In this document: positions 1-64,000 of the stretch, piece by piece
Layout of the letters: the number at the start of each line of letters is the position of its first letter
How positions within the stretch are numbered: position 1 is the first letter of the stretch
DNA from: Promethearchaeota archaeon
Lineage (GTDB): Archaea > Asgardarchaeota > Lokiarchaeia > Sigyniarchaeales > SOKP01
Length of the DNA: 64,000 bases
Direction of reading: 5' to 3'
NCBI GenBank assembly: GCA_030603385.1
Contig: JAUVXW010000012.1
Coordinates: 28,015 to 92,014, forward strand
Program-made: the position numbers and the translations under genes
Notes under the pieces: generated by a model
Told to the model about the DNA's origin: nothing
What the model saw: only the letters and a program-made list of their open reading frames with translations
The model's database searches: none

Positions 1-114
1 AGGCAAAATAAAGATAGAAAGGATTATCCCTGCTAGGATATCTCCAATAATTGATACTGTTTCTGATGGGAAGGTCTCCTTAACGATTTTACCTTTAGTG
101 TCTTGGGTCTCCAT
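1..114 (-). CDS. N-terminal part of a membrane transporter, possibly MgtE-like (runs off window start)
   Basis: Manual translation from ATG at 114: METQDTKGKIVKETFPSETVSIIGDILAGIILSIFILP, open to the edge; hydrophobic helix resembling archaeal MgtE-type permeases; GAGGA upstream. Confidence 0.45.
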   Translation of the reverse strand, partial: METQDTKGKIVKETFPSETVSIIGDILAGIILSIFILP

Positions 115-520
115 ATGCCATCCTCATCAGAATCTTTTGTTAAAGAAATTTGATTTACAGCCATTTTTTTTTTAATAAACCTAAGACTTTGTTTAATTAA
201 AAACTTATTATTATTATATTTTAATTTACTATTTTATTTAAATATTAGTTGTGCCTAGATCCATTTTATCAATTGTTAAATACATATTAATTGAATAACT
301 TTACAACGAATAAATCATTGGTTATACTATTCTTTAAGTTTACAAAGATGTTATTTAATAAAATATTAAATATTTTTAGAATTATTAGTAAAATCTTCAA
401 TTAGAAATTTAGAAATATCTAATCTTTAATATAAAAGAAACATTTTTTATTTGAAAAAACCAATTCTTAAATATATTTTAGGATAGATAATGTAAAAATA
501 ATTATTAGAGTAATAATCTT

Positions 521-2173
521 TTGAGTCTTTGGAAGGTCATCGCTAAGAATGAAATACGATTAAAGACAAGTCGATTTAGAAAAAGACGGAGATTATTTTT
601 TATCATAATTTTTTCAATTTTTCTATTTTGGGGAATATATTTAGGACCTGCTCTATTTGATGCAATTTTACCAGAAATTTTAAAAGGTTTTATTGAAGAA
701 TATGGATCTTTTATTATTCCATTAATTGAATACATTTTTACTTCTTTGTTTCTAATGTATGTGATGTATCCTCTTTTTATTCTCTTTAGAAAAACTGAAA
801 TAAAAAATAAAGAAATCTTACTTTCTTCTCCAGTCAAACCAGGTGATATTTTCCTTGGTGAATTTCTTGGACGTTTTCCTTCTTATTTCCTATTTCTTTT
901 AGGAATCGGTCCATTTGGTATATCATTAGTTGCACAGGTTAATCCTCAAATAACCCTTTTCCATCATCTAGTTTTCTATTTAAGCTTTTTTATGATGTCC
1001 ATTTTCGGTTCCTTAATAGGGGCTATAATTGCTAATTGGATTGAATCTAAATTTTTAAATAACAGGAAATTGCAAAATTTTGGGAAGATAGCACTGATTA
1101 TATTGGCTATAACTATTATTGGATCTTTTTATATCATTCATTATATATTTGAATTGATAATTACTTATCCAGAGCTCAAAAGATACCTATTCTTTTATCC
1201 TTCATTTTGGTATTCAAATATAATTCTGTATTTCATAGATCCAATTTTTATAAAATCATATAGCTTAAATCTTTGGGTAAATATTGGCTTAGGAATAGTT
1301 TTACCAAGCTTAATTTTATATATTTCATATAAAAAAGCACATTCCTTTTATGAATTAAAGAATAGAGATATAGCTGATTTAAGATTCTTTGTTCAAGAAA
1401 AAAAATATCACGACATTATAAGAAAAATCACCCCTAGGAAGTATAAAGGATTAGTTTTATTTCAAAGTAAGGTGTTTTTTAGAAGTAAAGAAAATACCTT
1501 AAAATTATTATATATCTCTGGTATTATTGTAATATTTGGGTTGTTGACGTCACTTTCTGTAGTAGAGGGTTCAGTTATTCTTGAAGAGTTTTTATCAAGC
1601 TTTCCTATTGAAACCCAAATTACTATAGATAAAAATTTAATGATATTAGTCTTATCATGGACAGGTGGAATAATTGTTGGGCTTTTCTTAGGGATGCACG
1701 TTTTTATAGATTCAAAAGATTTATTACAAGTTTACCAGAAATCACTTGTAGGAGTAAAAGGACTAATATTTTCATATCTATTCAGCCAAATCTTCCTAAT
1801 AATCTTCCTTGATATCCTTATGACAATTTTTTTTACAGTAGTCTTTCAATTAGAAATTATGTTTGTACTACTTTTTTTTACTACTTTCTTTATTAATAGT
1901 AGTATTGTCCTTTCACATGCAGTTGGTATTCAGGGTATTAGACCTTTATTTGAAGAAAAACGTAAAAATATGCTTTTTAATAATTACACAGTGATACTTT
2001 TACAAATATTATCATTATATCTTTCCCTTTACATCTTTATCCCATTATTTCCAGCATTAATAGATGTTGTAGTTGGGTTTTTCATTATTTTTATAATAAA
2101 TCTAGGTATTTCTCTAATATTTAGCATCTTAATATTACATCTTGGGATTCAAAGATTAAACAAAATAGAATAA
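521..2173 (+). CDS. Polytopic membrane protein, putative ABC-2-type exporter permease
   Basis: 550 aa, many hydrophobic segments in two halves; 'EILLSSPVKPGDIFLGEFL' resembles the ABC-2 permease loop. Confidence 0.6.
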   Translation: MSLWKVIAKNEIRLKTSRFRKRRRLFFIIIFSIFLFWGIYLGPALFDAILPEILKGFIEEYGSFIIPLIEYIFTSLFLMYVMYPLFILFRKTEIKNKEILLSSPVKPGDIFLGEFLGRFPSYFLFLLGIGPFGISLVAQVNPQITLFHHLVFYLSFFMMSIFGSLIGAIIANWIESKFLNNRKLQNFGKIALIILAITIIGSFYIIHYIFELIITYPELKRYLFFYPSFWYSNIILYFIDPIFIKSYSLNLWVNIGLGIVLPSLILYISYKKAHSFYELKNRDIADLRFFVQEKKYHDIIRKITPRKYKGLVLFQSKVFFRSKENTLKLLYISGIIVIFGLLTSLSVVEGSVILEEFLSSFPIETQITIDKNLMILVLSWTGGIIVGLFLGMHVFIDSKDLLQVYQKSLVGVKGLIFSYLFSQIFLIIFLDILMTIFFTVVFQLEIMFVLLFFTTFFINSSIVLSHAVGIQGIRPLFEEKRKNMLFNNYTVILLQILSLYLSLYIFIPLFPALIDVVVGFFIIFIINLGISLIFSILILHLGIQRLNKIE

Positions 2174-2175
2174 AA

Positions 2176-2451
2176 TTAATACATTCTTTTTTTAGAGTTA
2201 ATAACTTTCTTTACGCATTGATATAACACATTTATTGTTAAAGGTATAAGTAAGAATACAAAACCTAATGGATTAAAAAGAAAGTAATTAGTTAATGAAA
2301 AAATAATCTCTAATGGATCAAAAAAAAATAATTGAATAAGTAAAAATAAATAAATAGCAGCACCAAATATAAAAAAGAAAGTATTTGACTTCACGGTTGA
2401 TAAATATATTAATAAAAAGAATAAAAAAATCACAGAATCTATAAACTCCAT
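2176..2451 (-). CDS. Small membrane protein, hypothetical
   Basis: 91 aa, about three hydrophobic helices and a basic tail. Confidence 0.5.
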   Translation of the reverse strand: MEFIDSVIFLFFLLIYLSTVKSNTFFFIFGAAIYLFLLIQLFFFDPLEIIFSLTNYFLFNPLGFVFLLIPLTINVLYQCVKKVINSKKRMY

Positions 2452-2501
2452 TTTAGTTTTAAAAATTAAAAATTATATAAAAAAAAAAGAAAATATTATA
2501 T

Positions 2502-3335
2502 TTATACTTTAAACCTATTTTTTTTCCTTATTGAAAGTATTACCCCAATACATACAGCAGTAGTAATACCTATAATCATTGGAAGTTCATATCCAGGGAT
2601 TTCTCCTTCATCTCCGATATTGACTGACAATATGGTTCCTCCTCCATAGGTAATTTTAGCTGTATTAAAAACACCTTTTTGGTCCCACGTAGCAAAAATT
2701 TCCATTTGTTGTAATGTAATAGTCTCAACTGTTTGTGAGGGCATTGTTATTTTAAAACCATTTCCATATACTTCAGTGGTTATACCTGACATTCCTGGTA
2801 AAAACGAATACAGGGCTTCTAAAGCTTGAACCTCTTGAGTCCAATTTAAATTTAAAGGTACAATTAACATAGGAATGCTACTCTCAACATATGAGGGTAA
2901 AACCTCATGATTTATAGCGTTTATTGTATCATTGAAGTAATTGGCTGTATTGTTATTTAATACGAATATAGTAAAATAATGTCCAGGAAGGGTCATTGGA
3001 ACATCTCCATACCCAGGTACAGCCATTGTTATTGATATATTGATCAACGTATAATCGTATAAACTACCAACGATCTCATCACTGATCCATTCTATTTTAG
3101 CTTTAATTGTAGTGTCAGACATAGTTTCAAACGGTGTTAAATCAATAGGAAGAGTTTCGTTCATATCATCTATGAGATTTTGTAGATTATTTATATTTAT
3201 GTGAATTTTCCATGAATATTCTTCTCCTACTTGAACACCAATGTAATCTGGAGGAGCCGCAGTAGAAAAATTAACAAAAGGAATTAGAACCAAAGCAAAA
3301 AAAATAGAAATACATACTATCCTTGTTTTTCTCAT
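2502..3335 (-). CDS. Cell-surface protein with signal peptide and C-terminal IPGY-TM-basic sorting tail
   Basis: N-terminal signal peptide; ends GEIPGYELPMIIGITTAVCIGVILSIRKKNRFKV (PGF-CTERM-like layout). Confidence 0.75.
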   Translation of the reverse strand: MRKTRIVCISIFFALVLIPFVNFSTAAPPDYIGVQVGEEYSWKIHININNLQNLIDDMNETLPIDLTPFETMSDTTIKAKIEWISDEIVGSLYDYTLINISITMAVPGYGDVPMTLPGHYFTIFVLNNNTANYFNDTINAINHEVLPSYVESSIPMLIVPLNLNWTQEVQALEALYSFLPGMSGITTEVYGNGFKITMPSQTVETITLQQMEIFATWDQKGVFNTAKITYGGGTILSVNIGDEGEIPGYELPMIIGITTAVCIGVILSIRKKNRFKV

Positions 3336-3473
3336 TTTTTCTTACCTAAAATCTCTTTTTTTTTTTAAAATATAGAAAGATATTGACATATATATACTAC
3401 TTTGATTATATAAATTTATCAGTGTATTCCGAAGACAATTTATATATTAATGTAAATATCATTTTAATTAATA

Positions 3474-4184
3474 ATGCGCCCATCCAAGTATGAATCAAGA
3501 TTTAAAGCAGGAGAGTTATTAGCAAGTTTTATTAGTAAAGAAGATAAAACCCTAAATGATCTTATAATAAGAGATCCTAACTTTTTTTTTTGTTTTGCGA
3601 TTCCAAATGGAGGTGTGCCAGTTACAGAGGGCTTTTGCTCTAAATATAATTTATATTATGATATATTAATAGTTCGAAAAATTAAGATTCCCTATAATAC
3701 AGAAGCAGGTTTTGGTTCTGTGACTACGGATGGGACAATTTTAATTAATGAAAAGCTATTATCCCGCTTAAATTTGTCAGAACAAGTCGTTAGAGATTCA
3801 ATAGAATTAACAAAGACAGAAATCAGGGAGAGATTAAAATTCTATAATAAAGAACTTGGCTCAGAGAAATTTTATGCTAATCAAATTCAAAAGAAACGCA
3901 TTTTTATTCTTGACGATGGACTAGCTTCAGGATTTACAATGTTGGCAGCTATTAACATGATAAAGAAGTATAATCCGGAAAAAATCTATATAGCCGTTCC
4001 AACGGCACCATTAAGAACAGTTAAAAATGTTAAAACTGAAGTATATGAAATTTTTTGTCCAAATATCAGAGAAGTGTTATGGTTTGCTGTTGCTGATGCA
4101 TATAAAAATTGGTATGATGTGCCTGAATCAGAGGTACTCGAATTAATCAACAATTCAAAATTCTATATTACTGAAACAGGATAA
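3474..4184 (+). CDS. Phosphoribosyltransferase family protein
   Basis: PRPP-binding loop ILDDGLASGFTM; AIPNGGVPV and VRKIKIP..EAGFG motifs. Confidence 0.85.
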   Translation: MRPSKYESRFKAGELLASFISKEDKTLNDLIIRDPNFFFCFAIPNGGVPVTEGFCSKYNLYYDILIVRKIKIPYNTEAGFGSVTTDGTILINEKLLSRLNLSEQVVRDSIELTKTEIRERLKFYNKELGSEKFYANQIQKKRIFILDDGLASGFTMLAAINMIKKYNPEKIYIAVPTAPLRTVKNVKTEVYEIFCPNIREVLWFAVADAYKNWYDVPESEVLELINNSKFYITETG

Positions 4185-4249
4185 GGATAATAATACCATT
4201 TGATTTTAAGATGATACGATATTAAAAGAAAAGTAAAAAAAAATAAATT

Positions 4250-4525
4250 TTAGGCACTAAGCAAACGGAACAATATTGAAGCATGTGGTATAAAGAACTC
4301 ATCTTTCCTCTTTATCACCACTGTGTGAAAATACTCAGCAAGGCCGAGAAAACCTCGAATTACTGATTCATCTTCTTCAAACCTGAAAATTACTGAAGCG
4401 ATAGCTGCTCCCGTACTGAAATTGACCTTATCATACACTCTCTCATCAATCAAAGGAATTTTGAGTTCATTGACAATTTCATAGACCCTTTTTATGAAAA
4501 GTTCTCTCTTTGGCATTTTAATCAA
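4250..4525 (-). CDS. Hypothetical protein, divergent from the proline-rich gene
   Basis: 91 aa ORF with globular alpha/beta-like composition. Confidence 0.65.
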   Translation of the reverse strand: MIKMPKRELFIKRVYEIVNELKIPLIDERVYDKVNFSTGAAIASVIFRFEEDESVIRGFLGLAEYFHTVVIKRKDEFFIPHASILFRLLSA

Positions 4526-4781
4526 CTTTTTTATATTAATTCAATTCAGAAGAAATTTTTAGATGATTGAATTTTTTAATAATTTTTATGATATATAATA
4601 TTATTAGGTTTTTTAATAATTAACGTTTTTTTAAAATTATAGAATATTTAGAATTTCAGATTCATTCACGGATGGAATAAAAATATAAATACATATTAAT
4701 ATAACTTAAGTATAAAAGTTATTACTTAGTAATAAAAAAATTTATCAAATTTTCAATAATAGCAGAGGAATTGAGTAGAAC

Positions 4782-5480
4782 GTGGTTTCAAAAGAGCATA
4801 AAAAAATCGAACGCGTTATAAATTTTATGAAAAAGGGGTTAACTTCTTTAGCTGATGATCTCGATGAAACAGTTAAAGGAATTAATGATTTTATTAAATC
4901 TTTGGGTAAAGCTCAAAAGGATTTGAAGGAAATTACTGTTGGAGAAGTAATCCAAACAGTCAGTACTTCCTCGAAAAAAGTAGTAACAACCTCAACTGGC
5001 GAAGCGAAAACAGCAGCAGCTAGTACATTATTCACTTTATTGAGTGGAAGTGGTGGAGCACCCGCACCAGCAACACCTGCAGCTCCACCTGTGTCCGCAG
5101 TACCTGCACCACCTGCACCCCCTAGTGGAGGTGGGCCCCCAACTGCCCCACCAACTGGGCCACCGAAGGCAGGAGGAAGTCCTCCTAAAAGACCCAATTT
5201 ACCACCAGCACCAAGATTACCACCTAGTGGCGGTGGACCCCCAAAAGCACCTAGTGGACCACCCGGTGCACCACCAAAAGCCCCTGCTTTTGCTAAAAGA
5301 CCAGTAACGCCTGGTGCCCCACCCAGTGGAGGACCCCCTAGTGCGGGACCACCCAAACCCCCAGGAGCTCCAGCAGCAGCACCCGCGGCTGCAGCACAAG
5401 TCGGTGGAGGTTTAGGCTCACTAAGAGATGAAATGTTGGACGAGTTGAATAGATTAAAGAAAATTATGCGCGGAGAGTGA
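4782..5480 (+). CDS. Coiled-coil / proline-rich protein with C-terminal WH2-like motif (candidate actin regulator)
   Basis: N-terminal heptad region; long Pro/Gly/Ala tract; C-terminus SLRDEMLDELNRLKKI; GAGGA upstream of the GTG start. Confidence 0.7.
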   Translation: MVSKEHKKIERVINFMKKGLTSLADDLDETVKGINDFIKSLGKAQKDLKEITVGEVIQTVSTSSKKVVTTSTGEAKTAAASTLFTLLSGSGGAPAPATPAAPPVSAVPAPPAPPSGGGPPTAPPTGPPKAGGSPPKRPNLPPAPRLPPSGGGPPKAPSGPPGAPPKAPAFAKRPVTPGAPPSGGPPSAGPPKPPGAPAAAPAAAAQVGGGLGSLRDEMLDELNRLKKIMRGE

Positions 5481-5509
5481 CCAATTCTTCGGTCTGGCAG
5501 AGTTGGTCA
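5478..5509 (+). terminator. Stem-loop starting at the stop codon of the proline-rich gene
   Basis: TGACCAATTCT (5478-5488) pairs with AGAGTTGGTCA (5499-5509): 11 bp with one G-U pair, 10-nt loop. Confidence 0.4.
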
Positions 5510-5834
5510 ACACGGTTCGCATCCAAGGCAATAAGTTTAACAGAAATACGTCCTACTCCATGTAAAAGCTTTTTTTCTTAAAATATATTTTTCTCTAATT
5601 TTCTGATTAATTTTGAGACATATATTAACTTGAGAGTGTTCTTCGCCCCTCACGGCAAAACAATAGCAATCAAGCTGGTTATGAGAATTAAAGACCTGTA
5701 CTGCATTTCCAAGCGTAATCACCACAATGTCAGATTCTTCTATATCATCTTTCGCATTAGATACTTGCCTTTCTAATAACCCTAATCGCTCCAGTATTCT
5801 TTCTAACAAATCTCCAGAAAAAGCTAAAAGATTC

Positions 5835-5908
5835 TTTGATTCTGTACAGGCAGACTTGGAAGAATTGAATGATGAAGATTAAATACGCTAGTAAAATATA
5901 TTAATATA
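5835..5908 (+). repeat. Direct repeat copy A (orphan gene 3' end FDSVQADLEELNDED*)
   Basis: 66/74 nt identical to 8548-8621 by manual alignment. Confidence 0.9.
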
Positions 5909-5983
5909 TTTGGATTAAATTTCAGGATTGCCACTAACTATTTTATATAACATAAGTTATAGATCTATGTTCTGATTACATAA

Positions 5984-8560
5984 GTGTTAAATACAAAAGA
6001 TCCAATTCTTTATTATAATTCAATGACTTTTTTGTGGAATCGAATGAAAGAACACACAATATCAAAATTAGTTTTAATTATAGTAGGAATATTATTTGCT
6101 TCAATACATATTAATGGCAATAAGAAAGTTCTTAATATTATAAATGAAGAAAATCAAATTGAAAGAGATTATTTAGAAAGTGCTAATGATAATTGGGAGC
6201 CAGAACTCACTAGATCTGTTGGAGATGAGCCTCATAGTGTGTTTGTTGGTGATGCGAATAATGATGGGTATAACGATATTGTAACCTCTAATGTGAATGA
6301 TGATGATGTTTCAATTCTTTTATGGAATCCAATCTCGAGCGATTGGTATGCACAATTCACGAAACCTGTTGGTGATGGACCTGATGAAGTTTTTATTGGT
6401 GATGCGAATAATGATAGGTATAATGATATTGTAACCGTTAATATGTTTAGTGATGATGTCTCAATTTTATTATGGAATCCAATCTCGGGTGATTGGGATC
6501 CACAAATTACAAAAGCAGTCGGAGATTGGCCTTCAGGCCTATTTATAGGAGATGCAAATAATGATGGGTATAATGATATTATAAACACCAATAGCCAACT
6601 TGATGACACTGTTTCAATTCTTTTATGGAATCCAGCATCGGGTGATTGGGATCCACAAATTACAAAATCTGTTGGAAATGGTCCTTCAAGCTCATTTATA
6701 GGTGATGCGAATAATGATGGGTATAATGATATAGTAACCGCTAATTTTTATGATGACGATGTTTCAATTCTTTTATGGAATCCAATATCAGGAGATTGGG
6801 ATGCACAATTCACGAAAACTGTTGGAGATACTCCTACTAGTGTTTTTATTGGTGATGCGAATAATGATGGGTACAATGATATTGCAGCCGCAAGTTTTGG
6901 GTATGATTATGTCTCAATTCTTTTATGGAATCCAATATCGGGAGATTGGGACGAACAACTCAAGGGACCTGTTGGGGATCAACCTGTTTGTGTTTTTATT
7001 GGTGATGCGAATAATGATGGGTATAATGATATTGTAAGTGCTAATCAATGGGATGATACTGCTTCAGTTATTTTATGGAATCCGATATCGGGTGATTGGG
7101 ATGCACAATTCACGAAACCTGTTGGAGAACATCCTTATAGTGTTTCTATTGGTGATGCGAATAATGATGGGTATAATGATATTGTAACCGCAAATATTGT
7201 GGATGATGATATTTCTATTTATTTATGGCGTTATGTGACACCTTCCATTGTGTTACAAACACCAGAAAATAAAGTTTATAAAGCCCCGATGAGCGGATAT
7301 TATCCTGCAACCTATGGATTTGAAAAAAGCGAGATTGGAACTGTTCCGAAAGGATGGTTAAATACTAGTGAATCAGGATGTTCAGTGGAAGTTATTGAAG
7401 AAGTTGGGAATCATAGAAATGTTGTTGAGCTTTATGATCATAGTAATACAACAAGAAGCCACATTTTTAATTCTTTTTCATTGAAATCTCATGGTACAGT
7501 TGAATTTTACATGAGGGCTACCAGTGTGGGATGGTTCTCAGAAGTTTATCTAAGTAAGGAGGGTACTCATTTATTTAGGGTATTGTTTGGTGGTCATTAC
7601 CTCCGAATTTTTAACAATACACAAATTGTAAACTTACTAAATGTGAGTACTCATCAGTGGTATCACATACGCGTTGATTTCCGATGTAGAGCCGCTCCTG
7701 AATACATGGGATTGAATGAGAAGCGATTCAAGATTCATGTTAACGGTCAGGAGTTCGGGCCATATATCATATACAATGACCGCTCACACGCGGGAGTGAA
7801 TAGGATGAATGTCTGGACGGGGGAATACCAACACGATTATCGTTTATATGTGGATGATATTGGATATTCATGGGATCCCAATTATGATATCGGAGATAAT
7901 TTGAATGAGGGATTATTGCTTAGTTTTGATAAGAATTACCCATTTAATTGGATAGGGTATTCTATTGATGGGCTTGCTAGTAAAGCAATTCTGGGTAATG
8001 TATCAATTCCTTTTCCCGAAGATGGTCCACATTCAATACTAGTATTCGGTAAGGATTCTATTGGAAATCTCTATCAATCAGATCCAAGAAATTTTTCAGT
8101 TGATACCCAAATCCCTGAATTCATACAGGTAGAGATTATTTACCAATTTTATTCATTGGATCATTTTAATATAACACTTTTCGTGTCTGATGAGTATGAA
8201 AAGGGTTTAGGGACAGCAAATATTAAAATGTGGTGGGATGGAAATAATGTCTCTGATGATGTTAGAAATTTAGGAGATGGTTATTATTTCATTTCATTAG
8301 AACCTATAACAATCCCTCCAGGGGAAGATCCAATCTTATTAAACATGACAATCTCTGCCACCGGATATAAAGATGAATACTTCGAAGCATATATTACCAT
8401 AGATCCTGATACTTTGGATAAAAATCTCGGAAAAAGTCCTCCAGACGTTCTACTCTTAATACTCATTATAGCAATCACATCAATCATAGGGGGAATCGGA
8501 GTAGCAGTAATTACCGTATTTCTATTGCGAAAAAAAAGCCGATTAAATTTGATACTGTAA
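5984..8560 (+). CDS. FG-GAP/VCBS-repeat beta-propeller cell-surface protein with C-terminal TM anchor
   Basis: Seven ~50-aa repeats carrying GDANNDGYND (DxNxDG Ca-binding loop), then beta-rich domains, a TM helix and an RKK tail; true start may be the internal MKEHT. Confidence 0.85.
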   Translation: MLNTKDPILYYNSMTFLWNRMKEHTISKLVLIIVGILFASIHINGNKKVLNIINEENQIERDYLESANDNWEPELTRSVGDEPHSVFVGDANNDGYNDIVTSNVNDDDVSILLWNPISSDWYAQFTKPVGDGPDEVFIGDANNDRYNDIVTVNMFSDDVSILLWNPISGDWDPQITKAVGDWPSGLFIGDANNDGYNDIINTNSQLDDTVSILLWNPASGDWDPQITKSVGNGPSSSFIGDANNDGYNDIVTANFYDDDVSILLWNPISGDWDAQFTKTVGDTPTSVFIGDANNDGYNDIAAASFGYDYVSILLWNPISGDWDEQLKGPVGDQPVCVFIGDANNDGYNDIVSANQWDDTASVILWNPISGDWDAQFTKPVGEHPYSVSIGDANNDGYNDIVTANIVDDDISIYLWRYVTPSIVLQTPENKVYKAPMSGYYPATYGFEKSEIGTVPKGWLNTSESGCSVEVIEEVGNHRNVVELYDHSNTTRSHIFNSFSLKSHGTVEFYMRATSVGWFSEVYLSKEGTHLFRVLFGGHYLRIFNNTQIVNLLNVSTHQWYHIRVDFRCRAAPEYMGLNEKRFKIHVNGQEFGPYIIYNDRSHAGVNRMNVWTGEYQHDYRLYVDDIGYSWDPNYDIGDNLNEGLLLSFDKNYPFNWIGYSIDGLASKAILGNVSIPFPEDGPHSILVFGKDSIGNLYQSDPRNFSVDTQIPEFIQVEIIYQFYSLDHFNITLFVSDEYEKGLGTANIKMWWDGNNVSDDVRNLGDGYYFISLEPITIPPGEDPILLNMTISATGYKDEYFEAYITIDPDTLDKNLGKSPPDVLLLILIIAITSIIGGIGVAVITVFLLRKKSRLNLIL
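6192..7228 (+). repeat. Seven tandem ~150-bp intragenic repeats (FG-GAP blades)
   Basis: ggtgatgcgaataatgatgggta(t/c)aa(t/c)gatat recurs near-identically at ~150-nt spacing. Confidence 0.9.
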
Positions 8561-8621
8561 AGGCAGATTTGGAAGAATTGAATGATGAAGATTAGATTCA
8601 CTAGTAGAATGTATTAATATA
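8548..8621 (+). repeat. Direct repeat copy B (FDTVKADLEELNDED*), overlapping the FG-GAP stop codon
   Basis: 66/74 nt identical to 5835-5908. Confidence 0.9.
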
Positions 8622-8696
8622 AATCAGTTGTTCAATTTTTTCTTTATATATTTTCCTTCTATTAGTTCATAAAATCGGTTTTAATGTGAAGTATAA

Positions 8697-9011
8697 GTGC
8701 CTGCGATGCAAGATCCTCATAGAAAAAGAACCTTCACCCTCATCCTTTCTCTTTATTTTAGTATCTATTTTTGCTTAAGTACGATTCCCGCTAATATTGA
8801 CAACTTAATTGCTACGTTTGGAGATATCGCCCAATTTGGAATAGGCATAGTGATAATCTGTAAATTACTAGCAGGTACAATCAGCATGCTTTTATTTGGA
8901 TACTATACCGAATATTTTTCAAGAAGAAGTTTAATTAAACTGTGTATCGAAAACTATTCATTAATTTTAAATACTTTTAAAGCAGAAATAAAGATATGTC
9001 AAACGAAATAG
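8697..9011 (+). pseudogene. 5' fragment of an MFS transporter
   Basis: Two TM helices followed by FGYYTEYFSRR (MFS motif A-like), then the sequence degenerates. Confidence 0.55.
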
Positions 9012-10159
9012 AAGTAAAAGGTAATACTGATCCAAAATTTGAGACTATAAAAGACGTGTTTAAGGAGAATTTTAAGGAATTTAACGAAATAGGTGCATCT
9101 TTTGCAGTTTTTCTAGACAACAAATTCGTTGTAGATATTTGGGGGGGATATTCAAACCCAGAAAAAACTAAACTATGGAATAAAGATTCAATCACTAAAG
9201 TATATTCGACTAATAAAATTATAACTGCCATTTGTGCTCTTATTCTAGTAGATAAAGAATTATTAGATCTGGATGCACCCGTTGCAAAGTACTGGCCCGA
9301 ATTTGCGCAATCGGGTAAGGAAAAATTACCTGTACGTTATCTATTTAGTCATTCAGCAGGTCTTCCTGGTTTTGATGAAAAAATTACAGTTGAGGATTTG
9401 AAAGATTGGAACAAAATAGTCAATATTTTAGCAAGACAAAAACCGTGGTGGGAACCTGGAACAAAAATAGGTTACCATGCAACTACCATGTATTATTTAC
9501 TTGGAGAATTGGTGAGGAGGATATCAGGAAAACCAATAAGTCAATTTTTCGGAGAAGAAATCGCAGAACCCTTCAATGTTGATTATCATATCATGTTGCC
9601 AGAAAAATTCAGAACAAACTTCGCAGATATGATTCCCGCAAGTAGTTCGATAAGTTCGATTGTATGGGAAAATATTGATCGTAACTCAGTTATTTTTAGA
9701 GTTTGGTCTAATCCGGATTTAAGTAACGTACATGATAATGATTCAATATGGTTTGATATTGAAACTCGAGGCTTTGGCAATGCAAGATCCGTAGCAAAGA
9801 TAGGATCAATTATCGCTAACGGGGGAATTTTGGATGGAACTCAAATTTTATCAGCAAAAACGATTGCAAAATCTATAGAAGAACAAATTTTTGACATTGA
9901 TCTCGTATTGGCCGCTAAAATTCGATATGGATTGGGTTGGGGGCTGAAAACTGATTATCATTCTTTTCCGAATCCAAATACGGCTTACTGGGGGGGCATG
10001 GGAGGGTCTTCACTCATAATGGATTTAGATAATAAGATGAGCATAGCGTACGTTATGAACCAGATGCGGACTCAACCATTGAATGAAACCCGAAAAAATA
10101 GATACACCTCCGATAGTAGGGGAAATCGTCTTGTAAAGAAAATTTACGAGCTTTTTTAA
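8996..10159 (+). CDS. Serine hydrolase, beta-lactamase class C / family VIII esterase
   Basis: SxxK (STNK), LDLDAPVAKYWPEF, LFSHSAGL, PGTKIGYHA, WGGMGGS. Confidence 0.9.
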   Translation: MSNEIEVKGNTDPKFETIKDVFKENFKEFNEIGASFAVFLDNKFVVDIWGGYSNPEKTKLWNKDSITKVYSTNKIITAICALILVDKELLDLDAPVAKYWPEFAQSGKEKLPVRYLFSHSAGLPGFDEKITVEDLKDWNKIVNILARQKPWWEPGTKIGYHATTMYYLLGELVRRISGKPISQFFGEEIAEPFNVDYHIMLPEKFRTNFADMIPASSSISSIVWENIDRNSVIFRVWSNPDLSNVHDNDSIWFDIETRGFGNARSVAKIGSIIANGGILDGTQILSAKTIAKSIEEQIFDIDLVLAAKIRYGLGWGLKTDYHSFPNPNTAYWGGMGGSSLIMDLDNKMSIAYVMNQMRTQPLNETRKNRYTSDSRGNRLVKKIYELF

Positions 10160-10413
10160 AATTTTTTTTACAATAAAGCCTTAAATGATTTTCTGATATT
10201 TTTACCTTTACAAGAAATATTATGTCCTTAACGTATTGATATTATAAAATTTTTTAAAGATAAAAAAGAGTCTTATATTAAAGGTCAGAAAGAGTCTTAG
10301 AAACGATATATTCATCATAGAAAGTTTTGTTAGTGTAATATTAATTAAGATATTTAGGATTATAATATAATATTAGAAATTAAATAGTAGACAAGATATT
10401 TTCGAAGGGAAGA

Positions 10414-11535
10414 ATGGGAAATCTTACTGTCGTAATGGATATAGGCCAGTTTTCTACCAAAATAGGATTTGCAGGAGAAGATTCACCTAATCAAGTATTT
10501 TTAACGATGGTTGGGAAACCAAAATATCAAAGCGTAAGCATCGATTATGCACCTCCAAAAGCTCGAGAAGAAGATTTTTATGTGGGGGATGAAATCCAAT
10601 CTATCGGTTTATATAAGATTTTTCACCCTATTGAAAAAGGGATTATTATTGATTGGAAGCATTTTGAAAACATTATAGATTATATCTTTTATAACTTAAG
10701 AGTTGATCCTACTCTTGTTAATGTACTATTCTCAGTTCATCCATTGTTTCCATACAAAGATTTAGAAAAAATTTTTGAGCTCTTTTTAGAAAAGTATCAA
10801 TGTATGGCATTCTATCCTGTTTTAGGCTCAATGTTAACCTTATATTCAGGAGGATTCCAAACAGGATTGATTATCGAAATTGGGGATAGTAATACAAGAA
10901 TTGTTCCAATCTATGAAGGTTATAAGTTGGAACATGCAGTAAGAATTTTAGATATTGGAGGGAGAGTTTTAACTCACTATATGGAACAAATATTAGAATC
11001 TATTGGTTGGTCTGTTGATTCATCTATTCGAAGAGAACTAGTTAGGGTATTAAAAGAGAAAGCTTGTTTTGTTTCATTAGACTATAAAGAAGACTTAAAA
11101 AGAAGTGAACAATATAATAAAGAATACTCTTTACCGGATGGTTCTACAATCTCATTGAGTAATGAAAGATTTATGGTACCTGAATTATTATTTAATCCGT
11201 CTTCTGAATTAGAGGAGGACTCACTGCCAGTGGCAGTTATGGATGTAGTGGAAGCTTGTGATTTAGATATACGTCCGGAATTATTGAACAATATTTTTTT
11301 ATCGGGAGGTTCTTCGATGTTTCCAAATTTAAAATCAAGAATGTATCAAGAATTGGAACTCGAATTAGCCAGGAGGAAAAAGAAAAATCAGGTTGTAAGA
11401 ATCATTGCCCCAAGAGAGAGAACTTTTTCTGTTTGGGTAGGAGGCTCTATTCTAGCTATGATACCAGAATTCTCAGAAAATTGGGTAACTAGAGAAAAGT
11501 ATTTTAAAGAAGGAATTCCCCCAAATTTGTTATAG
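10414..11535 (+). CDS. Divergent actin-family protein (Asgard actin-related protein)
   Basis: DIGQFSTKIGFAGEDSP, EIGDSNTRIVPIYEGY, KEKACFV, YSLPDG, ERFMVPELLFNP, LSGGSSMFP and APRERTFSVWVGGSILA are colinear with actin; 373 aa. Confidence 0.95.
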   Translation: MGNLTVVMDIGQFSTKIGFAGEDSPNQVFLTMVGKPKYQSVSIDYAPPKAREEDFYVGDEIQSIGLYKIFHPIEKGIIIDWKHFENIIDYIFYNLRVDPTLVNVLFSVHPLFPYKDLEKIFELFLEKYQCMAFYPVLGSMLTLYSGGFQTGLIIEIGDSNTRIVPIYEGYKLEHAVRILDIGGRVLTHYMEQILESIGWSVDSSIRRELVRVLKEKACFVSLDYKEDLKRSEQYNKEYSLPDGSTISLSNERFMVPELLFNPSSELEEDSLPVAVMDVVEACDLDIRPELLNNIFLSGGSSMFPNLKSRMYQELELELARRKKKNQVVRIIAPRERTFSVWVGGSILAMIPEFSENWVTREKYFKEGIPPNLL

Positions 11536-11645
11536 AACGTGTTTCTACTCTTTTTTTGTAACACTGTGATATTACATTTAAATATATAATTTTGCTCAAT
11601 ATTTATTCATAATACAAATATTCTCCTTTAAAGGTCCTTTAAAAG

Positions 11646-11984
11646 ATGGAAGAATTTAAAAACGACAATTTTTATAAACCTGGTTATTCCATTTTATTTA
11701 ATAAAATCAAAGATATCAAAACTCCAATAAAAAATGAAATTCTTATGTCTCTATTAGATGGTCATTGGCATTCTGAGCTTGAATTAATAAGAATTACTAA
11801 GAAACAACATGGATTTATTGGTGCGGTTACTTTAGGAACTATGATAAACTCGTTGAACCACATGATTAAAAATAATTATTTGGAAAAGAAGATAGTAAAT
11901 AATAAACTTTACTACAAAATTTCAGATAATTACGTAGGCTTAACTAGAGCAGCTTATCGATTTGATGCAAAGCGGTTCTTTTAG
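11646..11984 (+). CDS. Winged helix-turn-helix protein
   Basis: EILMSLLDG..HSELEL.. helix-turn-helix, YLEKK..LYYKI wing. Confidence 0.6.
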   Translation: MEEFKNDNFYKPGYSILFNKIKDIKTPIKNEILMSLLDGHWHSELELIRITKKQHGFIGAVTLGTMINSLNHMIKNNYLEKKIVNNKLYYKISDNYVGLTRAAYRFDAKRFF

Positions 11985-12024
11985 AAATAAATGAAGTTTT
12001 GTTTGATTAGAAAATAAGTTAAAT

Positions 12025-14172
12025 TCATTCTTTTTTTATGCATTTCCCTTTAAAAATTTTGAAATCTTCGCAATTAGAACAAAATCCTTTTCCTTGCTTA
12101 TCTTTAAAACCTTCATTCCAGCATTTAGGGCATATGTAATAATTATATGACTTTTCATTATTTCTAAGATATACCCTAAAAATGTTGAAGTTGCAAATTG
12201 AACAAGATGAATTTAATAATTCTATTTTTCCATTCTTGGGTAATGATAAATAACTCTTGCAACTTTCATCTGCGCAAACTAGAAATCTTTTATTTTTTAG
12301 ATTAATAAATTTCATGGGGCTTTTATTACAGAATGGACAATTAGACGAAGTAAGAGGAATAGTATAGCTCATTTTAAAACTATTAGCTTTAGAGATCAAT
12401 TCATTTTTATTAGCTAAAAACTTATCAAATAGTTTTAAAAACTCCAATCTTACTTCATTTACAACATCTTCCATTTTTCTTCTTTTTTCTTTAATTTCTT
12501 CAAGTTTTTCTTCGACTCTTTTTGTAAAATTTGGTTCTAAAAAAGGTAACCATATTTTCATCAAATTTTCAATAATAAATTTACCTAAATCTGTTATTGA
12601 ATATTGATACTTAATTCTTTCTATCAACTTGCGAGTTTGAAGTATCTTTATAATAAAAGGTCGTGTTGATTTTGTACCCAAATGATTTTTTTCCATTAGT
12701 TTAAGTAACGAAGTGTCTGAATACTTTGGTGGTGGTTTCGTTTCTTTTTGACTCAATAAAATTTCCTTTATTGGAATCTCGTCACTAGAAATTTGGATTT
12801 GCTCTTCATACTTAGGTTTAAGAAAAGGTGCAATTTCTAAAAATCCTTCAGAAATTAATGATATTCGTTGAGCTTTAAAAGGCTCATCCTTAATCAAAAG
12901 ATTTAACACTTGCAGTGATTCTACTGCTTGTTCACCAAATAACGCGAGATAATGACGTGCAAGTAAGTTATAAACTTTCTTTTGTAAATTATTTTCAAAT
13001 CTCGAATCGTTTATTTCTAAGCTCTCGAGAGGCGTAATAGGGGGATGATCTCCAGCATCTTTCTTTCCTTTTGTTGGAACTATTCTATTAGCTTTTAGTA
13101 AATTAAGGGTATACTTTCCTAATTGAGAATGTGAAGAGAAATGTTTTAAAATCTCAATATGGTTAAAATCCGGTTTATATATATCACTATCTGTTCTTGG
13201 ATACGAGATTAATTTATTTAGATATAAGGCATTTATAGTATTTAATGCCACGTTTGCTGAAATCTTTAAATTTCTAGTTAAAAGGATTAGAGCTTTTGAG
13301 GTATTTAATGGAGTTGGAGGAGCTCTCTTTTTTAATTTTTGAGGTTTATCGATTATCTTAGCAACTTTCTCATCCTCAATTTTTTGAAATATTTGTTGTG
13401 CTTTGAATTCTTGATCTTTTTTAAAGGGGTTTAATACATGATGAGCTTGAAAAGTTCCATTTTCATGAAATAAGACCGCATCTATTAAGAAGTAAGGTTC
13501 CGGTACAAAACTTGTTATATCTTGGTCTCTTAAATATATGAGATAAAGGAGGCTGGTCTGAACCCTTCCAATTGAAGTAAATTGGACTCTAAATTTATTT
13601 AATATAGGTCGAAGTGTATTAGTAACTTCTCTAGTCGCAGAAAAGCCTATAAATGCATCAATAAGGGCTCTTGCCTCACCTGACTCACCCCAACTATACT
13701 TTGGGTTAATAAGATTATTAAATTTATTAATTATTTCATTTTTCTGTAATGAACTAAGCCATAATTGTGAGATTTTTATTTGGGGATTTGCTTGCTTTAC
13801 AAAGGGAAGCGCATCAATTAGTCCGATGTTGCATCCCTCAATATCAGCATCAGTCCCAATAATACAGTGATTTGAAATCCTTGAATATTCTTTTAAAACC
13901 TTAATATATGGAGCAGCATAACGTTTCGGAAATTTCTTAATTGCTTTAGAATTGGTAATAATTTCTCTAGGATTAGTTTTAGTCCAACTTTTATAAGCTT
14001 CTGTATTTTTATGTTCGAGGAGATGACCACGTAACGGAATTACGTATAGATTTTTCGATGGAACGGTGTATACATTTAATGATTTTGTTTTATTAATTGT
14101 TTTAACTGAACCAAGAGCCTTTGCAATAGCTTCTGCAGCTTTATTTTTTTCGGCTACTATTATGGTTGCCAT
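12025..14172 (-). CDS. topA: DNA topoisomerase IA (archaeal Topo I/III) with C-terminal Zn ribbons
   Basis: TOPRIM AEK and DADIEG, GRVQT, catalytic ISYPRTD, GTKSTR, C-terminal CxxC pairs. Confidence 0.93.
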   Translation of the reverse strand: MATIIVAEKNKAAEAIAKALGSVKTINKTKSLNVYTVPSKNLYVIPLRGHLLEHKNTEAYKSWTKTNPREIITNSKAIKKFPKRYAAPYIKVLKEYSRISNHCIIGTDADIEGCNIGLIDALPFVKQANPQIKISQLWLSSLQKNEIINKFNNLINPKYSWGESGEARALIDAFIGFSATREVTNTLRPILNKFRVQFTSIGRVQTSLLYLIYLRDQDITSFVPEPYFLIDAVLFHENGTFQAHHVLNPFKKDQEFKAQQIFQKIEDEKVAKIIDKPQKLKKRAPPTPLNTSKALILLTRNLKISANVALNTINALYLNKLISYPRTDSDIYKPDFNHIEILKHFSSHSQLGKYTLNLLKANRIVPTKGKKDAGDHPPITPLESLEINDSRFENNLQKKVYNLLARHYLALFGEQAVESLQVLNLLIKDEPFKAQRISLISEGFLEIAPFLKPKYEEQIQISSDEIPIKEILLSQKETKPPPKYSDTSLLKLMEKNHLGTKSTRPFIIKILQTRKLIERIKYQYSITDLGKFIIENLMKIWLPFLEPNFTKRVEEKLEEIKEKRRKMEDVVNEVRLEFLKLFDKFLANKNELISKANSFKMSYTIPLTSSNCPFCNKSPMKFINLKNKRFLVCADESCKSYLSLPKNGKIELLNSSCSICNFNIFRVYLRNNEKSYNYYICPKCWNEGFKDKQGKGFCSNCEDFKIFKGKCIKKE

Positions 14173-14330
14173 TCTAGTTTATTATTTACAAGACATTTTA
14201 TAAGTAAATTTTCGAAGATCAAATAATATATTATAACAGTTAAATAAATTACTGGTTGTTATTAAAAGAAAAATACTGATTTATTATTTTAATTATTAAG
14301 AGATCTTCAAATCTTCTTGTTTCACTTATT

Positions 14331-17300
14331 TTAAATCGGTAGCGTAAATGTGAAGGTTGATCCTTTATTAGGTCCATCTGAATCAGCGTTAATTTCACCA
14401 CCATGTAATTCAACTATTCCTTTGGTGATGTAGAGTCCTAGTCCTGTTCCACTATCCTTGATATTGATATTCTCATTAGGAATTGGTTGTATAATTCTTT
14501 CAAATTTCTTAAATAACTTTCCTAATTCTTCTTCAGTGAGTCCAATTCCATTATCCTTTACTTCAAAAAGATATCCTTCATTCATTTTTTTAGCTGATAT
14601 TTCAATCCAACCATAATCAGGTGTAAATTTAATAGCATTTGAGATTAAATTAGTAAAAACAGTAAAAATGCGTGTCATATCCACATTTAACATTATTTCA
14701 TGATTGATATTTAATATTATCTCGAGATTTTTCTCATTAATCAGATAACTTAATTCATCAAGACAATCATTTATGATATTACTTACATTAATTTGTTCTT
14801 TTTGAAGTTGTAATTTATCTTCATCAATTTTCATGACTTCTAAAAGTTGATCCATTAAAACTTCTAATCTTTTGACATTTCTCTGAACTGTTACTAAATC
14901 TTCTGTAATTTCAGGTGTTAAACTACTTCTGTGCTTTATAAGTATGTAATCCGTATAACCTGAAATGGAGATTAAAGGTGTCTTTAATTCATGTGTTGCC
15001 ATGGTTATAAAGTCATTTTTAATTTGATCCATTTGCATCAATTCAATATTTTTTTCTCTTAATTTCTTTTCTGATTCCAGTAATTCTTGTTCTAATTTGA
15101 ATTTCTCAGTAATATCTGTAAAAGTGCCCTCAACTTCCACAGGTTTCCCAGCAGAATCATAAATTACGTGAGCATTTACATTTAAAGTTATTATTTCACT
15201 ATCCTTCATCCTAACCTGCACAATGAAATTTCTGATAAATCCTTTTTCTTCTAATTCTTTATAATATTGTATTTGAGTTTCTTCATTGACAAAAAACCTA
15301 GATGCCTTTGCTCCGACAATACTATCATGTGGTTTAAATCCGAGAATTCTATTTAATGCTTGATTATGCATTAATAAATTACCCTTATATTCTCCTTTAT
15401 AAAATCCTACATCCAAATTATTAACCATGGTTCGAAATTTTTCTTCTGATTCTTTTAATTGGTTTTCCATTTCCGTATTTTCAGTAATGTCTCGTAAAAT
15501 TGTAATAACTTGCTCAACTTTACCTTCACTAAAGATTGGGATTTTTCGAGTTTCAGTGATTACATCTTGATCATCCAATTTTGTAGTTTCCATTGTAATG
15601 AGTGGCATCCCATTATCAAACACTTGCTCATATTCTTCACGGATTTTAGATGGTAAGAATGGAAAGGCTTCAAATATCTTTTTTCCAAATATTTCTTTAT
15701 CAATATTTAATCTTTCCAACCATTTTTCAAATTCCTTGTTTACTAGAATAATTCTTAAATCTTTATCTACAACATGGAGAGGGTCACCTAATGAATCGAT
15801 TGTAGTACGATACTGTCGTTCAGACTCTTTCAACTTCTCTTCAGCATTTTTTTTTTCAGTAATATCTTGGATAATAACTTGATGAATGATTTCATCGTCT
15901 AATTCTATAGTTGAAATTTCAGATTGAACCCATGCACGTGTGTTGTCTTTTTTATAGATTTCTGTTAATTTAGGTATTACTTTTGAATCTAAAGTTCTTC
16001 TTTCTGATAACAAATCAGGTAATTCTCTTAAAGCATTTTTAGTATCAGGGGTGTAAATTCCAATTAGAGTTGAATAATTGTTTCCAATAAGATCTTCTTT
16101 ATCATACCCAAACAACATTGGGATTGTAGAATTTATATCAATTATCGCTCCCTCTGAATTTAAAAGAACAATACCATAAGGAGAGTTTTCATATAGATGC
16201 CGAAATTTCCGCTCAGATTCCATTAATTTTTGCTCTGCAATACGCTTTTCTGTTATATCAATAAATGTTATTAAGTCAGCAATTTTACCTTGGTAATTTA
16301 TTGCTTTTGAATGTAGTTCTATCCATCTAATTTCTTTTGAAGGATTTATTATTCTAACAGTATAATGAGACATTTGATCTGTTTCTCCATCCATTTTTTC
16401 CCTTAATTGCTCTAAAACATAAGGCAAATCGTCGGGATGAATCTTTTTTGCGAAGTCATTTCTATTCCATTTACTTATATCCATAATTGAATAACCAGTA
16501 ATTTCAGATAAAGCTTGATTTGTGTAGATTACATACCCCTCTTGTAAAATTGCTATACCTAAAGAGGTTTGTTCAGCAATAGTTCTAAATTTCTCCTCGG
16601 ATTCTCTTAGTTCTTTGGTTCTCTCTAAAATAACTTGTTCAAGTTCTTCATTTAATACTCTCAATTCCTCTTCAGATTCTTTTAAATCTGTTATGTCTTG
16701 AATAATTGCTTGTGTAAGTGTTTTATCTTCAATTTTTACAAGAGAACTTTGAATTGACAACCAAATCTTTCTTCCGTCAAGTCGAGTAATCTGGAATTCT
16801 AATTGTCCTAATTTATCGCTTTTTAGAAATTTATCAAACCGTTCCTTCAATAAAAATATAAGGTCATCGGGCCTTTCTAGGAATTTTAAAACTTCAGTAA
16901 ACTTTTTACCTATTATATCTTCTATTTTTAAGACTGAAAGTAAGCTATTAATTGTTGAATTACAATCAATAATAATTCCATCCTCATCCATTAACCAAAT
17001 AGCATAAGGAGAGCTTTCAAATAGGTGGTGATACTTTTGTTCAGAATTTTTTAATTTTTGTTCTAACTGAAATTTTTCTGTTATATCTCGTGCTATACCA
17101 CTAAAACCAACAATTTTTCCATTTATATCATGTCTTAGGTATACTGAAGATTCACATGTAATTAGTTCCCCATTTTTATTCCGAAGTTGGTATTGAAAAT
17201 CAAACTTTGGGTTTCCAGTTTGATACACCCCCGTGTAGACTTCTACTATTTTCTGTTTATTTGTCTCGTCAACGAAGCTTTGGTAATTTACACCTAACAT

Positions 17301-18275
17301 TTCCTCATTAGTATAGCCATGGAGTTCGCATAAAGCATCATTGAAGAAAGTAAAATATCCATCAATATCAACTTCAAAATAGCCTTCTTTAATAGTATCA
17401 AGGATTCCACGATATTTTTCTTCAGATTCTTTTAATTTTTCTTCAGCAGTTTTTCGAATTGTGATATCTTCATAAGTAGAGAGAATTCCGACTACTTTAC
17501 CTTTTAAATCATGCAAAGGAATTCTGTTAATTTCAAACCAGACTTGATTTCCATCTTTTGTAATAAATGATGCTATAGAATTAAATTCTGGTATATTATT
17601 CTTCATAACTCTACGCTCATTCTCTTGAATAGTCTCGATATTATTCTTAAGCCAAATTAAATCATTATCTGTTCTACCGATGATATTAGATCCTTCTACT
17701 AAACCATTCATTAATGCAAAATTTTTGTTACACCCTAAGTAAACCAAATTTATATCTTTCCAATAAATGAAATGAGGGATGTTATCGAGTACCAAATCTA
17801 ACATTTCTCTTGTTTTTTGAACGGTTCTTACACCTTCTTTTGATTGAATGAGTTTCCAGTATCTGATTTCAGGTAAAGAATCTGCTAACTCACTAAATCT
17901 TTTTTGGCTTTCATTATAACTTTCTTCAATCTTTTTAAATTTAGAGATATCTCGGCATATTAAAAATACCATCCTATTGTTAGTGTCATCTAGAAATCGT
18001 CTTCCTTTTATTTCATACCATCTAAAAAGTCCTTTACCATCAATTATCCTTGATTCTTCAGTTCCAAATCCATGTTTAAAGATATTTTTTATAAATTTGT
18101 TTACACGTTTTTTATCATCAAGATGAATAAAATCGAATATATGTTTTTCCTCCTTGAAATCTTCAAAATTAGCGTACTCACACATGAATTTTTCATTAAG
18201 TATTAATATTGGATCTTCTATGTTTTCAGAGATAATTTGATTAATATTATTAATTTGATTAATTGTACTTGCCAT
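14331..18275 (-). CDS. Multi-PAS sensor histidine kinase
   Basis: About eight PAS/PAC units with DITE..K..EE.L.ESE.(K/R)(Y/F)R linkers; H-box THELKTP, N-box NLISNAIKF, DNGIG, GTGLGL. Confidence 0.95.
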   Translation of the reverse strand: MASTINQINNINQIISENIEDPILILNEKFMCEYANFEDFKEEKHIFDFIHLDDKKRVNKFIKNIFKHGFGTEESRIIDGKGLFRWYEIKGRRFLDDTNNRMVFLICRDISKFKKIEESYNESQKRFSELADSLPEIRYWKLIQSKEGVRTVQKTREMLDLVLDNIPHFIYWKDINLVYLGCNKNFALMNGLVEGSNIIGRTDNDLIWLKNNIETIQENERRVMKNNIPEFNSIASFITKDGNQVWFEINRIPLHDLKGKVVGILSTYEDITIRKTAEEKLKESEEKYRGILDTIKEGYFEVDIDGYFTFFNDALCELHGYTNEEMLGVNYQSFVDETNKQKIVEVYTGVYQTGNPKFDFQYQLRNKNGELITCESSVYLRHDINGKIVGFSGIARDITEKFQLEQKLKNSEQKYHHLFESSPYAIWLMDEDGIIIDCNSTINSLLSVLKIEDIIGKKFTEVLKFLERPDDLIFLLKERFDKFLKSDKLGQLEFQITRLDGRKIWLSIQSSLVKIEDKTLTQAIIQDITDLKESEEELRVLNEELEQVILERTKELRESEEKFRTIAEQTSLGIAILQEGYVIYTNQALSEITGYSIMDISKWNRNDFAKKIHPDDLPYVLEQLREKMDGETDQMSHYTVRIINPSKEIRWIELHSKAINYQGKIADLITFIDITEKRIAEQKLMESERKFRHLYENSPYGIVLLNSEGAIIDINSTIPMLFGYDKEDLIGNNYSTLIGIYTPDTKNALRELPDLLSERRTLDSKVIPKLTEIYKKDNTRAWVQSEISTIELDDEIIHQVIIQDITEKKNAEEKLKESERQYRTTIDSLGDPLHVVDKDLRIILVNKEFEKWLERLNIDKEIFGKKIFEAFPFLPSKIREEYEQVFDNGMPLITMETTKLDDQDVITETRKIPIFSEGKVEQVITILRDITENTEMENQLKESEEKFRTMVNNLDVGFYKGEYKGNLLMHNQALNRILGFKPHDSIVGAKASRFFVNEETQIQYYKELEEKGFIRNFIVQVRMKDSEIITLNVNAHVIYDSAGKPVEVEGTFTDITEKFKLEQELLESEKKLREKNIELMQMDQIKNDFITMATHELKTPLISISGYTDYILIKHRSSLTPEITEDLVTVQRNVKRLEVLMDQLLEVMKIDEDKLQLQKEQINVSNIINDCLDELSYLINEKNLEIILNINHEIMLNVDMTRIFTVFTNLISNAIKFTPDYGWIEISAKKMNEGYLFEVKDNGIGLTEEELGKLFKKFERIIQPIPNENINIKDSGTGLGLYITKGIVELHGGEINADSDGPNKGSTFTFTLPI

Positions 18276-18403
18276 TTTGGGGATTACCTCATTACAGAGA
18301 GTAATTATTTCTTTTCTTTAATTAAGATTAGAAGAATTAATAATATAATTTTTCCTATTGAAGTTCTTTTATTAGGATTTGAGAAAATACTTTCACGAAA
18401 TTC

Positions 18404-19519
18404 TTATCCTAACTCGCCTGCAATTCCTCGAATTTTTTTCCTCATTTCTTCTTGTTTTCTAACTATCTCTGAATACTGAAATTCTGTTTTATTTGTTAAA
18501 TCAGCTAGTTCTGGTACAAAATTATATTCAACAAAGAGTTCTTTAGTCTCTTTTGAAATTAAACCATTGGTTATTTTCATTGGATTATTTTGAAAATTTT
18601 CAAATTTTGATTCCCAATCGTTTAAAAAATCATCTATATCGTTTTTTAAATTAAAAATAGGCAGCACTCCTAAACTATTTGGAGTTGTTACTGCAACATT
18701 TGCTCTTTTTAAGCTGAATCTATTTCCATTAAAGGATATTGCAATGCCTCCTTCGTCTCTTACCCTCTGAAGCATATTAATATCTGTAATTGAATCTCCC
18801 AATACTATCATTTCTGATATTGCTATTCCTGTCCTTCGAGATATATCTTCAACAGCATTTTCCTTTCTTTTTCCACCTCTAACTTTTACTCGATTCATTA
18901 CTCGAATATAGTCTGTTTCTTTTCCCATCCAGAAGAAATTGTTTAAATCTTCAATAACGCTGTTAAGATTTTTATTATTATTTAGATATTTTTGGAAAAT
19001 TACATTCATTAGTAGTTCTACATCTTCTTCAATGTTATTAAGCCCTTTCTTCAAATTTTTAATATTTAGTTCTGTGCAGTAAACATTGTCTTTTGGAATA
19101 CCTAAAGAAGCAGTTACATTATGAGCAAAATGAGAATAACTAGTCGAAATAACGAATATTTCCCAATCTTTACGTAAAATATTCATTAATTCTCGACATC
19201 CGGGTAATAACCCAAGATCACTTTTTGCTAATTTTATCAATTCTTTGTCCGTATAACATGCAGTATAGAGAGGTGCCATTATTCTCAGGGTGTCTCCAGG
19301 TTGATAATCTGGAATGTTTAATGTTTCCTTTACTCCTGGAACATCGATAATATAATCATCGTAGTTAGAAATCATTCTAAAGAAAGCACCCATATCAAAC
19401 ATTTTTAAATTAAACTTAGATTTATCGCCTAAAAGCTTTCCAATTTCCGCCGCAAAATCAATAATGCTAATTGGTCCTTCCAAATCAAACAAGCAAATAT
19501 TTTTTTTTCTCATAAACAT
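18404..19519 (-). CDS. HAD-superfamily phosphohydrolase (COG4030/EhaR-like)
   Basis: FDLEGP motif I, ISTSY motif II, GDSITD motif IV, ISFNGN. Confidence 0.75.
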   Translation of the reverse strand: MFMRKKNICLFDLEGPISIIDFAAEIGKLLGDKSKFNLKMFDMGAFFRMISNYDDYIIDVPGVKETLNIPDYQPGDTLRIMAPLYTACYTDKELIKLAKSDLGLLPGCRELMNILRKDWEIFVISTSYSHFAHNVTASLGIPKDNVYCTELNIKNLKKGLNNIEEDVELLMNVIFQKYLNNNKNLNSVIEDLNNFFWMGKETDYIRVMNRVKVRGGKRKENAVEDISRRTGIAISEMIVLGDSITDINMLQRVRDEGGIAISFNGNRFSLKRANVAVTTPNSLGVLPIFNLKNDIDDFLNDWESKFENFQNNPMKITNGLISKETKELFVEYNFVPELADLTNKTEFQYSEIVRKQEEMRKKIRGIAGELG

Positions 19520-19593
19520 GTAAAATTATCTCCTTTTAGTAGAATGATGCAGAAATATTTTAAAAAAAATTTCTATTAAAGTAGAAATAACTC

Positions 19594-21328
19594 TCACGCT
19601 ATAACAAACTTTAAAAAATCAATATTATTCCATTTAGAAATTTTATTCAGGTCTATTTCAGAGAAAGTTTCAAATTTTAAACGATGGAATGGTATTTGAA
19701 ACATCCTCTCAAAGAAATCTGGACCATATTTAATACCATTTATATCAGTTCTGTGAAAAGCTGTATAATTTAATTTATCCTCATATATCCTTTTCCAAGA
19801 ATTTACCTTCCTGTCGATATTTTATTGTTATATATTGTTGAAATTTGAGCAAAATCTCTCTAGAATGTAGACGCTCACGAACTCGTTTTACCTGCTTTCT
19901 TGAAAGATTTGTTTCTTTACAAATCTTTTTTAAAGGTATGCGATTAATTATCCAATTAACCCAAGTGGATCTTGAAATTCCGTAGTATCTTTTTTTCTTG
20001 ATAAACCATTCGTTAAAGGCGCAAATATTACTATCCTTTATAAAATTTTCCCAATATATAAAGTCTAAGTTTAATTCTCCCCTATAGAATGACCAAAACC
20101 AAGTTTTTAGCTTTAGCTTATCTTCCTGTTCAAATATAGATTTTAAAAAATTTAATATTTTTAGATACTTTTTTTCATCCAATTTGCCAAGAAACTGTTC
20201 ATAAAGTAAAATTTCAATTACAGGCTTTAAAAATTCTTTATTCGCGTTATATCTACTACTTTTATTATAATCTCCGGAGAAGTAAGATGAAATTCTTTTT
20301 TTAATCTGCCTTACAGAAACCCCTATATCATAAAATTTCAATAAATATTCTTTAATTGTTTTATACTCAAATCCAAATGTCATCATCATGCTTACATCAT
20401 ACATTGGTAAATCGAGACCTATTCCACCACCACCTCCATGAATTTCGTTAAGACCATCAATCTTATAGTTTACTCCATCAATAAGACCTTCTATGTATAG
20501 TTTTTCTTTATGAATCGCAGTTGATATCGATTTATGTATTTCAAGAATTTCCCGTTCGAATAAATTTTCGCATTCTTTAACCAATGGCATTACTGCACCT
20601 CCTATCATATAAAATTTTTTATGACGAATTTGTGAATAATAATAACTAAAATCCTCTTCTGTCAAACCGTGAGTTTTTAGAGCTTGAATAATAACTTCTG
20701 CTTTCTTAGTCATAGTTCTTTTCGCTGAATATCTTATTATTGAGTCTGCAATATGTTGCGCAAATCGGATTTCTTCTTTTTCTGTAGTAACACCTAAATA
20801 ATACTTATTACCTTTGGATTCATCCAAAAATTGCCACTTATAAATAATCGCCCCATATGCTTTTTTATCTAAGGTTTTTTCAAAAAATCTATCTCCTACT
20901 AGAGCTCTAGTTACATAATCTCTGATAAACCACTCTCTGGTTTCGGGATTCTGATATTCATATATAGATAAATATTTCTTAGCAAATTTCGGACTTATTT
21001 CATCAAGATATAATGGAAATCTATGTGATTTAATTAGATTATCAAGAATTATATCCACTTTCTCAAATAGAATGAAGTATTTTTTTTTAAAATTTCGCTT
21101 ATAGTTCTCATACCAGCTTAATTCAACTTCCGATCTTGATATTTGAATAATCTCTTCTTCTTTATTAATTACACCGATTTCCTTTTTGGATTTAAGAAAT
21201 TCAAATTTTAATTGATCAAATGGATTAAAATTTTCGATATATTTGTTGAAATTATTAAAGCTATTGCCCTGATTTCGAGGTCTTGAACCTCTTTTATGAC
21301 AGCGATTATCGATTTTTCGCGGACTCAT
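19594..21328 (-). CDS. GIY-YIG nuclease-domain protein, apparently frameshifted near its 3' end
   Basis: AIIYKW..YYLGVT..EIRFAQH..KEKLYI..GLNEIHGG; ORF 19781-21328 plus a 65-codon open frame continuing to the TGA at 19594-19596. Confidence 0.65.
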
Positions 21329-21670
21329 GGTACCTCCATCTTTTTAATTTTTAATAGATACAACAATATTTTGTGATAATCTTGACTCATCGGTTTCCCA
21401 CTCATTTTGTCTTTTAGTTATGAAAATTCTCTAAAAAATTGCTTTCTGAATTTATTGCATTTATTATGCTTATTTATTAATTAGGGGTATGGATTAAAAA
21501 TCTTTAATATAAATATATAAAAAGAGAGTGTTGAAAATTAGTTATTATAATTTTTGTCGATTAAAGTTGAGTTTAAAGAAAATTCAAATAACTCTTTTAT
21601 TAAGAGCTTATTATAGTTGAGAATTTTTTTAAAAAAAATATCAGAAAATATTCGAGTTTAGAATCTAACT

Positions 21671-22138
21671 TTAGAAATTTCTTGGATTGATCTTTCTTTC
21701 TCTCTTAATAATTTCTTTCCAGTTTGGTTCTATTGCGTCAAAGGTTTCTTGGGCAAGATTCTTGACTTCTTCATCGGAAGAACTAAGAAATGTTCCAATA
21801 TACTCTAAGGCTCTTTTATCTTTAATTTTTTTTAAAGCCTCTATTATATAAATAATCCTATACCGATCTATCTCGGAGGCATTTAATTCATCTTGAAGTT
21901 TTTCTATAATCCTTAAAGTTGCTCGACCATCTCCAATCCTTCCTAGAGCTTCTATGATCTTGTTAATAACGAGATGATCTTCTTCTGATCTTAAAGCACG
22001 ACAAAGTAAATTTACAGACCTACCTTCTTTCATAATTCCAAGTTCTCTTGCTGCATCGGCTCTTTTTTGCCATTCCTCATCGTGAAAGAGCTGTTTTATT
22101 AATGAGTTAAATTTAACATTTTGTTCATGCCAATTCAT
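21671..22138 (-). CDS. HEAT-repeat protein
   Basis: RADAARELG, IIEALGRIGD and IIEALKKIKD repeats. Confidence 0.85.
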   Translation of the reverse strand: MNWHEQNVKFNSLIKQLFHDEEWQKRADAARELGIMKEGRSVNLLCRALRSEEDHLVINKIIEALGRIGDGRATLRIIEKLQDELNASEIDRYRIIYIIEALKKIKDKRALEYIGTFLSSSDEEVKNLAQETFDAIEPNWKEIIKRERKINPRNF

Positions 22139-22205
22139 TATTCAAGTAAAGCTTAATATTGAAATTATTATAAGTTGATGATTATAAAATATAAAAATAT
22201 TATTC

Positions 22206-23525
22206 TTATTTTTTAAGAAGAGAATTCATATGATCTATTCGTTTTTGCAATAATTTTAGAGTTCCTACATCTTTCCTATGAAATAATTTACCTTTGATAC
22301 ATCCTACTCCGGCTTCCGCAATTTTTTCGGCTTTTTCAAGAGTATCAGAGATTCCTAACACACCCATTGCTCTAGAGGTTGTTGTATAGACATTTTGTCC
22401 TTCTCTATAAACTGATGCGTAATAATATTTTGCACCAGTCTTATCTAGTTTTTTCTTATCAATAAGAATTTGTTCGTCTCTTTTTGGATTCATTGGATAG
22501 CCTTCAGGAGCAAGATATTTACATACAGATGCTTTTTTCTCAAATTCATAACTTTTGGATAAGTTACCATTAATGATAGCCCAACAGATATCAACAAAAT
22601 TACTTTTAAGAAGAGGTAAAAGATTCATTGCCTCGGGATCACCCAATCGAGAATTATATTCAATTAATTTAATACCAGATGCAGTTTTCATGAATTGTCC
22701 ATACAAAAAACCTTTATATTCTACACCCGTTTCTGCCTTAACTGCTGCTACTGTTTTTTTCATATCTGCGAGGGCTTCATTAACATCATTTTGAGTGAAA
22801 AAGGGCATGAGATGATCTTCCATGCTATATGATCCCATTCCTCCCGTATTTGGACCCTTGTCATCTTCATAAGCTCTTTTGTGGTCTTGAACTAATGGAG
22901 AACCTATTACATTTTTCCCATCAACAAAAGCCTGTAGTGTAAACTCCTCTCCATCACATTTTTCCTCTAAGAGAAATCTATTTTTTTTATCTACCAATTC
23001 ATTACAATACTCTAAGATATCCTTTTTTGAAAAAAGGTGATCACCATAAACTTTTACTCCTTTACCTCCTGTAAGCCCTTCTGGTTTAACGACAATATTA
23101 TCTTCACCCATATCCTTTATATAACTTTCAACGCCTTCCATAGAATCAAATATTTTGCTCATAATGTTTGATTGGATTTTATATTTTTCAAGCAGCTCTC
23201 TCATGAAAACCTTAGAACCTTCTAATTGAGCCGCTTCTATTTTCGGTCCAACACAAGGGATCCCACCTTTTTCTAAAGCGTCAACTATTCCAACTACTAA
23301 AGGAGCTTCTGGTCCAATAACGGCAAAATCTATACTATTTTTTTTACAAAATTCAAGTATTTTTTGAAAATCGGTTTCGGAGTGAATTTCAATATTTTTA
23401 CTCAAATCTTCTAATCCCGCATTCTTAAAACTCATGAAAGAAAATAAGCTTGCTCCTCCTCTAACAAGAGTTTCCCCGACAACGTGTTCCCTGGCGCCAT
23501 GCCCTACAATCAAACAATTTACCAT
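22206..23525 (-). CDS. purD: Phosphoribosylamine--glycine ligase
   Basis: GAREH, GPEAPL, LEGSK, GKGV, QDHKRAY..D.GPNTGGMG, EYNSRLGDPE. Confidence 0.97.
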   Translation of the reverse strand: MVNCLIVGHGAREHVVGETLVRGGASLFSFMSFKNAGLEDLSKNIEIHSETDFQKILEFCKKNSIDFAVIGPEAPLVVGIVDALEKGGIPCVGPKIEAAQLEGSKVFMRELLEKYKIQSNIMSKIFDSMEGVESYIKDMGEDNIVVKPEGLTGGKGVKVYGDHLFSKKDILEYCNELVDKKNRFLLEEKCDGEEFTLQAFVDGKNVIGSPLVQDHKRAYEDDKGPNTGGMGSYSMEDHLMPFFTQNDVNEALADMKKTVAAVKAETGVEYKGFLYGQFMKTASGIKLIEYNSRLGDPEAMNLLPLLKSNFVDICWAIINGNLSKSYEFEKKASVCKYLAPEGYPMNPKRDEQILIDKKKLDKTGAKYYYASVYREGQNVYTTTSRAMGVLGISDTLEKAEKIAEAGVGCIKGKLFHRKDVGTLKLLQKRIDHMNSLLKK

Positions 23526-23778
23526 TATTTTTCAACACAAGAAATGTATCTATTTTAATTAATTATAATTACTAACTAGATTAACAAATAATTTTAACAT
23601 TAATTATTAACCAAGTAATTACTGCTATCTTAAAGAAAGACTTTTAATACTTTTAAAAAGCCCTTAAAATTAAAATCCAAATTTCAAATAGGTAAAAGAA
23701 GTTTTTATAAGGTTTTTAAGAAGCAAAAATAGAGTCTACTATATGATATAGTTCATCTATATTTTATTTAAATCGGAA

Positions 23779-24345
23779 TTATTCCATTTTTGCACCACAT
23801 TTAGCACAAAACTTGGCATCTAACGGTAATTCATGCCCACAACTTGAACATATTTTAGTTTTTTTCTCTTCTTTTTGTTTTTCTCCGAGTTTAGCTCCAC
23901 ATATAGGACAGAATTTAGCATCACTTTCAATTTCCTCTCCACAAAACGGACAATTAACTTTTGTTAAAGGTTTTTCAAAAACAGGTTGCGCTTGTTGTAT
24001 AGAAGGTCTTAATGGAATTTGGACATTTCCAGCTCTAACTTCGATTGGTAATGTTAAAATGACATTGTTTCTTGATGAAAGTGTAGCTGTTAAAGTAAAA
24101 ATACCTTCCGCTTTAGGTATAATTGAAAATAATCTACTTTTCTTGTACTTATTCCCAATCCCTCCATAACGCTCAGATCTAATTAAAATTCTAATTTCTG
24201 GAGGCCCATTAAGCATTACTCTTACTTGGGGAAGATACTTACCGTGAAAATTTTGAACAACTAAATAAAATTCTTGTTTTTTATGTAAAGAACCGTATAC
24301 TGCTTCTGCGTCGTTCTTTAAACCAAATTTTATTTGATTACTCAT
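23779..24345 (-). CDS. Double zinc-ribbon protein with N-terminal Ig-like domain
   Basis: CPFCG..FCPICG and CSSCG..FCAKCG. Confidence 0.8.
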   Translation of the reverse strand: MSNQIKFGLKNDAEAVYGSLHKKQEFYLVVQNFHGKYLPQVRVMLNGPPEIRILIRSERYGGIGNKYKKSRLFSIIPKAEGIFTLTATLSSRNNVILTLPIEVRAGNVQIPLRPSIQQAQPVFEKPLTKVNCPFCGEEIESDAKFCPICGAKLGEKQKEEKKTKICSSCGHELPLDAKFCAKCGAKME

Positions 24346-24500
24346 TTTCTTTAATCCTTTTTAAGATTTATAGAATTTTATAATGATTTCAATATTTAAA
24401 TTTTTCTATATTCAGTACTATAAAATTGAGATTTAATATAAATCAATCTAATCTTAATAAAATAGAATTAAATATTTGAACATAAAAATCAGACTAATTC

Positions 24501-25097
24501 CTAATCTTTCTTTTGGATTTCTTCTTTATTCGAAAATTTACGGTACGCAAATATTATTCTTTGAAGTACTGTAAAGTTAGTACCCACAGCTAGTACCACC
24601 ATTGTCCACCAAAATGATGTAGAAAACCAAAGTTGTAAGATTGATCCTATAAACAAAATGGGAACTCGGTCTGTTCGCTCTATCAACCCCACACCATAAA
24701 GATTATCAATTCCTAAAGCCTCAATCTTAGCTCGAGTGTATGACGTTAAAAAAGCGCCTATTAAAACTAATAAGCCAATTTCAATTTTCGTGTATCCTCC
24801 AAGGATAACACCAGTAAATATAAAAAAGTCTCCTATTCTATCTAATGTTGAGTCTAAAAATGCCCCCAATTTTGTTGGTCCTTGAAGTCGAGCAACAACC
24901 CCATCTAGTTGGTCGAAAAATTCTGTAATAAATAAGCAGATAATAATAAAAAACAAAATGTTAAAAATAAAACTGAAAAAAGTTAAAATGGCAAAGAGTA
25001 ATCCTAAAGATGTAATAACATTGGCGGGGATTCTTTTTATTTTGCGAGCTAATGGTAACAATAATTTTCCTGAGAACTTTTTCACTTGTAATAACAT
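24501..25097 (-). CDS. CDP-alcohol phosphatidyltransferase (archaetidylinositol-phosphate synthase-like)
   Basis: DQLDGVVAR..GAFLDSTLDR signature; SYTRAKIE..GLIERTDR. Confidence 0.9.
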   Translation of the reverse strand: MLLQVKKFSGKLLLPLARKIKRIPANVITSLGLLFAILTFFSFIFNILFFIIICLFITEFFDQLDGVVARLQGPTKLGAFLDSTLDRIGDFFIFTGVILGGYTKIEIGLLVLIGAFLTSYTRAKIEALGIDNLYGVGLIERTDRVPILFIGSILQLWFSTSFWWTMVVLAVGTNFTVLQRIIFAYRKFSNKEEIQKKD

Positions 25098-25161
25098 GCT
25101 AACTTACACCTATTAATGTTATATACAATAAAAATAGTATAAAAGAAAAAAAAGAAATTAA

Positions 25162-26658
25162 TTATAATCTATAAATTAGTTTGAATTTTTCCTCAATATA
25201 TTTTAAAAAGTAGTCTGTATTCAAGTCTTCTCCAGTAACCCTTTTTATTAGATCATTAGCTCTGTAGATACTACCAAACTGATGTATTTCCTCTTTTAAA
25301 TAATTCAACAGATTCGAGAATTCACCTTTTTTGTAATCATCAGGTAAATTAGGCATCTTCTCTAAAACTTTTGCATATATCTGTGTTCCATATAGATTCC
25401 CAAGAAAATAAGTAGGGAAATACCCTATGCTTCCACCTGACCAATGAACATCCTGCAAAACTCCTTGTGCATCATTAGGCGGAACAATTCCTAACAATTC
25501 TTCAAATTTAGAATTCCATATCTCAGGTAACTCACTTACTTGAATTTTCCCTTCAATAAGATCTTTTTCGATTTCAAATCTTAAAATAATATGCAAACCA
25601 TATGTTACTTCATCCGCATTTACTCTAATGAAAGATGGTTGAACAATATTAATGGCTCTATGAAATTCTTCCATAGGAACATCTTTTAAATTTTCCGGAA
25701 AGTATTCTTGAAAAGTTGGATACCAATACATCCAAAATTCTTTGCTTCTGCCAACGATGTTCTCCCACATGCGACTTTGTGATTCATGAATTCCCATTGA
25801 AGTACCAGTGCATAGTATTGTATCGTGAAGCTCTTTTTTAATTCCCATCTCATAAATTGCATGACCATACTCGTGGATTGTACTTGTAATGCAATCTGGA
25901 AAGGGTTCCGTAGTTCTTGTAGTAATCCTAACATCCATGGACGCAAGAGATGTTGTAAATGGATGTGTTACCTTATCTTGACGCCCATAACCAAAATCAA
26001 AATTTAATTTTTTAATAATTTTACTACTTAGTTCAAATTGTTTATCTTCATCATAATGCTTCTTAAATATAGAACCATCAGGTTTATCTGAAGAAGAATT
26101 TAGCTTCTTAACAAAATCAATTAATTTTGGTTTAATTGGATTAAAGATGTTAGCAATCCAGTCATAGGTTGCTCCTGGTTCGTATAAGTCTATCAGCGTA
26201 GAATATAAATCAGGATGAGTTCCAAGTTTTTCTGCTTTTTCTTTCTGCAATTCAACCGTTTTTTCTAATAATTTTTGGAAAATTGAAAAATCACTTTTTG
26301 CTCTTGCTTCTCTCCACTCTTTCGCAGCTAAAATACTCGTTTCCGCAATTTCTGTGACTAACTTTTCAGGTAATTTAATCGCAAGATTATATTCCCGAGT
26401 AATCTCTCGCAACATAGCACTTTCAATTTCGTTGAGATCAAGTTTTTCGGCTTCCTTTATTAATCTCCCAACTTTTTCAGAAGTAACTCTCTGATGTATT
26501 AATTTTTCTATTAAAGAAACTTGTTTAGACCTTCCTTCAAGCCCCTTATACTCCATCATATTCACCTCTTGGTCCCAACTTAAAAGCGCTTGAATATAAT
26601 GCAATCTCATTATTTCAGCAAAATGTTCTCGAAGTTCTTTTATAGCATTCATTTTCAA
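25162..26658 (-). CDS. Carboxypeptidase, M32 family
   Basis: HPF, HEYGH, HESQ, IRVNADE, LQDVHW, GYFPTY. Confidence 0.95.
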   Translation of the reverse strand: MKMNAIKELREHFAEIMRLHYIQALLSWDQEVNMMEYKGLEGRSKQVSLIEKLIHQRVTSEKVGRLIKEAEKLDLNEIESAMLREITREYNLAIKLPEKLVTEIAETSILAAKEWREARAKSDFSIFQKLLEKTVELQKEKAEKLGTHPDLYSTLIDLYEPGATYDWIANIFNPIKPKLIDFVKKLNSSSDKPDGSIFKKHYDEDKQFELSSKIIKKLNFDFGYGRQDKVTHPFTTSLASMDVRITTRTTEPFPDCITSTIHEYGHAIYEMGIKKELHDTILCTGTSMGIHESQSRMWENIVGRSKEFWMYWYPTFQEYFPENLKDVPMEEFHRAINIVQPSFIRVNADEVTYGLHIILRFEIEKDLIEGKIQVSELPEIWNSKFEELLGIVPPNDAQGVLQDVHWSGGSIGYFPTYFLGNLYGTQIYAKVLEKMPNLPDDYKKGEFSNLLNYLKEEIHQFGSIYRANDLIKRVTGEDLNTDYFLKYIEEKFKLIYRL

Positions 26659-26787
26659 AACCTTTATTTTATATTTAAAGAAAATAGTAGTACTTTTGCA
26701 ATAAAGTTTTTCTAATAATATTGAGAATATTTAATTCTTTTAAAGGAAGTAAGATATGAACTTTTGTTGAACTATATTTTATTTAGT

Positions 26788-28347
26788 TTAGACAGATTGT
26801 TCTTGTTTTATAAAAAAACCAGCAGCTAATTTAACATCCTCTATAGTTAAGGGTCGTCCTAAGGATTGCTCTAAATCAGTGACCAATTGTTCACACAATT
26901 TCAAACTAAGTGAACTTCCTTTTTCAGAAATTATTTTTTGAACTTCTTTGGCAAAGTCAGAGATCTTTGGTTTTTTAATTTCTTTCGCTAAATCTTCATG
27001 AGGAGGAAATAATTCCATAGGCATTTTTAATTCAGATTTATTTGTTTTTTCTTTACTTTTAGTGAATATCACAGGTTTAACTGGTTTAGAAGGTATTTCA
27101 GAAGGTTTTATAAGTTTTAGTCCTAATGGTTTAGTTTCTAATTTTTGAAAAGAAACCATGTTCCTGGCAGATTTTGCAGAGGGGGGAATAATTTCTTCTT
27201 TAGTTTCTTTTTGACTAACTGGTTCAACAGTAGGTGCAGTAGTGGGAAGAGGTTTAACTTTAATCTTCTTTTTAAATTTTAATTCTCTAGGGATTTCAAA
27301 TTCCATTTCTTTCGCGAGTTCTTTCCTAAGCTCTTTCTGCTCTTTTAATTTTACACTAAGTTCACGCACTTTTTGTTGAAAAAGATTAACGTGTTCAAAA
27401 TTTTGGTAGGCTGTGGCGATTTTAACAAGTTCTCTATACTTTGCTAATGCATGGATGATATTTCCGACATTAAACAAATTTTCTGCTTCTTTTACTAATT
27501 CTTCAAAATTTTTTGGTAGCTCTTTTTTTAATTCTAAAGATTCTTTAATTAGAGCTTGAAATTGTGATTTAGCATCTGGAGAATTTAAAGATATTTCCTC
27601 AAAATCAGAAAAATTTAAATCATTCTTAATTCGTTTAATGTCTTCATCAGCCACTAAATCTCGTTTATTTCCGACAATTAATAGTTTAGAAAGATTACTG
27701 TCCATTTTCTGAATATTCATGAAATGATTCATTATTTTTAAATGGTAATTTGCTAAATTAAATACGAAAATTACTAAATCAGAACCTTTGACGAATTTAG
27801 ACCATAATAATGAAAAATTATCTCGTAATTGGAAATCCCAAATTTCAAAAGTTAATCCATCAATACTTAAAGTAGATGATTTCGCAAAATCCATTATCAC
27901 TTTTTCATTATTACTTCTCAGCAAACCATAAAGTGTGGTCTTACCTGCATTAGTTGGACCGATAATTGATATTTTTGAGTGCATATCTCTTTGAACTTGA
28001 TTAAGAAAACTCAAGAACTCATCTAGCTGCTCAGTATATTCTTTGAATTTTATAGGATCTGGAAATAATTCTTGGAATTTATTCATAACCTTTACCATTA
28101 TTACTTCTATGTATTGAAGTGAATCAACAAGGTCCGTTACAAATAAGAAGTATAAGCCGTCTTTACCTTTGTGGAAGATCTGAAAATTTGAGATTTTTCT
28201 GTTAATAATTTTACCAGGTATAGGCATTTCCATGTATTTGTTAATGGTTTCAAGAATATTTTTTAATTCTTCACTTCCAAAAGCTATAGCAAAATCCTTA
28301 ACAAAAATATGTTCTTTTTCAGAAAAGATATGAACTTGACGAAGCAT
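26788..28347 (-). CDS. Longin-like domain fused to a degenerate small GTPase with helical/low-complexity C-terminus
   Basis: N-terminal longin-like pattern (..KDGLYFLFVTD..KFQELF); G1 GPTNAGKTT, G4 NKRD; G3 reads WDFQL. Confidence 0.7.
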   Translation of the reverse strand: MLRQVHIFSEKEHIFVKDFAIAFGSEELKNILETINKYMEMPIPGKIINRKISNFQIFHKGKDGLYFLFVTDLVDSLQYIEVIMVKVMNKFQELFPDPIKFKEYTEQLDEFLSFLNQVQRDMHSKISIIGPTNAGKTTLYGLLRSNNEKVIMDFAKSSTLSIDGLTFEIWDFQLRDNFSLLWSKFVKGSDLVIFVFNLANYHLKIMNHFMNIQKMDSNLSKLLIVGNKRDLVADEDIKRIKNDLNFSDFEEISLNSPDAKSQFQALIKESLELKKELPKNFEELVKEAENLFNVGNIIHALAKYRELVKIATAYQNFEHVNLFQQKVRELSVKLKEQKELRKELAKEMEFEIPRELKFKKKIKVKPLPTTAPTVEPVSQKETKEEIIPPSAKSARNMVSFQKLETKPLGLKLIKPSEIPSKPVKPVIFTKSKEKTNKSELKMPMELFPPHEDLAKEIKKPKISDFAKEVQKIISEKGSSLSLKLCEQLVTDLEQSLGRPLTIEDVKLAAGFFIKQEQSV

Positions 28348-28516
28348 GATACATTAATTCTAAAGAAATACTAATTAATAATTCTTTATAATTAAGTTAC
28401 TAGTAAGTTTTACCATCTTTTATAATATTTTAGAAAAACAATAAAAATTATTAGATTTTAATCATTTCTTTATCATAGGATAAGTTAGATAAAACTAAAT
28501 TTAAGAAATTCCTAAG

Positions 28517-29473
28517 ATGCCTTTAACTCCTGATAAGATTTTAAAATTTCTAGACAATGAATCAGAGACAAAATTTAAATCGGAATTATTAGATTTATTA
28601 AGGAAACGAATAGATAAACTTTGTTTTGACGAATGCGAAAAAGATAGGATACTTTGTACCTTGACACCACTTTGTAGTCGCAGATTTTTACTTAAACTAC
28701 GAATAAAAAATGATCTTAAGTTAGATGAATTGCCTAAGTTCTGTTATAGTGTTCATAAGGGTGTTATTGAAAGGTTTTTCAGAAATAAGACTATCGTTTA
28801 CAGACCATATGATGCTTACCTATATCTAATTGATTTTTTGGATGTATTTTTTCATGGAGATTATCGTAAATTAAATAAGTTTTTGTCTTTTAAAAATTGG
28901 GATGAAGCGTTTAAGATATTTGATGATCGAATACACAATAGGAATGAAAAATTCGATTATCTTTTAACAGAGAACTATTTAGTTTTTAAATTTGAAGATA
29001 GGATCCATGTAATATTTCTGAATGAAATATATGTCTTATGTAATGCAAATCGGGAGAAAATCCCTGACCTTGAGCTATTAGAAGGTATTTGCAAGCTTTA
29101 TTCTGGGATTAATTTCCCTGAAGTAAAATTGAGACAAAGACAATCCAAACATGTAGAAATTACTGTTAAGGTTCCTTATGATGTGTTAAATGAAATATCA
29201 ACAGAACCTTCTATAAAAAATGATTCTAAAGCAGATCAATATTTTTGGAATACATTTTGGGAAGACCTTAATGCTTTGACTCAATATTGTGATGAAATAC
29301 ATCTACAAATGGATAAAAATCAAAACTTAGAGATAATATTATATCTTAGAACTGAAACTAGTAATTACGATGAAGAAGAAAATCCTGTACCTCTTAGATT
29401 TAGGGATTTAGGGCTAATATTAAATTTTATAAATCGTATTTATCAAGATTATTATATAATTTATTTGGATTAA
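28517..29473 (+). CDS. Hypothetical protein with N-terminal Cys cluster
   Basis: 318 aa; CFDECEKDRILCTLTPLC and CYSVH. Confidence 0.7.
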   Translation: MPLTPDKILKFLDNESETKFKSELLDLLRKRIDKLCFDECEKDRILCTLTPLCSRRFLLKLRIKNDLKLDELPKFCYSVHKGVIERFFRNKTIVYRPYDAYLYLIDFLDVFFHGDYRKLNKFLSFKNWDEAFKIFDDRIHNRNEKFDYLLTENYLVFKFEDRIHVIFLNEIYVLCNANREKIPDLELLEGICKLYSGINFPEVKLRQRQSKHVEITVKVPYDVLNEISTEPSIKNDSKADQYFWNTFWEDLNALTQYCDEIHLQMDKNQNLEIILYLRTETSNYDEEENPVPLRFRDLGLILNFINRIYQDYYIIYLD

Positions 29474-29488
29474 AAAAAGAAAAATTAT

Positions 29489-30748
29489 GTGGTTATAATG
29501 AGTGAAGAGGAAACAAATATTGCTGAAATCAAATCAATTAAAGATTTTGTTAAGGATGGAAGAATTGATGATGCTGTAAACATTATAGCTCTTTATCTTG
29601 GCGATTCAACAGAAGAAAATTATATCGATCGACTAGAAAATATCTTGGAAGCACTTTTACATCTTCATGGGGGTAGAACTGTATTAAGGTTTTTACTTGA
29701 AAATTTAATTATTGATATTCCCTCTTTATTAGAAAATCTTTCTAAAAAAGATTCTGTTTTGAGATATACCTTTTTGTTATTATTAAAAACGATATGTGAA
29801 AATGAATGTGATTTATTCCTTCCCTACAGTGAAGACTTATTGAAGTCTGACGACCCAAATGTAAGGGAAGCAGATTTACAGTTAATAATTTACATGGCAG
29901 GTGGAGATGCAAAAATTGATGATGAATCTTTAATTAACACAATTGTTGAAAAATTGGCTGATGAAAAAGATTTTGTGGTTGAAAAGACAATACAAACTCT
30001 AATAACTATCGGTGGAAAATCTCCAACAATGGTGACAAAAATTTTAACTGATTATGCTAAGAAATCATCAGAAAATGAAGAATTAAAAAACTCTATTGAT
30101 ACTATTTTAAAATCAATAGTCACCGTTGAAAAAATAGAGGAAATCGTTGAGGATGAAAAGAGTAAATTAGAAACACCTTCTGAAGAGAGAGCTTTAGAAG
30201 TGCAACCACCTGTGGATTTAAAGAAAGAAGCATATAAGATCTTAGATAAAGAGTTTGAACTGAAAAAGAAAGAAATAGAGATAAAGAAAAAAAAATTAGA
30301 GTTAGAGGAAAAAGAGAAAGAAATTGAAGAGGAAGTATTGAAGTTAAAAGAAGAGATGTTGATAAAGGAAGGTGAATTTGGTGAGGAAACTGTAACTAAA
30401 GAAAAGCTCCCAAAAGTAAAACTTCCTAAAAAATTGAAAAAAGAAGAATCAGAAATCATTGATAAGGAGCTTGAATTAAAAAAGAAAGACCTTGAGATCA
30501 AAAAGAAAAAATTAGAAATTGAGGAAAAGGAGAAAGAATTAGAGGAAAAAGAAATTTTAGAGAGAGAAAAGGCTCTAAAATTAAAAGAGGAGCTAATTGA
30601 AAAGGAAAAGGAGTTATCTCAGGTGGAGTTAGAACTAAAGCAAAAAATTATTGAACAGAAAGAACAAAAGATTAAAGAAGAAGAAATGAAAAGAGTAGAA
30701 GAAGAAATGAAAAATATTCAACGAAAACTCGAAGAAGACGAAGATTAA
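29489..30748 (+). CDS. HEAT/ARM alpha-solenoid protein with long charged coiled-coil tail
   Basis: LSKKDSVLR, LKSDDPNVRE and LADEKDFVVE HEAT-like units; E/K-rich C-terminus with an internal duplication. Confidence 0.75.
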   Translation: MVIMSEEETNIAEIKSIKDFVKDGRIDDAVNIIALYLGDSTEENYIDRLENILEALLHLHGGRTVLRFLLENLIIDIPSLLENLSKKDSVLRYTFLLLLKTICENECDLFLPYSEDLLKSDDPNVREADLQLIIYMAGGDAKIDDESLINTIVEKLADEKDFVVEKTIQTLITIGGKSPTMVTKILTDYAKKSSENEELKNSIDTILKSIVTVEKIEEIVEDEKSKLETPSEERALEVQPPVDLKKEAYKILDKEFELKKKEIEIKKKKLELEEKEKEIEEEVLKLKEEMLIKEGEFGEETVTKEKLPKVKLPKKLKKEESEIIDKELELKKKDLEIKKKKLEIEEKEKELEEKEILEREKALKLKEELIEKEKELSQVELELKQKIIEQKEQKIKEEEMKRVEEEMKNIQRKLEEDED

Positions 30749-30757
30749 AACTAAATT

Positions 30758-31804
30758 TTATTCCTCCTTGCCGTTTTCCTCTAAATCATAATCTAAACTT
30801 GATTCAGGTTTATTTTCAGATATTGGCGCGGAATGTAATCTTCTTACTATTTTTCTTATATCCTCTACTTTAACACTCTCAGGAGGCAAACTTACCTGAA
30901 TTTTCTTAGCAAGATCATACGCAAGTTCTATATACTTCAGATCCTCGAGGAATTCAACAATTTGAATTTTAGTGTCATTATCCTCAAGCACTTCATTTCC
31001 ATACGCCATTAATTTTTCTTTTAGTATAATATCTATTTTATCAGTTCGCTCGTGATGTTTTATTTTATTAACAAGTTGCTTAAAACTATTCATTACATTA
31101 TACATTTCGGATTTTGCATAAGCATCAATATTTTTTAATACATAAAAGATATATAATTCTGCTTTCTCCCATCTTCTAAATCTAAGACTAACCTCAACTA
31201 ACTCTAATAGTCCTTGTTCATAAAGAAATTTACTATTAATATTAGGTACAATCTTATCGAAAATCCAATCAAGTAAATTCGGTTGATCAAACTTGTTTAT
31301 TATATCAATTAGAAACTTTTCAACTGAGTAATACAGCTTGGCATTTTCTGTTTTAGTGGATGAGAGAAATGAGACTAATGCATACTTGACTCTGCCCATC
31401 GCATCCTCTAAATTGACTGGTGTTTCAGCGAATTTATAGAAGGCTGATTCTAATATTGGTTGTATTTTATCCTTTGCCTCAAAATCATAAACAAAATATT
31501 CCCCCCATGCGGGACTGGGTTGAGCAGATTTTTTAGCTTTAATAGATTTTTTATCACCTGTGGCTTTAATGATTTTTGGCTGTTTTGCTTTTATTTTTTC
31601 AGAAAGTTCTTTTGCCAGTTCTTCAGTTATAAATTCCAAGATTATTTTATTCTTTTCTTTAGGAACACTTAGCTTAAAGAATACTTCTGAGTCTTCTTCA
31701 AATAATAACTCTCTTAGGTTTTTTGGAAATGTTATTCCTGTTTTTGTTTTTTTGATAATATCCTCAAAAATAGGGTCATCATTCGATTTCTGATTATCTG
31801 CCAT
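30758..31804 (-). CDS. Hypothetical protein: AbrB-like N-terminus plus alpha-helical repeat domain
   Basis: KTKTGITFPKNLRELL resembles the AbrB swapped hairpin; helical C-terminal region. Confidence 0.55.
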   Translation of the reverse strand: MADNQKSNDDPIFEDIIKKTKTGITFPKNLRELLFEEDSEVFFKLSVPKEKNKIILEFITEELAKELSEKIKAKQPKIIKATGDKKSIKAKKSAQPSPAWGEYFVYDFEAKDKIQPILESAFYKFAETPVNLEDAMGRVKYALVSFLSSTKTENAKLYYSVEKFLIDIINKFDQPNLLDWIFDKIVPNINSKFLYEQGLLELVEVSLRFRRWEKAELYIFYVLKNIDAYAKSEMYNVMNSFKQLVNKIKHHERTDKIDIILKEKLMAYGNEVLEDNDTKIQIVEFLEDLKYIELAYDLAKKIQVSLPPESVKVEDIRKIVRRLHSAPISENKPESSLDYDLEENGKEE

Positions 31805-31904
31805 AATAATTTAAAGGTTTAAAGGCTTAATAATTATTTCCAATCTTATTAACCTATAAATAAAAATGGAATTATAACGCAAATAAGTTTAGATTAATAA
31901 CCTT

Positions 31905-32501
31905 TTATCCAGTAATATTTACAAGTTCTACGCCACGATGATGAAAATTCTGATCTATAAAACATAATATAGCGTGACCTTCATGAACATACACAATAGG
32001 TACTGGATAAGAATCAGCATTTTCAATCATGCTTTTTTTAACAAATAAAGGAAGTACTGTTTTACATACTCGACATTCAACTTTGATTCTTTTTACTAAC
32101 CCCAAATCTGCAAAATTTTTTATAATGTCTTCTATAACTTCTTTAAATCCGTGAAACATTGCAGGAGTGAAGTCTCCATACGACATAATAACGTCTACAT
32201 CATACATTTCATGAAATTTAAAACTAACATGTTCTAGTAAAGCTTCTAATAGTTGAAATTGCACTTTAATACTGGCTCCAACAGTATAGAGGAGACTATC
32301 CTTCCGAATATAAGCCAATTTCATATTTCCTTTATCTCTATGGAAAAAAATATCACTTACAGGGTTTTTCTTAACTATATTTAGATCCAAATCAAATCTT
32401 CTGAAAGAATTCTCTGGTTTCCATTCAAATAAAGTAGATACTTCATTACTGATGTTAATAAATTCAAGAAATTCTCCGATATTTCTATAGACAGGCATCA
32501 A
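31905..32501 (-). CDS. Longin-like domain plus C-terminal CxxC/HxxH domain
   Basis: YIRKDSLLYTVG..LLEHVSFKFHEMY longin-like; CRVC..YPVPIVYVHEGHAIL.FID.NF..RGVE. Confidence 0.55.
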   Translation of the reverse strand: MMPVYRNIGEFLEFINISNEVSTLFEWKPENSFRRFDLDLNIVKKNPVSDIFFHRDKGNMKLAYIRKDSLLYTVGASIKVQFQLLEALLEHVSFKFHEMYDVDVIMSYGDFTPAMFHGFKEVIEDIIKNFADLGLVKRIKVECRVCKTVLPLFVKKSMIENADSYPVPIVYVHEGHAILCFIDQNFHHRGVELVNITG

Positions 32502-32664
32502 TTTAATTTAATCCAATTTAATTTAACAAAGTAATGATACTGAACATATTTATATCTTTCAATTACATTAAAAACTTTAAAAATCATCTTTCTTTGAATC
32601 AGATAAAATTATAAATTGTTTGTATATAGTATAAAAATAAAAAAAATTAAGGTGGATTTGAAAA

Positions 32665-33318
32665 ATGATTTATTTAGAACAAACTCTTAATATTACTCCG
32701 GCTAGCCCAGATATTCGTGACTCGTATATTAAAATCGCCCAAGAATTATTAGTTCCTGCTTGTAAGCGTCTTGGAGCACGTTTAGTAGCTGCTTGGAATG
32801 GGAATTACGAATGGGTTATGCAGACAACTCAAATATTTGAGTTTGATGATATAGAAGCCTTGAAGAATTTTCGCATTAATGCTAGTCAGGATAGAGAATG
32901 GGGTGAATATACGGCTCAATTAGAGGTTTTTGCTCCAGAACGTCGCACTCGATTACTAGAACCAATAGGTGCAGTCCCACCAGAAGTACTGCATGAAGCA
33001 ATAGAAGAAAGCCAGAAATCACCACTCAAAGTTTACAGTATGGCGATTCTCGAAGTAAACCCCGGTAAAATGTCTGATTTTATCGCGGGAGTATCTGCAG
33101 GATATAAAGTTGTTCCGATTATCGCTAGTTGGCGCCCAATTGCAGGAAGCCCAAATCAAGTAATTGATTTATGGAAGGGAGATGTGTTATTTAGTGCTGA
33201 AGCTATGGCTTATCGTCCTTTTAGTAATGATCAACAATGGGTTCGACAACTTCGAGAAAATGCCCCGAAAGAAAGAATTGTTCCCTTATATACATTACCG
33301 TATTCTCCACTGAGGTAA
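32665..33318 (+). CDS. NIPSNAP family protein
   Basis: Duplicated dimeric alpha-beta barrel pattern; GARLVAAW; ends PYSPLR. Confidence 0.8.
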   Translation: MIYLEQTLNITPASPDIRDSYIKIAQELLVPACKRLGARLVAAWNGNYEWVMQTTQIFEFDDIEALKNFRINASQDREWGEYTAQLEVFAPERRTRLLEPIGAVPPEVLHEAIEESQKSPLKVYSMAILEVNPGKMSDFIAGVSAGYKVVPIIASWRPIAGSPNQVIDLWKGDVLFSAEAMAYRPFSNDQQWVRQLRENAPKERIVPLYTLPYSPLR

Positions 33319-33453
33319 GTTTTATAATAATTCCTAAAAGTTCTTTTTTTCTATTTTCCTTTTTATTTTGAGACATCATATTATGTAAAAATTTTAGTCT
33401 TGTCTTAATTTGTTAAAGTTGAAATTCAATAGTATAGAATGAGGTAAGCTTAG

Positions 33454-34296
33454 TTGAATAAAAAAAAACTCAAAAGAGATTTGGATTCATATCATGAAAC
33501 TCAAAGAGCCGAAGAATACAAAAATTTAACTTTTACTGTAATATTAGTGCGCCCTGAGCATGCTGGAAATATAGGATCCATAGCTCGTGTCATGAGAAAT
33601 TTTAATTTCTCTAAATTAATAGTATTTAATCCAATTGAGAACAAGGAAAATATATTCAGCTATGAAACTCAGGGATTTGCCATGCACGGAAAAAATATTC
33701 TAATGAATGCCGATATTAAAGAAGTAGAAGATCAAGACAATCATTTGTCAGAATATAAGAAACTACTTACCCAATTTGATTTGGTCATTGCTACTACAGC
33801 GAAGGGTGAGAAAAATTATAATATAAAGAGATTAGCAATATTTCCAATGGATTTCTCACTACCAAATTCAGTTCAACCCTTAAACATCGCAATTTTATTT
33901 GGAAGAGAATCTCGAGGATTAACTAATGATGAGATTAGCCTTGCTGATATCTTACTAAGAATACCTACAGGTCTAGATTATCCTGCTTTAAATATATCAC
34001 ACGCTTGTGGCGTAATACTATATGAATTATTTAAAAAGGTAAATACTATAAACATCGGAAGAGGAAAAAATCCTGTTTTATTGGCAAGCAGAGATGATCG
34101 TCAAATACTTCTGAGTATGGTCAAAAATATAATCAAAAAACTTAAAGTACGAACCCATAAGAAAGAACATGTATATTTTGCATTTAGAAATATCTTTGAG
34201 CGTACTTTTATGTCAAGAAAGGAATTAGGCTTAATAACAGGTGTTTTTTCAAAAGTAAATAAGATTTTAGAAAGTTTGGACCTATATGAAGAATAG
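33454..34296 (+). CDS. trmJ: TrmJ/LasT-family SPOUT RNA methyltransferase
   Basis: VRPEHAGNIGSIARVMRNF, FGRESRGLTNDE, IPT..YPALNISHA. Confidence 0.88.
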   Translation: MNKKKLKRDLDSYHETQRAEEYKNLTFTVILVRPEHAGNIGSIARVMRNFNFSKLIVFNPIENKENIFSYETQGFAMHGKNILMNADIKEVEDQDNHLSEYKKLLTQFDLVIATTAKGEKNYNIKRLAIFPMDFSLPNSVQPLNIAILFGRESRGLTNDEISLADILLRIPTGLDYPALNISHACGVILYELFKKVNTINIGRGKNPVLLASRDDRQILLSMVKNIIKKLKVRTHKKEHVYFAFRNIFERTFMSRKELGLITGVFSKVNKILESLDLYEE

Positions 34297-34560
34297 ATTT
34301 TTTTCATTTATTGAATTTTGACTAAAACAGAGAAAAAGAAAAGCTACTTATAAAATATAAGATTTATTCCTTAAATTATTATAGGGACTCATAGTATTTA
34401 AATCTTTCGGTTCAATGATAAAGGAACTATGCACTCTCCTAAGAAGAATGTAAAAATTTAAATATTTAGTGGTTCTAGTATATTACTTAACAGATCCATT
34501 ATAAAATGTAAATTATTCCAAATTTTACTTTACTTTCATTTGAATTGAACTTTACAGAGG

Positions 34561-36369
34561 GTGAGAAAAGTAAAAAATAATAATGAAGACAAAAGCACTA
34601 TTCGGAAATTGTTCGGGTATTTCTCATTAAAAAGGCGTATCTTACTTTTAACAATAGCATGTGCAACTATGTGGGCAATTATCCGGGCAATATCGCCTTA
34701 TATTACAGGTCTAGCATTTGATGTAATATACAATAGCCTGGATAAAGGTGAATCAGTTAACATAACGATTCGGGCATATATATTGATTCTCACTCTTATG
34801 GCGGTATCAGCATTCCTGGCCCAAGGTCTTGCGATATTTTTTGGGGGGAACTTACATCAAGGAATCTATAAAGAACTTAGGGGGGATGTATTTGACTCAC
34901 TTCAAAGACAATCACATAAATATTTTGGTGATCATAGTACTGGGGAACTCATTTCTAGGTCCACCTCAGATATACAGCGAGCAACAGAAATCTTCTGGGC
35001 AATACCCATCAGTGGCACATTAATGATTGTCGAATTTACAGTACTTATATCGTTGTTATTTATTATCAACTTTTTAATCGGAATCATCTGTGTGATTTCT
35101 CTACCAATGATGTGGTTTATAACAAGACATTTTAAGAAAAAGTTCTGGCCAATATATTTTGAAGCTCGAGAACAAATTGGCATACTCAACAAAGTTATGG
35201 CAGAAAATATCGCCGGAGCGATTGTTTCACGAGTTTTTGACGCGAGAAAGAAAGATCTTATGCGATTAGATAGAGATAATTCGCAATACCGAGATTTTAT
35301 GATTAAATCACATAAGTATTATGCACTGGTTTGGCCTCAAATGCTTTTAATTGGAGGGATTGTAGTTTCAATTGTAATATTATTCGGGGGATCCTTAGTC
35401 ATGAACAACGAGATGACAGCTGGAAGCTTTATCGCAGCTATAATGCTCTCTGGACGCCTTTTTATACCAATAGATAATGGTACCCGCGTTGGAGTTTGGT
35501 TAGGCATAGCTCAAGCAACAGGAAGGAGAGTTTTTGAGGTAATTGAAAATATCCCCGTGATAATGGACGATCCAGAAGCAATCACCCTCCCAGAAGATGG
35601 AGAAGGTGAAATTAGTTTTGAAGGCGTGAGTTTTGGTTATAGGAAAGAACCAGTATTAGAAGGGATTACATTGTCAATTCCCGCGGGAAGTACTCTAGCC
35701 CTCTTAGGTGGAACGGGTTCTGGGAAGAGTTCATTGATCAATTTGATCCCGAGGTTCTATGATGTTACGACAGGGGCTGTAAAAATAGATGGGATTGATG
35801 TTCGGAACTTGAAGCTGGAATCAATAAGGAGGAGAATTGGTTTTTGTGATCAAGAAACATTTCTTTTTTCTAGAAGTATTGGAGAAAATATCGCATTTGG
35901 GAATCAGCAGGCAACAAAAGAAGAGATCATTCAAGTTGCAAAGATATCTCAAATTCATGAATTCATTGAAAGTCTTCCTGATGGATATGATACTATAATT
36001 GGAGAACGAGGAGTAACTTTAAGTGGAGGCCAGAGACAACGCCTTTCCATTGCCCGTGCACTTCTCGCTGATCCATTAATAGTAGTTTTTGACGACATAC
36101 TCTCAGCAGTTGACATTAAAACGGAGAGAAAAATCCAAGATGCGCTAGAAGCATTGTTGAAGAACCGAACAACAATTTTCATAACTCAACGCCTCTCAAC
36201 AATAAAATTTACAGATTGGATTGTGATAATGGATAAAGGAATTATTGCAGAGCAAGGAACGCATACCGACCTGCTCTCTAAAAATGGTATATATAAACGC
36301 CTTTTTGAAACCCAAATCGATGGAGTTTTAAATCTCGAGATAATTGAAGAAGTGGAGGATGAAACCTGA
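34561..36369 (+). CDS. ABC exporter half-transporter (TMD+NBD)
   Basis: Walker A GGTGSGKS, LSGGQRQR; degenerate Walker B (FDD) and switch (TQR). Confidence 0.93.
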   Translation: MRKVKNNNEDKSTIRKLFGYFSLKRRILLLTIACATMWAIIRAISPYITGLAFDVIYNSLDKGESVNITIRAYILILTLMAVSAFLAQGLAIFFGGNLHQGIYKELRGDVFDSLQRQSHKYFGDHSTGELISRSTSDIQRATEIFWAIPISGTLMIVEFTVLISLLFIINFLIGIICVISLPMMWFITRHFKKKFWPIYFEAREQIGILNKVMAENIAGAIVSRVFDARKKDLMRLDRDNSQYRDFMIKSHKYYALVWPQMLLIGGIVVSIVILFGGSLVMNNEMTAGSFIAAIMLSGRLFIPIDNGTRVGVWLGIAQATGRRVFEVIENIPVIMDDPEAITLPEDGEGEISFEGVSFGYRKEPVLEGITLSIPAGSTLALLGGTGSGKSSLINLIPRFYDVTTGAVKIDGIDVRNLKLESIRRRIGFCDQETFLFSRSIGENIAFGNQQATKEEIIQVAKISQIHEFIESLPDGYDTIIGERGVTLSGGQRQRLSIARALLADPLIVVFDDILSAVDIKTERKIQDALEALLKNRTTIFITQRLSTIKFTDWIVIMDKGIIAEQGTHTDLLSKNGIYKRLFETQIDGVLNLEIIEEVEDET

Positions 36370-38140
36370 AATGGGATCTGATGAAGAAAAACCCAAAAGA
36401 ACTTTCTCTGACAAATTTTTAATAAAACGTTTGTTAAAATATCTCTTTATTCACAAGAAACTGATGTGGATTGCAATATTAATGATGATTATCCAAACAG
36501 TATTTTTTGCGTTAGGACCATACCTGATAAAGATAATTCTCGATAATTATATTGGTCAAAAGAGGAGATCAGAGTTTTTAGTGATTGGGTTTTTATATCT
36601 TGTTGTGGTAATTCTACGTTTTATCCCGATGTATATTCAGAGATGGGTTCTCTTGATTGCCGGTGAAAAAACGATTTATAGGTTAAGAAGAGATACTTAC
36701 GAGAAACTACAAGATAATAGTATGGACTATTTTGACAAGACACCAACGGGGGATTCACTAGCTCGAATGACAAGTGATATTGCTTCTATTCAACCTTTGC
36801 TGTCTGGAGAGTTTTTGATAGCTTTTACATCTCTTTTTATGGTAATAGGAGGACTTATCGTCTGCTTCTCAATTTCTTTCCCATTAACACTTCTTACATT
36901 GTCGGTCTTCCCGGTTATAATTATATGGGCCATTTTTCAACAGCGTTTCGTTCGAAATAAATGGGACGATTATAGAAATTTTAATGCAAAATATATCGCC
37001 TCAATGGCGGAAAGTATTTCTGGAGCACGAGTTTCACAATCTTTTGCACGATCTGAGCATAATCGTATAGATTTTGATAAAATTAATGAAGAATATTACC
37101 ATAAAGGGTTAAGTGCTTTCCGTTGGAGTAGTATTTTTAATCCATTTTATCAAACCTATACTAAGCTGACAATTGTTCTAGTATTATTTGTTGGTGGAAG
37201 CATGACGCTACAAACCCAAGGAGTTGTAACGGTAGGAAGCCTTGTTCTTTTTATCCTGTACCTCAATCAATTTCTCGATCCACTAATGATTATCACAGGA
37301 TTATATGCCCTTATCCAGACTTCTTTTTCGGCATTTGAACGTATTGTCATCTTACTTGATACTCCCCAATCAATAACGGAAATTATCGACGCTAAACCAT
37401 TATTTTGTCATTCTGGAAAAATAGACATAAATAAAGTTACATTTTCTTATGATGCAGGTGAAACAATTGTGTTAGATGATTTCACCCTCTCTATTCCGCC
37501 TAACGAATGTATAGCGATTGTTGGAGAAACCGGTTCAGGAAAAACGACAATTATAAGTCTCATCTCGAGGTTATATGATATTCAGACCGGTTCCATCCAA
37601 ATTGACGGGCAGGATATCAGAAATGTGACACTTTCTTCACTCCGAAAATCAATAGGAGTTGTTCTACAAGAACCCTTCCTTTTCTCAGAATCCGTTCGAT
37701 ACAATTTATGTTATGGAAAAGAAGCTTCTGATGAAGAAATTAAAAATGTTTTGAAATTAATCAGTGCTGAGTTCGTCTACGATTTATCTGACGGACTTGA
37801 CACGAAGGTGGGCGAAAGAGGCGGTTGGCTTTCTTTGGGGCAGCGACAGTTAATTTCCTTTGCCCGTGCCCTCATTACAAATCCAAAAATCATATTGCTG
37901 GATGAGGCAACCTCTTCAATTGATCCTCAGGCTGAGCTCCGAATCCAGCGTGCACTATCCAAAATGCTCAAAGATCGAACTTCCATCATCATCGCTCACC
38001 GATTAAGTACTGTCCGAGCTGCTGATAGGATCATCGTACTCGACGCGGGAAAAATCATTGAAGAAGGAACCTTTGACGAACTTCTTGCACAGAAAGGAGA
38101 GTTTTACAACCTTTACAAGCTTCAATTCAGGCAGGAATGA
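36344..38140 (+). CDS. ABC exporter half-transporter (TMD+NBD), heterodimer partner
   Basis: GETGSGKT, LSLGQRQ, LLDEATS, IAHR; true start probably an internal ATG (36359 or 36370). Confidence 0.93.
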   Translation: MKKWRMKPEMGSDEEKPKRTFSDKFLIKRLLKYLFIHKKLMWIAILMMIIQTVFFALGPYLIKIILDNYIGQKRRSEFLVIGFLYLVVVILRFIPMYIQRWVLLIAGEKTIYRLRRDTYEKLQDNSMDYFDKTPTGDSLARMTSDIASIQPLLSGEFLIAFTSLFMVIGGLIVCFSISFPLTLLTLSVFPVIIIWAIFQQRFVRNKWDDYRNFNAKYIASMAESISGARVSQSFARSEHNRIDFDKINEEYYHKGLSAFRWSSIFNPFYQTYTKLTIVLVLFVGGSMTLQTQGVVTVGSLVLFILYLNQFLDPLMIITGLYALIQTSFSAFERIVILLDTPQSITEIIDAKPLFCHSGKIDINKVTFSYDAGETIVLDDFTLSIPPNECIAIVGETGSGKTTIISLISRLYDIQTGSIQIDGQDIRNVTLSSLRKSIGVVLQEPFLFSESVRYNLCYGKEASDEEIKNVLKLISAEFVYDLSDGLDTKVGERGGWLSLGQRQLISFARALITNPKIILLDEATSSIDPQAELRIQRALSKMLKDRTSIIIAHRLSTVRAADRIIVLDAGKIIEEGTFDELLAQKGEFYNLYKLQFRQE

Positions 38141-38234
38141 ATAAACAATCAAAATCATGATTATTAAGCTCTAAAAAATTGGACTCCTATTCTTTAATAT
38201 AGATTTTTTAATTCTTTAAAATTAGTGAAAATAT

Positions 38235-38693
38235 TTGAATGGTAATAAAACTCTTATAGCCTATGTAACCAAATCAGGAGTGACTGGGGAAAATGCTGAA
38301 ATTATTTCACATATCCTAAGAGAGCACTATGGATTAGAAGTTAATCTAGTTAATCTTAAGAAAAATTCAAAACCCGATCTTTCTCAATATGACAACGTAA
38401 TTATTGGTAGTGGAATTAGAATGGGAATGTGGTATGGGAAAGCTAATAAATTTCTTAAAAATGATTTTAAAGATAAAAAGGTAGCAATCTTTTTATCATC
38501 TGGCACTGCAGGGGATCTTGAAACCTATCAAGAGGCGATCACAAAATACATCAACAAAAAATTAACCAAAAATCCACATGTCAAACCAGTATTAACTGAA
38601 GCATTTGGGGGAAGATATTCCAATTTTGATTATACAGATCCAGAGAAGGTTAAGGCATGGGCAATAGAATTAGGAAAAAAACTTAATGTGTAA
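38235..38693 (+). CDS. Flavodoxin-domain protein (HemG-like)
   Basis: AYVTKSGVT, YDNVIIGSGIRMG, AFGG..D.EKVKAWA. Confidence 0.85.
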   Translation: MNGNKTLIAYVTKSGVTGENAEIISHILREHYGLEVNLVNLKKNSKPDLSQYDNVIIGSGIRMGMWYGKANKFLKNDFKDKKVAIFLSSGTAGDLETYQEAITKYINKKLTKNPHVKPVLTEAFGGRYSNFDYTDPEKVKAWAIELGKKLNV

Positions 38694-38696
38694 ACA

Positions 38697-39893
38697 TTAT
38701 AGATTTATATAGATTTCTGTTAGCTCTCGATAATGGGGAGGGCAGCCCGAAACATGTGTAGCATCTGGATATAATCGAGATACTTCTTTTGTACAGTTTC
38801 CGCAAAATAGAAGAACACCATGATCGTCAGGAATATCCTTTTCTTCAGTTCTTCCTATAAAAAAATCAATTCTTTCGTACTTTTTATTTCTCTCTTTTAA
38901 TTTCTCTCTTAATTCTGGATTGAAAGCGATTTTTCTATTCATTCGAGTTAAAGTCATTTGACATCCTGTGCATGTCCACATAGATGAGTGATGATACATA
39001 TTCCCATAGGGTTTAGTACGTTTGACTGGTCTTTTAAATGGTTCTTCACAGTCTAAAGGTAGACTACCCGGTGCTAGAGAAACATTAACTTTTGGCAAGT
39101 GTTCTACAAGATCCACGGGAATACCCATAATTTGACAACAAGCATTGTCTACTTCTACCATATCAGTTCCTCCAATACAAATATTCAATTTTTTCACCCA
39201 AGTTAAACCAGGATTTGTGGTAGGTCCGTTTCCCTCTAAAGCAAGAGTGGCATCACAAATAGTAAGCTCAGGTTGTACTAAGTTCCCCAATTCAAAAATG
39301 CACTCATGTAGATTACTATGGTATACATCGTTTTTATCTCTAAATCCAAGATGGAACTTTTTCTTATTTTTCAAAAGAAGAAGACCTTTTTGATTTTTAA
39401 GTCCTAAAGTAACCATACATGTACCATGAGTTTTCATCTTAGGTAGATTAATATAACTGTGCGTTTTTAAAAGAGAAGGAAGTTTTAATTTATATGGCGG
39501 GAATTTCCATTTATACTCATCTAAATCTTCATATTCCAAATTAACGAGACTTAAAGGAACACTATATTTTTCTTTTAAATTCTCAACCATTTTCTCATAA
39601 CCTGATGTTTCAATAAGGCTTTGAAAATTTTCTGGTTTTTCAGAAAAATAACCCGAGTTTTCCCCAATAACAAATTCTTCTATATCAAACTTGTCTTTAA
39701 GCGCTAAAATTAAACCAGCACATACTATAGGATCTACATCTACAGCATGACTTGGTGGTAAAGCATCAACAACGTTTGGTTTCAAAAAAATTCGCGGTTT
39801 TGATGGTTTATAACCAAGTTGCTCAATTAATTTTTCCATAGCTTGTTTAACATCATCTAATGATTCTGGATCTACTTGAATAATAGTTATCAT
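38697..39893 (-). CDS. DUF362-family Fe-S protein
   Basis: LKPN, INLPKMKTH..TLGLKN.KG, EGNGP, CTGC, CGNC, GCPP. Confidence 0.85.
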   Translation of the reverse strand: MITIIQVDPESLDDVKQAMEKLIEQLGYKPSKPRIFLKPNVVDALPPSHAVDVDPIVCAGLILALKDKFDIEEFVIGENSGYFSEKPENFQSLIETSGYEKMVENLKEKYSVPLSLVNLEYEDLDEYKWKFPPYKLKLPSLLKTHSYINLPKMKTHGTCMVTLGLKNQKGLLLLKNKKKFHLGFRDKNDVYHSNLHECIFELGNLVQPELTICDATLALEGNGPTTNPGLTWVKKLNICIGGTDMVEVDNACCQIMGIPVDLVEHLPKVNVSLAPGSLPLDCEEPFKRPVKRTKPYGNMYHHSSMWTCTGCQMTLTRMNRKIAFNPELREKLKERNKKYERIDFFIGRTEEKDIPDDHGVLLFCGNCTKEVSRLYPDATHVSGCPPHYRELTEIYINL

Positions 39894-40083
39894 TTTAAAT
39901 TCACTACTTCAAAATATATTTTCAAAAATTAAAAGATTTGCACTACATGAATCATGCTTAAGCCTTGGTTTTGGTATGTATTTCATACTTCTCTTGCTTC
40001 AGCACAAAGTTCCAGTATTTGTATTAATATTAAATAATATTCAACTATTAGAAATATTAAATTAAAAAAAACTTGGGATATTT

Positions 40084-40869
40084 ATGGTAGATTTAACAAT
40101 TAAAGAAATTGGAGTCAAGCTAGCTCAAGCTGGAATGTTAAAGACAAGTGTATTATGCGTTTACGGTTCAGAAACATTACCTGTGAAAGCAACTCCAATA
40201 AAGAAGATTAATCGTTGCATTGCGAACTCTATTTTTACCCTATCAGCTCAGAAAAATATAAATACGATATACATCGGAGAAGATGATTTGGAGGGTTGTT
40301 GTCCGGGAGGACAAGCGTGGTTTGGTTATAAAGGTTTTATGCCAATGTTAAAATATTTTTTATCAACAGGTTCAGAAGATTTTAGGGCTGGGGCTGCAGA
40401 ATTTTTGATAGCCAATCCAGACTTAGCTGAAAAGCAGTTACATTCAATTGGGAAAATTAATCCCCTCGGGAAGTATACTGTGATTCAAAAATGTGATGAC
40501 ATAGATGACCAAGATCTTGAAATTAAAGTCTTTATCTGTTTCGGAGCTCCTGAGCAAGTAAGAAATCTATGTTCATTAGCGTATTTTCGACCAGAGAAAG
40601 CGGTTAATATTCAAATCCCTTGGGGTCCTTCATGTGCTTCTTTTGTAACATATCCCGCAGGTATGTGTGAAGATGGCTCAAAAAATTGTATTGTTATTGG
40701 TCCCTCTGATCCTACTGGAAATTATTGGTTTCCTCAAAATTTTTTATCAATCGGCATCCCCTTTGAATATGCTAAACGAATGGCTCACGACCTTGATCAA
40801 TCTTTTATTACCAAACGACCCGAAGTAGCCTATCCGATAAATCGAATATCATTTCAGAACTATGAATAA
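40084..40869 (+). CDS. DUF169-family protein
   Basis: RC, CCPGG.AWFG, PEQVRNL, WGPSCA, D.TG..W.P..LS.GIP. Confidence 0.7.
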   Translation: MVDLTIKEIGVKLAQAGMLKTSVLCVYGSETLPVKATPIKKINRCIANSIFTLSAQKNINTIYIGEDDLEGCCPGGQAWFGYKGFMPMLKYFLSTGSEDFRAGAAEFLIANPDLAEKQLHSIGKINPLGKYTVIQKCDDIDDQDLEIKVFICFGAPEQVRNLCSLAYFRPEKAVNIQIPWGPSCASFVTYPAGMCEDGSKNCIVIGPSDPTGNYWFPQNFLSIGIPFEYAKRMAHDLDQSFITKRPEVAYPINRISFQNYE

Positions 40870-40883
40870 GATACAATTTTATT
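40729..40883 (+). repeat. Direct repeat copy A (3' end of the DUF169 gene plus 14 nt)
   Basis: 139/155 nt identical to 42112-42266 by manual alignment. Confidence 0.93.
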
Positions 40884-40990
40884 AACAATTTTGCAGTTGC
40901 ATATTCGTTATGGATTTATTGAAAATGCAATTTAACTTCTATTTAACTGAATTCGGTCTCCTACTGTTAAATTTCTATCAAATTCTGTGA

Positions 40991-41971
40991 TTACTTGGTA
41001 GTAAATGTTTCTTGATTTACGTCTTTGATAAATTTTATTAACCCATCAAAATATATCTTCTGATCGTCATAAAAGGCACAATGACTACCATTTGGGCATA
41101 ATAGAAATTGTCCCTGTTGTACTTGAGTAGATACCCATTTCATGTGTTCGGGATCCATGGTATCGTGAGTAGCTCCGATTACCAATGTAGGAACTTTTAT
41201 TTTTGGTAAATCTGAGGTTCTATCCCATTTTTTTAATGTCCCACGGATACCTAATTCACTGGGACCCTGCATTGGTACGTAGACATCCTCATTAAGGTGT
41301 TTAAATACTCGATTAACAGGTTCTGGCCACTGGTCAACTGGCATACGAATAAAATGTTCAGCGTAATAATTAGGTAACAATAACTCCATGTAACGAGGAT
41401 TATCAAAATCTCCTTTGGCTTCCAACTCCTTGATTTCAGCTAATACTTCAGGTTTAAGCTTAGGTCCTAGGACTTCATCAGCATATTTCCCGTAAGCAGG
41501 GGCGCTCATCATCATATTGGAGATAACTAGACCCTTGAGATTATTCTGATATTTTAGTGCATACTCAACAGCTAGCATACCACCCCAAGAATGACCCCAC
41601 AGGTAGAAGTTTGATTTTTCTAATTTTAGGGCTTTTCTAACCTGCTCTACCTCCTCGACAAATCTGGATGTCTCCCATAAGCCGGGTTCTTTAGGCTGGT
41701 CACTGTAATAGGATCCCAACTGGTCGTAGTAGTAGTATTCTATTCCCTCTGCTGGAAAAAAGCTATCAAAGCACTCATATATTTCATGGGTTCCACCAGG
41801 ACCTCCATGCAGGAGAAGTACTTTGATTGTAGGATTATTTCCAATCCTTTTAGTCCAGACTTTAAATTCACCGAATGGCGTCTGGATGGGTATTATTTTG
41901 ATTCCCCCAGTTAAAATATCTTCACGACCGGTAGTATCAAAGTAATCACTTAGAGTTCTTTCTGATGGCAT
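40991..41971 (-). CDS. Proline iminopeptidase-family alpha/beta hydrolase
   Basis: HGGPG, YDQLGS, GHSWGG, HDTM, GSH; start placed at MPSERT (ATG 41971) rather than 42133. Confidence 0.9.
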   Translation of the reverse strand: MPSERTLSDYFDTTGREDILTGGIKIIPIQTPFGEFKVWTKRIGNNPTIKVLLLHGGPGGTHEIYECFDSFFPAEGIEYYYYDQLGSYYSDQPKEPGLWETSRFVEEVEQVRKALKLEKSNFYLWGHSWGGMLAVEYALKYQNNLKGLVISNMMMSAPAYGKYADEVLGPKLKPEVLAEIKELEAKGDFDNPRYMELLLPNYYAEHFIRMPVDQWPEPVNRVFKHLNEDVYVPMQGPSELGIRGTLKKWDRTSDLPKIKVPTLVIGATHDTMDPEHMKWVSTQVQQGQFLLCPNGSHCAFYDDQKIYFDGLIKFIKDVNQETFTTK

Positions 41972-42111
41972 AATCAATCCTTGATTTTTTGTTTTAACTA
42001 TTGTGTAGTAAGAGTATGATGAGATATATTTAAACTTATTTATCATATTGAACCTACTTTTCTCTGCAGAAAGAAAAAAACTAGATTTAAAAAAGAGATG
42101 GATAGGAAAAA

Positions 42112-42266
42112 TTTCCTCAAAATTATTTATCAATCGGCATCCCCTTTGATAATGCTAAACGAATGGCCCACGATCTTGATCAATCTTTTATTACCAAACG
42201 ATCTGAAGTAGCTTATCCAAAAAATCGAACATAATTTAAGCACTATGAATAAGATACAACCTTATT
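42112..42266 (+). pseudogene. Duplicated 3' fragment of the DUF169 gene (direct repeat copy B)
   Basis: Translates FPQNYLSIGIPFDNAKRMAHDLDQSFITKRSEVAYPKNRT*; premature TAA, no start codon. Confidence 0.9.
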
Positions 42267-42540
42267 CAAATTTAACAGCTTACGGTTCACCACATTTCGG
42301 GCACTTATTTACTTTCAGTGAGCATAACAATCCACAAAAGGGGCATGGTGTTCTTTATAAATTCATTGATTGATGCAATAAAAGAAATAAGACTTTTGAA
42401 GGAAAACTTACAACTCCTTAAAGAGCGATTTCCCAACTATGAACTATTTTAATTCTTCTATTACATTTAGGATAATTTTTTACTTATAAGGATTAATACA
42501 ACGGGTAATTTTAAATAATTATTAGGCTTATCATATAAAA

Positions 42541-42609
42541 GGAAAGTATCATGATGCGATTACGATGGGAATTCTGAAAGAAGAATGGGAAAAAGAACCA
42601 AATCAATGA
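42541..42609 (+). pseudogene. Orphan 3' end of a RimJ/RimL-type GNAT gene
   Basis: Reads GKYHDAITMGILKEEWEKEPNQ*, the typical C-terminus of this family, with no gene body upstream. Confidence 0.55.
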
Positions 42610-42618
42610 GGTTAAATA

Positions 42619-44208
42619 ATGGTTCAGGATATAATAATAAAGAATGGGAAAATACTTGATGGAACGGGAAATCCTTGGTTTTTAGCTGATATAGGAATTA
42701 CAGAGGGAATGATAACAAAAATATCTCCAAATCTTAGAATTGAATTGGATGATACCATCGTTATTGATGCGGATGGTCTTGTCGTAAGCCCAGGGTTTAT
42801 AGACATTCACTCTCATGCTGATAATTCACTCATCTATGATCAAAAATTAGAATGCCTAGCTCAACAAGGAATTACAACTGTTGTAGTTGGTAACTGTGGT
42901 GGTTCATATGCACCACTAAATCCAGAAAAAGATAATTATTTCAGAAAAGCCAATGAAATCAAGGGAGAGTTACCTTGGCACACATTCAATGAATATTTAG
43001 ATATATTAGAAAACCAAGGTAGTTCTTTAAATGTAGTGCCTTTAGTTGGATTCGGAACAGTTCGTCGATCAGTTTTGGAAGATGCTACTCGAAATCCCTC
43101 AAAAAAAGAGCTAGAACAAATGCAATCATATGTTGAAGAAGCGATGGAAGCTGGGGCGTATGGTATTTCCACAGGATTGATTTATCATCCTCAAACAAGT
43201 GCAAAAACCCAAGAGATTATCGAATGTGCTAAAATCGCAGGAAATTATGGGGGATTATATTTTAGTCATATGAGAAATGAAGGAGATTACGTGCTAGAGG
43301 CTATTAAAGAGCTGATTGAGATTGTAGAAAAATCAGGGTGTCGAAGTGGACAAATTTCACATATTAAAGTTGCAGGACCTTTAAATTGGGGTAAAAGCGT
43401 AGAAATGCTTCAATTGATGGAAGAAGCAAATGATCGAGGATTAATAATTCGAGCCGATCAATATCCATACAAGAGAGGCATGAATTCATTGAAAGATTCT
43501 TTACCAGAGTGGGCAAAAGAGGGAGGAAATGAGGCAATTATACAAAGATTGCAAGATTCTAAATCTAGAGAACAAATAAAAGAAGACATGGAAGAGCGTT
43601 TTAATAGAACTAAAATGTCATGGGATAAAATCTTTGTAGCTTCTCAAAGAACAAATAAATGGAGAGATATTGAAGGATTATCAATATCAGAGATTACCAA
43701 GAAGAAACAATCTTCTAGCGAATTTGATATATTCTGCGAAATTCTGATTGACAACCATGCGAATGTGGAACAAATTACTGAATATGGACATGAAGATGAT
43801 CTTAAAACCTTGATGAAAAGTCGCCTTACTATGATTGGAACAGACGGTTGGTCAGTACCAATGGGATCTGGTAAACCACATCCTAGATTTTATGGAACAT
43901 ACCCAAGAATCCTAGGAAAATATGTTCGTGAGGAAAAGATACTAAGGTTAGAACAAGCTATTAGGAAAATGACTTCCTTTCCTGCTCAAACATTAGGTTT
44001 ATTAGATAGAGGTCTAATTCGAGAAGGGATGTGGGCAGATATCGTAATTTTTGATCCAGATACGATTATTGATAGAGCAACTTATACTGATCCTCATCAA
44101 TTTCCCGATGGTATACATTATGTTATCATAAATGGTGAAATTGTCGTAAAAAACAAACAACATACATCAGTTAAACCAGGGAAGATACTAAGAAGGAATT
44201 CTCCTTAA
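42619..44208 (+). CDS. N-acyl-D-amino-acid deacylase (amidohydrolase)
   Basis: PGFIDIHSH, GNCG, STGLIY, SHMRNE, SHIK, GTDG, PHPRFYGTYPR. Confidence 0.92.
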   Translation: MVQDIIIKNGKILDGTGNPWFLADIGITEGMITKISPNLRIELDDTIVIDADGLVVSPGFIDIHSHADNSLIYDQKLECLAQQGITTVVVGNCGGSYAPLNPEKDNYFRKANEIKGELPWHTFNEYLDILENQGSSLNVVPLVGFGTVRRSVLEDATRNPSKKELEQMQSYVEEAMEAGAYGISTGLIYHPQTSAKTQEIIECAKIAGNYGGLYFSHMRNEGDYVLEAIKELIEIVEKSGCRSGQISHIKVAGPLNWGKSVEMLQLMEEANDRGLIIRADQYPYKRGMNSLKDSLPEWAKEGGNEAIIQRLQDSKSREQIKEDMEERFNRTKMSWDKIFVASQRTNKWRDIEGLSISEITKKKQSSSEFDIFCEILIDNHANVEQITEYGHEDDLKTLMKSRLTMIGTDGWSVPMGSGKPHPRFYGTYPRILGKYVREEKILRLEQAIRKMTSFPAQTLGLLDRGLIREGMWADIVIFDPDTIIDRATYTDPHQFPDGIHYVIINGEIVVKNKQHTSVKPGKILRRNSP

Positions 44209-44240
44209 TTAATATTCAATTTGCAAATACAAAATAATAT

Positions 44241-44891
44241 CTATATAAAATATTTTTTTTGCATTTTTACATACTCATTGTAGTCCAAAAACTCTCTTTC
44301 AACATACTGGAAAACAATTTCATATAATTGACGAAATAATTCTTCAGGGAACGCTTTTTGCTCAAACACTACTTCATAAACTAATTCTTCAGAGAGAATT
44401 TGTGAATTGATTGATTGATGGCATAATAAAAAGTTCATCATCGCTTTATCGACTTTTGATTTGATAAGTTTTTTAATAACGTTCAAACCAATATCTCTTT
44501 TCGGATCGACAAAATAGGGAAAATTCATATCATCCAAAATTTTAATGTAATTTAAGGAATCTGTTATCTTTTCCACACAATATTCCAATGAGCTAACTGG
44601 AAGGCCAAATTTTTCGCAAAAATCTTTCTTCGACTCGTGAGCAGGAAAAGTAAAAGGGTGTCTTGAGATGATATAATATGCCGCTATAAAGAATTTATAT
44701 AAATTATGAGGGAATTTTCCGTTATTTCTTAAATACTTATAGACCAATGAAGCAGTATCTAATAAAAGATCAGTATTAATGTCAAATTGCTCTAAAAAAT
44801 CTTGACCATCTTTTAATAGATCAATAGTAATACGTTCTTTGGTATTGATAATTTCATAATCAGGGGTATAAAGTTCTAACATTTTACACAC
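44241..44891 (-). CDS. Hypothetical protein with a single cyclin/TFB-like helical fold
   Basis: FFIAAYYIISR..SKKDFCEKFGLPVSSLEYCVEKI matches the TFIIB cyclin-repeat pattern; no Zn ribbon; start probably MLELY. Confidence 0.55.
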   Translation of the reverse strand: MCKMLELYTPDYEIINTKERITIDLLKDGQDFLEQFDINTDLLLDTASLVYKYLRNNGKFPHNLYKFFIAAYYIISRHPFTFPAHESKKDFCEKFGLPVSSLEYCVEKITDSLNYIKILDDMNFPYFVDPKRDIGLNVIKKLIKSKVDKAMMNFLLCHQSINSQILSEELVYEVVFEQKAFPEELFRQLYEIVFQYVEREFLDYNEYVKMQKKYFI

Positions 44892-44939
44892 ACAACAGTA
44901 TAATATTGAAATGACATACCTATAATATTAAGATATTAT

Positions 44940-44995
44940 ATGATCATCTTCCTTTATAAACCTATGCATCTTCAGTGATGCATCAAATGATCATC
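44940..44995. promoter_or_regulatory. Divergent promoter with palindromic operator-like sites
   Basis: ATGATCATC at 44940 and 44987; ATGCATC-N6-GATGCAT at 44964-44983; TTTATAAA at 44953-44960. Confidence 0.5.
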
Positions 44996-45070
44996 AAAGA
45001 CGAACATTTAAATATTCGTGTAAAAATGATAATATTAAGCGATAAAAATTTTGTCGGGTAACTTAAAAAA

Positions 45071-45496
45071 ATGCCATCAGATTCGGGAAAAACATCAGAT
45101 CTTTCTAGAATTACTTTTAGTCTAGATGCTTTTGATGAAAGAGTTTTAACCCTGATGGCAAAAAAGAGAAAGCAATCTCGGTCTGAAACTGTCAGAAATA
45201 TAATACATAATTGGATTGAAGGCAACTCGAACACATTGAACAGCAATTATGATATCGATTTGAATGATATTACAAGAGAAATCGAAATAACGGATTACAA
45301 CCAAGTGATACAGAGCACTATTCAAAAAATAGTAGAATATTCAGAGCTATTCAATGAAATTGAATTTGATATGTTTGCTGAACAGCTAAAAATTAGCAAA
45401 AAAATCTTAAGAGATATCATATTTGATCACAAAAATAAATTAGAAAAACTTGGCGTTAAACTTAGAATTAGAGGAAAACTAATAGTAAAAGAATAG
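45071..45496 (+). CDS. Ribbon-helix-helix regulator fused to a C-terminal winged-helix (PCI-like) domain
   Basis: RITFSLD..LTLMAKKRKQSRSETVRNII; FNEIEFDMFAEQLKISKKILRDII..LRIRGKLIV. Confidence 0.7.
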   Translation: MPSDSGKTSDLSRITFSLDAFDERVLTLMAKKRKQSRSETVRNIIHNWIEGNSNTLNSNYDIDLNDITREIEITDYNQVIQSTIQKIVEYSELFNEIEFDMFAEQLKISKKILRDIIFDHKNKLEKLGVKLRIRGKLIVKE

Positions 45497-45510
45497 GAAA
45501 GTGATATATT

Positions 45511-45762
45511 ATGCATATAAGAAAATTAGAGGGACTTTTTCAAGAGATTCTGGAAACTTCACATGAAATTTCTTATGAATGTATCTCAGAAAATGAAAAT
45601 GATATTGACTATTCAAAAATCATAATCCCTTTTTCTAAAGTATTTAAATCTTATAAGCCAAGAGATATTTATCCGGGGAATAAAAAAATTCCCTTCAAAG
45701 AAAAGAATCTTGAATTTAGGATGATATTAAAGCAGGAATTCTCTACTATATTGAAATCTTAA
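45511..45762 (+). CDS. Small protein, paralog 1 of the 'P.DIY.G...IPF.E' family
   Basis: DYSKIIIPFS..PRDIYPG..IPFKEK..FRMILKQEF. Confidence 0.75.
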   Translation: MHIRKLEGLFQEILETSHEISYECISENENDIDYSKIIIPFSKVFKSYKPRDIYPGNKKIPFKEKNLEFRMILKQEFSTILKS

Positions 45763-45946
45763 CCCCTGTACAAAACAAGCTGTTTTTACCATAATTAAAT
45801 TTGATAGAATGTGGACCTATCAATATAACATCATGGTCCTGACACCTATTATCGCAGATAGAAATTTAGATATAAAATTCTTTAATGATTAATTCCCACA
45901 TAAGAACTAAAAGCTAATAAAAAAGAAAAAAATACTTTATTTAATT

Positions 45947-46798
45947 TTAGGGAAAGGTTAAAGTTGCTACCACTGGCAAGTGATCAGAACCGAATTCAGA
46001 GGGACTATTACCTGATAAAAAATCTGTGATTACATGCCCATCAATTATGTCTTTATATCCCGCTGCAAATATGTAATCAATACTACTTGTTGAATCATCA
46101 AATAGATTTATGCTTGGAAATGTCATTGGTCTTGGAACTCCACTTAATGTATCATTAAAGTATGTAAATAGTGGTGCGATTTGAGAAGAGTTATATTCTA
46201 AATTGAAATCTCCCATGAGAATTTTTTTAGAAGTTTTATTAACCTCATTTGTTTTTTGAAGGACAAAATCAACTTGAGCTGCTAAATCTTCATCCCAATC
46301 TAAAAGCCCTAGGTGGGTAACAAATACATCGATCTCGAGAGTTTCATTTATTGCAATAACTCCATGAATTAAGACCCTTTCTAAAGAAATACTAGGAATC
46401 TGATATCCTTCCGCAGACTTTATTGGATATTTACTTAGAAGTGCTAAACCGTATGCGTGTTCATTTATTGCCGGAAAATAAAAATAATGCATATTGAGTC
46501 TTTTTGCCAACCAGAATGCCATATCTACTCCTTGGGAAGTCATTCTTCCATTTTCTACTTCTTGGAGGCCTATTATATCTGGATCGATATCTTCACTTAG
46601 AATATTCTGTGCTAATCTCTCTAAGTTCAATAAATCATCCATCCCAACACCAAAATGAATATTATAGGTCATGAACTTGAATTCATTTTTTGGAGAGGGG
46701 TTTTCTATAGGAAGCTCACTGATACCAAACATCACAAAAGAGATAATAAGTGGCGTACAAAATAAACTTATGAAAATTATTCTACGTTTTTTATTCAT
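45947..46798 (-). CDS. Endonuclease/exonuclease/phosphatase (EEP) domain protein, Cwh43-C-like
   Basis: TYNIHFG, GLQE, LLSKYPI, THL, GDFN, IDYIF, SDHLP; N-terminal TM helix. Confidence 0.88.
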   Translation of the reverse strand: MNKKRRIIFISLFCTPLIISFVMFGISELPIENPSPKNEFKFMTYNIHFGVGMDDLLNLERLAQNILSEDIDPDIIGLQEVENGRMTSQGVDMAFWLAKRLNMHYFYFPAINEHAYGLALLSKYPIKSAEGYQIPSISLERVLIHGVIAINETLEIDVFVTHLGLLDWDEDLAAQVDFVLQKTNEVNKTSKKILMGDFNLEYNSSQIAPLFTYFNDTLSGVPRPMTFPSINLFDDSTSSIDYIFAAGYKDIIDGHVITDFLSGNSPSEFGSDHLPVVATLTFP

Positions 46799-48087
46799 CT
46801 TTCTAAAACCTCCTCATTTGATTTAATAATAATTGCATAGATAGTTGAAATAGAAAAAATAATTCCCCCTAAAATCATTATCAAGGGCCCTAAACCTTTC
46901 ATCGCAGTAATTATAGCTGCCCACTCTGTTGTAAAAGCGTGTAAAAAGGAAAACAATACCATAAACGCAAACCCTATCGTTAAACCGTTAGAAACTGTTT
47001 TTACTTTCTCCCATTTAAAACTTATTTTTGATAACCGGTTGATTAACAAATAGAAGTTTAAATACATGACTATGAGTGAAATTGAAATGAAAATACTTGC
47101 AATATATGTTAACTCTTTCCCAATCGTAAAGAATAAACACAGCGATAAAATCATAAAGCCATTTAAGATTCCGATAATCAATTTATTTGAAATTATTTCA
47201 ATTTTGATATAAACCAGTATATAAATTGCAATCATCACAGAAACTATGTTCAAAATATTATTGAAAAAATAATTAGTGTTAGTAAATTGCCCAATTCCAC
47301 TTGGATAGAGAAAAAGATTAAATAGGAGGAATAAAAACATCCCAATCCCTGCAAAAATTAGAGAATTTAATGTACTAAGATTATTGCCCGTACTCTCTTC
47401 TTGAGGAGATATATTATTTCTTATTGAAAATCTCGGGAAATGTATTTTTGTGAAATATATACATAAAATGCTTAAGGGTATTTGAATAAATAACCAAATA
47501 TACTGCGTTAGACGCCAATCTACGATTAAACCTGGTGCTAAAAGCGAAATGTCTTGAGAAAAACCAATTGTTCTTATTAAATAGTCAATAAGGAAGGCGC
47601 TAAAAAAGGAAAATATAATAATTACAGTTTTATGATCTACTCCAATATCATCACTTTCTTCTATCCATAATGTAAGGAATGTGCTCATGTAAAAACCATA
47701 ACACGCTATTATTATTCCCGAATAGATTATTTCTAAATTAAATGGTAAATGAAAAGCCCATAAAAGTCTCACGATAACAATGATATAAATAGATGAGATC
47801 ATTAAACGTCCTTTATCAATCTTCTTACAGATTGTATTAGTCAAACCTGGCAAAAATAAGAAAATTAAAGCTAACAAGGAAATGAGATTCACCAGAACTT
47901 CTTCTCCAAATACAACATGAAATAATGCTATACGTATAGCTGGAAAAAATCCTCTCAGACTCTGTATAAAAAATAAATTTATCAATATGTTGATAGTAAT
48001 AAGAGCGATTAGAGATTTCGAACCAATTTTCTTTTCTATCTCAGTAAATGAGAAATTAGATTTTGTTTTATTCATCAATTTTTTCAC
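46795..48087 (-). CDS. Polytopic membrane protein coupled to the EEP gene
   Basis: More than ten hydrophobic segments; stop overlaps the EEP start (ATGA). Confidence 0.75.
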   Translation of the reverse strand: MKKLMNKTKSNFSFTEIEKKIGSKSLIALITINILINLFFIQSLRGFFPAIRIALFHVVFGEEVLVNLISLLALIFLFLPGLTNTICKKIDKGRLMISSIYIIVIVRLLWAFHLPFNLEIIYSGIIIACYGFYMSTFLTLWIEESDDIGVDHKTVIIIFSFFSAFLIDYLIRTIGFSQDISLLAPGLIVDWRLTQYIWLFIQIPLSILCIYFTKIHFPRFSIRNNISPQEESTGNNLSTLNSLIFAGIGMFLFLLFNLFLYPSGIGQFTNTNYFFNNILNIVSVMIAIYILVYIKIEIISNKLIIGILNGFMILSLCLFFTIGKELTYIASIFISISLIVMYLNFYLLINRLSKISFKWEKVKTVSNGLTIGFAFMVLFSFLHAFTTEWAAIITAMKGLGPLIMILGGIIFSISTIYAIIIKSNEEVLER

Positions 48088-48313
48088 ATTTTGTAGGTAA
48101 ATTAAAAATAATTCAAGGATAAAAAAGTAGTTTATTTTTTTAATATATCTTTCTTTTTTAAAAAAGAAAACGCAAAAACTAGCCTAATTTTTTTTTAGAT
48201 ACTCCTTGATGTATTTGTACAGCCCCGAGGATTTTTAATAAGATTTTTAATCCATTTAGGATTAAGAATCAAAGCATTATAGATTTAAAAGTATTACTAT
48301 AAGGAGATAATAT

Positions 48314-49501
48314 TTGGAGATTCGAAAATTAACCGAAAAGGATCGTGAAGCATTTAGAAAATTAATGCGATATGCGTTTGAAACAGCAAAGAATAATTAT
48401 GAGGAGTTAAAATGGCCATCAGACAAGGTACCTATGGATTTGCATTATGGAGCATTTGATGAGGAACAATTAGTAGCCGGAGCAGGGATTATTCCGTTTG
48501 ATATCAGAATGCGTTCTCAAGATTTTAAGATGTATGGAGTAGGGGGGGTTGCCTCAAAACCGGAGTATCGCAATCGAGGCATTATTCGGGAAATTATGAT
48601 AAAAATGTTTAAAGATATGCAAGATAATAATATCCCGCTATCCGTACTATATCCATTTAAGCATTCCTTTTATGAGATGTTAGGATATAAACTGGTTGAT
48701 GAACAATTTACCTATGAATTTAATATCTCGGATATTCTATACAGAGAAACAGATTATCACTTGAAAGAAGTCGAAAGGATAAATGATGATATTAGAAGCG
48801 TTTATGATCGAGCTATTTTAAATTTTGATTATATTGCGAAAAGACCTGAGATTCAATATTGGAGACGTTTATATAAAAATAATTACAAATTCATTTGCTA
48901 CAATCGAAATCTGCCTGTAGGTTATGTAATAATCAATTTCCCTAATTGGGAAGCTAAGTGGATAAAACATCCAGAAAAAACAATATTAATCCTAGAGACT
49001 TTCTGGCTTGACCAATCTGCTAAACAGACAATATTTAATTTTCTTTGGAGTCATCGAGATCAACGAAAATATGTAGCTGGGAGTTTTTCTGCATACGAAA
49101 ATATCACAGATCTTTTAAAAACACCCCGAATAAAATCGAGATATATAACGGACAACTCTCTTTTAAGAATAATAGATGTAAAAAATGTCTTAGAGAATTT
49201 GAAATATCCTTGTGATAACTTTTCCATAATTTTCCACATCAATGATACATATTGCCCTTGGAACAACGGATTTTTCACATTAACCTCAAAAGGAAAAGAA
49301 ATCAATATAGAATTTAAAGAGTCATCAGAATTATCTGCTGATATTGAGATAGATATTGGGTATTTTGCACAACTGGTAGCAGGATTTAGAACAGTAAGAG
49401 ATCTATTAGAATTTGGCTTTACTTCAGTCAATCATGAAAAGCTCGAGCTTCTACAAAAATTATTTCCTAAGACTAATAATTATTTCCATGATTTTTTCTA
49501 A
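48314..49501 (+). CDS. Eis-like GNAT acetyltransferase with SCP2-like C-terminus
   Basis: GVASKPEYRNRG, LYPF..FYEMLGY, DTYCPWNNG, ends FHDFF. Confidence 0.9.
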   Translation: MEIRKLTEKDREAFRKLMRYAFETAKNNYEELKWPSDKVPMDLHYGAFDEEQLVAGAGIIPFDIRMRSQDFKMYGVGGVASKPEYRNRGIIREIMIKMFKDMQDNNIPLSVLYPFKHSFYEMLGYKLVDEQFTYEFNISDILYRETDYHLKEVERINDDIRSVYDRAILNFDYIAKRPEIQYWRRLYKNNYKFICYNRNLPVGYVIINFPNWEAKWIKHPEKTILILETFWLDQSAKQTIFNFLWSHRDQRKYVAGSFSAYENITDLLKTPRIKSRYITDNSLLRIIDVKNVLENLKYPCDNFSIIFHINDTYCPWNNGFFTLTSKGKEINIEFKESSELSADIEIDIGYFAQLVAGFRTVRDLLEFGFTSVNHEKLELLQKLFPKTNNYFHDFF

Positions 49502-49556
49502 TTAAAATTCCTTATATTTATTACTTAACCGTTTGTAAAAAAAAAGAAAAGATTAA

Positions 49557-50093
49557 TCAGTGCAACTGATTAAAATTTTTAAGTAGAGATAAAATCTCAT
49601 TACAATCTATTTGAAAATCTAAATTGTAATCACCACATATTACCCATGGATTTTTAAATGTTCCGTTTCCCCATTCTTCCTCATTTTCATCCGTCTTTAG
49701 ACCTGTTAATTTAGGTTTAATATCATGGAGGAGTTTATCGTAGGCACCTTCTAAATTATTCAAAGAAACCATATCTTTTAATGTGGTTAATTTGTTTATC
49801 ATCGTATTTTTTCTATTGCTTGCGGGTTTTCGCCAACATTCGTCAGGTGAACCTTCTATCTTTTCAATTAGAATATCTATTAATTCATAAATAGTTGGTT
49901 CAACAATCGTAGCAATACTTGTATCCCCACTATTATGCTCTTCGTCCACTAATGGTGATTGGTCAATAGGAAGTATGTTAGAACTCACATTACGATGACT
50001 ATTGATATCAAAAATAATTAATGCCCCGACAATATTACTTGAAACTATGAATATTAAACCAAAACACAACAGAGCTATGTGTTTTCTCATCAT
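49557..50093 (-). CDS. Secreted hypothetical protein
   Basis: N-terminal signal/TM segment followed by a helical domain. Confidence 0.65.
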   Translation of the reverse strand: MMRKHIALLCFGLIFIVSSNIVGALIIFDINSHRNVSSNILPIDQSPLVDEEHNSGDTSIATIVEPTIYELIDILIEKIEGSPDECWRKPASNRKNTMINKLTTLKDMVSLNNLEGAYDKLLHDIKPKLTGLKTDENEEEWGNGTFKNPWVICGDYNLDFQIDCNEILSLLKNFNQLH

Positions 50094-50374
50094 TTTCTTT
50101 AATATTGATTTTAAATTATAAATTTAAATCATAAAAAAGTAAGTAAGAATAATATTTATACATTTTTCAGGTTCAATTTTTCATATAAATGTCTTCTTGA
50201 TTAGAATATCAACGCAAATCTTCCTTTCTCATTTAATTCACTGGAAAATGCGTAAAAATCGATGTTTTTTATTTAAAAACTTTTGGTTTTGTTTACCATT
50301 ATATATAGCCATTTCAATTAATAGAATAACAAATAATTTGATAACACAACCATTAAGTTTAAGAGATTTTAATT

Positions 50375-50590
50375 ATGATCACAGAAGATGTTATTAAAAT
50401 TTATCAAAAAAATATTAATCAATTTGAAGAAAATTTATATCCAGATATCTCAGGTGCAGTAATGTCTTTTTCAGATGTACACAAATTTGAAGCCCCTCAA
50501 TATATTTACAACGGGGATGAAGAAATTCCTTTCAATGAAAGACACCCTGAATATCAACGGATTTTTAAAGAAGAATTTCTTGATAAATGA
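50375..50590 (+). CDS. Small protein, paralog 2 of the family
   Basis: PDISGAVMSFS..PQYIYNG..IPFNER..YQRIFKEEF. Confidence 0.75.
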   Translation: MITEDVIKIYQKNINQFEENLYPDISGAVMSFSDVHKFEAPQYIYNGDEEIPFNERHPEYQRIFKEEFLDK

Positions 50591-50699
50591 GCTATTCTTT
50601 AGGAAGAATAATTGATATTCATTTGGAGTTATTTTAGTAAAAAAGCTGTTTCTTTATATATGTAGATTTAGACAAATCGTAAAAGAACGCAATTCTACG

Positions 50700-51011
50700 A
50701 TGACCTTTAAGTCAAATTCTATTGAAAAACAGGTTGAAGATTTTTTAGAAAACTCATTTGGCACAGATGATTATTTCTTTGATAGTGAAATTCAGAAAAA
50801 GAGGTTTGTTTTGCTATCAAAACTTGTTGCAGACTTATTTAATTGCAAAAATTCAACTGTATGCTTTCATAATATCTCGAATTTAATAATTCTTATTTTA
50901 AATATATACAATGAGAAATTTCCTGTTGATGTTTACTCTAATAGTAAAATATGTAGAAGAAAAAAGCCCAATTCCAAATTAAAACATATCATAAAAGAAA
51001 ATTTGCTGTAG
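50700..51011 (+). CDS. Small protein, divergent paralog 3 of the family
   Basis: NISNLIILIL..PVDVYSN..LKHIIKEN, same spacing as the other members. Confidence 0.6.
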   Translation: MTFKSNSIEKQVEDFLENSFGTDDYFFDSEIQKKRFVLLSKLVADLFNCKNSTVCFHNISNLIILILNIYNEKFPVDVYSNSKICRRKKPNSKLKHIIKENLL

Positions 51012-51097
51012 GATTAAATTATTCACTGCATATTACTGATTATAATGATATCACTAAATTTGTTGGGAGTTTTCTCTTAAATTATCATAATACTATT

Positions 51098-51382
51098 TTG
51101 AAATTAAAAAAAATGAGTAAGGGGTTCAAATTGAGTTTAAAAGTATTAGGTAAAAAAATGGTTGATGTTGAACAAGAATTTGAAGTAGTTGAAAAGTTTC
51201 CAGATATTTCAAGATTAATCATCCCTTTCTCCATTGCGTTTAAAAAATTCAACCCTCCAGATATATATAATGGAGAAGAATTAATCCCATTTCAGGAGAA
51301 AGATTTAGATTTTAAAGAAATATTTATTCAGGAGTTTTTAACGGAATCAAACAATTCCAAAAAAGTCAATAAAAGGAAATAA
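51098..51382 (+). CDS. Small protein, paralog 4 of the family
   Basis: PDISRLIIPFS..PPDIYNG..IPFQEK..FKEIFIQEF. Confidence 0.75.
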   Translation: MKLKKMSKGFKLSLKVLGKKMVDVEQEFEVVEKFPDISRLIIPFSIAFKKFNPPDIYNGEELIPFQEKDLDFKEIFIQEFLTESNNSKKVNKRK

Positions 51383-51438
51383 ATGATTAAATATTCTATT
51401 TTCTTCTTTCTTATTTATTTGTAGAATTGCTAATAGTA

Positions 51439-51759
51439 TTAAATATTTCTTGTACTCGTTGAAATTGATTTTGGCATAAGAAACACATTTAAACACATAG
51501 GACAAGAATTATATTTTAATAACCAAGAAGTAATACATGCAGGATGATATTGGCTATCGCAGTAAGAACATTTTATCGTATTATTTTTCTTTGGACCAAT
51601 ATATTCATGGCATATTGTGCATTGAGTTTTCAATTTTGAAGATTTATAACTTTTTCTCAATTTAATGCCACAAAAACAACAGTAATTCAATTGAGATATA
51701 TTACATCCTTGAATTTTTTTCCCGCAATAGGGACAATAATTGAATTTATGCAATGTCAA
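51439..51759 (-). CDS. Zinc-ribbon + RING-finger protein (E3 ligase-like)
   Basis: CPYC..CCFC, then CTIC..CSYC..HPACITSWLLKYNSCPMC. Confidence 0.85.
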   Translation of the reverse strand: MTLHKFNYCPYCGKKIQGCNISQLNYCCFCGIKLRKSYKSSKLKTQCTICHEYIGPKKNNTIKCSYCDSQYHPACITSWLLKYNSCPMCLNVFLMPKSISTSTRNI

Positions 51760-51897
51760 TTTATTAGCATCTCATATAATTTGCTTTTTAACCTTTAATC
51801 ACAATTTATTCAAAAGCATAAAAGAACATTTTCTAGTCCGATTTTTAATGAAAAAAATTAAAAAAAAGATAATAAAATTATTACTTATTATTAAAAT

Positions 51898-52293
51898 TCA
51901 TTTTTCTTGTAGAATATAGAAATAAATAAATGCCATCAAGAATGCGGCAAACATTCCAAAAATCCACCAGCCAGCAATCGGTCCCGAATCAACTAACCAC
52001 CATACCATTGCTATTATTGCAGTTATCAACCATATTAACTCCATTTGGACAAAAAGCTTTGCTTTCTCCCAATCTTTGCTTCTATATGCAAGAAGCGAAC
52101 TTCCCCCTAAAGCAAGAGATGCTGCCCCTATTATTCTAAATGCTCCGTGATCTGTAATCTCAAAATCAAATAGATCACAGTAGAACTCTGGGAAAAATAA
52201 AAAGATAAATCCTATGATGAGTCCTAAGACAAAGTGTAAGAGAAATACAATTTCAAGACCTTTCGATAATTCTTTTGCCATTGATTCACTCAC
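51898..52293 (-). CDS. Four-TM membrane protein
   Basis: Four hydrophobic helices. Confidence 0.7.
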   Translation of the reverse strand: MSESMAKELSKGLEIVFLLHFVLGLIIGFIFLFFPEFYCDLFDFEITDHGAFRIIGAASLALGGSSLLAYRSKDWEKAKLFVQMELIWLITAIIAMVWWLVDSGPIAGWWIFGMFAAFLMAFIYFYILQEK

Positions 52294-52411
52294 ATTTTAT
52301 TACTAATTATTTTATTTATTTGTAAGTTTAAATTAGATCCTTTGAGTTTTTATAGAATTCGCTTTTCTTTTATAAAAATTTTAAATAAAAATGCAATTCA
52401 TGAAGGGAAAC

Positions 52412-53200
52412 TTACTTGAACTTATTGATGAATTCTTTCAATGGTGTTAAATATTCATCTTCGAAAGAAAAAATATTATTATGGCCAGCACCCTCTATTA
52501 ACACTAATTTTTTCTCAACACCTTCAGGCAAACTTTCATATATTAATTGCCCCTGAATGGAAGGAATAATAAAATCATTAGTACCATGAATGACTAATAC
52601 AGGTTTTTGGAATTTTCTTATTCTTGTATCGTTCGAATATTCACTTAATAATTCTGGTGTTATTTCAGAACCTGTTACTCTAAACAATCTTGACATCATA
52701 TCGTATATACTTGCAAACCCACTTTCAAAAATAATTCCACGTAAACTCTCAGGATTGTGTGAACCAATTTCAGATGTGCATATGCTTCCCAATGAGCGTC
52801 CCAGAATAAATAAAGAATCGCTAATACTATTTTTAATCATCCATTTATAAAATTCATTATATATTGGAAGGGCATCCGTTATTAAACTGGTATAATATGG
52901 TTCACCTGAACTAAATCCATATCCACGAAAATCCACAACCGCTAAGTTAACATTACACTCAAAAAAGAAATTTAAAAAATATTGATAGTCTGCCGCAATC
53001 TCACCATTTCCATGGAACATTAAAATGGTAGGAAAATTTGGATTATTTAAATAAAAAAATCCTCCAATGAGAATGTTTTTATCTATTTGAAGTTTTAAGA
53101 CTCTGATGTTTGGGTCTTTTTCATCAGGAATCAGAATCTTTCGAGGATAAAAAACAACATTAGAAACTGCTGGATTATCAATCAACAATTTTTTTACCAT
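52412..53200 (-). CDS. Alpha/beta hydrolase (ABHD13/17-like)
   Basis: FHGNGE, DFRGYG.S.G, GRSLGS, HGTND, GAGHN. Confidence 0.9.
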   Translation of the reverse strand: MVKKLLIDNPAVSNVVFYPRKILIPDEKDPNIRVLKLQIDKNILIGGFFYLNNPNFPTILMFHGNGEIAADYQYFLNFFFECNVNLAVVDFRGYGFSSGEPYYTSLITDALPIYNEFYKWMIKNSISDSLFILGRSLGSICTSEIGSHNPESLRGIIFESGFASIYDMMSRLFRVTGSEITPELLSEYSNDTRIRKFQKPVLVIHGTNDFIIPSIQGQLIYESLPEGVEKKLVLIEGAGHNNIFSFEDEYLTPLKEFINKFK

Positions 53201-53358
53201 ACTATAAAACCTCTTACTTAAACTTAAAAAATTTTCTTTAATACTTTTACAATTTCCTTAATAATTTTTTGATAAAAATGTAAAATTTTATATTGTATGA
53301 AAAAAAGGATATAATCGCCTAATATAGTCTAATTATAAAAAAAAGGTGAATCCAAAAT

Positions 53359-53670
53359 ATGGGAATAATGATGGTAACAACTTGGTATCCTATGCATAAA
53401 TCAATGGATGTTGCAAAAAAGTATCTTAAAGCACCTAGAGAGATTCCATTTGTAACAAAATGGCGTGTTTTCAATACACCAGCTGGAAAAGATGGAATGA
53501 AGCAATATCATATACTTTATACTGAGAGAGGAAAGCTTGAAGAAGCGGGAGAGGGAGTTTTCAAATATTTTATGCCCTTTGCTTTTGAAATTGAAGGATT
53601 TCATATTGCTACTGAAAATTTAATGGGAGTTTCTGATTCCTATAGAACTATAGGGTTGGAATGGAAATAA
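53359..53670 (+). CDS. Hypothetical protein (probable ferredoxin-like alpha/beta fold)
   Basis: 103 aa ORF with GGTG SD-like motif upstream and a T-rich tract downstream. Confidence 0.7.
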   Translation: MGIMMVTTWYPMHKSMDVAKKYLKAPREIPFVTKWRVFNTPAGKDGMKQYHILYTERGKLEEAGEGVFKYFMPFAFEIEGFHIATENLMGVSDSYRTIGLEWK

Positions 53671-53706
53671 TTTCAATAAAATACTACTTTTTTTTCATTT
53701 TTTTTA

Positions 53707-54225
53707 TTAAAATCTATGTTTTTTGTAGTAGATCAATAGGATACCCATTGTTCCGAATAATACCATAATGAAAGAAGTAAGTGAAAAATCGATACCTTGT
53801 CCGTTATCATTTGTACAAACGTCGTATCCAGCACTTTTCCATGCTGAAATACCACCATCCATGTTATATACTTTCGTAAATCCATTAATATCGAGAATTT
53901 GGCTTGCATCTGCACTTCTAGAACCAGATTGGCAATAAACAATTATCTCAGTATTATTGTAAGGATAGAGCTCATTCAAATTTGATTCGAGTTCATCGAG
54001 AGGTATTAGAGTGGCATTACATATATGTTCTGCATCATATTCACCTTGGGTTCTGACGTCTAAAATAACTAAATCTGGATAAAGAGTAGAGTTAGTTATC
54101 ATTTCATGAGCATCCTCAACAGAAATAATTTCAACCATTCCTCTAACAGGAACTATTGATATCTGACCGACGACTGAGAATGAACAGAGTATGATTAGAA
54201 TAAAAATTAATTTTTTCCGAACCAT
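53707..54225 (-). CDS. Membrane-anchored extracellular rhodanese-domain protein
   Basis: Signal peptide; LDVRT..EY..HI, YCQSGSRS, DGGISAW; C-terminal TM helix. Confidence 0.9.
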   Translation of the reverse strand: MVRKKLIFILIILCSFSVVGQISIVPVRGMVEIISVEDAHEMITNSTLYPDLVILDVRTQGEYDAEHICNATLIPLDELESNLNELYPYNNTEIIVYCQSGSRSADASQILDINGFTKVYNMDGGISAWKSAGYDVCTNDNGQGIDFSLTSFIMVLFGTMGILLIYYKKHRF

Positions 54226-54256
54226 TATCTCTCACGATTTTTTACTAATATTTAAG

Positions 54257-55003
54257 TTATTGTGCTTTTCCTTGATCTGCTACGGCTTTAATAGCGTCTT
54301 CAACTTTTGAAAGGTCTCCGAGATAATAGTGGTTAATCGGTTTCATCTTCTCATCTAACTCATATATTAATGGTATTCCCGTAGGGATATTTAATTTTAC
54401 TATTTCTTCCTCTGGAACATTGTCAAGGTATTTGACAAGAGCTCTTAGGCTATTTCCATGAGCAGAAATCAAAACTCTTTTTCCTGATTCAATAATAGGG
54501 ACGATTGTTTCATGCCAATAAGGTAAAACTCTTTCTACAGTGTCTTTGAGGCACTCAGTCAAAGGAATTTCTTCTGATTTCAATTCACTATACCTCCTAT
54601 CATTTCCAGGATATCTTGGATCACTGGTTTTAAGAGCTGGTGGGGGTACATCATAACTTCTCCTCCAAATAAGAACCTGTTCTTCCCCATTTTCTGCCGC
54701 CATCTTAGCCTTATAAAATCCTTGCAAAGCACCGTAATGCCTTTCATTTAATCTCCATGAACGATAAATAGGAAGCCACATTAAATCCATCTCATCCAAA
54801 ACAATCCACAAAGATCTTATTCCCCTTTTTAAAACGGATGTAAAAGCAATATCAAAAGTATAACCTTCTTCTTTTAGTAATCTAGCTGCTTCTTTTGCTT
54901 CTTCAACTCCTTTTTCTGAAAGATCTACATCAGTCCAACCTGTGAAACGGTTTTCCTTATTCCAAATACTTTCCCCATGCCGTAATAAAACAACCTTATA
55001 CAT
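54257..55003 (-). CDS. gpmA: 2,3-bisphosphoglycerate-dependent phosphoglycerate mutase
   Basis: [28 protein letters not shown]. Confidence 0.97.
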
Positions 55004-55187
55004 TTTACCTCAAGTTCTCAATAATATTATATTCGCATTATTTGAATATTTTAAAACTTAATATATATCTCTTTACTTTTTAAAGAAAAAGAGAAAGAAA
55101 AAGTATAGAAAATTTAAAAGTTTAAATAGAAGAATTGGATCAGTATAACTTAACACACCGTTATTTGAAGTCCAAAAAAAATTTCAT

Positions 55188-55894
55188 TTGAAAGTGATTG
55201 ACATGAAAAAGTTAATGAAAATAACTCTATTTTTATTTTGCACTACTTTATTCTTATTTCCCTTTATATTTAGTGCTACATGTACCACTACACAAGGGGA
55301 TACAACATTTGGTGTAGATGAGGGGGAAACTCTTGTATGGACAGCTACTGGCGGGTCACCTGAAATTATTGGATTTAAGTATAATATAACTATTGAGGAC
55401 ATTTATAATGGAACCTACATGACAGTAGATTCATACTTAATAGATGTTACTATGAGTGAATACAATAAAACTGAAGATAAATGGTCTATTATGATTAATG
55501 ATGACTTTTTTGTCGCAGCTAACGAAACTCAGAATTTTCTTTCATACACGGGCGCTTTAATGGGCATGCCCTTATGGTTTATAATCCCTACTCCAATAAA
55601 TTTAACCATACTCGGTGAATTCGCTGTATCCACAGGATTTTATACAAATTATACTGTTAGTGGAACAGAATTGATTTAAATGAAATCTTGGGTTTAGGAA
55701 CTTATAAAATAACTTATAATTCAGATGGTATATTGACAAAACATGTAACTGAATTCTTTGGAGTAGTTATCGTAGTAATGGTATCAGGTGAAGGAGGAGG
55801 TGAAGATGCGATACCATTTGGGGGTTATTTCCTGATTTTCACTGTAATTGGAACGGTAGCACTAATTTATCTGGAAAAGAGAAAAACTAAATAA
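55188..55894 (+). pseudogene. Cell-surface protein with IPFG-TM tail, split by a frameshift
   Basis: ORFs 55188-55679 and 55688-55894 join if one nt is restored near 55674-55677; resembles 2502-3335. Confidence 0.7.
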
Positions 55895-55923
55895 TTTTTT
55901 TTTATTTTTTGATTTTAACTCAA

Positions 55924-56283
55924 TTACTCCATTTTAAAATCCTTAATTACATTCACTTTTTTATTGACGTCAATAGTGATAGCAATAAGCTTAGGTTCTT
56001 CCTCGTCTTCATCCTCCTCAGGATCAAACATCACAAAATAAAACTGATTTTCTTCAAGTTCATATCCAACTTCCATCTCACCACAATCATCAGGTAATAT
56101 TTTTTTAATATCATCTGGTGCATTATCTTTTAGAATTTCATAAATAGAATCTTCAGCAATGTTTTGTTTTGCTCTAATTTCTTTGATGTTAGTGAAATCA
56201 AATTCTCCGAGGGATTTTTGAGTGTTTGTATTTAACTCATTCCATTCTTGAAACAGATTTTCTAAATTCGGTTTTGAAGTCAT
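55924..56283 (-). CDS. Acidic hypothetical protein
   Basis: 119 aa ORF with protein-like composition. Confidence 0.7.
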   Translation of the reverse strand: MTSKPNLENLFQEWNELNTNTQKSLGEFDFTNIKEIRAKQNIAEDSIYEILKDNAPDDIKKILPDDCGEMEVGYELEENQFYFVMFDPEEDEDEEEPKLIAITIDVNKKVNVIKDFKME

Positions 56284-56345
56284 AAGAAATCATTAAATTT
56301 GAATATAATAAAATTTCTTATTATTAAGGAAATAAATATTTAATT

Positions 56346-56939
56346 TTGAATAGAGGTGTTAAAATGGAACTCCAACTCCCAAAACCAGTATTGGAAGGTG
56401 GTAAGAGTCTAGAAGAATGTATACATAAACGTGAAAGTGTACGAAGCTATAGTGATAAAAAAATTGAGATTGAAAAAATATCACAAATTTTGTGGGCGGC
56501 TCAAGGCAAGAAAGGGCAGAAGAGAACAGTACCTTCTGCGGGAGCTATATATCCTTTAGAAATATATGCTACGATAAAAGATAAAGGATTCTTTCATTAT
56601 AACTTTAAAAATCATCTTTTAGAATTAATTACAGAAGACGATTTAAGTCATAAATTAGCTCAAGCATCTTGGGATCAAAGATTTATAGAAGAGGCATATC
56701 TTAATGTAGTAATCTGTGCTAACTATTCAAGAACAACCAATCAATATGGTGAAAGAGGTGTAAGGTACGTGTATATTGAAGTAGGACACTGCGCTCAAAA
56801 TGTACATTTGGAGGCTGTAGCATTAGACTTATCGTCTGTACCAATTGGTGCTTTTCAGGATCGACAAGTTAAAAAAGTTCTGGATCTCCCTAAAAATCTT
56901 GAACCGCTTTATATTATACCAATTGGATATCCTAAATAA
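56346..56939 (+). CDS. SagB/ThcOx-family nitroreductase-like protein
   Basis: KRESVRSY, RTVPSAGAIYPLE, EVGHCAQNVHL, IGAF. Confidence 0.9.
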   Translation: MNRGVKMELQLPKPVLEGGKSLEECIHKRESVRSYSDKKIEIEKISQILWAAQGKKGQKRTVPSAGAIYPLEIYATIKDKGFFHYNFKNHLLELITEDDLSHKLAQASWDQRFIEEAYLNVVICANYSRTTNQYGERGVRYVYIEVGHCAQNVHLEAVALDLSSVPIGAFQDRQVKKVLDLPKNLEPLYIIPIGYPK

Positions 56940-56949
56940 AATTGATATT

Positions 56950-57498
56950 CTAATGAAATCTTTGCACTTTATACTCTTTTTCTTCAATAGAAAATAACAT
57001 TGTTTTTGGAACGATGTTATTGTGTTTGATATGCCCTATATATTTCATTCCTATTCTTTCTGCGACTTTCCATGCACGAGTGTTATTTGGGTGTATAAAT
57101 ATTACAATTTTTGGTATTTGTGTTACTTCAAATGAATACTCTAATAATTTTAGCATAGCTTCTATCGCAAATCCATTCTTTCTATATTCAGGCAATAAAG
57201 CATAAAAGCATTCGACTGTTCCATTATCCTCTAAAGATTTTAGTCCACAGGTTCCTAAAAAATCCTCATTTTCTTTATTGCAAATCACCAACGCAAAAAT
57301 GGGCTCGGGAGAATTATAAGAATTTAGAATTGATGAAAATAAAGATTTTTCACATCTCGGTGTTAGTTGTTCTGGTGTCAAATATCGATTTTTAGAAAAT
57401 GATTCATCTTTCATTAATAGGAAAAAAGACTTGAAGTCTTTATCAATGTAAGGTCTAAGAACAAGTCTTCTTGTCTCTAACCTCTCAGGAGCTTTCAT
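56950..57498 (-). CDS. RimJ/RimL-type GNAT acetyltransferase
   Basis: LETRRLVLRP, YRKNGFAIEA, N.RAWKVAERIGM. Confidence 0.88.
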   Translation of the reverse strand: MKAPERLETRRLVLRPYIDKDFKSFFLLMKDESFSKNRYLTPEQLTPRCEKSLFSSILNSYNSPEPIFALVICNKENEDFLGTCGLKSLEDNGTVECFYALLPEYRKNGFAIEAMLKLLEYSFEVTQIPKIVIFIHPNNTRAWKVAERIGMKYIGHIKHNNIVPKTMLFSIEEKEYKVQRFH

Positions 57499-57825
57499 GT
57501 TACTAAGAAAAATTCAAATTTTAACAAGAAATATTATTTAGATTTTAACTATAAAATTCGATTAATATCTTAATTATTTATAATTAATTGTTATTTTTTT
57601 ATTTGTTGATAATAATTTTAGATGATTTAAAAATCAAATCTAACTTTAAATAAGAGATTTTTTGATTTCTATAAAACCTTAATTTCATTTTTTTAAATCC
57701 AATTTTTTGGAAATAATTAATCTAATTAGAGAGATTTTAATATGTATTCTAATTTTCAATACATTCATTTAGTACTCAATTTTGAAGATAATTTTTAAAT
57801 CGTGTAATTGATTAGAGAAAAAAAA

Positions 57826-58416
57826 TTATTGGTTATTTTCTTCATCTACATCAAATAATTCATGTAAAGCATTTACTGTTTCATTATTTAATTCCTTTCT
57901 TTTTTTTCGAATATTATGTCTTGTGGTATCAATAAAATCCCATAAATGTTTTGTAGAAGGTGATTCTGGCAGACGCTGTAAATAATGTTCAATCATATCA
58001 CATACTTTTAGTCTTTCTTCATCATCGGCAAATATAGAACCATCTAATGATAAGTTGGCAATCGATTTTTCTAACCAATCTTCCTTGCCTTTATCAGACT
58101 TCCTACCCTTCCAATTTTCGATCTCTATCTTTATATAAATCACAAAGAGCCAAGTAACAACTAATAAAATTATAGTATATAAAATACCAAGAAATAGATA
58201 CGATATAATTATCTCAGCCTTCTCATCTTCAACTACATTTGTAATAATAATAGCTACACCTATAAGTAGAAAGATAATCATAAAAACAACAACAAATACT
58301 TTTACAAATGTAGTGTACCATCTCCAATTTTCTGAATATGATTTTCTTATTAATTTTACCATTTTTAACAAACTCTTTTTATTTAGACAAACTCTCCCTA
58401 ATTTTAAAATAACCAA
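57826..58416 (-). CDS. Two-TM membrane protein, hypothetical
   Basis: Two TM helices plus a soluble helical tail; start probably MVKLIRK. Confidence 0.65.
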   Translation of the reverse strand: MVILKLGRVCLNKKSLLKMVKLIRKSYSENWRWYTTFVKVFVVVFMIIFLLIGVAIIITNVVEDEKAEIIISYLFLGILYTIILLVVTWLFVIYIKIEIENWKGRKSDKGKEDWLEKSIANLSLDGSIFADDEERLKVCDMIEHYLQRLPESPSTKHLWDFIDTTRHNIRKKRKELNNETVNALHELFDVDEENNQ

Positions 58417-58765
58417 ATTAAATTTTAAATTTGTTTGTTTTATTCAGATTGCTTCCATTTATAGAAAAATTGCTTAAACTTCTGTGAATTTGTATTTACA
58501 TTTTTAACATTGTATTCAACTTTGTAATATTGAGGATAAGAGTTAGAATATTTAAACGTAAGATGAAGAATAAGATAATGGAATTTTACTCTTTGTTATA
58601 ATACTTTTAGCTTCTCGAAAATTGATTTTCAATTTTTTAAATAGAATATTTTTTTGATTATAAAATTAACCCACTCTATACAAAATTAATTAATTATCAA
58701 ATTTAATTTCAAAAAGTTAAAACCAATTCCAAAATTATTATCCTTAAAAAGATTACTTCAGTTAC

Positions 58766-59413
58766 ATGCCAAGCGGCGTAATTTCTCACCAAGCACCCGG
58801 ATTAATATTAAAGATAAAATATCCAAGTAAGTTTGATGGAACAGCTCTTTGTATTAGTACATTCATTCCAGATATCAATGTTTTTCTTAACCCCTTTTTA
58901 CCATTTAATTTTAGAAATTTTACTCATAGCCTATTAGGGTTAGTATTACTCACTGTACCTTTAACACTTATTTTAACAGTTATATTTTGTATGAATATTG
59001 GTCCTTTTTTCTCTAATATTGCCAAGAAAAATGGAATTTTCTCTAAACCTCTGAATTATTTTGGCGTTGATGGATGGGATAACTTAAAGAAAAAGAAATT
59101 TAATAAAAGGTTTTTTATAGTAGCCTCTTATTCGGCGTTTATCGGAGGATTAACACATCTTTTGCTTGATCTCCCTGCGCATGAAAATATCGAGATGTTT
59201 TTTCCGATAATACTGCAATCTCCTGATATATTACTCTACTCAATTATAGATTTTGGACCTGTAACTATTGGTAAAACACTAGTAGAACGTAATTTAACCG
59301 TGTATGGACTTATATGGATTATTGAAACCTTAATTACCTTAGTTATAGCTCTTTATCTTCTCAGATACATTAAAAAACACGATTTAATTAGTAAGTGGTA
59401 TAATAAAACTTGA
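58766..59413 (+). CDS. DUF4184 / membrane-bound metal-dependent hydrolase-like protein
   Basis: SH, PD, THS and THLLLD motifs with TM helices. Confidence 0.75.
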   Translation: MPSGVISHQAPGLILKIKYPSKFDGTALCISTFIPDINVFLNPFLPFNFRNFTHSLLGLVLLTVPLTLILTVIFCMNIGPFFSNIAKKNGIFSKPLNYFGVDGWDNLKKKKFNKRFFIVASYSAFIGGLTHLLLDLPAHENIEMFFPIILQSPDILLYSIIDFGPVTIGKTLVERNLTVYGLIWIIETLITLVIALYLLRYIKKHDLISKWYNKT

Positions 59414-59443
59414 TTTGATTTATTTTTAAAGTGTGAAGCGATA

Positions 59444-60460
59444 ATGGATTCTACCTCCAATACTAATAAAAAACAAGACGTCACTGCCTACATATTATTA
59501 ATCTTAACAGCTGTTATTTGGGGAGGGACTTGGCCATTAGGTAGATGGTTAGTATCTGAAGATGTTGGTGGCGAAACCATCCCTCCACTGATGATAGCAG
59601 TGATCCGCTATTTTCTGGCGATATTATGTTTTTTTCTCATTCTTAAATATAAAGAAGGAACTTTAAATTGGAAATTCGCAAAGGAAAACTGGAAAATATT
59701 AACTTTAATGGGGTTATTATCTGTAACAATTTATCAAATAGGTTATCTTATAGGTGAAATTTTCACGTCTGCAAGTGATGCCAGTATAATGGTTGCAACT
59801 AACGCAGTATGGGTTGTAATTTTTTCCAGTATATTCTTAAAAACAGAATTTTTGACCTGGAAGAAAATTATTGGAACTCTTTTAGCATTTATGGCTGTTA
59901 TTATCGTTGTGGGATTTTCTCCGAATGTAGATGTTTCGAATCGAATTCTCGGAGATATATTGATATTAGTAGCAGCATTTGCTTATGCTGTATATACGGT
60001 AACGTCACGTTTTTTTTTGAATAGAACTCAAATATATTCTGAATCTTATCAACCAAGCTCATTGTGGATAATAACCTGGGTTTCTTTTTTTGGATTGTTA
60101 GCAACCACACCTATTGCATTACTAACAAGCCCGGAATATCTTAATCCATTAGAATACTTAAACGTCCCACCTCGAATATGGATTGGAATTACATATTTAG
60201 CATTCTTATCTACAGTTGGAGCATATACATTTTATTTAGAAGGAGTCAAACGATTAGGTGCCAGTAGAGCAGCGATATTCCAGACATTAGTCCCGTTATT
60301 TGGTGTGATTTTCTCTGCGATATTTCTACAAGAACAATTTGATGTTTTTATCTATCCTTTTGCTTTATTTCTAGTAATATTGGGAATAATACTTGTTAAT
60401 CGTAATTTCTCTCAAAAAAACGGAGAAAAACTAATAAAAAGTGAAAAAAGTAATATTTAA
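59444..60460 (+). CDS. DMT/EamA family transporter
   Basis: IWGGTW; ten TM helices in two repeats; GASRAAIF..LVP. Confidence 0.9.
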   Translation: MDSTSNTNKKQDVTAYILLILTAVIWGGTWPLGRWLVSEDVGGETIPPLMIAVIRYFLAILCFFLILKYKEGTLNWKFAKENWKILTLMGLLSVTIYQIGYLIGEIFTSASDASIMVATNAVWVVIFSSIFLKTEFLTWKKIIGTLLAFMAVIIVVGFSPNVDVSNRILGDILILVAAFAYAVYTVTSRFFLNRTQIYSESYQPSSLWIITWVSFFGLLATTPIALLTSPEYLNPLEYLNVPPRIWIGITYLAFLSTVGAYTFYLEGVKRLGASRAAIFQTLVPLFGVIFSAIFLQEQFDVFIYPFALFLVILGIILVNRNFSQKNGEKLIKSEKSNI

Positions 60461-61683
60461 TTAATCTTTCCCTTGATATTTCTTATTGCTGCTTCCCTCA
60501 TATTTTCTGCAGGGATTTTAGCAAATTTTTTTACCATCGTTATGGCTTCATTCTGACAATTAAATGCACAAACACCACAACCTATGCATCTGTCAATGTT
60601 AATTTCAATTCGCTTGTTTTCACTTTCCCCATCAATAAGCTCCATCGCATACATGGGACAGAGCTCAGTGCATTTTTCACAGAATACACAATCGTCTCTT
60701 TCATATTCTGGAAGAAAATTTGAACTTGCAACAGCATTCGGATTATTGAATTGTCGAATACCTCGCAACATGACGCAACAATCACGATCACAGTTGCAAA
60801 TAAACATAGACTTTTCGGTTATATTCTGAGTCGTATGCACCAAACCAGCTTTTGCTGCCGCAGTTAAAGTTTTGAGTGCTTCTTCCTTGGTTAACTCTCT
60901 TCCAAACCCCTGTTCAATGTCGTAATCCGCCCATGTATTAAAATTCATGCACACATTAATAGGGTATTCATTAACAGGCACACCTTCATTATGAAATTTC
61001 ATATGAATTCTGCAAGCGCAATCCATTACAGAAATCCGTCGCGCTTGTTCTATGTAAAGCTTAGCTTGCTCAAATGGAAGTATATCATTTTTTACCATCT
61101 CAACTTCTTGGTTGACATCTACGAGTTTACCCTTTCCCCGACCAACTGTATCTTCTATAACTTCTTGATCTACGAATACTCTCATCATCGGATAAGCTGA
61201 ATTAGAATTTATCGAAACTAAACCCTTATTAAAATATTTCTCATATTCTTCAGTGAAAATTTTTAAAACTTCTTCTTCTTCCTTTAAAGCTCTCTCATGA
61301 TTTGCAAAATACAATTCAAATAAGCCAGGAAGCAGGGGAAACAAAGAATAGGTTGTTTCATCTCCTCCTTTTGCTGAGAAGATCCTTTGTGTACGGGCCA
61401 TTTCCTCTAATATAGGCTCAATCTTTTCAATAGGACGTTTAAGTTCTTTGGCTATTTTTGCTGCAGTTAGACGATCCATATATGGTCCGCTAAATAACAA
61501 TAAAATCTTCGACTCTTCAGGTGTGTAAAGTGCCTTAAGAATTTTTTCTATTTCTTCTGACCAAATAACACCCATTTTTTTTGCTATTAATTCATAATTT
61601 ACAGCCATTTTTATCATGTATAATGTATAATTTATGGTTAGTATAAATTTTTTTAACCAAATAAAGGATCTTCTTTTATCCAA
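60457..61683 (-). CDS. 4Fe-4S dicluster protein with N-terminal winged helix
   Basis: CACR, CNCDRDCC, CVFCEKCTELCP, CIGCGVCAFNC; start probably MAVNY. Confidence 0.88.
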   Translation of the reverse strand: MDKRRSFIWLKKFILTINYTLYMIKMAVNYELIAKKMGVIWSEEIEKILKALYTPEESKILLLFSGPYMDRLTAAKIAKELKRPIEKIEPILEEMARTQRIFSAKGGDETTYSLFPLLPGLFELYFANHERALKEEEEVLKIFTEEYEKYFNKGLVSINSNSAYPMMRVFVDQEVIEDTVGRGKGKLVDVNQEVEMVKNDILPFEQAKLYIEQARRISVMDCACRIHMKFHNEGVPVNEYPINVCMNFNTWADYDIEQGFGRELTKEEALKTLTAAAKAGLVHTTQNITEKSMFICNCDRDCCVMLRGIRQFNNPNAVASSNFLPEYERDDCVFCEKCTELCPMYAMELIDGESENKRIEINIDRCIGCGVCAFNCQNEAITMVKKFAKIPAENMREAAIRNIKGKIN

Positions 61684-61973
61684 TCTAATATAATTTCAGT
61701 TCAAACTCCCTCTATTCTAGAATAATTAATTTATTTAGGACTAATAATTTTAGGACTTTTGTAGAAATAATGAGAAGAATTTATAGAAATACAGCGCCAT
61801 ATTATAAACCGCCTCCAGAAGGTAAATATATATAAAAAATACCTTTTCTATTTATTTGTAGATCGTTTTAGATTAATAGCTGTAATATTTTGTAATAATA
61901 ATATATTAAATTTCAGATTTCATTATTACCTTGGGATTAAAAATGTTAAAAATAAATTAATTTAATTTATCTT

Positions 61974-62243
61974 ATGTCTAATTTATCAAAATCTGACTTG
62001 ATTAATAAAATAAAATCTGAATATAATAAGAAATTGAAAGAGTTAGAGGCTAAATTAGCAACAAAGCATAAAGAATTGATTCAAATTGAAAGAACAATTA
62101 AGCATGATACCAAAATAATTGATCATTCGAATATTTCTAAACTAAAGTCAAAAAAAGCAGAAATCAACACAACTATAATATCCTTAAAAAAAGAAATTAA
62201 AAAAGTTAACAAAGAAAAGATCAAAAGACTAAGAAAATTATAA
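61974..62243 (+). CDS. Basic coiled-coil hypothetical protein
   Basis: 89 aa K-rich heptads. Confidence 0.55.
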   Translation: MSNLSKSDLINKIKSEYNKKLKELEAKLATKHKELIQIERTIKHDTKIIDHSNISKLKSKKAEINTTIISLKKEIKKVNKEKIKRLRKL

Positions 62244-62337
62244 AGAACGTTTTTCCAATCAATTAGAATAAGCCGTTTATTTGCTATCGTTTTTAAAAAG
62301 GTGAATCTTTTTTCACTCTTTAGTTTATTAAGATCTA

Positions 62338-62760
62338 TTAATCCAAAAACATACTTTCTGGAAGTATCCAAACGGGAGGATCTCTTTTGAGTCCTTTTTC
62401 TTTAAGTTTTTCCAGCTTTTCTTTATAATCTTTATAGAAATCATACCCAAAAACACAGATGCCATGGTCAATCGCATCCAAAATGGATACAATGCCTTCA
62501 TGAAACATTTTATTAAATTCTTCAGCCTTATAGCAAAAGGCATCCAATCCTAAAGATAATTTATAATTTTCATAAATAATAGTTGACCTATTGATGAAAG
62601 ATTCTTTAAAATCTCCAACAAATATCATATCTAGATCACTATGTTCTAAATAATCACTTCTTGCTCGTGATCCAAATAAAATCACACATTCTAATGGTAC
62701 TTTTTTGTTAACAGATTCAGATAATTTGATTAAATAATCTTTTAAGTCAGCCTCTAACAT
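62338..62760 (-). CDS. Minimal nucleotidyltransferase (MNT), antitoxin-like
   Basis: FGSRARSDYLEHSDLD (GSx10DxD); start placed at MLEAD. Confidence 0.9.
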   Translation of the reverse strand: MLEADLKDYLIKLSESVNKKVPLECVILFGSRARSDYLEHSDLDMIFVGDFKESFINRSTIIYENYKLSLGLDAFCYKAEEFNKMFHEGIVSILDAIDHGICVFGYDFYKDYKEKLEKLKEKGLKRDPPVWILPESMFLD

Positions 62761-62764
62761 TTCC

Positions 62765-63163
62765 TTAATCATCCTTAATTTCTTTATTAACAAAATTGAT
62801 AATATTGGTTGCTTGAGCAATCGCTAATTCTGCTTCCTGTTTATTATAGGCTTTATGCGGAGCAATATTCGGAAGTGCGTCTGGATATCGTGTTGTAATA
62901 TAATGCTTATCAAGGCTTAGTGCTGTCCTTTCGATATCGTCAAAATTAACATTTTTTATTTCTTTATATTTTTCTAAAAGAGAGTGGATAGAATGACCCC
63001 ATCCATTGAGTTTATTATGATATAACAAGGCTTTCACTGCTTTTTCTGCTGCTTGTTGACAATGAAAAACTACAGTATTGAATCTATCATTCTTAAATAA
63101 GATTTTAGCATTTTCTATATCCCAATTTGCTTCCCCTAGCCAATTGGCTGTTCGTTCATTCAT
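62765..63163 (-). CDS. HEPN-domain protein (HEPN-MNT module)
   Basis: FHCQQAAEKAVKALL, GHSI..LL, LDKHYITTRYPD. Confidence 0.92.
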   Translation of the reverse strand: MNERTANWLGEANWDIENAKILFKNDRFNTVVFHCQQAAEKAVKALLYHNKLNGWGHSIHSLLEKYKEIKNVNFDDIERTALSLDKHYITTRYPDALPNIAPHKAYNKQEAELAIAQATNIINFVNKEIKDD

Positions 63164-63352
63164 AGAGGCGATTTTATTTTTTGAAAAGTTTTTCTATATT
63201 ACATATATCCTTTCAATTTTAAAAAACTAAGGAATTTAGATTTGCTCTTTTTTCAAGGAAAAAGTTTCAAGGAAAAAATCATAAATAATCTAATATTTTG
63301 AACATTATAAAGAAATGAAGAGATAATTTGTTGTTATATTGTCAAAGAATTG

Positions 63353-64000
63353 ATGGAAAAAATGAATAGTTCAGTTATTGAAATTGTTGATTTATTTTAT
63401 AATCCAAAATCGGTTGCAGTAATTGGTGCTTCGAAGGTTCCTATGAAAGGTGGGAACCGTATAGTTAATAATCTACACTCAAATGGCTACAAAGGTCAGA
63501 TTTATCCTGTTAATCCCAACTATACTGAAGAAGATGAACTATGTGGTTTCAAATTTAATAAATCTGTTTTAGATATTGAAGGAGAGGTAGATCTTGCCAT
63601 TTTTTATGTAAACAATCGTATTGTAACTAATATTCTTAAAGAATGTGTCAAGATAGGAAGAAAAGCGGCAATAATACATAGTGCTGGTTTTGAGGAAGTT
63701 GGGGTAGAAGGTTTAAAATTAAGGTATGAAATTGCAGCTATTACAGAAAATTTCTCCAAGTTACATATTATTGGTCCTAACTGTATGGGAATCAGTCGGT
63801 TCGATGGGGATTATGATGATAAAAAAGGAGGTTTCTTCACTGGACAATTTACTCTAACGAATTATAAAAGAGGTAATGTTGCGATCATCACCCAAAGTGG
63901 TTTTTTGAATGGCGGAATAGCACCACTAATTTTTCGTCAGTACCCAAATCTTGGATTTAGGTACATTGTTTCAATTGGAAACAAGATGGACTTGGGAGAA
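63353..64000 (+). CDS. Acyl-CoA synthetase (NDP-forming) CoA-binding subunit, partial (runs off window end)
   Basis: Manual translation: FYNPKSVAVIGAS, IYPVNP, SAGFEE, IIGPNCMG, ITQSG, SIGNKMDL. Confidence 0.9.
   Translation, partial: MEKMNSSVIEIVDLFYNPKSVAVIGASKVPMKGGNRIVNNLHSNGYKGQIYPVNPNYTEEDELCGFKFNKSVLDIEGEVDLAIFYVNNRIVTNILKECVKIGRKAAIIHSAGFEEVGVEGLKLRYEIAAITENFSKLHIIGPNCMGISRFDGDYDDKKGGFFTGQFTLTNYKRGNVAIITQSGFLNGGIAPLIFRQYPNLGFRYIVSIGNKMDLGE

Follow-up and report, generated by a model that had tools for sequence, protein, structure and literature searches.

Asgard archaea possess actin, profilin, gelsolin and actin-related proteins (ARPs), and to our knowledge no proline-rich regulator or nucleation-promoting factor (NPF) is known from them. 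The WH2 motif consists of a short helix, a linker that often contains Gly, and an extended LKK[TV] motif, and its helix binds actin in the hydrophobic (barbed-end) groove. In NPFs of the WASP/WAVE type (VCA), the WH2 motif is followed by a connector helix and an acidic tail with a conserved Trp, and in the EVH2 of Ena/VASP the F-actin-binding helix is preceded by a Gly run. The MIM1 consensus reads (D/E)xxLxxRLxxL(K/R). Arcadin-2, encoded beside an actin homolog, comprises a core, a non-conserved linker and a small conserved C-terminal helix (Izore et al., PMC5173319), and its last 17 residues bind the hydrophobic groove of crenactin at 31 nM (PMC5173319). In Asgard archaea, the MIT domain of Vps4 is bound by Leu-rich MIM1-like helices in Vps2/24/46 and by proline-rich MIM2-like motifs in Vps20/32/60 (PMC7240154).

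Within the window, by which we mean the whole stretch of 64,000 nucleotides analyzed, an ORF at 4782-5480 on the + strand encodes a proline-rich adaptor of 232 aa. It opens with a GTG codon, which was confirmed as the start because two congeners carry ATG at the same position. The adaptor family, present in 56 of the 61 related genomes, is small, with just 41 cluster representatives in a set of 1.84 billion proteins; it is conserved, confined to Asgard archaea and previously undescribed. The protein begins with a long, probable oligomerisation or anchoring helix (aa 2-50; 4785-4931), which is conserved across the family and was modelled by AF2 with a pLDDT of ~96; oligomerisation through this helix is what we infer. 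A short amphipathic helix with the motif AAxxLFxLLsG (aa 74-87; 5001-5042) was recovered both from family conservation and from the AF2 model, and is followed by a proline-rich disordered arm of ~120 residues (aa 88-210; 5043-5411), visible in the sequence, the family alignment and the model, in which GPPKAP-type repeats occur together with the conserved motifs LPPxPKLPP and FAKRP. This arm accounts for a local GC spike (0.57 versus ~0.30). The best-conserved part of the family is the predicted C-terminal docking helix of 19 residues (aa 211-229; 5412-5468; LRDEMLDELNRLKKIM), hereafter the end helix, in which M4, E7, L8, R10, L11 and K12 are near-invariant. It was modelled with a pLDDT of ~90 as a single continuous helix running through LKKIM, its hydrophobic stripe covers five helical turns, and the last residues of the protein read ...LKKIMRGE. 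The polyproline gene proposed in an earlier note on this DNA is real, its polyproline architecture and C-terminal LKKI helix are conserved across the family, and its product is a candidate for a conserved scaffold or adaptor protein of Lokiarchaeia.

The second gene of interest (10414-11535, + strand) encodes 373 aa and matches Pfam Actin (PF00022) with 303 bits across profile positions 6-401 of 410, and its best PDB matches are actins (E ~1e-87). It is 42% identical to the Lokiactin of the same genome, which scores 441 bits where this gene scores 299. Judged by these matches, the gene is a member of the actin family but not Lokiactin, in agreement with the divergent actin described in the earlier note. 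It is the ortholog, at 51% identity, of the Lokiarchaeum ossiferum ARP UYP44126.1, one of three non-Lokiactin actin homologs reported for that organism and placed among "Asgard and eukaryotic ARPs" (PMC9834061), and it belongs to an already known gene family, the Asgard ARPs. Its nucleotide site is altered: the DNGSG loop (actin S14/G15) reads DIGQF, Q137 is replaced by G (D in most orthologs), H73 by K, and H161 by an R that is invariant within the clade, so that the residues of a catalytically competent actin (S14/G15, Q137, H161) are not retained. The invariant groove positions of the ARP clade include Y144, G147, I346, L347 and F353. The region immediately upstream (10228-10413, + strand) is promoter-like, showing 74-85% identity to the equivalent region in three congeners and containing a conserved AT-rich block.

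The two genes share the + strand at a measured spacing of 4,933 bp, close to the 5 kb estimated in the earlier note, and the interval holds the items listed there. These are an orphan 3' gene end of 51 aa (5727-5882, + strand), whose last 48 nt lie inside the left copy (5835-5908) of a 74-bp direct repeat; an FG-GAP repeat surface protein gene of 858 aa with internal 150-nt repeats (5984-8560, + strand), flanked by this left copy and by a right copy 89% identical to it (8548-8621); a 104-aa N-terminal fragment of an MFS-type-looking transporter (8697-9011, + strand), which over 70 aa is 47% identical to the N-terminal part of an intact multi-pass paralog (454 aa) on contig C26; and a beta-lactamase-fold esterase gene (8996-10159, + strand; PF00144, E 5e-61). 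No intervening gene of this genome, the FG-GAP and esterase genes included, was found between adaptor and actin in the congeners examined, as expected of the secondary acquisition that had been claimed. Since in 29 of the 33 other congeners holding both genes the adaptor precedes the actin paralog, in the same orientation, by 129-1,125 bp, the 4.9 kb spacer here is an insertion, and the spacer has taken up differing unrelated genes in different species, which makes it an insertion hotspot.

The proposed ancestral adjacency of the pair was borne out to the extent that the genes were neighbors before the insertion, and within a single genus. Outside this genus the linkage is lost, with adaptor and actin located 44-273 kb apart or on separate contigs. 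The adaptor family also occurs in families f4, f6 and f7, where neither an ortholog of this ARP nor an actin gene beside the adaptor was found, the best matches to the ARP being only at the level of Lokiactin (<=43-44%). Moreover, a PIG-L/LmbE-like (deacetylase) gene lies between adaptor and actin in at least six congeners, precedes the actin paralog by 2-30 bp in another family, and is an older and tighter neighbor of the actin paralog than the adaptor is. This gene probably stood between the two ancestrally, and direct adjacency of adaptor and actin is therefore probably derived. In the compact intergenic regions, an oligo-T run after the adaptor gene and the conserved AT-rich block before actin suggest two transcription units, and the two genes apparently are transcribed separately. 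In this window, the evidence for a functional module is the genus-level gene order only, and the pair itself is interrupted.

The most widely conserved neighbor of the adaptor is a gene for a conserved small protein of 88 aa (4250-4516, - strand), divergently transcribed from it, which adjoins the adaptor in families f1, f6 and f7 and lies 3 kb away in G042. In four f2 genomes the same gene is located 8-19 kb from the ARP, and together these positions indicate that the 88-aa gene, the adaptor and the ARP are loosely linked. The 88-aa protein has 388 homologs, all without annotation. Its AF2 model (pLDDT 87) gave no match against the PDB in Foldseek at E<=0.001 and nothing clear in a wide VIA-align search (best Z 4.4), and resembled Atlas entries only in a generic ferredoxin-like or PilO/GspM-like manner (TM ~0.65); a Roadblock/LC7 fold, considered for this protein, was not borne out by these fold searches.

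The end helix is a portable module, since it recurs in a zinc-ribbon protein family of the same genome (E 3e-5) and in a Sec23/24-like protein, within the tail (E 2e-3), whose gene adjoins a Ras-family GTPase. One relative, P0040, bears three tandem copies of the helix separated by proline-rich linkers and lacks the N-terminal helix. The possibility that one family bears either the helix or its receptor was dropped, as P0040 and the MIT-like 457-aa protein encoded in this genome are unrelated. The gene context of P0040 is uninformative, as are those of distant adaptor-family members on short metagenome contigs, where the neighbors are a tRNA-intron endonuclease, PhoU_div and MoaE. No protein of 407-2000 aa bearing the helix was found at E<=0.01 in a set of 5.8 billion proteins, a weak test given the very short query.

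Which partner the end helix docks on can be approached by analogy. The single partner that we favor, tentatively, is an actin-family protein, be it Lokiactin or the neighboring ARP, contacted in its hydrophobic (barbed-end) groove, because arcadin-2 engages crenactin through its C-terminal helix, and WH2 helices engage actin, in that way. Under this reading, the N-terminal helix would oligomerise or anchor the adaptor, the proline-rich arm would serve as a flexible tether, and the end helix would dock in the groove of a highly conserved partner, such that the adaptor would tether or sequester actin subunits rather than act as a true WH2/VCA nucleation-promoting factor. The conservation and architecture of the adaptor family are consistent with such a role, as are the same-strand adjacency to an ARP-like actin in the 29 congeners, the loose three-gene link with the 88-aa gene, the resemblance of the layout to the one described for arcadin-2 (a core, a non-conserved linker and a small conserved C-terminal helix, from a gene beside an actin homolog; here in that one genus), the invariance of several groove positions in the ARP clade, and the tandem helices of P0040, which with their proline-rich linkers resemble multivalent actin binders. 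Against it stand the confinement of the ARP linkage to one genus and the adaptor-bearing families without a detected ARP ortholog; the separate terminator-like T-run and promoter-like block, with a spacer harboring species-specific unrelated genes; and the presence of the same helix in Sec23/24-like and zinc-ribbon proteins that have no visible link to actin. Sequence comparisons were likewise unfavorable: the last 29 residues of the adaptor matched no PDB chain by sequence at E<=10, the Pfam WH2 profile (PF02205) matched none of 31 family members at E<=10, and the spacing differs from that of WH2. A complex prediction of the ARP-like actin with adaptor residues 186-232, in a single run without controls, returned ipSAE values of 0.02 and 0.01 and a mark of 0.32, which count neither for nor against this reading.

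It is somewhat unlikely that the end helix has a partner unrelated to either actin or ESCRT, namely the 88-aa neighbor, a small-GTPase/Sec23-24-like trafficking component or the adaptor's own N-terminal helix, the actin neighborhood being an inherited gene order without functional meaning. The insertion hotspot in the spacer towards actin is compatible with this, as is the five-turn hydrophobic stripe, which is of the kind seen in helix-bundle or coiled-coil packing. The 88-aa gene, and not actin, is the most widely conserved neighbor; however, the gene for a paralog of its product shares a conserved block with those for TBP and an RPB9/TFS-type zinc ribbon, which points to a housekeeping role rather than a dedicated partner, and no gene bearing the end helix was found in the neighborhoods of this paralog that were examined. 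The recurrence of the helix in the Sec23/24-like tail beside a Ras-family GTPase, and in the zinc-ribbon protein, would fit a partner outside actin and ESCRT, but the Sec23/24-like protein was found in only 19 of the 61 genomes, whereas the adaptor is present in 56, and conservation of the helix in the Sec23/24-like protein stops at the genus. A purely intramolecular role is disfavored by P0040, whose tandem helices occur without the N-terminal one.

An ESCRT connection, in which the end helix would be a MIM1-type motif docking on an MIT domain, that of Vps4 or of some other MIT protein, the adaptor would be an ESCRT-associated adaptor or Vps4 client, and the conserved LPPxPKLPP might provide a MIM2-like second site, appears unlikely to us. 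By sequence, the end helix seems to resemble ESCRT-III MIM1 helices about as well as it does WH2. It sits, like MIM1, at the extreme C-terminus after a flexible linker, and M4, E7, L8, R10, L11 and K12 coincide with positions conserved in the helix that closes Lokiarchaeia ESCRT-III proteins: in two congeners, the ESCRT-III encoded next to Vps4 terminates in ...EKELNRLKSDE, with the hexapeptide ELNRLK in common, and the ESCRT-III paralog of this genome ends in ...EIEKLRKELQS. Relative to the MIM1 consensus, M4, L8, L11 and K12 agree, while R7 gives way to E, the residue also seen there in Lokiarchaeia ESCRT-III tails. Also in favor are the MIM1-like and MIM2-like motifs of Asgard ESCRT-III proteins described above and the presence of Vps4 in 52 of 61 related genomes. 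The similarity is nevertheless weak, given that the helix profile gave the top-scoring ESCRT-III C-terminus no more than 8.9 bits (E 0.45; rank 5 of ~5,800 ORFs) and over its second half only, that other ESCRT-III tails were within noise, and that agreement at position 9 extends over the genus and f6/f7 but is lost in f2. The adaptor, furthermore, has no Snf7 core (no PF03357 match) and no adjoining ESCRT gene, and Vps4 was not found in the 94%-complete assembly of this genome.

The strict proto-NPF/Arp module, in which the adaptor would deliver actin monomers via WH2 and activate the neighboring ARP to nucleate or elongate filaments, is very improbable despite the NPF-like order of parts (oligomerisation helix, proline-rich tract and C-terminal amphipathic helix with LKKI) and the genus-wide adjacency to an ARP-like actin, for the WH2-like motif of the earlier note is not supported by the null profile search (0/31) or the predicted continuity of the end segment, no family member has an acidic or Trp tail, this protein (ending ...IMRGE) is devoid of a distinct connector helix, adaptors also occur in families in which searches for an ARP ortholog came up empty, and the key ATP-hydrolysis residues of the ARP are replaced.

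Returning to the actin groove as the favored partner, an actin role for the adaptor is possible. The fuller claim, that the family constitutes the first archaeal proline-rich actin regulator, an oligomeric tether that holds Lokiactin and/or the ARP at the barbed-end groove by its end helix and recruits further factors by its proline arm, would go well beyond this and we hold it to be quite unlikely. Because its proximity to an actin-related gene is confined to one genus, the adaptor is a testable candidate cytoskeleton adaptor rather than a demonstrated actin-nucleation module, and our verdict is a putative docking adaptor. As a small, widely conserved protein that combines a predicted assembly helix with a proline-rich arm and a near-invariant docking helix, it offers a concrete and easily expressed candidate. 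At stake is whether eukaryotic-type regulated actin assembly, or an ESCRT/trafficking adaptor, is older than eukaryotes; were the fuller claim to hold, the adaptor would anticipate, in function, Ena/VASP- or WASP-type machinery in the archaea most closely related to eukaryotes.

Among known systems, the WH2 proteins (WASP/WAVE/WIP and thymosin beta-4; PF02205) share with the adaptor a proline-rich tract that leads into an amphipathic helix and, close to the C-terminus, an LKK[I/V/T] tetrad. In the adaptor, by contrast, LKKI begins only 3 residues after the last helix hydrophobic, a distance 3 residues shorter than in WH2, with no Gly break between, and LKKIM is modelled within one continuous helix. 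ESCRT-III MIM1 helices (Vps2/24/46 class; PMC7240154) are likewise Leu-rich amphipathic helices at the extreme C-terminus after a flexible linker, and the pattern phi4-E7-phi8-basic10-L11-K12 is common to the end helix and the lineage's own ESCRT-III tails, whereas the adaptor lacks the Snf7 core and the ESCRT gene neighborhood, and the profile similarity is weak. A possible likeness to the Ena/VASP EVH2 lies in a Gly run that precedes L-x-[DE]-E-M...basic residues, and in a small protein that combines a predicted oligomerisation helix with a proline-rich region, although the adaptor has the reverse module order and no EVH1 domain. Compared with arcadin-2 of Pyrobaculum, the crenactin regulator (PDB 5LY3; PMC5173319), to which no sequence relationship was shown, the adaptor helix is devoid of the tryptophan on which arcadin-2 relies, its linker is a long proline-rich repeat region, and adjacency to an actin gene holds in one genus (29 congeners) and not elsewhere. 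In arcadin-2 the helix by itself carries the activity (PMC5173319), and both arcadin-2 and the adaptor are archaeal proteins in which a conserved C-terminal helix follows a non-conserved, unstructured linker.

The adaptor gene (window 4782-5480, + strand), which encodes a proline-rich protein of 232 aa, and the gene of the divergent actin paralog, here ARP (10414-11535, + strand; 373 aa), are separated in the window by 4,933 bp. Both genes and all of the intervening items described in the earlier note were confirmed: an orphan gene end of 51 aa (5727-5882), an FG-GAP repeat gene of 858 aa (5984-8560; Pfam FG-GAP_3 and FG-GAP) bracketed by 74-bp direct repeats of 89% identity (5835-5908 and 8548-8621), a 104-aa fragment (8697-9011) that shares 47% identity over 70 aa with the N-terminal part of a complete multi-pass transporter (454 aa) encoded on contig C26, and a beta-lactamase-fold esterase (8996-10159). 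Six overlapping 300-nt units within the FG-GAP gene (6192-7244; spacing 150 nt, 61-80% identical) are near-regular blade repeats. The local GC peak (0.57 against a background of ~0.30) corresponds to the proline-codon tract of the adaptor gene. Immediately 3' of ARP, a 112-aa ORF (11646-11984, + strand) keeps its position in congeners, i.e., genomes of the same genus, with 69-79% identity over its first 29-43 aa, and yielded no match in a Pfam search.

Combined searches for both genes across related genomes showed that 29 other congeners carry the adaptor upstream of ARP on one contig and in the same orientation, at a distance of 129-478 bp in 19 and of 871-1,125 bp in 10; in four more congeners the genes were found on separate contigs. 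The adaptor-ARP interval of other congeners contains neither an FG-GAP gene nor an esterase, and sequence conservation with them is limited to the 110-190 bp immediately preceding the ARP start. The 4.9 kb of the window is therefore an insertion, as had been proposed. Of the 10 long-gap congeners, 6 or more carry a PIG-L/LmbE-like gene of 250 aa inside this interval (loci L007, L009, L010, L011, L023, and L024), and congeners other than these carriers contain different inserts. Genus g5, which belongs to the sister family, has a 60%-identical ortholog of this predicted deacetylase gene (L066:5217-5966, L067:3231-3977) 2-30 bp upstream of ARP, making the PIG-L-ARP pairing tighter and older than that of the adaptor and ARP. 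Because PIG-L is present in the congener intervals and directly before ARP in g5, the ancestral order was likely adaptor, PIG-L, ARP, and direct adaptor-ARP adjacency likely arose through loss of the PIG-L gene. Within the genus, the claim of the earlier note that the two genes were once neighbors is borne out, but it is qualified by PIG-L as a probable ancestral spacer and by the arrangement outside the genus: four genomes there carry both genes on one contig, at distances of 44, 70, ~100, and 273 kb, and the others have them on different contigs. Where the arrangement is compact, the adaptor stop codon is followed by an oligo-T run, and an AT-rich conserved block lies ~60 nt upstream of the ARP start, which suggests two transcription units.

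The adaptor's most constant neighbor is a divergently oriented gene of 88 aa (4250-4516, - strand), which adjoins it in families f1, f6, and f7 and is 3 kb off in one further genome (G042). Since this gene is also located 8-19 kb from ARP in four sister-family genomes, the 88-aa gene, the adaptor, and ARP appear to be loosely tied together. The 88-aa protein is highly conserved, none of its 388 homologs is annotated, and its confidently predicted alpha/beta model gave no clear match in fold searches. A paralog in the source genome (G000:C55:49434-49685; L154:5035-5283) heads a conserved block comprising an 85-97 aa protein, TBP, an RPB9/TFS-type zinc ribbon, and a CxxCxxCC protein, and its company with TBP and the zinc ribbon calls for caution in regarding the 88-aa protein as a dedicated partner. 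In most of the sister family, the neighbors of ARP are genes for a Ras-family GTPase and for a zinc-ribbon protein of 460 aa, and the genes on either side of the adaptor encode adenylosuccinate synthetase and an Eco57I-like methylase. Five of these genomes, from four genera (L068, L069, L070, L071, and L073), have the small GTPase adjoining ARP, a zinc ribbon at the end of the 460-aa neighbor, and a conserved 80-95 aa protein on the far side of ARP.

ARP matched Pfam Actin with 303 bits; in a PDB search it matched eukaryotic actins at E ~1e-87. It is one of four actin-family genes in the source genome and only 42% identical to the canonical Lokiactin encoded at G000:C18:12777-13889 (441 bits). 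Alignment with yeast actin revealed a phosphate loop changed from DNGSG to DIGQF, together with the substitutions Q137 to G, H161 to R, D154 to E, and H73 to K. The H161 position is Arg in all 16 ARP orthologs and the Q137 position is Gly or Asp, on which grounds ATP hydrolysis is probably impaired. In Lokiarchaeum ossiferum (G055; genome of 6,035,313 bp) the ARP ortholog is UYP44126.1, one of three non-Lokiactin homologs placed among ARPs by Rodrigues-Oliveira et al. and transcribed less than Lokiactin (PMC9834061). The actin paralog of the window is thus an already known kind of Asgard ARP.

The adaptor represents a real, conserved, and undescribed family. A six-frame search of 61 related genomes detected it in 56, namely in 34 of 36 congeners, in all 14 sister-family genomes, and in members of three further families of the class. 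Its L. ossiferum ortholog is located at G055:C1:729373-730161. An exhaustive HMMER search found only 41 clusters among 1.84 billion representatives, the ESM Atlas entry is an unnamed Promethearchaeota cluster, and no describing paper was found in the literature. Two congeners have ATG in place of the GTG start codon, which confirms this start. Families f4, f6, and f7 also have the adaptor, but their best ARP matches are only at Lokiactin level (44% or less). According to an alignment of 31 diverse members and an AF2 model, residues 2-50 form a single long helix (pLDDT ~96), followed by a short helix at 74-87 (AAxxLFxLLsG), a disordered proline-rich stretch of ~120 residues that carries GPPKAP-type repeats and the conserved motifs LPPxPKLPP and FAKRP, and a C-terminal helix at 211-229 (pLDDT ~90). 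Nowhere in the protein is conservation higher than in this end helix, L-R-D-E-M-L-x-E-L-x-R-L-K-K-I-M. The overall anatomy fits an adaptor role, in which the long helix would serve for assembly or anchoring, the proline-rich stretch as a flexible tether, and the end helix as a docking peptide. A metagenomic relative of 549 aa (P0002) bears an N-terminal transmembrane helix and continues past the end helix into a C-terminal part that contains a TIR domain; this could be a genuine fusion or a read-through artefact.

The end helix recurs in other proteins of the source genome. Its profile retrieved a 149-aa zinc-ribbon protein (G000:C55:21794-22240; 22 bits, E 3e-5), homologous to the metagenomic protein P0040 with its three tandem helices, and the C-terminal tail of a Sec23/24-like protein (G000:C4:200430-202085; 16.5 bits, E 2e-3). 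This presence in two further proteins indicates that the end helix is a portable, putative docking module. The small-protein family to which the 149-aa protein (also given as L077:3992-4435, minus strand) and P0040 belong joins it to a CPxCG...CCxC zinc ribbon; P0040 (354 aa) additionally has proline-rich linkers between its helices and an extra C-terminal domain. The Sec23/24-like protein (L076:4031-5686) comprises a zinc finger, trunk, and beta-sandwich, and its tail holds the helix copy SLRDEMLGEMKHLKSV, then an acidic and then a basic stretch. Its gene adjoins a Ras-family GTPase gene and is patchy (19 of 61 genomes), with the helix conserved only within the genus. The sole Snf7 match in the source assembly, a paralog not adjoining Vps4, is located ~17 kb from this gene, and eight congeners show the same distance.

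As to what the end helix binds, gene order tentatively favors the groove of an actin-family protein over any other single target. Docking on some other partner, neither actin-family nor MIT domain, is possible, if on the unlikely side. A MIM1-type reading with an MIT domain as target is improbable. The helix does occupy the extreme C-terminus, and its near-invariant M4, E7, L8, R10, L11, and K12 coincide with conserved positions of the Lokiarchaeia ESCRT-III C-terminal helix, as in the Vps4-adjacent ESCRT-III of two congeners (...EKELNRLKSDE) and the source-genome paralog (...EIEKLRKELQS); such Leu-rich helices are reported Vps4-MIT ligands in Asgards (PMC7240154), and Vps4 was found in 52 of 61 related genomes. 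In one congener Vps4 is encoded at L131:4295-5512 on the minus strand, with the MIT domain in its first 80 residues. However, the Vps4_C profile found no Vps4 in the 94%-complete source assembly, and similarity of the end-helix profile to the best ESCRT-III tail is weak (8.9 bits, E 0.45, rank 5 of ~5,800 ORFs). The WH2-like motif seen in the earlier note was not borne out: the helix shares LKKI with WH2, but its spacing to LKK is three residues shorter and without Gly, it is modelled as a continuous five-turn helix, none of 31 adaptor members matches PF02205 even at E<=10, and a PDB search with the last 29 residues returned nothing similar at E<=10. The archaeal NPF/Arp module proposed there, taken strictly as an Arp activator, is very unlikely, since the adaptor has neither connector nor acidic tail, no member matches WH2, and the family occurs where no ARP ortholog was found. 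For docking in an actin-family groove, arcadin-2 offers the nearest functional precedent among archaea: its small conserved C-terminal helix comes after an unstructured linker, docks in the hydrophobic groove of crenactin, the product of a neighboring gene, and depolymerises it (PMC5173319).

Follow-up and report, generated by a model that had tools for sequence, protein, structure and literature searches.

What do the small genes around a candidate cyclin-fold gene in an Asgard archaeon encode, and on what might their products act? The window, a stretch of 64,000 nucleotides of Promethearchaeota archaeon contig JAUVXW010000012.1, carries at 45511, 50375, 50700 and 51098 a family of small paralogous proteins that we call M. 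A reading made from the sequence alone had placed these proteins, together with nearby cyclin-fold, ribbon-helix-helix (RHH) and RING genes, in a dedicated regulatory system. 'Cyclin-like' genes have been noted in Asgard genomes in the accessible text of a preprint (10.1101/2021.04.02.438162), and the accessible text of PMC7617429 treats the control of cyclin-fold proteins in these archaea as an open question. The locus offers a compact, testable set consisting of a cyclin-box candidate, a repressor with a candidate operator, and seven paralogous modules of 45 residues (Table 1).

Table 1. Features of the M locus (positions are those of the window)
Feature	Coordinates	Strand	Remarks
CYC	44241..44891	-	216 aa; N-terminal half a candidate TFIIB/cyclin box with HTH; no Zn ribbon
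Divergent promoter, TATA-like boxes and repeats	44940..45014	.	candidate RHH operator
TTTTGTCGG element	45049..45058	.	precedes RHH start; related element before copy D
RHH repressor with C-terminal HTH-like domain	45071..45496	+	141 aa; first gene of the putative RHH-M unit
M copy A	45511..45762	+	83 aa; 14 bp behind RHH; motif core 45607-45741; position conserved
M copy B	50375..50590	+	71 aa; motif 50444-50578; own TATA-like box ~50297
M copy C, degenerate	50700..51011	+	103 aa; core 50871-51005; own TATA-like box ~50650
Upstream element and TATA-like box of copy D	51056..51084	.	conserved; site in 17/19 D-type upstream regions
M copy D	51098..51382	+	94 aa (89 from ATG 51113); motif 51203-51337
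Zn-ribbon + C4HC3 RING-variant protein	51439..51759	-	106 aa; convergent neighbour of copy D

The M family

All open reading frame coordinates of the sequence-only reading were confirmed. The gap-free 45-residue motif that it saw in 45511, 50375 and 51098 is present, and its pattern fits all three proteins with one exception, V in place of the first I in 50375. By tblastn, 45511 and 51098 matched at 55% over 47 aa (E 4.6e-11), 50375 and 51098 at 46% over 48 (E 1.7e-7), and 45511 and 50375 at 42% over 45 (E 7e-6). The best ungapped 45-aa score of each of these pairs was equalled in 0 of 500 shuffles, and those of the three pairs with 50700 in 0–1 of 500. The N-termini are unrelated, as had been claimed, their similarity being at shuffle level (101–284 of 500). 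By itself 50700 was not significant, scoring E 7.7 against a 3-sequence HMM and E 0.77 against an HMM from 146 representatives that excluded it. Its orthologues match the latter HMM, down to E 2.5e-10, and their alignment matched M over 54 gap-free columns in a profile-profile comparison (probability 96.4, E 1.3e-9). It is through these orthologues and this match that 50700, seen as a divergent form in the sequence-only reading, joins the family as a degenerate member. The family of four paralogs is real, but the genome holds seven members, with two more on contig C48 and one on contig C22. Other M copies were seen beside Hef-/Hel308-like helicase genes, next to a second small family, Y, or near unrelated enzymes; homology between M and Y was looked for and not found.

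With a six-sequence profile, M was detected in 101 of 134 genomes of its own family and in 0 of 265 other genomes of the phylum. A 144-sequence profile, partly built from the genomes searched, found it in 114 of the 134 (1–9 matches each) and in 0 of 26 genomes elsewhere in the class. As judged from these profile searches, M is confined to one Promethearchaeota family. Two database searches returned 559 and 225 relatives; those with names were mostly titled Promethearchaeota, and those listed were nearly all shorter than 135 aa. We also asked whether the motif belongs to a characterised family, and no convincing match was found in Pfam, NCBIfam, the PDB or by fold. At E 0.1 any one Pfam or NCBIfam family matched at most 2 of 96 members, and at most 1 in a larger set of 144. 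PDB sequences gave a single chance match (E 0.77), and a fold search with a model of pTM 0.29 gave a best Z of 2.6, Foldseek returning no match. In the Atlas M falls in unnamed clusters only, and no viral relative was confirmed among 190 pattern matches. No published description was found in the literature open without subscription, and M is apparently an undescribed protein family.

The M genes are real and, by pooled Nei-Gojobori estimates, under purifying selection. In the motif core dN/dS was 0.13 for copy A (9 orthologues), 0.30 for B (6), 0.12 for C (9) and 0.17 for D (7), values that are rough because the orthologue sets were hand-chosen, from loci with clear orthologues, and dS was high. 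The same estimates for the N-termini were 0.61–0.81 for copies A, B and D (A, 0.81) and 0.19 for copy C, the N-terminal extension of which is conserved. In a tree of 88 members and 61 columns, read without its supports, most copies cluster by genomic position across species. Among the 4 of 8 listed sequencing runs that were compared, as contigs, a single RNA library gave cover; it reached the start of CYC, RHH and a membrane gene but no M gene, and is uninformative.

A separate TATA-like box precedes each of copies B, C and D. The one at 51074–51084 is the reason to suppose that copy D may start at ATG 51113. A special promoter type for M genes was considered and rejected, since similar pyrimidine-TATA patterns precede many genes. 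So was TTTGTCG as an M regulon site, with 79 of its 269 occurrences genome-wide being intergenic against 17% expected.

Conservation among 312 non-redundant members falls on I-I-P-F-S, I-Y-x-G-x-E-x-I-P-F and F/Y-K-x-I-L-x-x-E-F. These positions are mostly hydrophobic, the median net charge is 0, and neither a Cys/His site nor a catalytic signature was found. With simple patterns, all three segments were recognised in 232 of 351 members, while 42 lacked segment 1 only, 39 segment 2 only and 16 both; the terminal helix was kept in 329. In genus g12 a pair of M genes often stands behind RHH, one of them lacking the first segment and the other the second. The motif is thus modular, and nearly all members retain the putative amphipathic helix at the C-terminus. 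This modularity speaks for a series of binding segments more than for a single compact domain. A small folded domain would nonetheless be compatible with weak couplings among F41, I60, F62, F69 and F77 and with a pLDDT of 78–85 confined to residues 51–80. The monomer model is otherwise not compact (pTM 0.29), and the tail may be a source of its low pTM.

The RHH and CYC genes and their linkage to M

The protein encoded at 45071 matches RHH_1 above the cut-off (21.4 bits against 20.5), and 14 of its 28 orthologues match at E 0.05. Its range equals that of M: it was found in 114 of the family's 134 genomes and in none of 26 from the rest of the class. Between RHH and the divergent CYC gene, TATA-like boxes at ~44952 (toward CYC) and ~45006 (toward RHH) flank TGATCA/ATGCATC repeats. 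This layout is similar in relatives' loci across the family, and nowhere else in the genome does intergenic DNA hold a cluster of three or more such repeats. The repeats are a probable RHH operator serving both directions. The TTTTGTCGG element occurs in 23 of 31 RHH upstream regions and before 101 of 3457 background genes; it is not specific to M, being common in intergenic DNA genome-wide.

CYC had been described as a cyclin-fold gene. Its N-terminal half aligns in register with repeat 2 of TFB, of the TFB/TFIIB family (PF00382), over 78 columns (hhalign probability 27, E 6.6e-4), and weakly with cyclin B1 (E 0.1), a member of the cyclins (PF00134). Scores against these families are, however, all below cut-off, Cyclin_N and TFIIB each matching 2 of 29 CYC members at E 0.013–0.021, and the C-terminal half matches neither TFB repeat. 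Modelling from a 13-sequence alignment failed (pLDDT 39.8). From the alignments, the N-terminal half is probably one TFIIB/cyclin box. On these weak scores CYC looks like one TFIIB repeat and not like a CDK-binding cyclin; the ORFs that surround it in the window include no recognisable kinase gene. We rejected CYC as a TFB/TFIIB, because it has no Cys ribbon, aligns in its N-terminal half only and is passed over by PF00382, which picks six other genes, the true and separate TFBs of the genome. DUF6398, an Atlas lead with a score of 0.89, was rejected as well, since PF19935 matched no CYC gene in five genomes. CYC was matched in 231 of 400 genomes of the Asgard phylum, mostly once per genome. 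It occurs without M in 114 of the 265 genomes outside M's family and is therefore not dependent on M. Two larger proteins also contain a CYC-related domain, and in one of them parts resembling HTH and TPR were recognised by eye.

The recurrent linkage of one M copy to the RHH and cyclin-fold genes, which the sequence-only reading had offered for checking by neighbourhood analysis, was borne out, and these two genes share the divergent promoter. In loci picked by RHH, M lies directly behind RHH in 51 of 62, comprising 26 of 26 in a set of close relatives and 25 of 36 in other genera. CYC is divergent from RHH in 60 of the 62 (25 of 26 and 35 of 36). These counts omit three loci per set in which sequence was lacking, as well as a further RHH-like match that lies within a long ORF. 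By genus, M follows RHH in g12 (20 of 20), g13 (2 of 2), g6 (1 of 1) and g2 (2 of 2, weak and partly circular), and is absent there in g11 (0 of 6), g5 (0 of 4) and g3 (0 of 1). In g6, where M is single-copy, it lies exactly behind RHH in all 4 loci seen. The linkage hints at a regulatory role for this copy.

Across 65 triplets, M distance followed CYC distance with a Spearman coefficient of 0.79 (0.72 with RHH held constant) and RHH distance with 0.47 (partial 0.10; 0.42 in one 18-locus subset). No P-values are given, because kin are not independent. Synteny is high throughout the genus, and a neighbouring hydrolase and a 200-aa neighbour track M distance as well as CYC does. The correlation of M with CYC may therefore be plain descent, and the result argues against RHH as the partner more than for CYC. 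RHH types cross genera, and comparison of loci indicates that RHH is swapped in place between lineages while M stays: L047 and L048 are 93% identical in CYC, 85% in M and 37% in RHH.

These data bear on two alternatives that centre on RHH. M might be an anti-repressor or co-repressor acting on the C-terminal domain of RHH, as the putative common operon, the equal range and one database protein (P0139), in which an RHH C-terminus is fused to M, would allow. Replacement of RHH in place beside a constant M and the low partial correlation make this improbable, and P0139 is a single record that may be an assembly artefact. Two further fusions, EVE-M (P0262) and OsmC-like-M (P0137, labelled by eye), were set aside with it as clues, each being a single record, and none of 7998 longer candidate proteins scored in a search.

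The other alternative takes RHH-M for a toxin-antitoxin-like or mobile cassette, with the remaining M copies as orphans. Type II toxin-antitoxin pairs with an RHH antitoxin have a small gene behind the RHH gene, the arrangement found here, and the crossing of genera by RHH types would suit a mobile element. Unlike such pairs, M is multi-copy and holds stable chromosomal positions, by which its copies group in the tree. Many copies lack an RHH gene, no viral relative was confirmed among the 190 matches, and no catalytic signature is present. With no consistent match to a toxin family and no tight coevolution with RHH, we rejected a type II pair, and a cassette of any such kind is scarcely credible.

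Possible targets of M

Sequence comparison presents M as a real, lineage-restricted family with a conserved, regulatory-looking locus; its partner and function we infer. The reading that we tentatively place first is that M proteins are small binding modules, disordered in part, whose target is a cyclin-fold transcription factor. Each would be non-enzymatic and consist of a variable N-terminal tail and three short segments (IIPFS, IYxGxExIPF and the C-terminal helix F/Y-K-x-I-L-x-x-E-F) that fold largely on the partner. The copy behind RHH would be co-transcribed with it, and RHH, bound to the repeats between the two divergent TATA boxes, would set expression of both RHH-M and the facing CYC. 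The terminal helix of M could then dock on CYC or a related TFB and damp or retune it, while duplicated copies with promoters of their own would bring separate inputs to the same target.

Nearly as likely as docking on CYC or a TFB is that M forms a mini-domain or oligomer on another vertically inherited machine, such as RNA polymerase, the ribosome, the proteasome or a helicase, or on Y, its position behind RHH marking its place of origin. Copies beside the helicase genes, Y or unrelated enzymes would fit this, M tracks its housekeeping neighbours about as well as CYC, and the couplings and local pLDDT permit a folded core. Against it, the RHH-adjacent position persists over six genera, and as to Y in particular, of 20 loci picked by Y, with short flanks, only 2 have M no more than 1.5 kb downstream.

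The combination of a cyclin-fold factor with RHH feedback has a precedent in Sulfolobus, according to the accessible parts of 10.64898/2026.09.06.749720 and PMC7617429. The RHH/M/CYC scheme resembles the logic of this TFB2-aCcr1 circuit. There too a cyclin-fold transcription factor is joined with an RHH repressor that has its sites beside the TATA box (10.64898/2026.09.06.749720; PMC9976878), between it and the start codon in the portion of PMC9976878 accessible. As described in these partial texts, TFB2 is a TFIIB paralogue, whereas in CYC a single repeat is detectable and a Zn ribbon is absent; the RHH protein here differs from aCcr1 in an extra C-terminal domain and a single operator-cluster candidate; and the accessible description of the circuit includes no M-like family.

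The p27/Kip CDK inhibitors and DSS1/Sem1 are small disordered multi-motif binders with a terminal amphipathic helix that fold on their partners. M is like them in its small size, short conserved segments and terminal amphipathic helix, and may likewise fold on a partner. Unlike DSS1, which is strongly acidic, it has a neutral median charge, and the Pfam models of these families matched none of 96 or 144 M members at E 0.1. The likeness is one of analogy and not of ancestry to the eukaryotic regulators, because M arose in one family only. A wider scenario, that within a single Lokiarchaeia family a stand-alone cyclin-box protein, widely conserved in Asgard archaea, came under an RHH feedback repressor and gained as binders a growing set of CDK-inhibitor-like disordered M proteins, forming a kinase-free switch that times transcription and possibly the cell cycle, is decidedly improbable as a whole. 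Binding to CYC or a TFB would make M a small-protein inhibitor family of an archaeal cyclin-fold factor; if it binds neither, it is a well-defined lineage marker.

The RING neighbour

The gene convergent with copy D encodes eight Zn ligands in RING spacing with a W and a CPxC, the ligands C47, C50, C64, C67, H72, C75, C86 and C89 and W79 being invariant in 13 orthologues. The zf-RING_2 score was 26.5 bits, slightly below cut-off, and E3 activity is predicted. The sequence-only reading had made the M proteins adaptors or inhibitors that are possibly turned over by this ligase. In 20 of 22 loci, most of them chosen through M, the distance from the RING gene to an M gene is indeed no more than 1.4 kb, and the genome encodes an E2, on another contig. 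In 12 of the 20 close cases, however, the two are 0.76–1.3 kb apart, mostly with another gene between them. Where they adjoin, the genes for a hydrolase and for a phosphoglycerate mutase are just as syntenic, each in 17 of 23 loci. The orientation is convergent, M distance does not follow that of RING (0.33), and in sister genus g12 no M gene was found within ~3.5 kb of RING in 20 RING-picked loci. The RING protein is probably not part of the M system, and M as its adaptor or substrate is very unlikely. Of the dedicated system once proposed, the undescribed family and its linkage to RHH and CYC stand, while turnover by RING is unsupported. One antisense M hit in the g12 loci picked by RING (E 0.007) was dismissed.

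Small families Y and M

Besides M, the family of small proteins sharing a 45-aa motif, there is a second and likewise undescribed multicopy family of small proteins, Y. Matches to Y were found in 120 of the 134 genomes of the same Promethearchaeota family, at 1–6 per genome. The core of Y is probably three-helical, ending in RYFMKLYL. An M gene often lies immediately downstream of a Y gene; no homology between the two families was found with hhalign. Genera g11 and g5 show a recurrent fusion in which an unassigned C-terminal domain of ~180 aa follows a single M module or a pair of them; no stand-alone match to this domain was obtained in the window's own genome, G000.

Relatives of the putative cyclin-fold protein and of the RING protein

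CYC, the putative TFIIB/cyclin-box gene, is conserved in many Asgard lineages and missing from several families, and received no Pfam assignment. A CYC-like domain was detected in two larger frames of G000 (841 aa, E 4e-7; 642 aa, E 7e-7). Judged by eye, the larger protein contains HTH-like and TPR-like parts. The RING of 51439, the window's Zn-ribbon/RING-variant protein, is related to the C-terminal RING of a 688-aa protein, and similar matches occur across the family. By eye, this protein is coiled-coil-like and adjoins a proteasome beta-like gene, with a gelsolin-like gene nearby.

RHH replacement and flanking features

The RHH repressor gene has been swapped in place between conserved flanks (locus L047 versus L048), and several RHH types with differing DNA-binding strands are found across genus borders. 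TTTGTCG, in either orientation, is over-represented in intergenic DNA and may be where a more broadly acting regulator binds. The 178-aa gene of the window had no Pfam match and a homologue in just one other of 23 compared loci.

Coordinates of the features (G, genome; C, contig; L, locus; P, protein record)
Feature	Position	Remark
CYC	window 44241-44891 (-)	
TTTGTCG element	window 45049-45058; 51056-51067	
RHH gene	window 45071-45496 (+)	
RHH swap	L047:6746-7153; L048:8316-8780	
RHH-like units	L120 = G162:C49:5242-5949	at end of 2455-codon open frame
178-aa gene	window 49557-50093	N-terminal hydrophobic segment
51439	window 51439-51759 (-)	
M fusions	L056:6326-7297; L055:5506-6285; P0223	~180-aa C-terminal domain
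Y member	L001:5970-6230 = G000:C48:50969-51232	
Y member	G000:C11:31382-31846	
688-aa protein	L003:3205-5271 (G000:C3)	C-terminal RING
CYC-like domain proteins	L004, G000:C6:55468-57990; 52526-54451	841- and 642-aa frames
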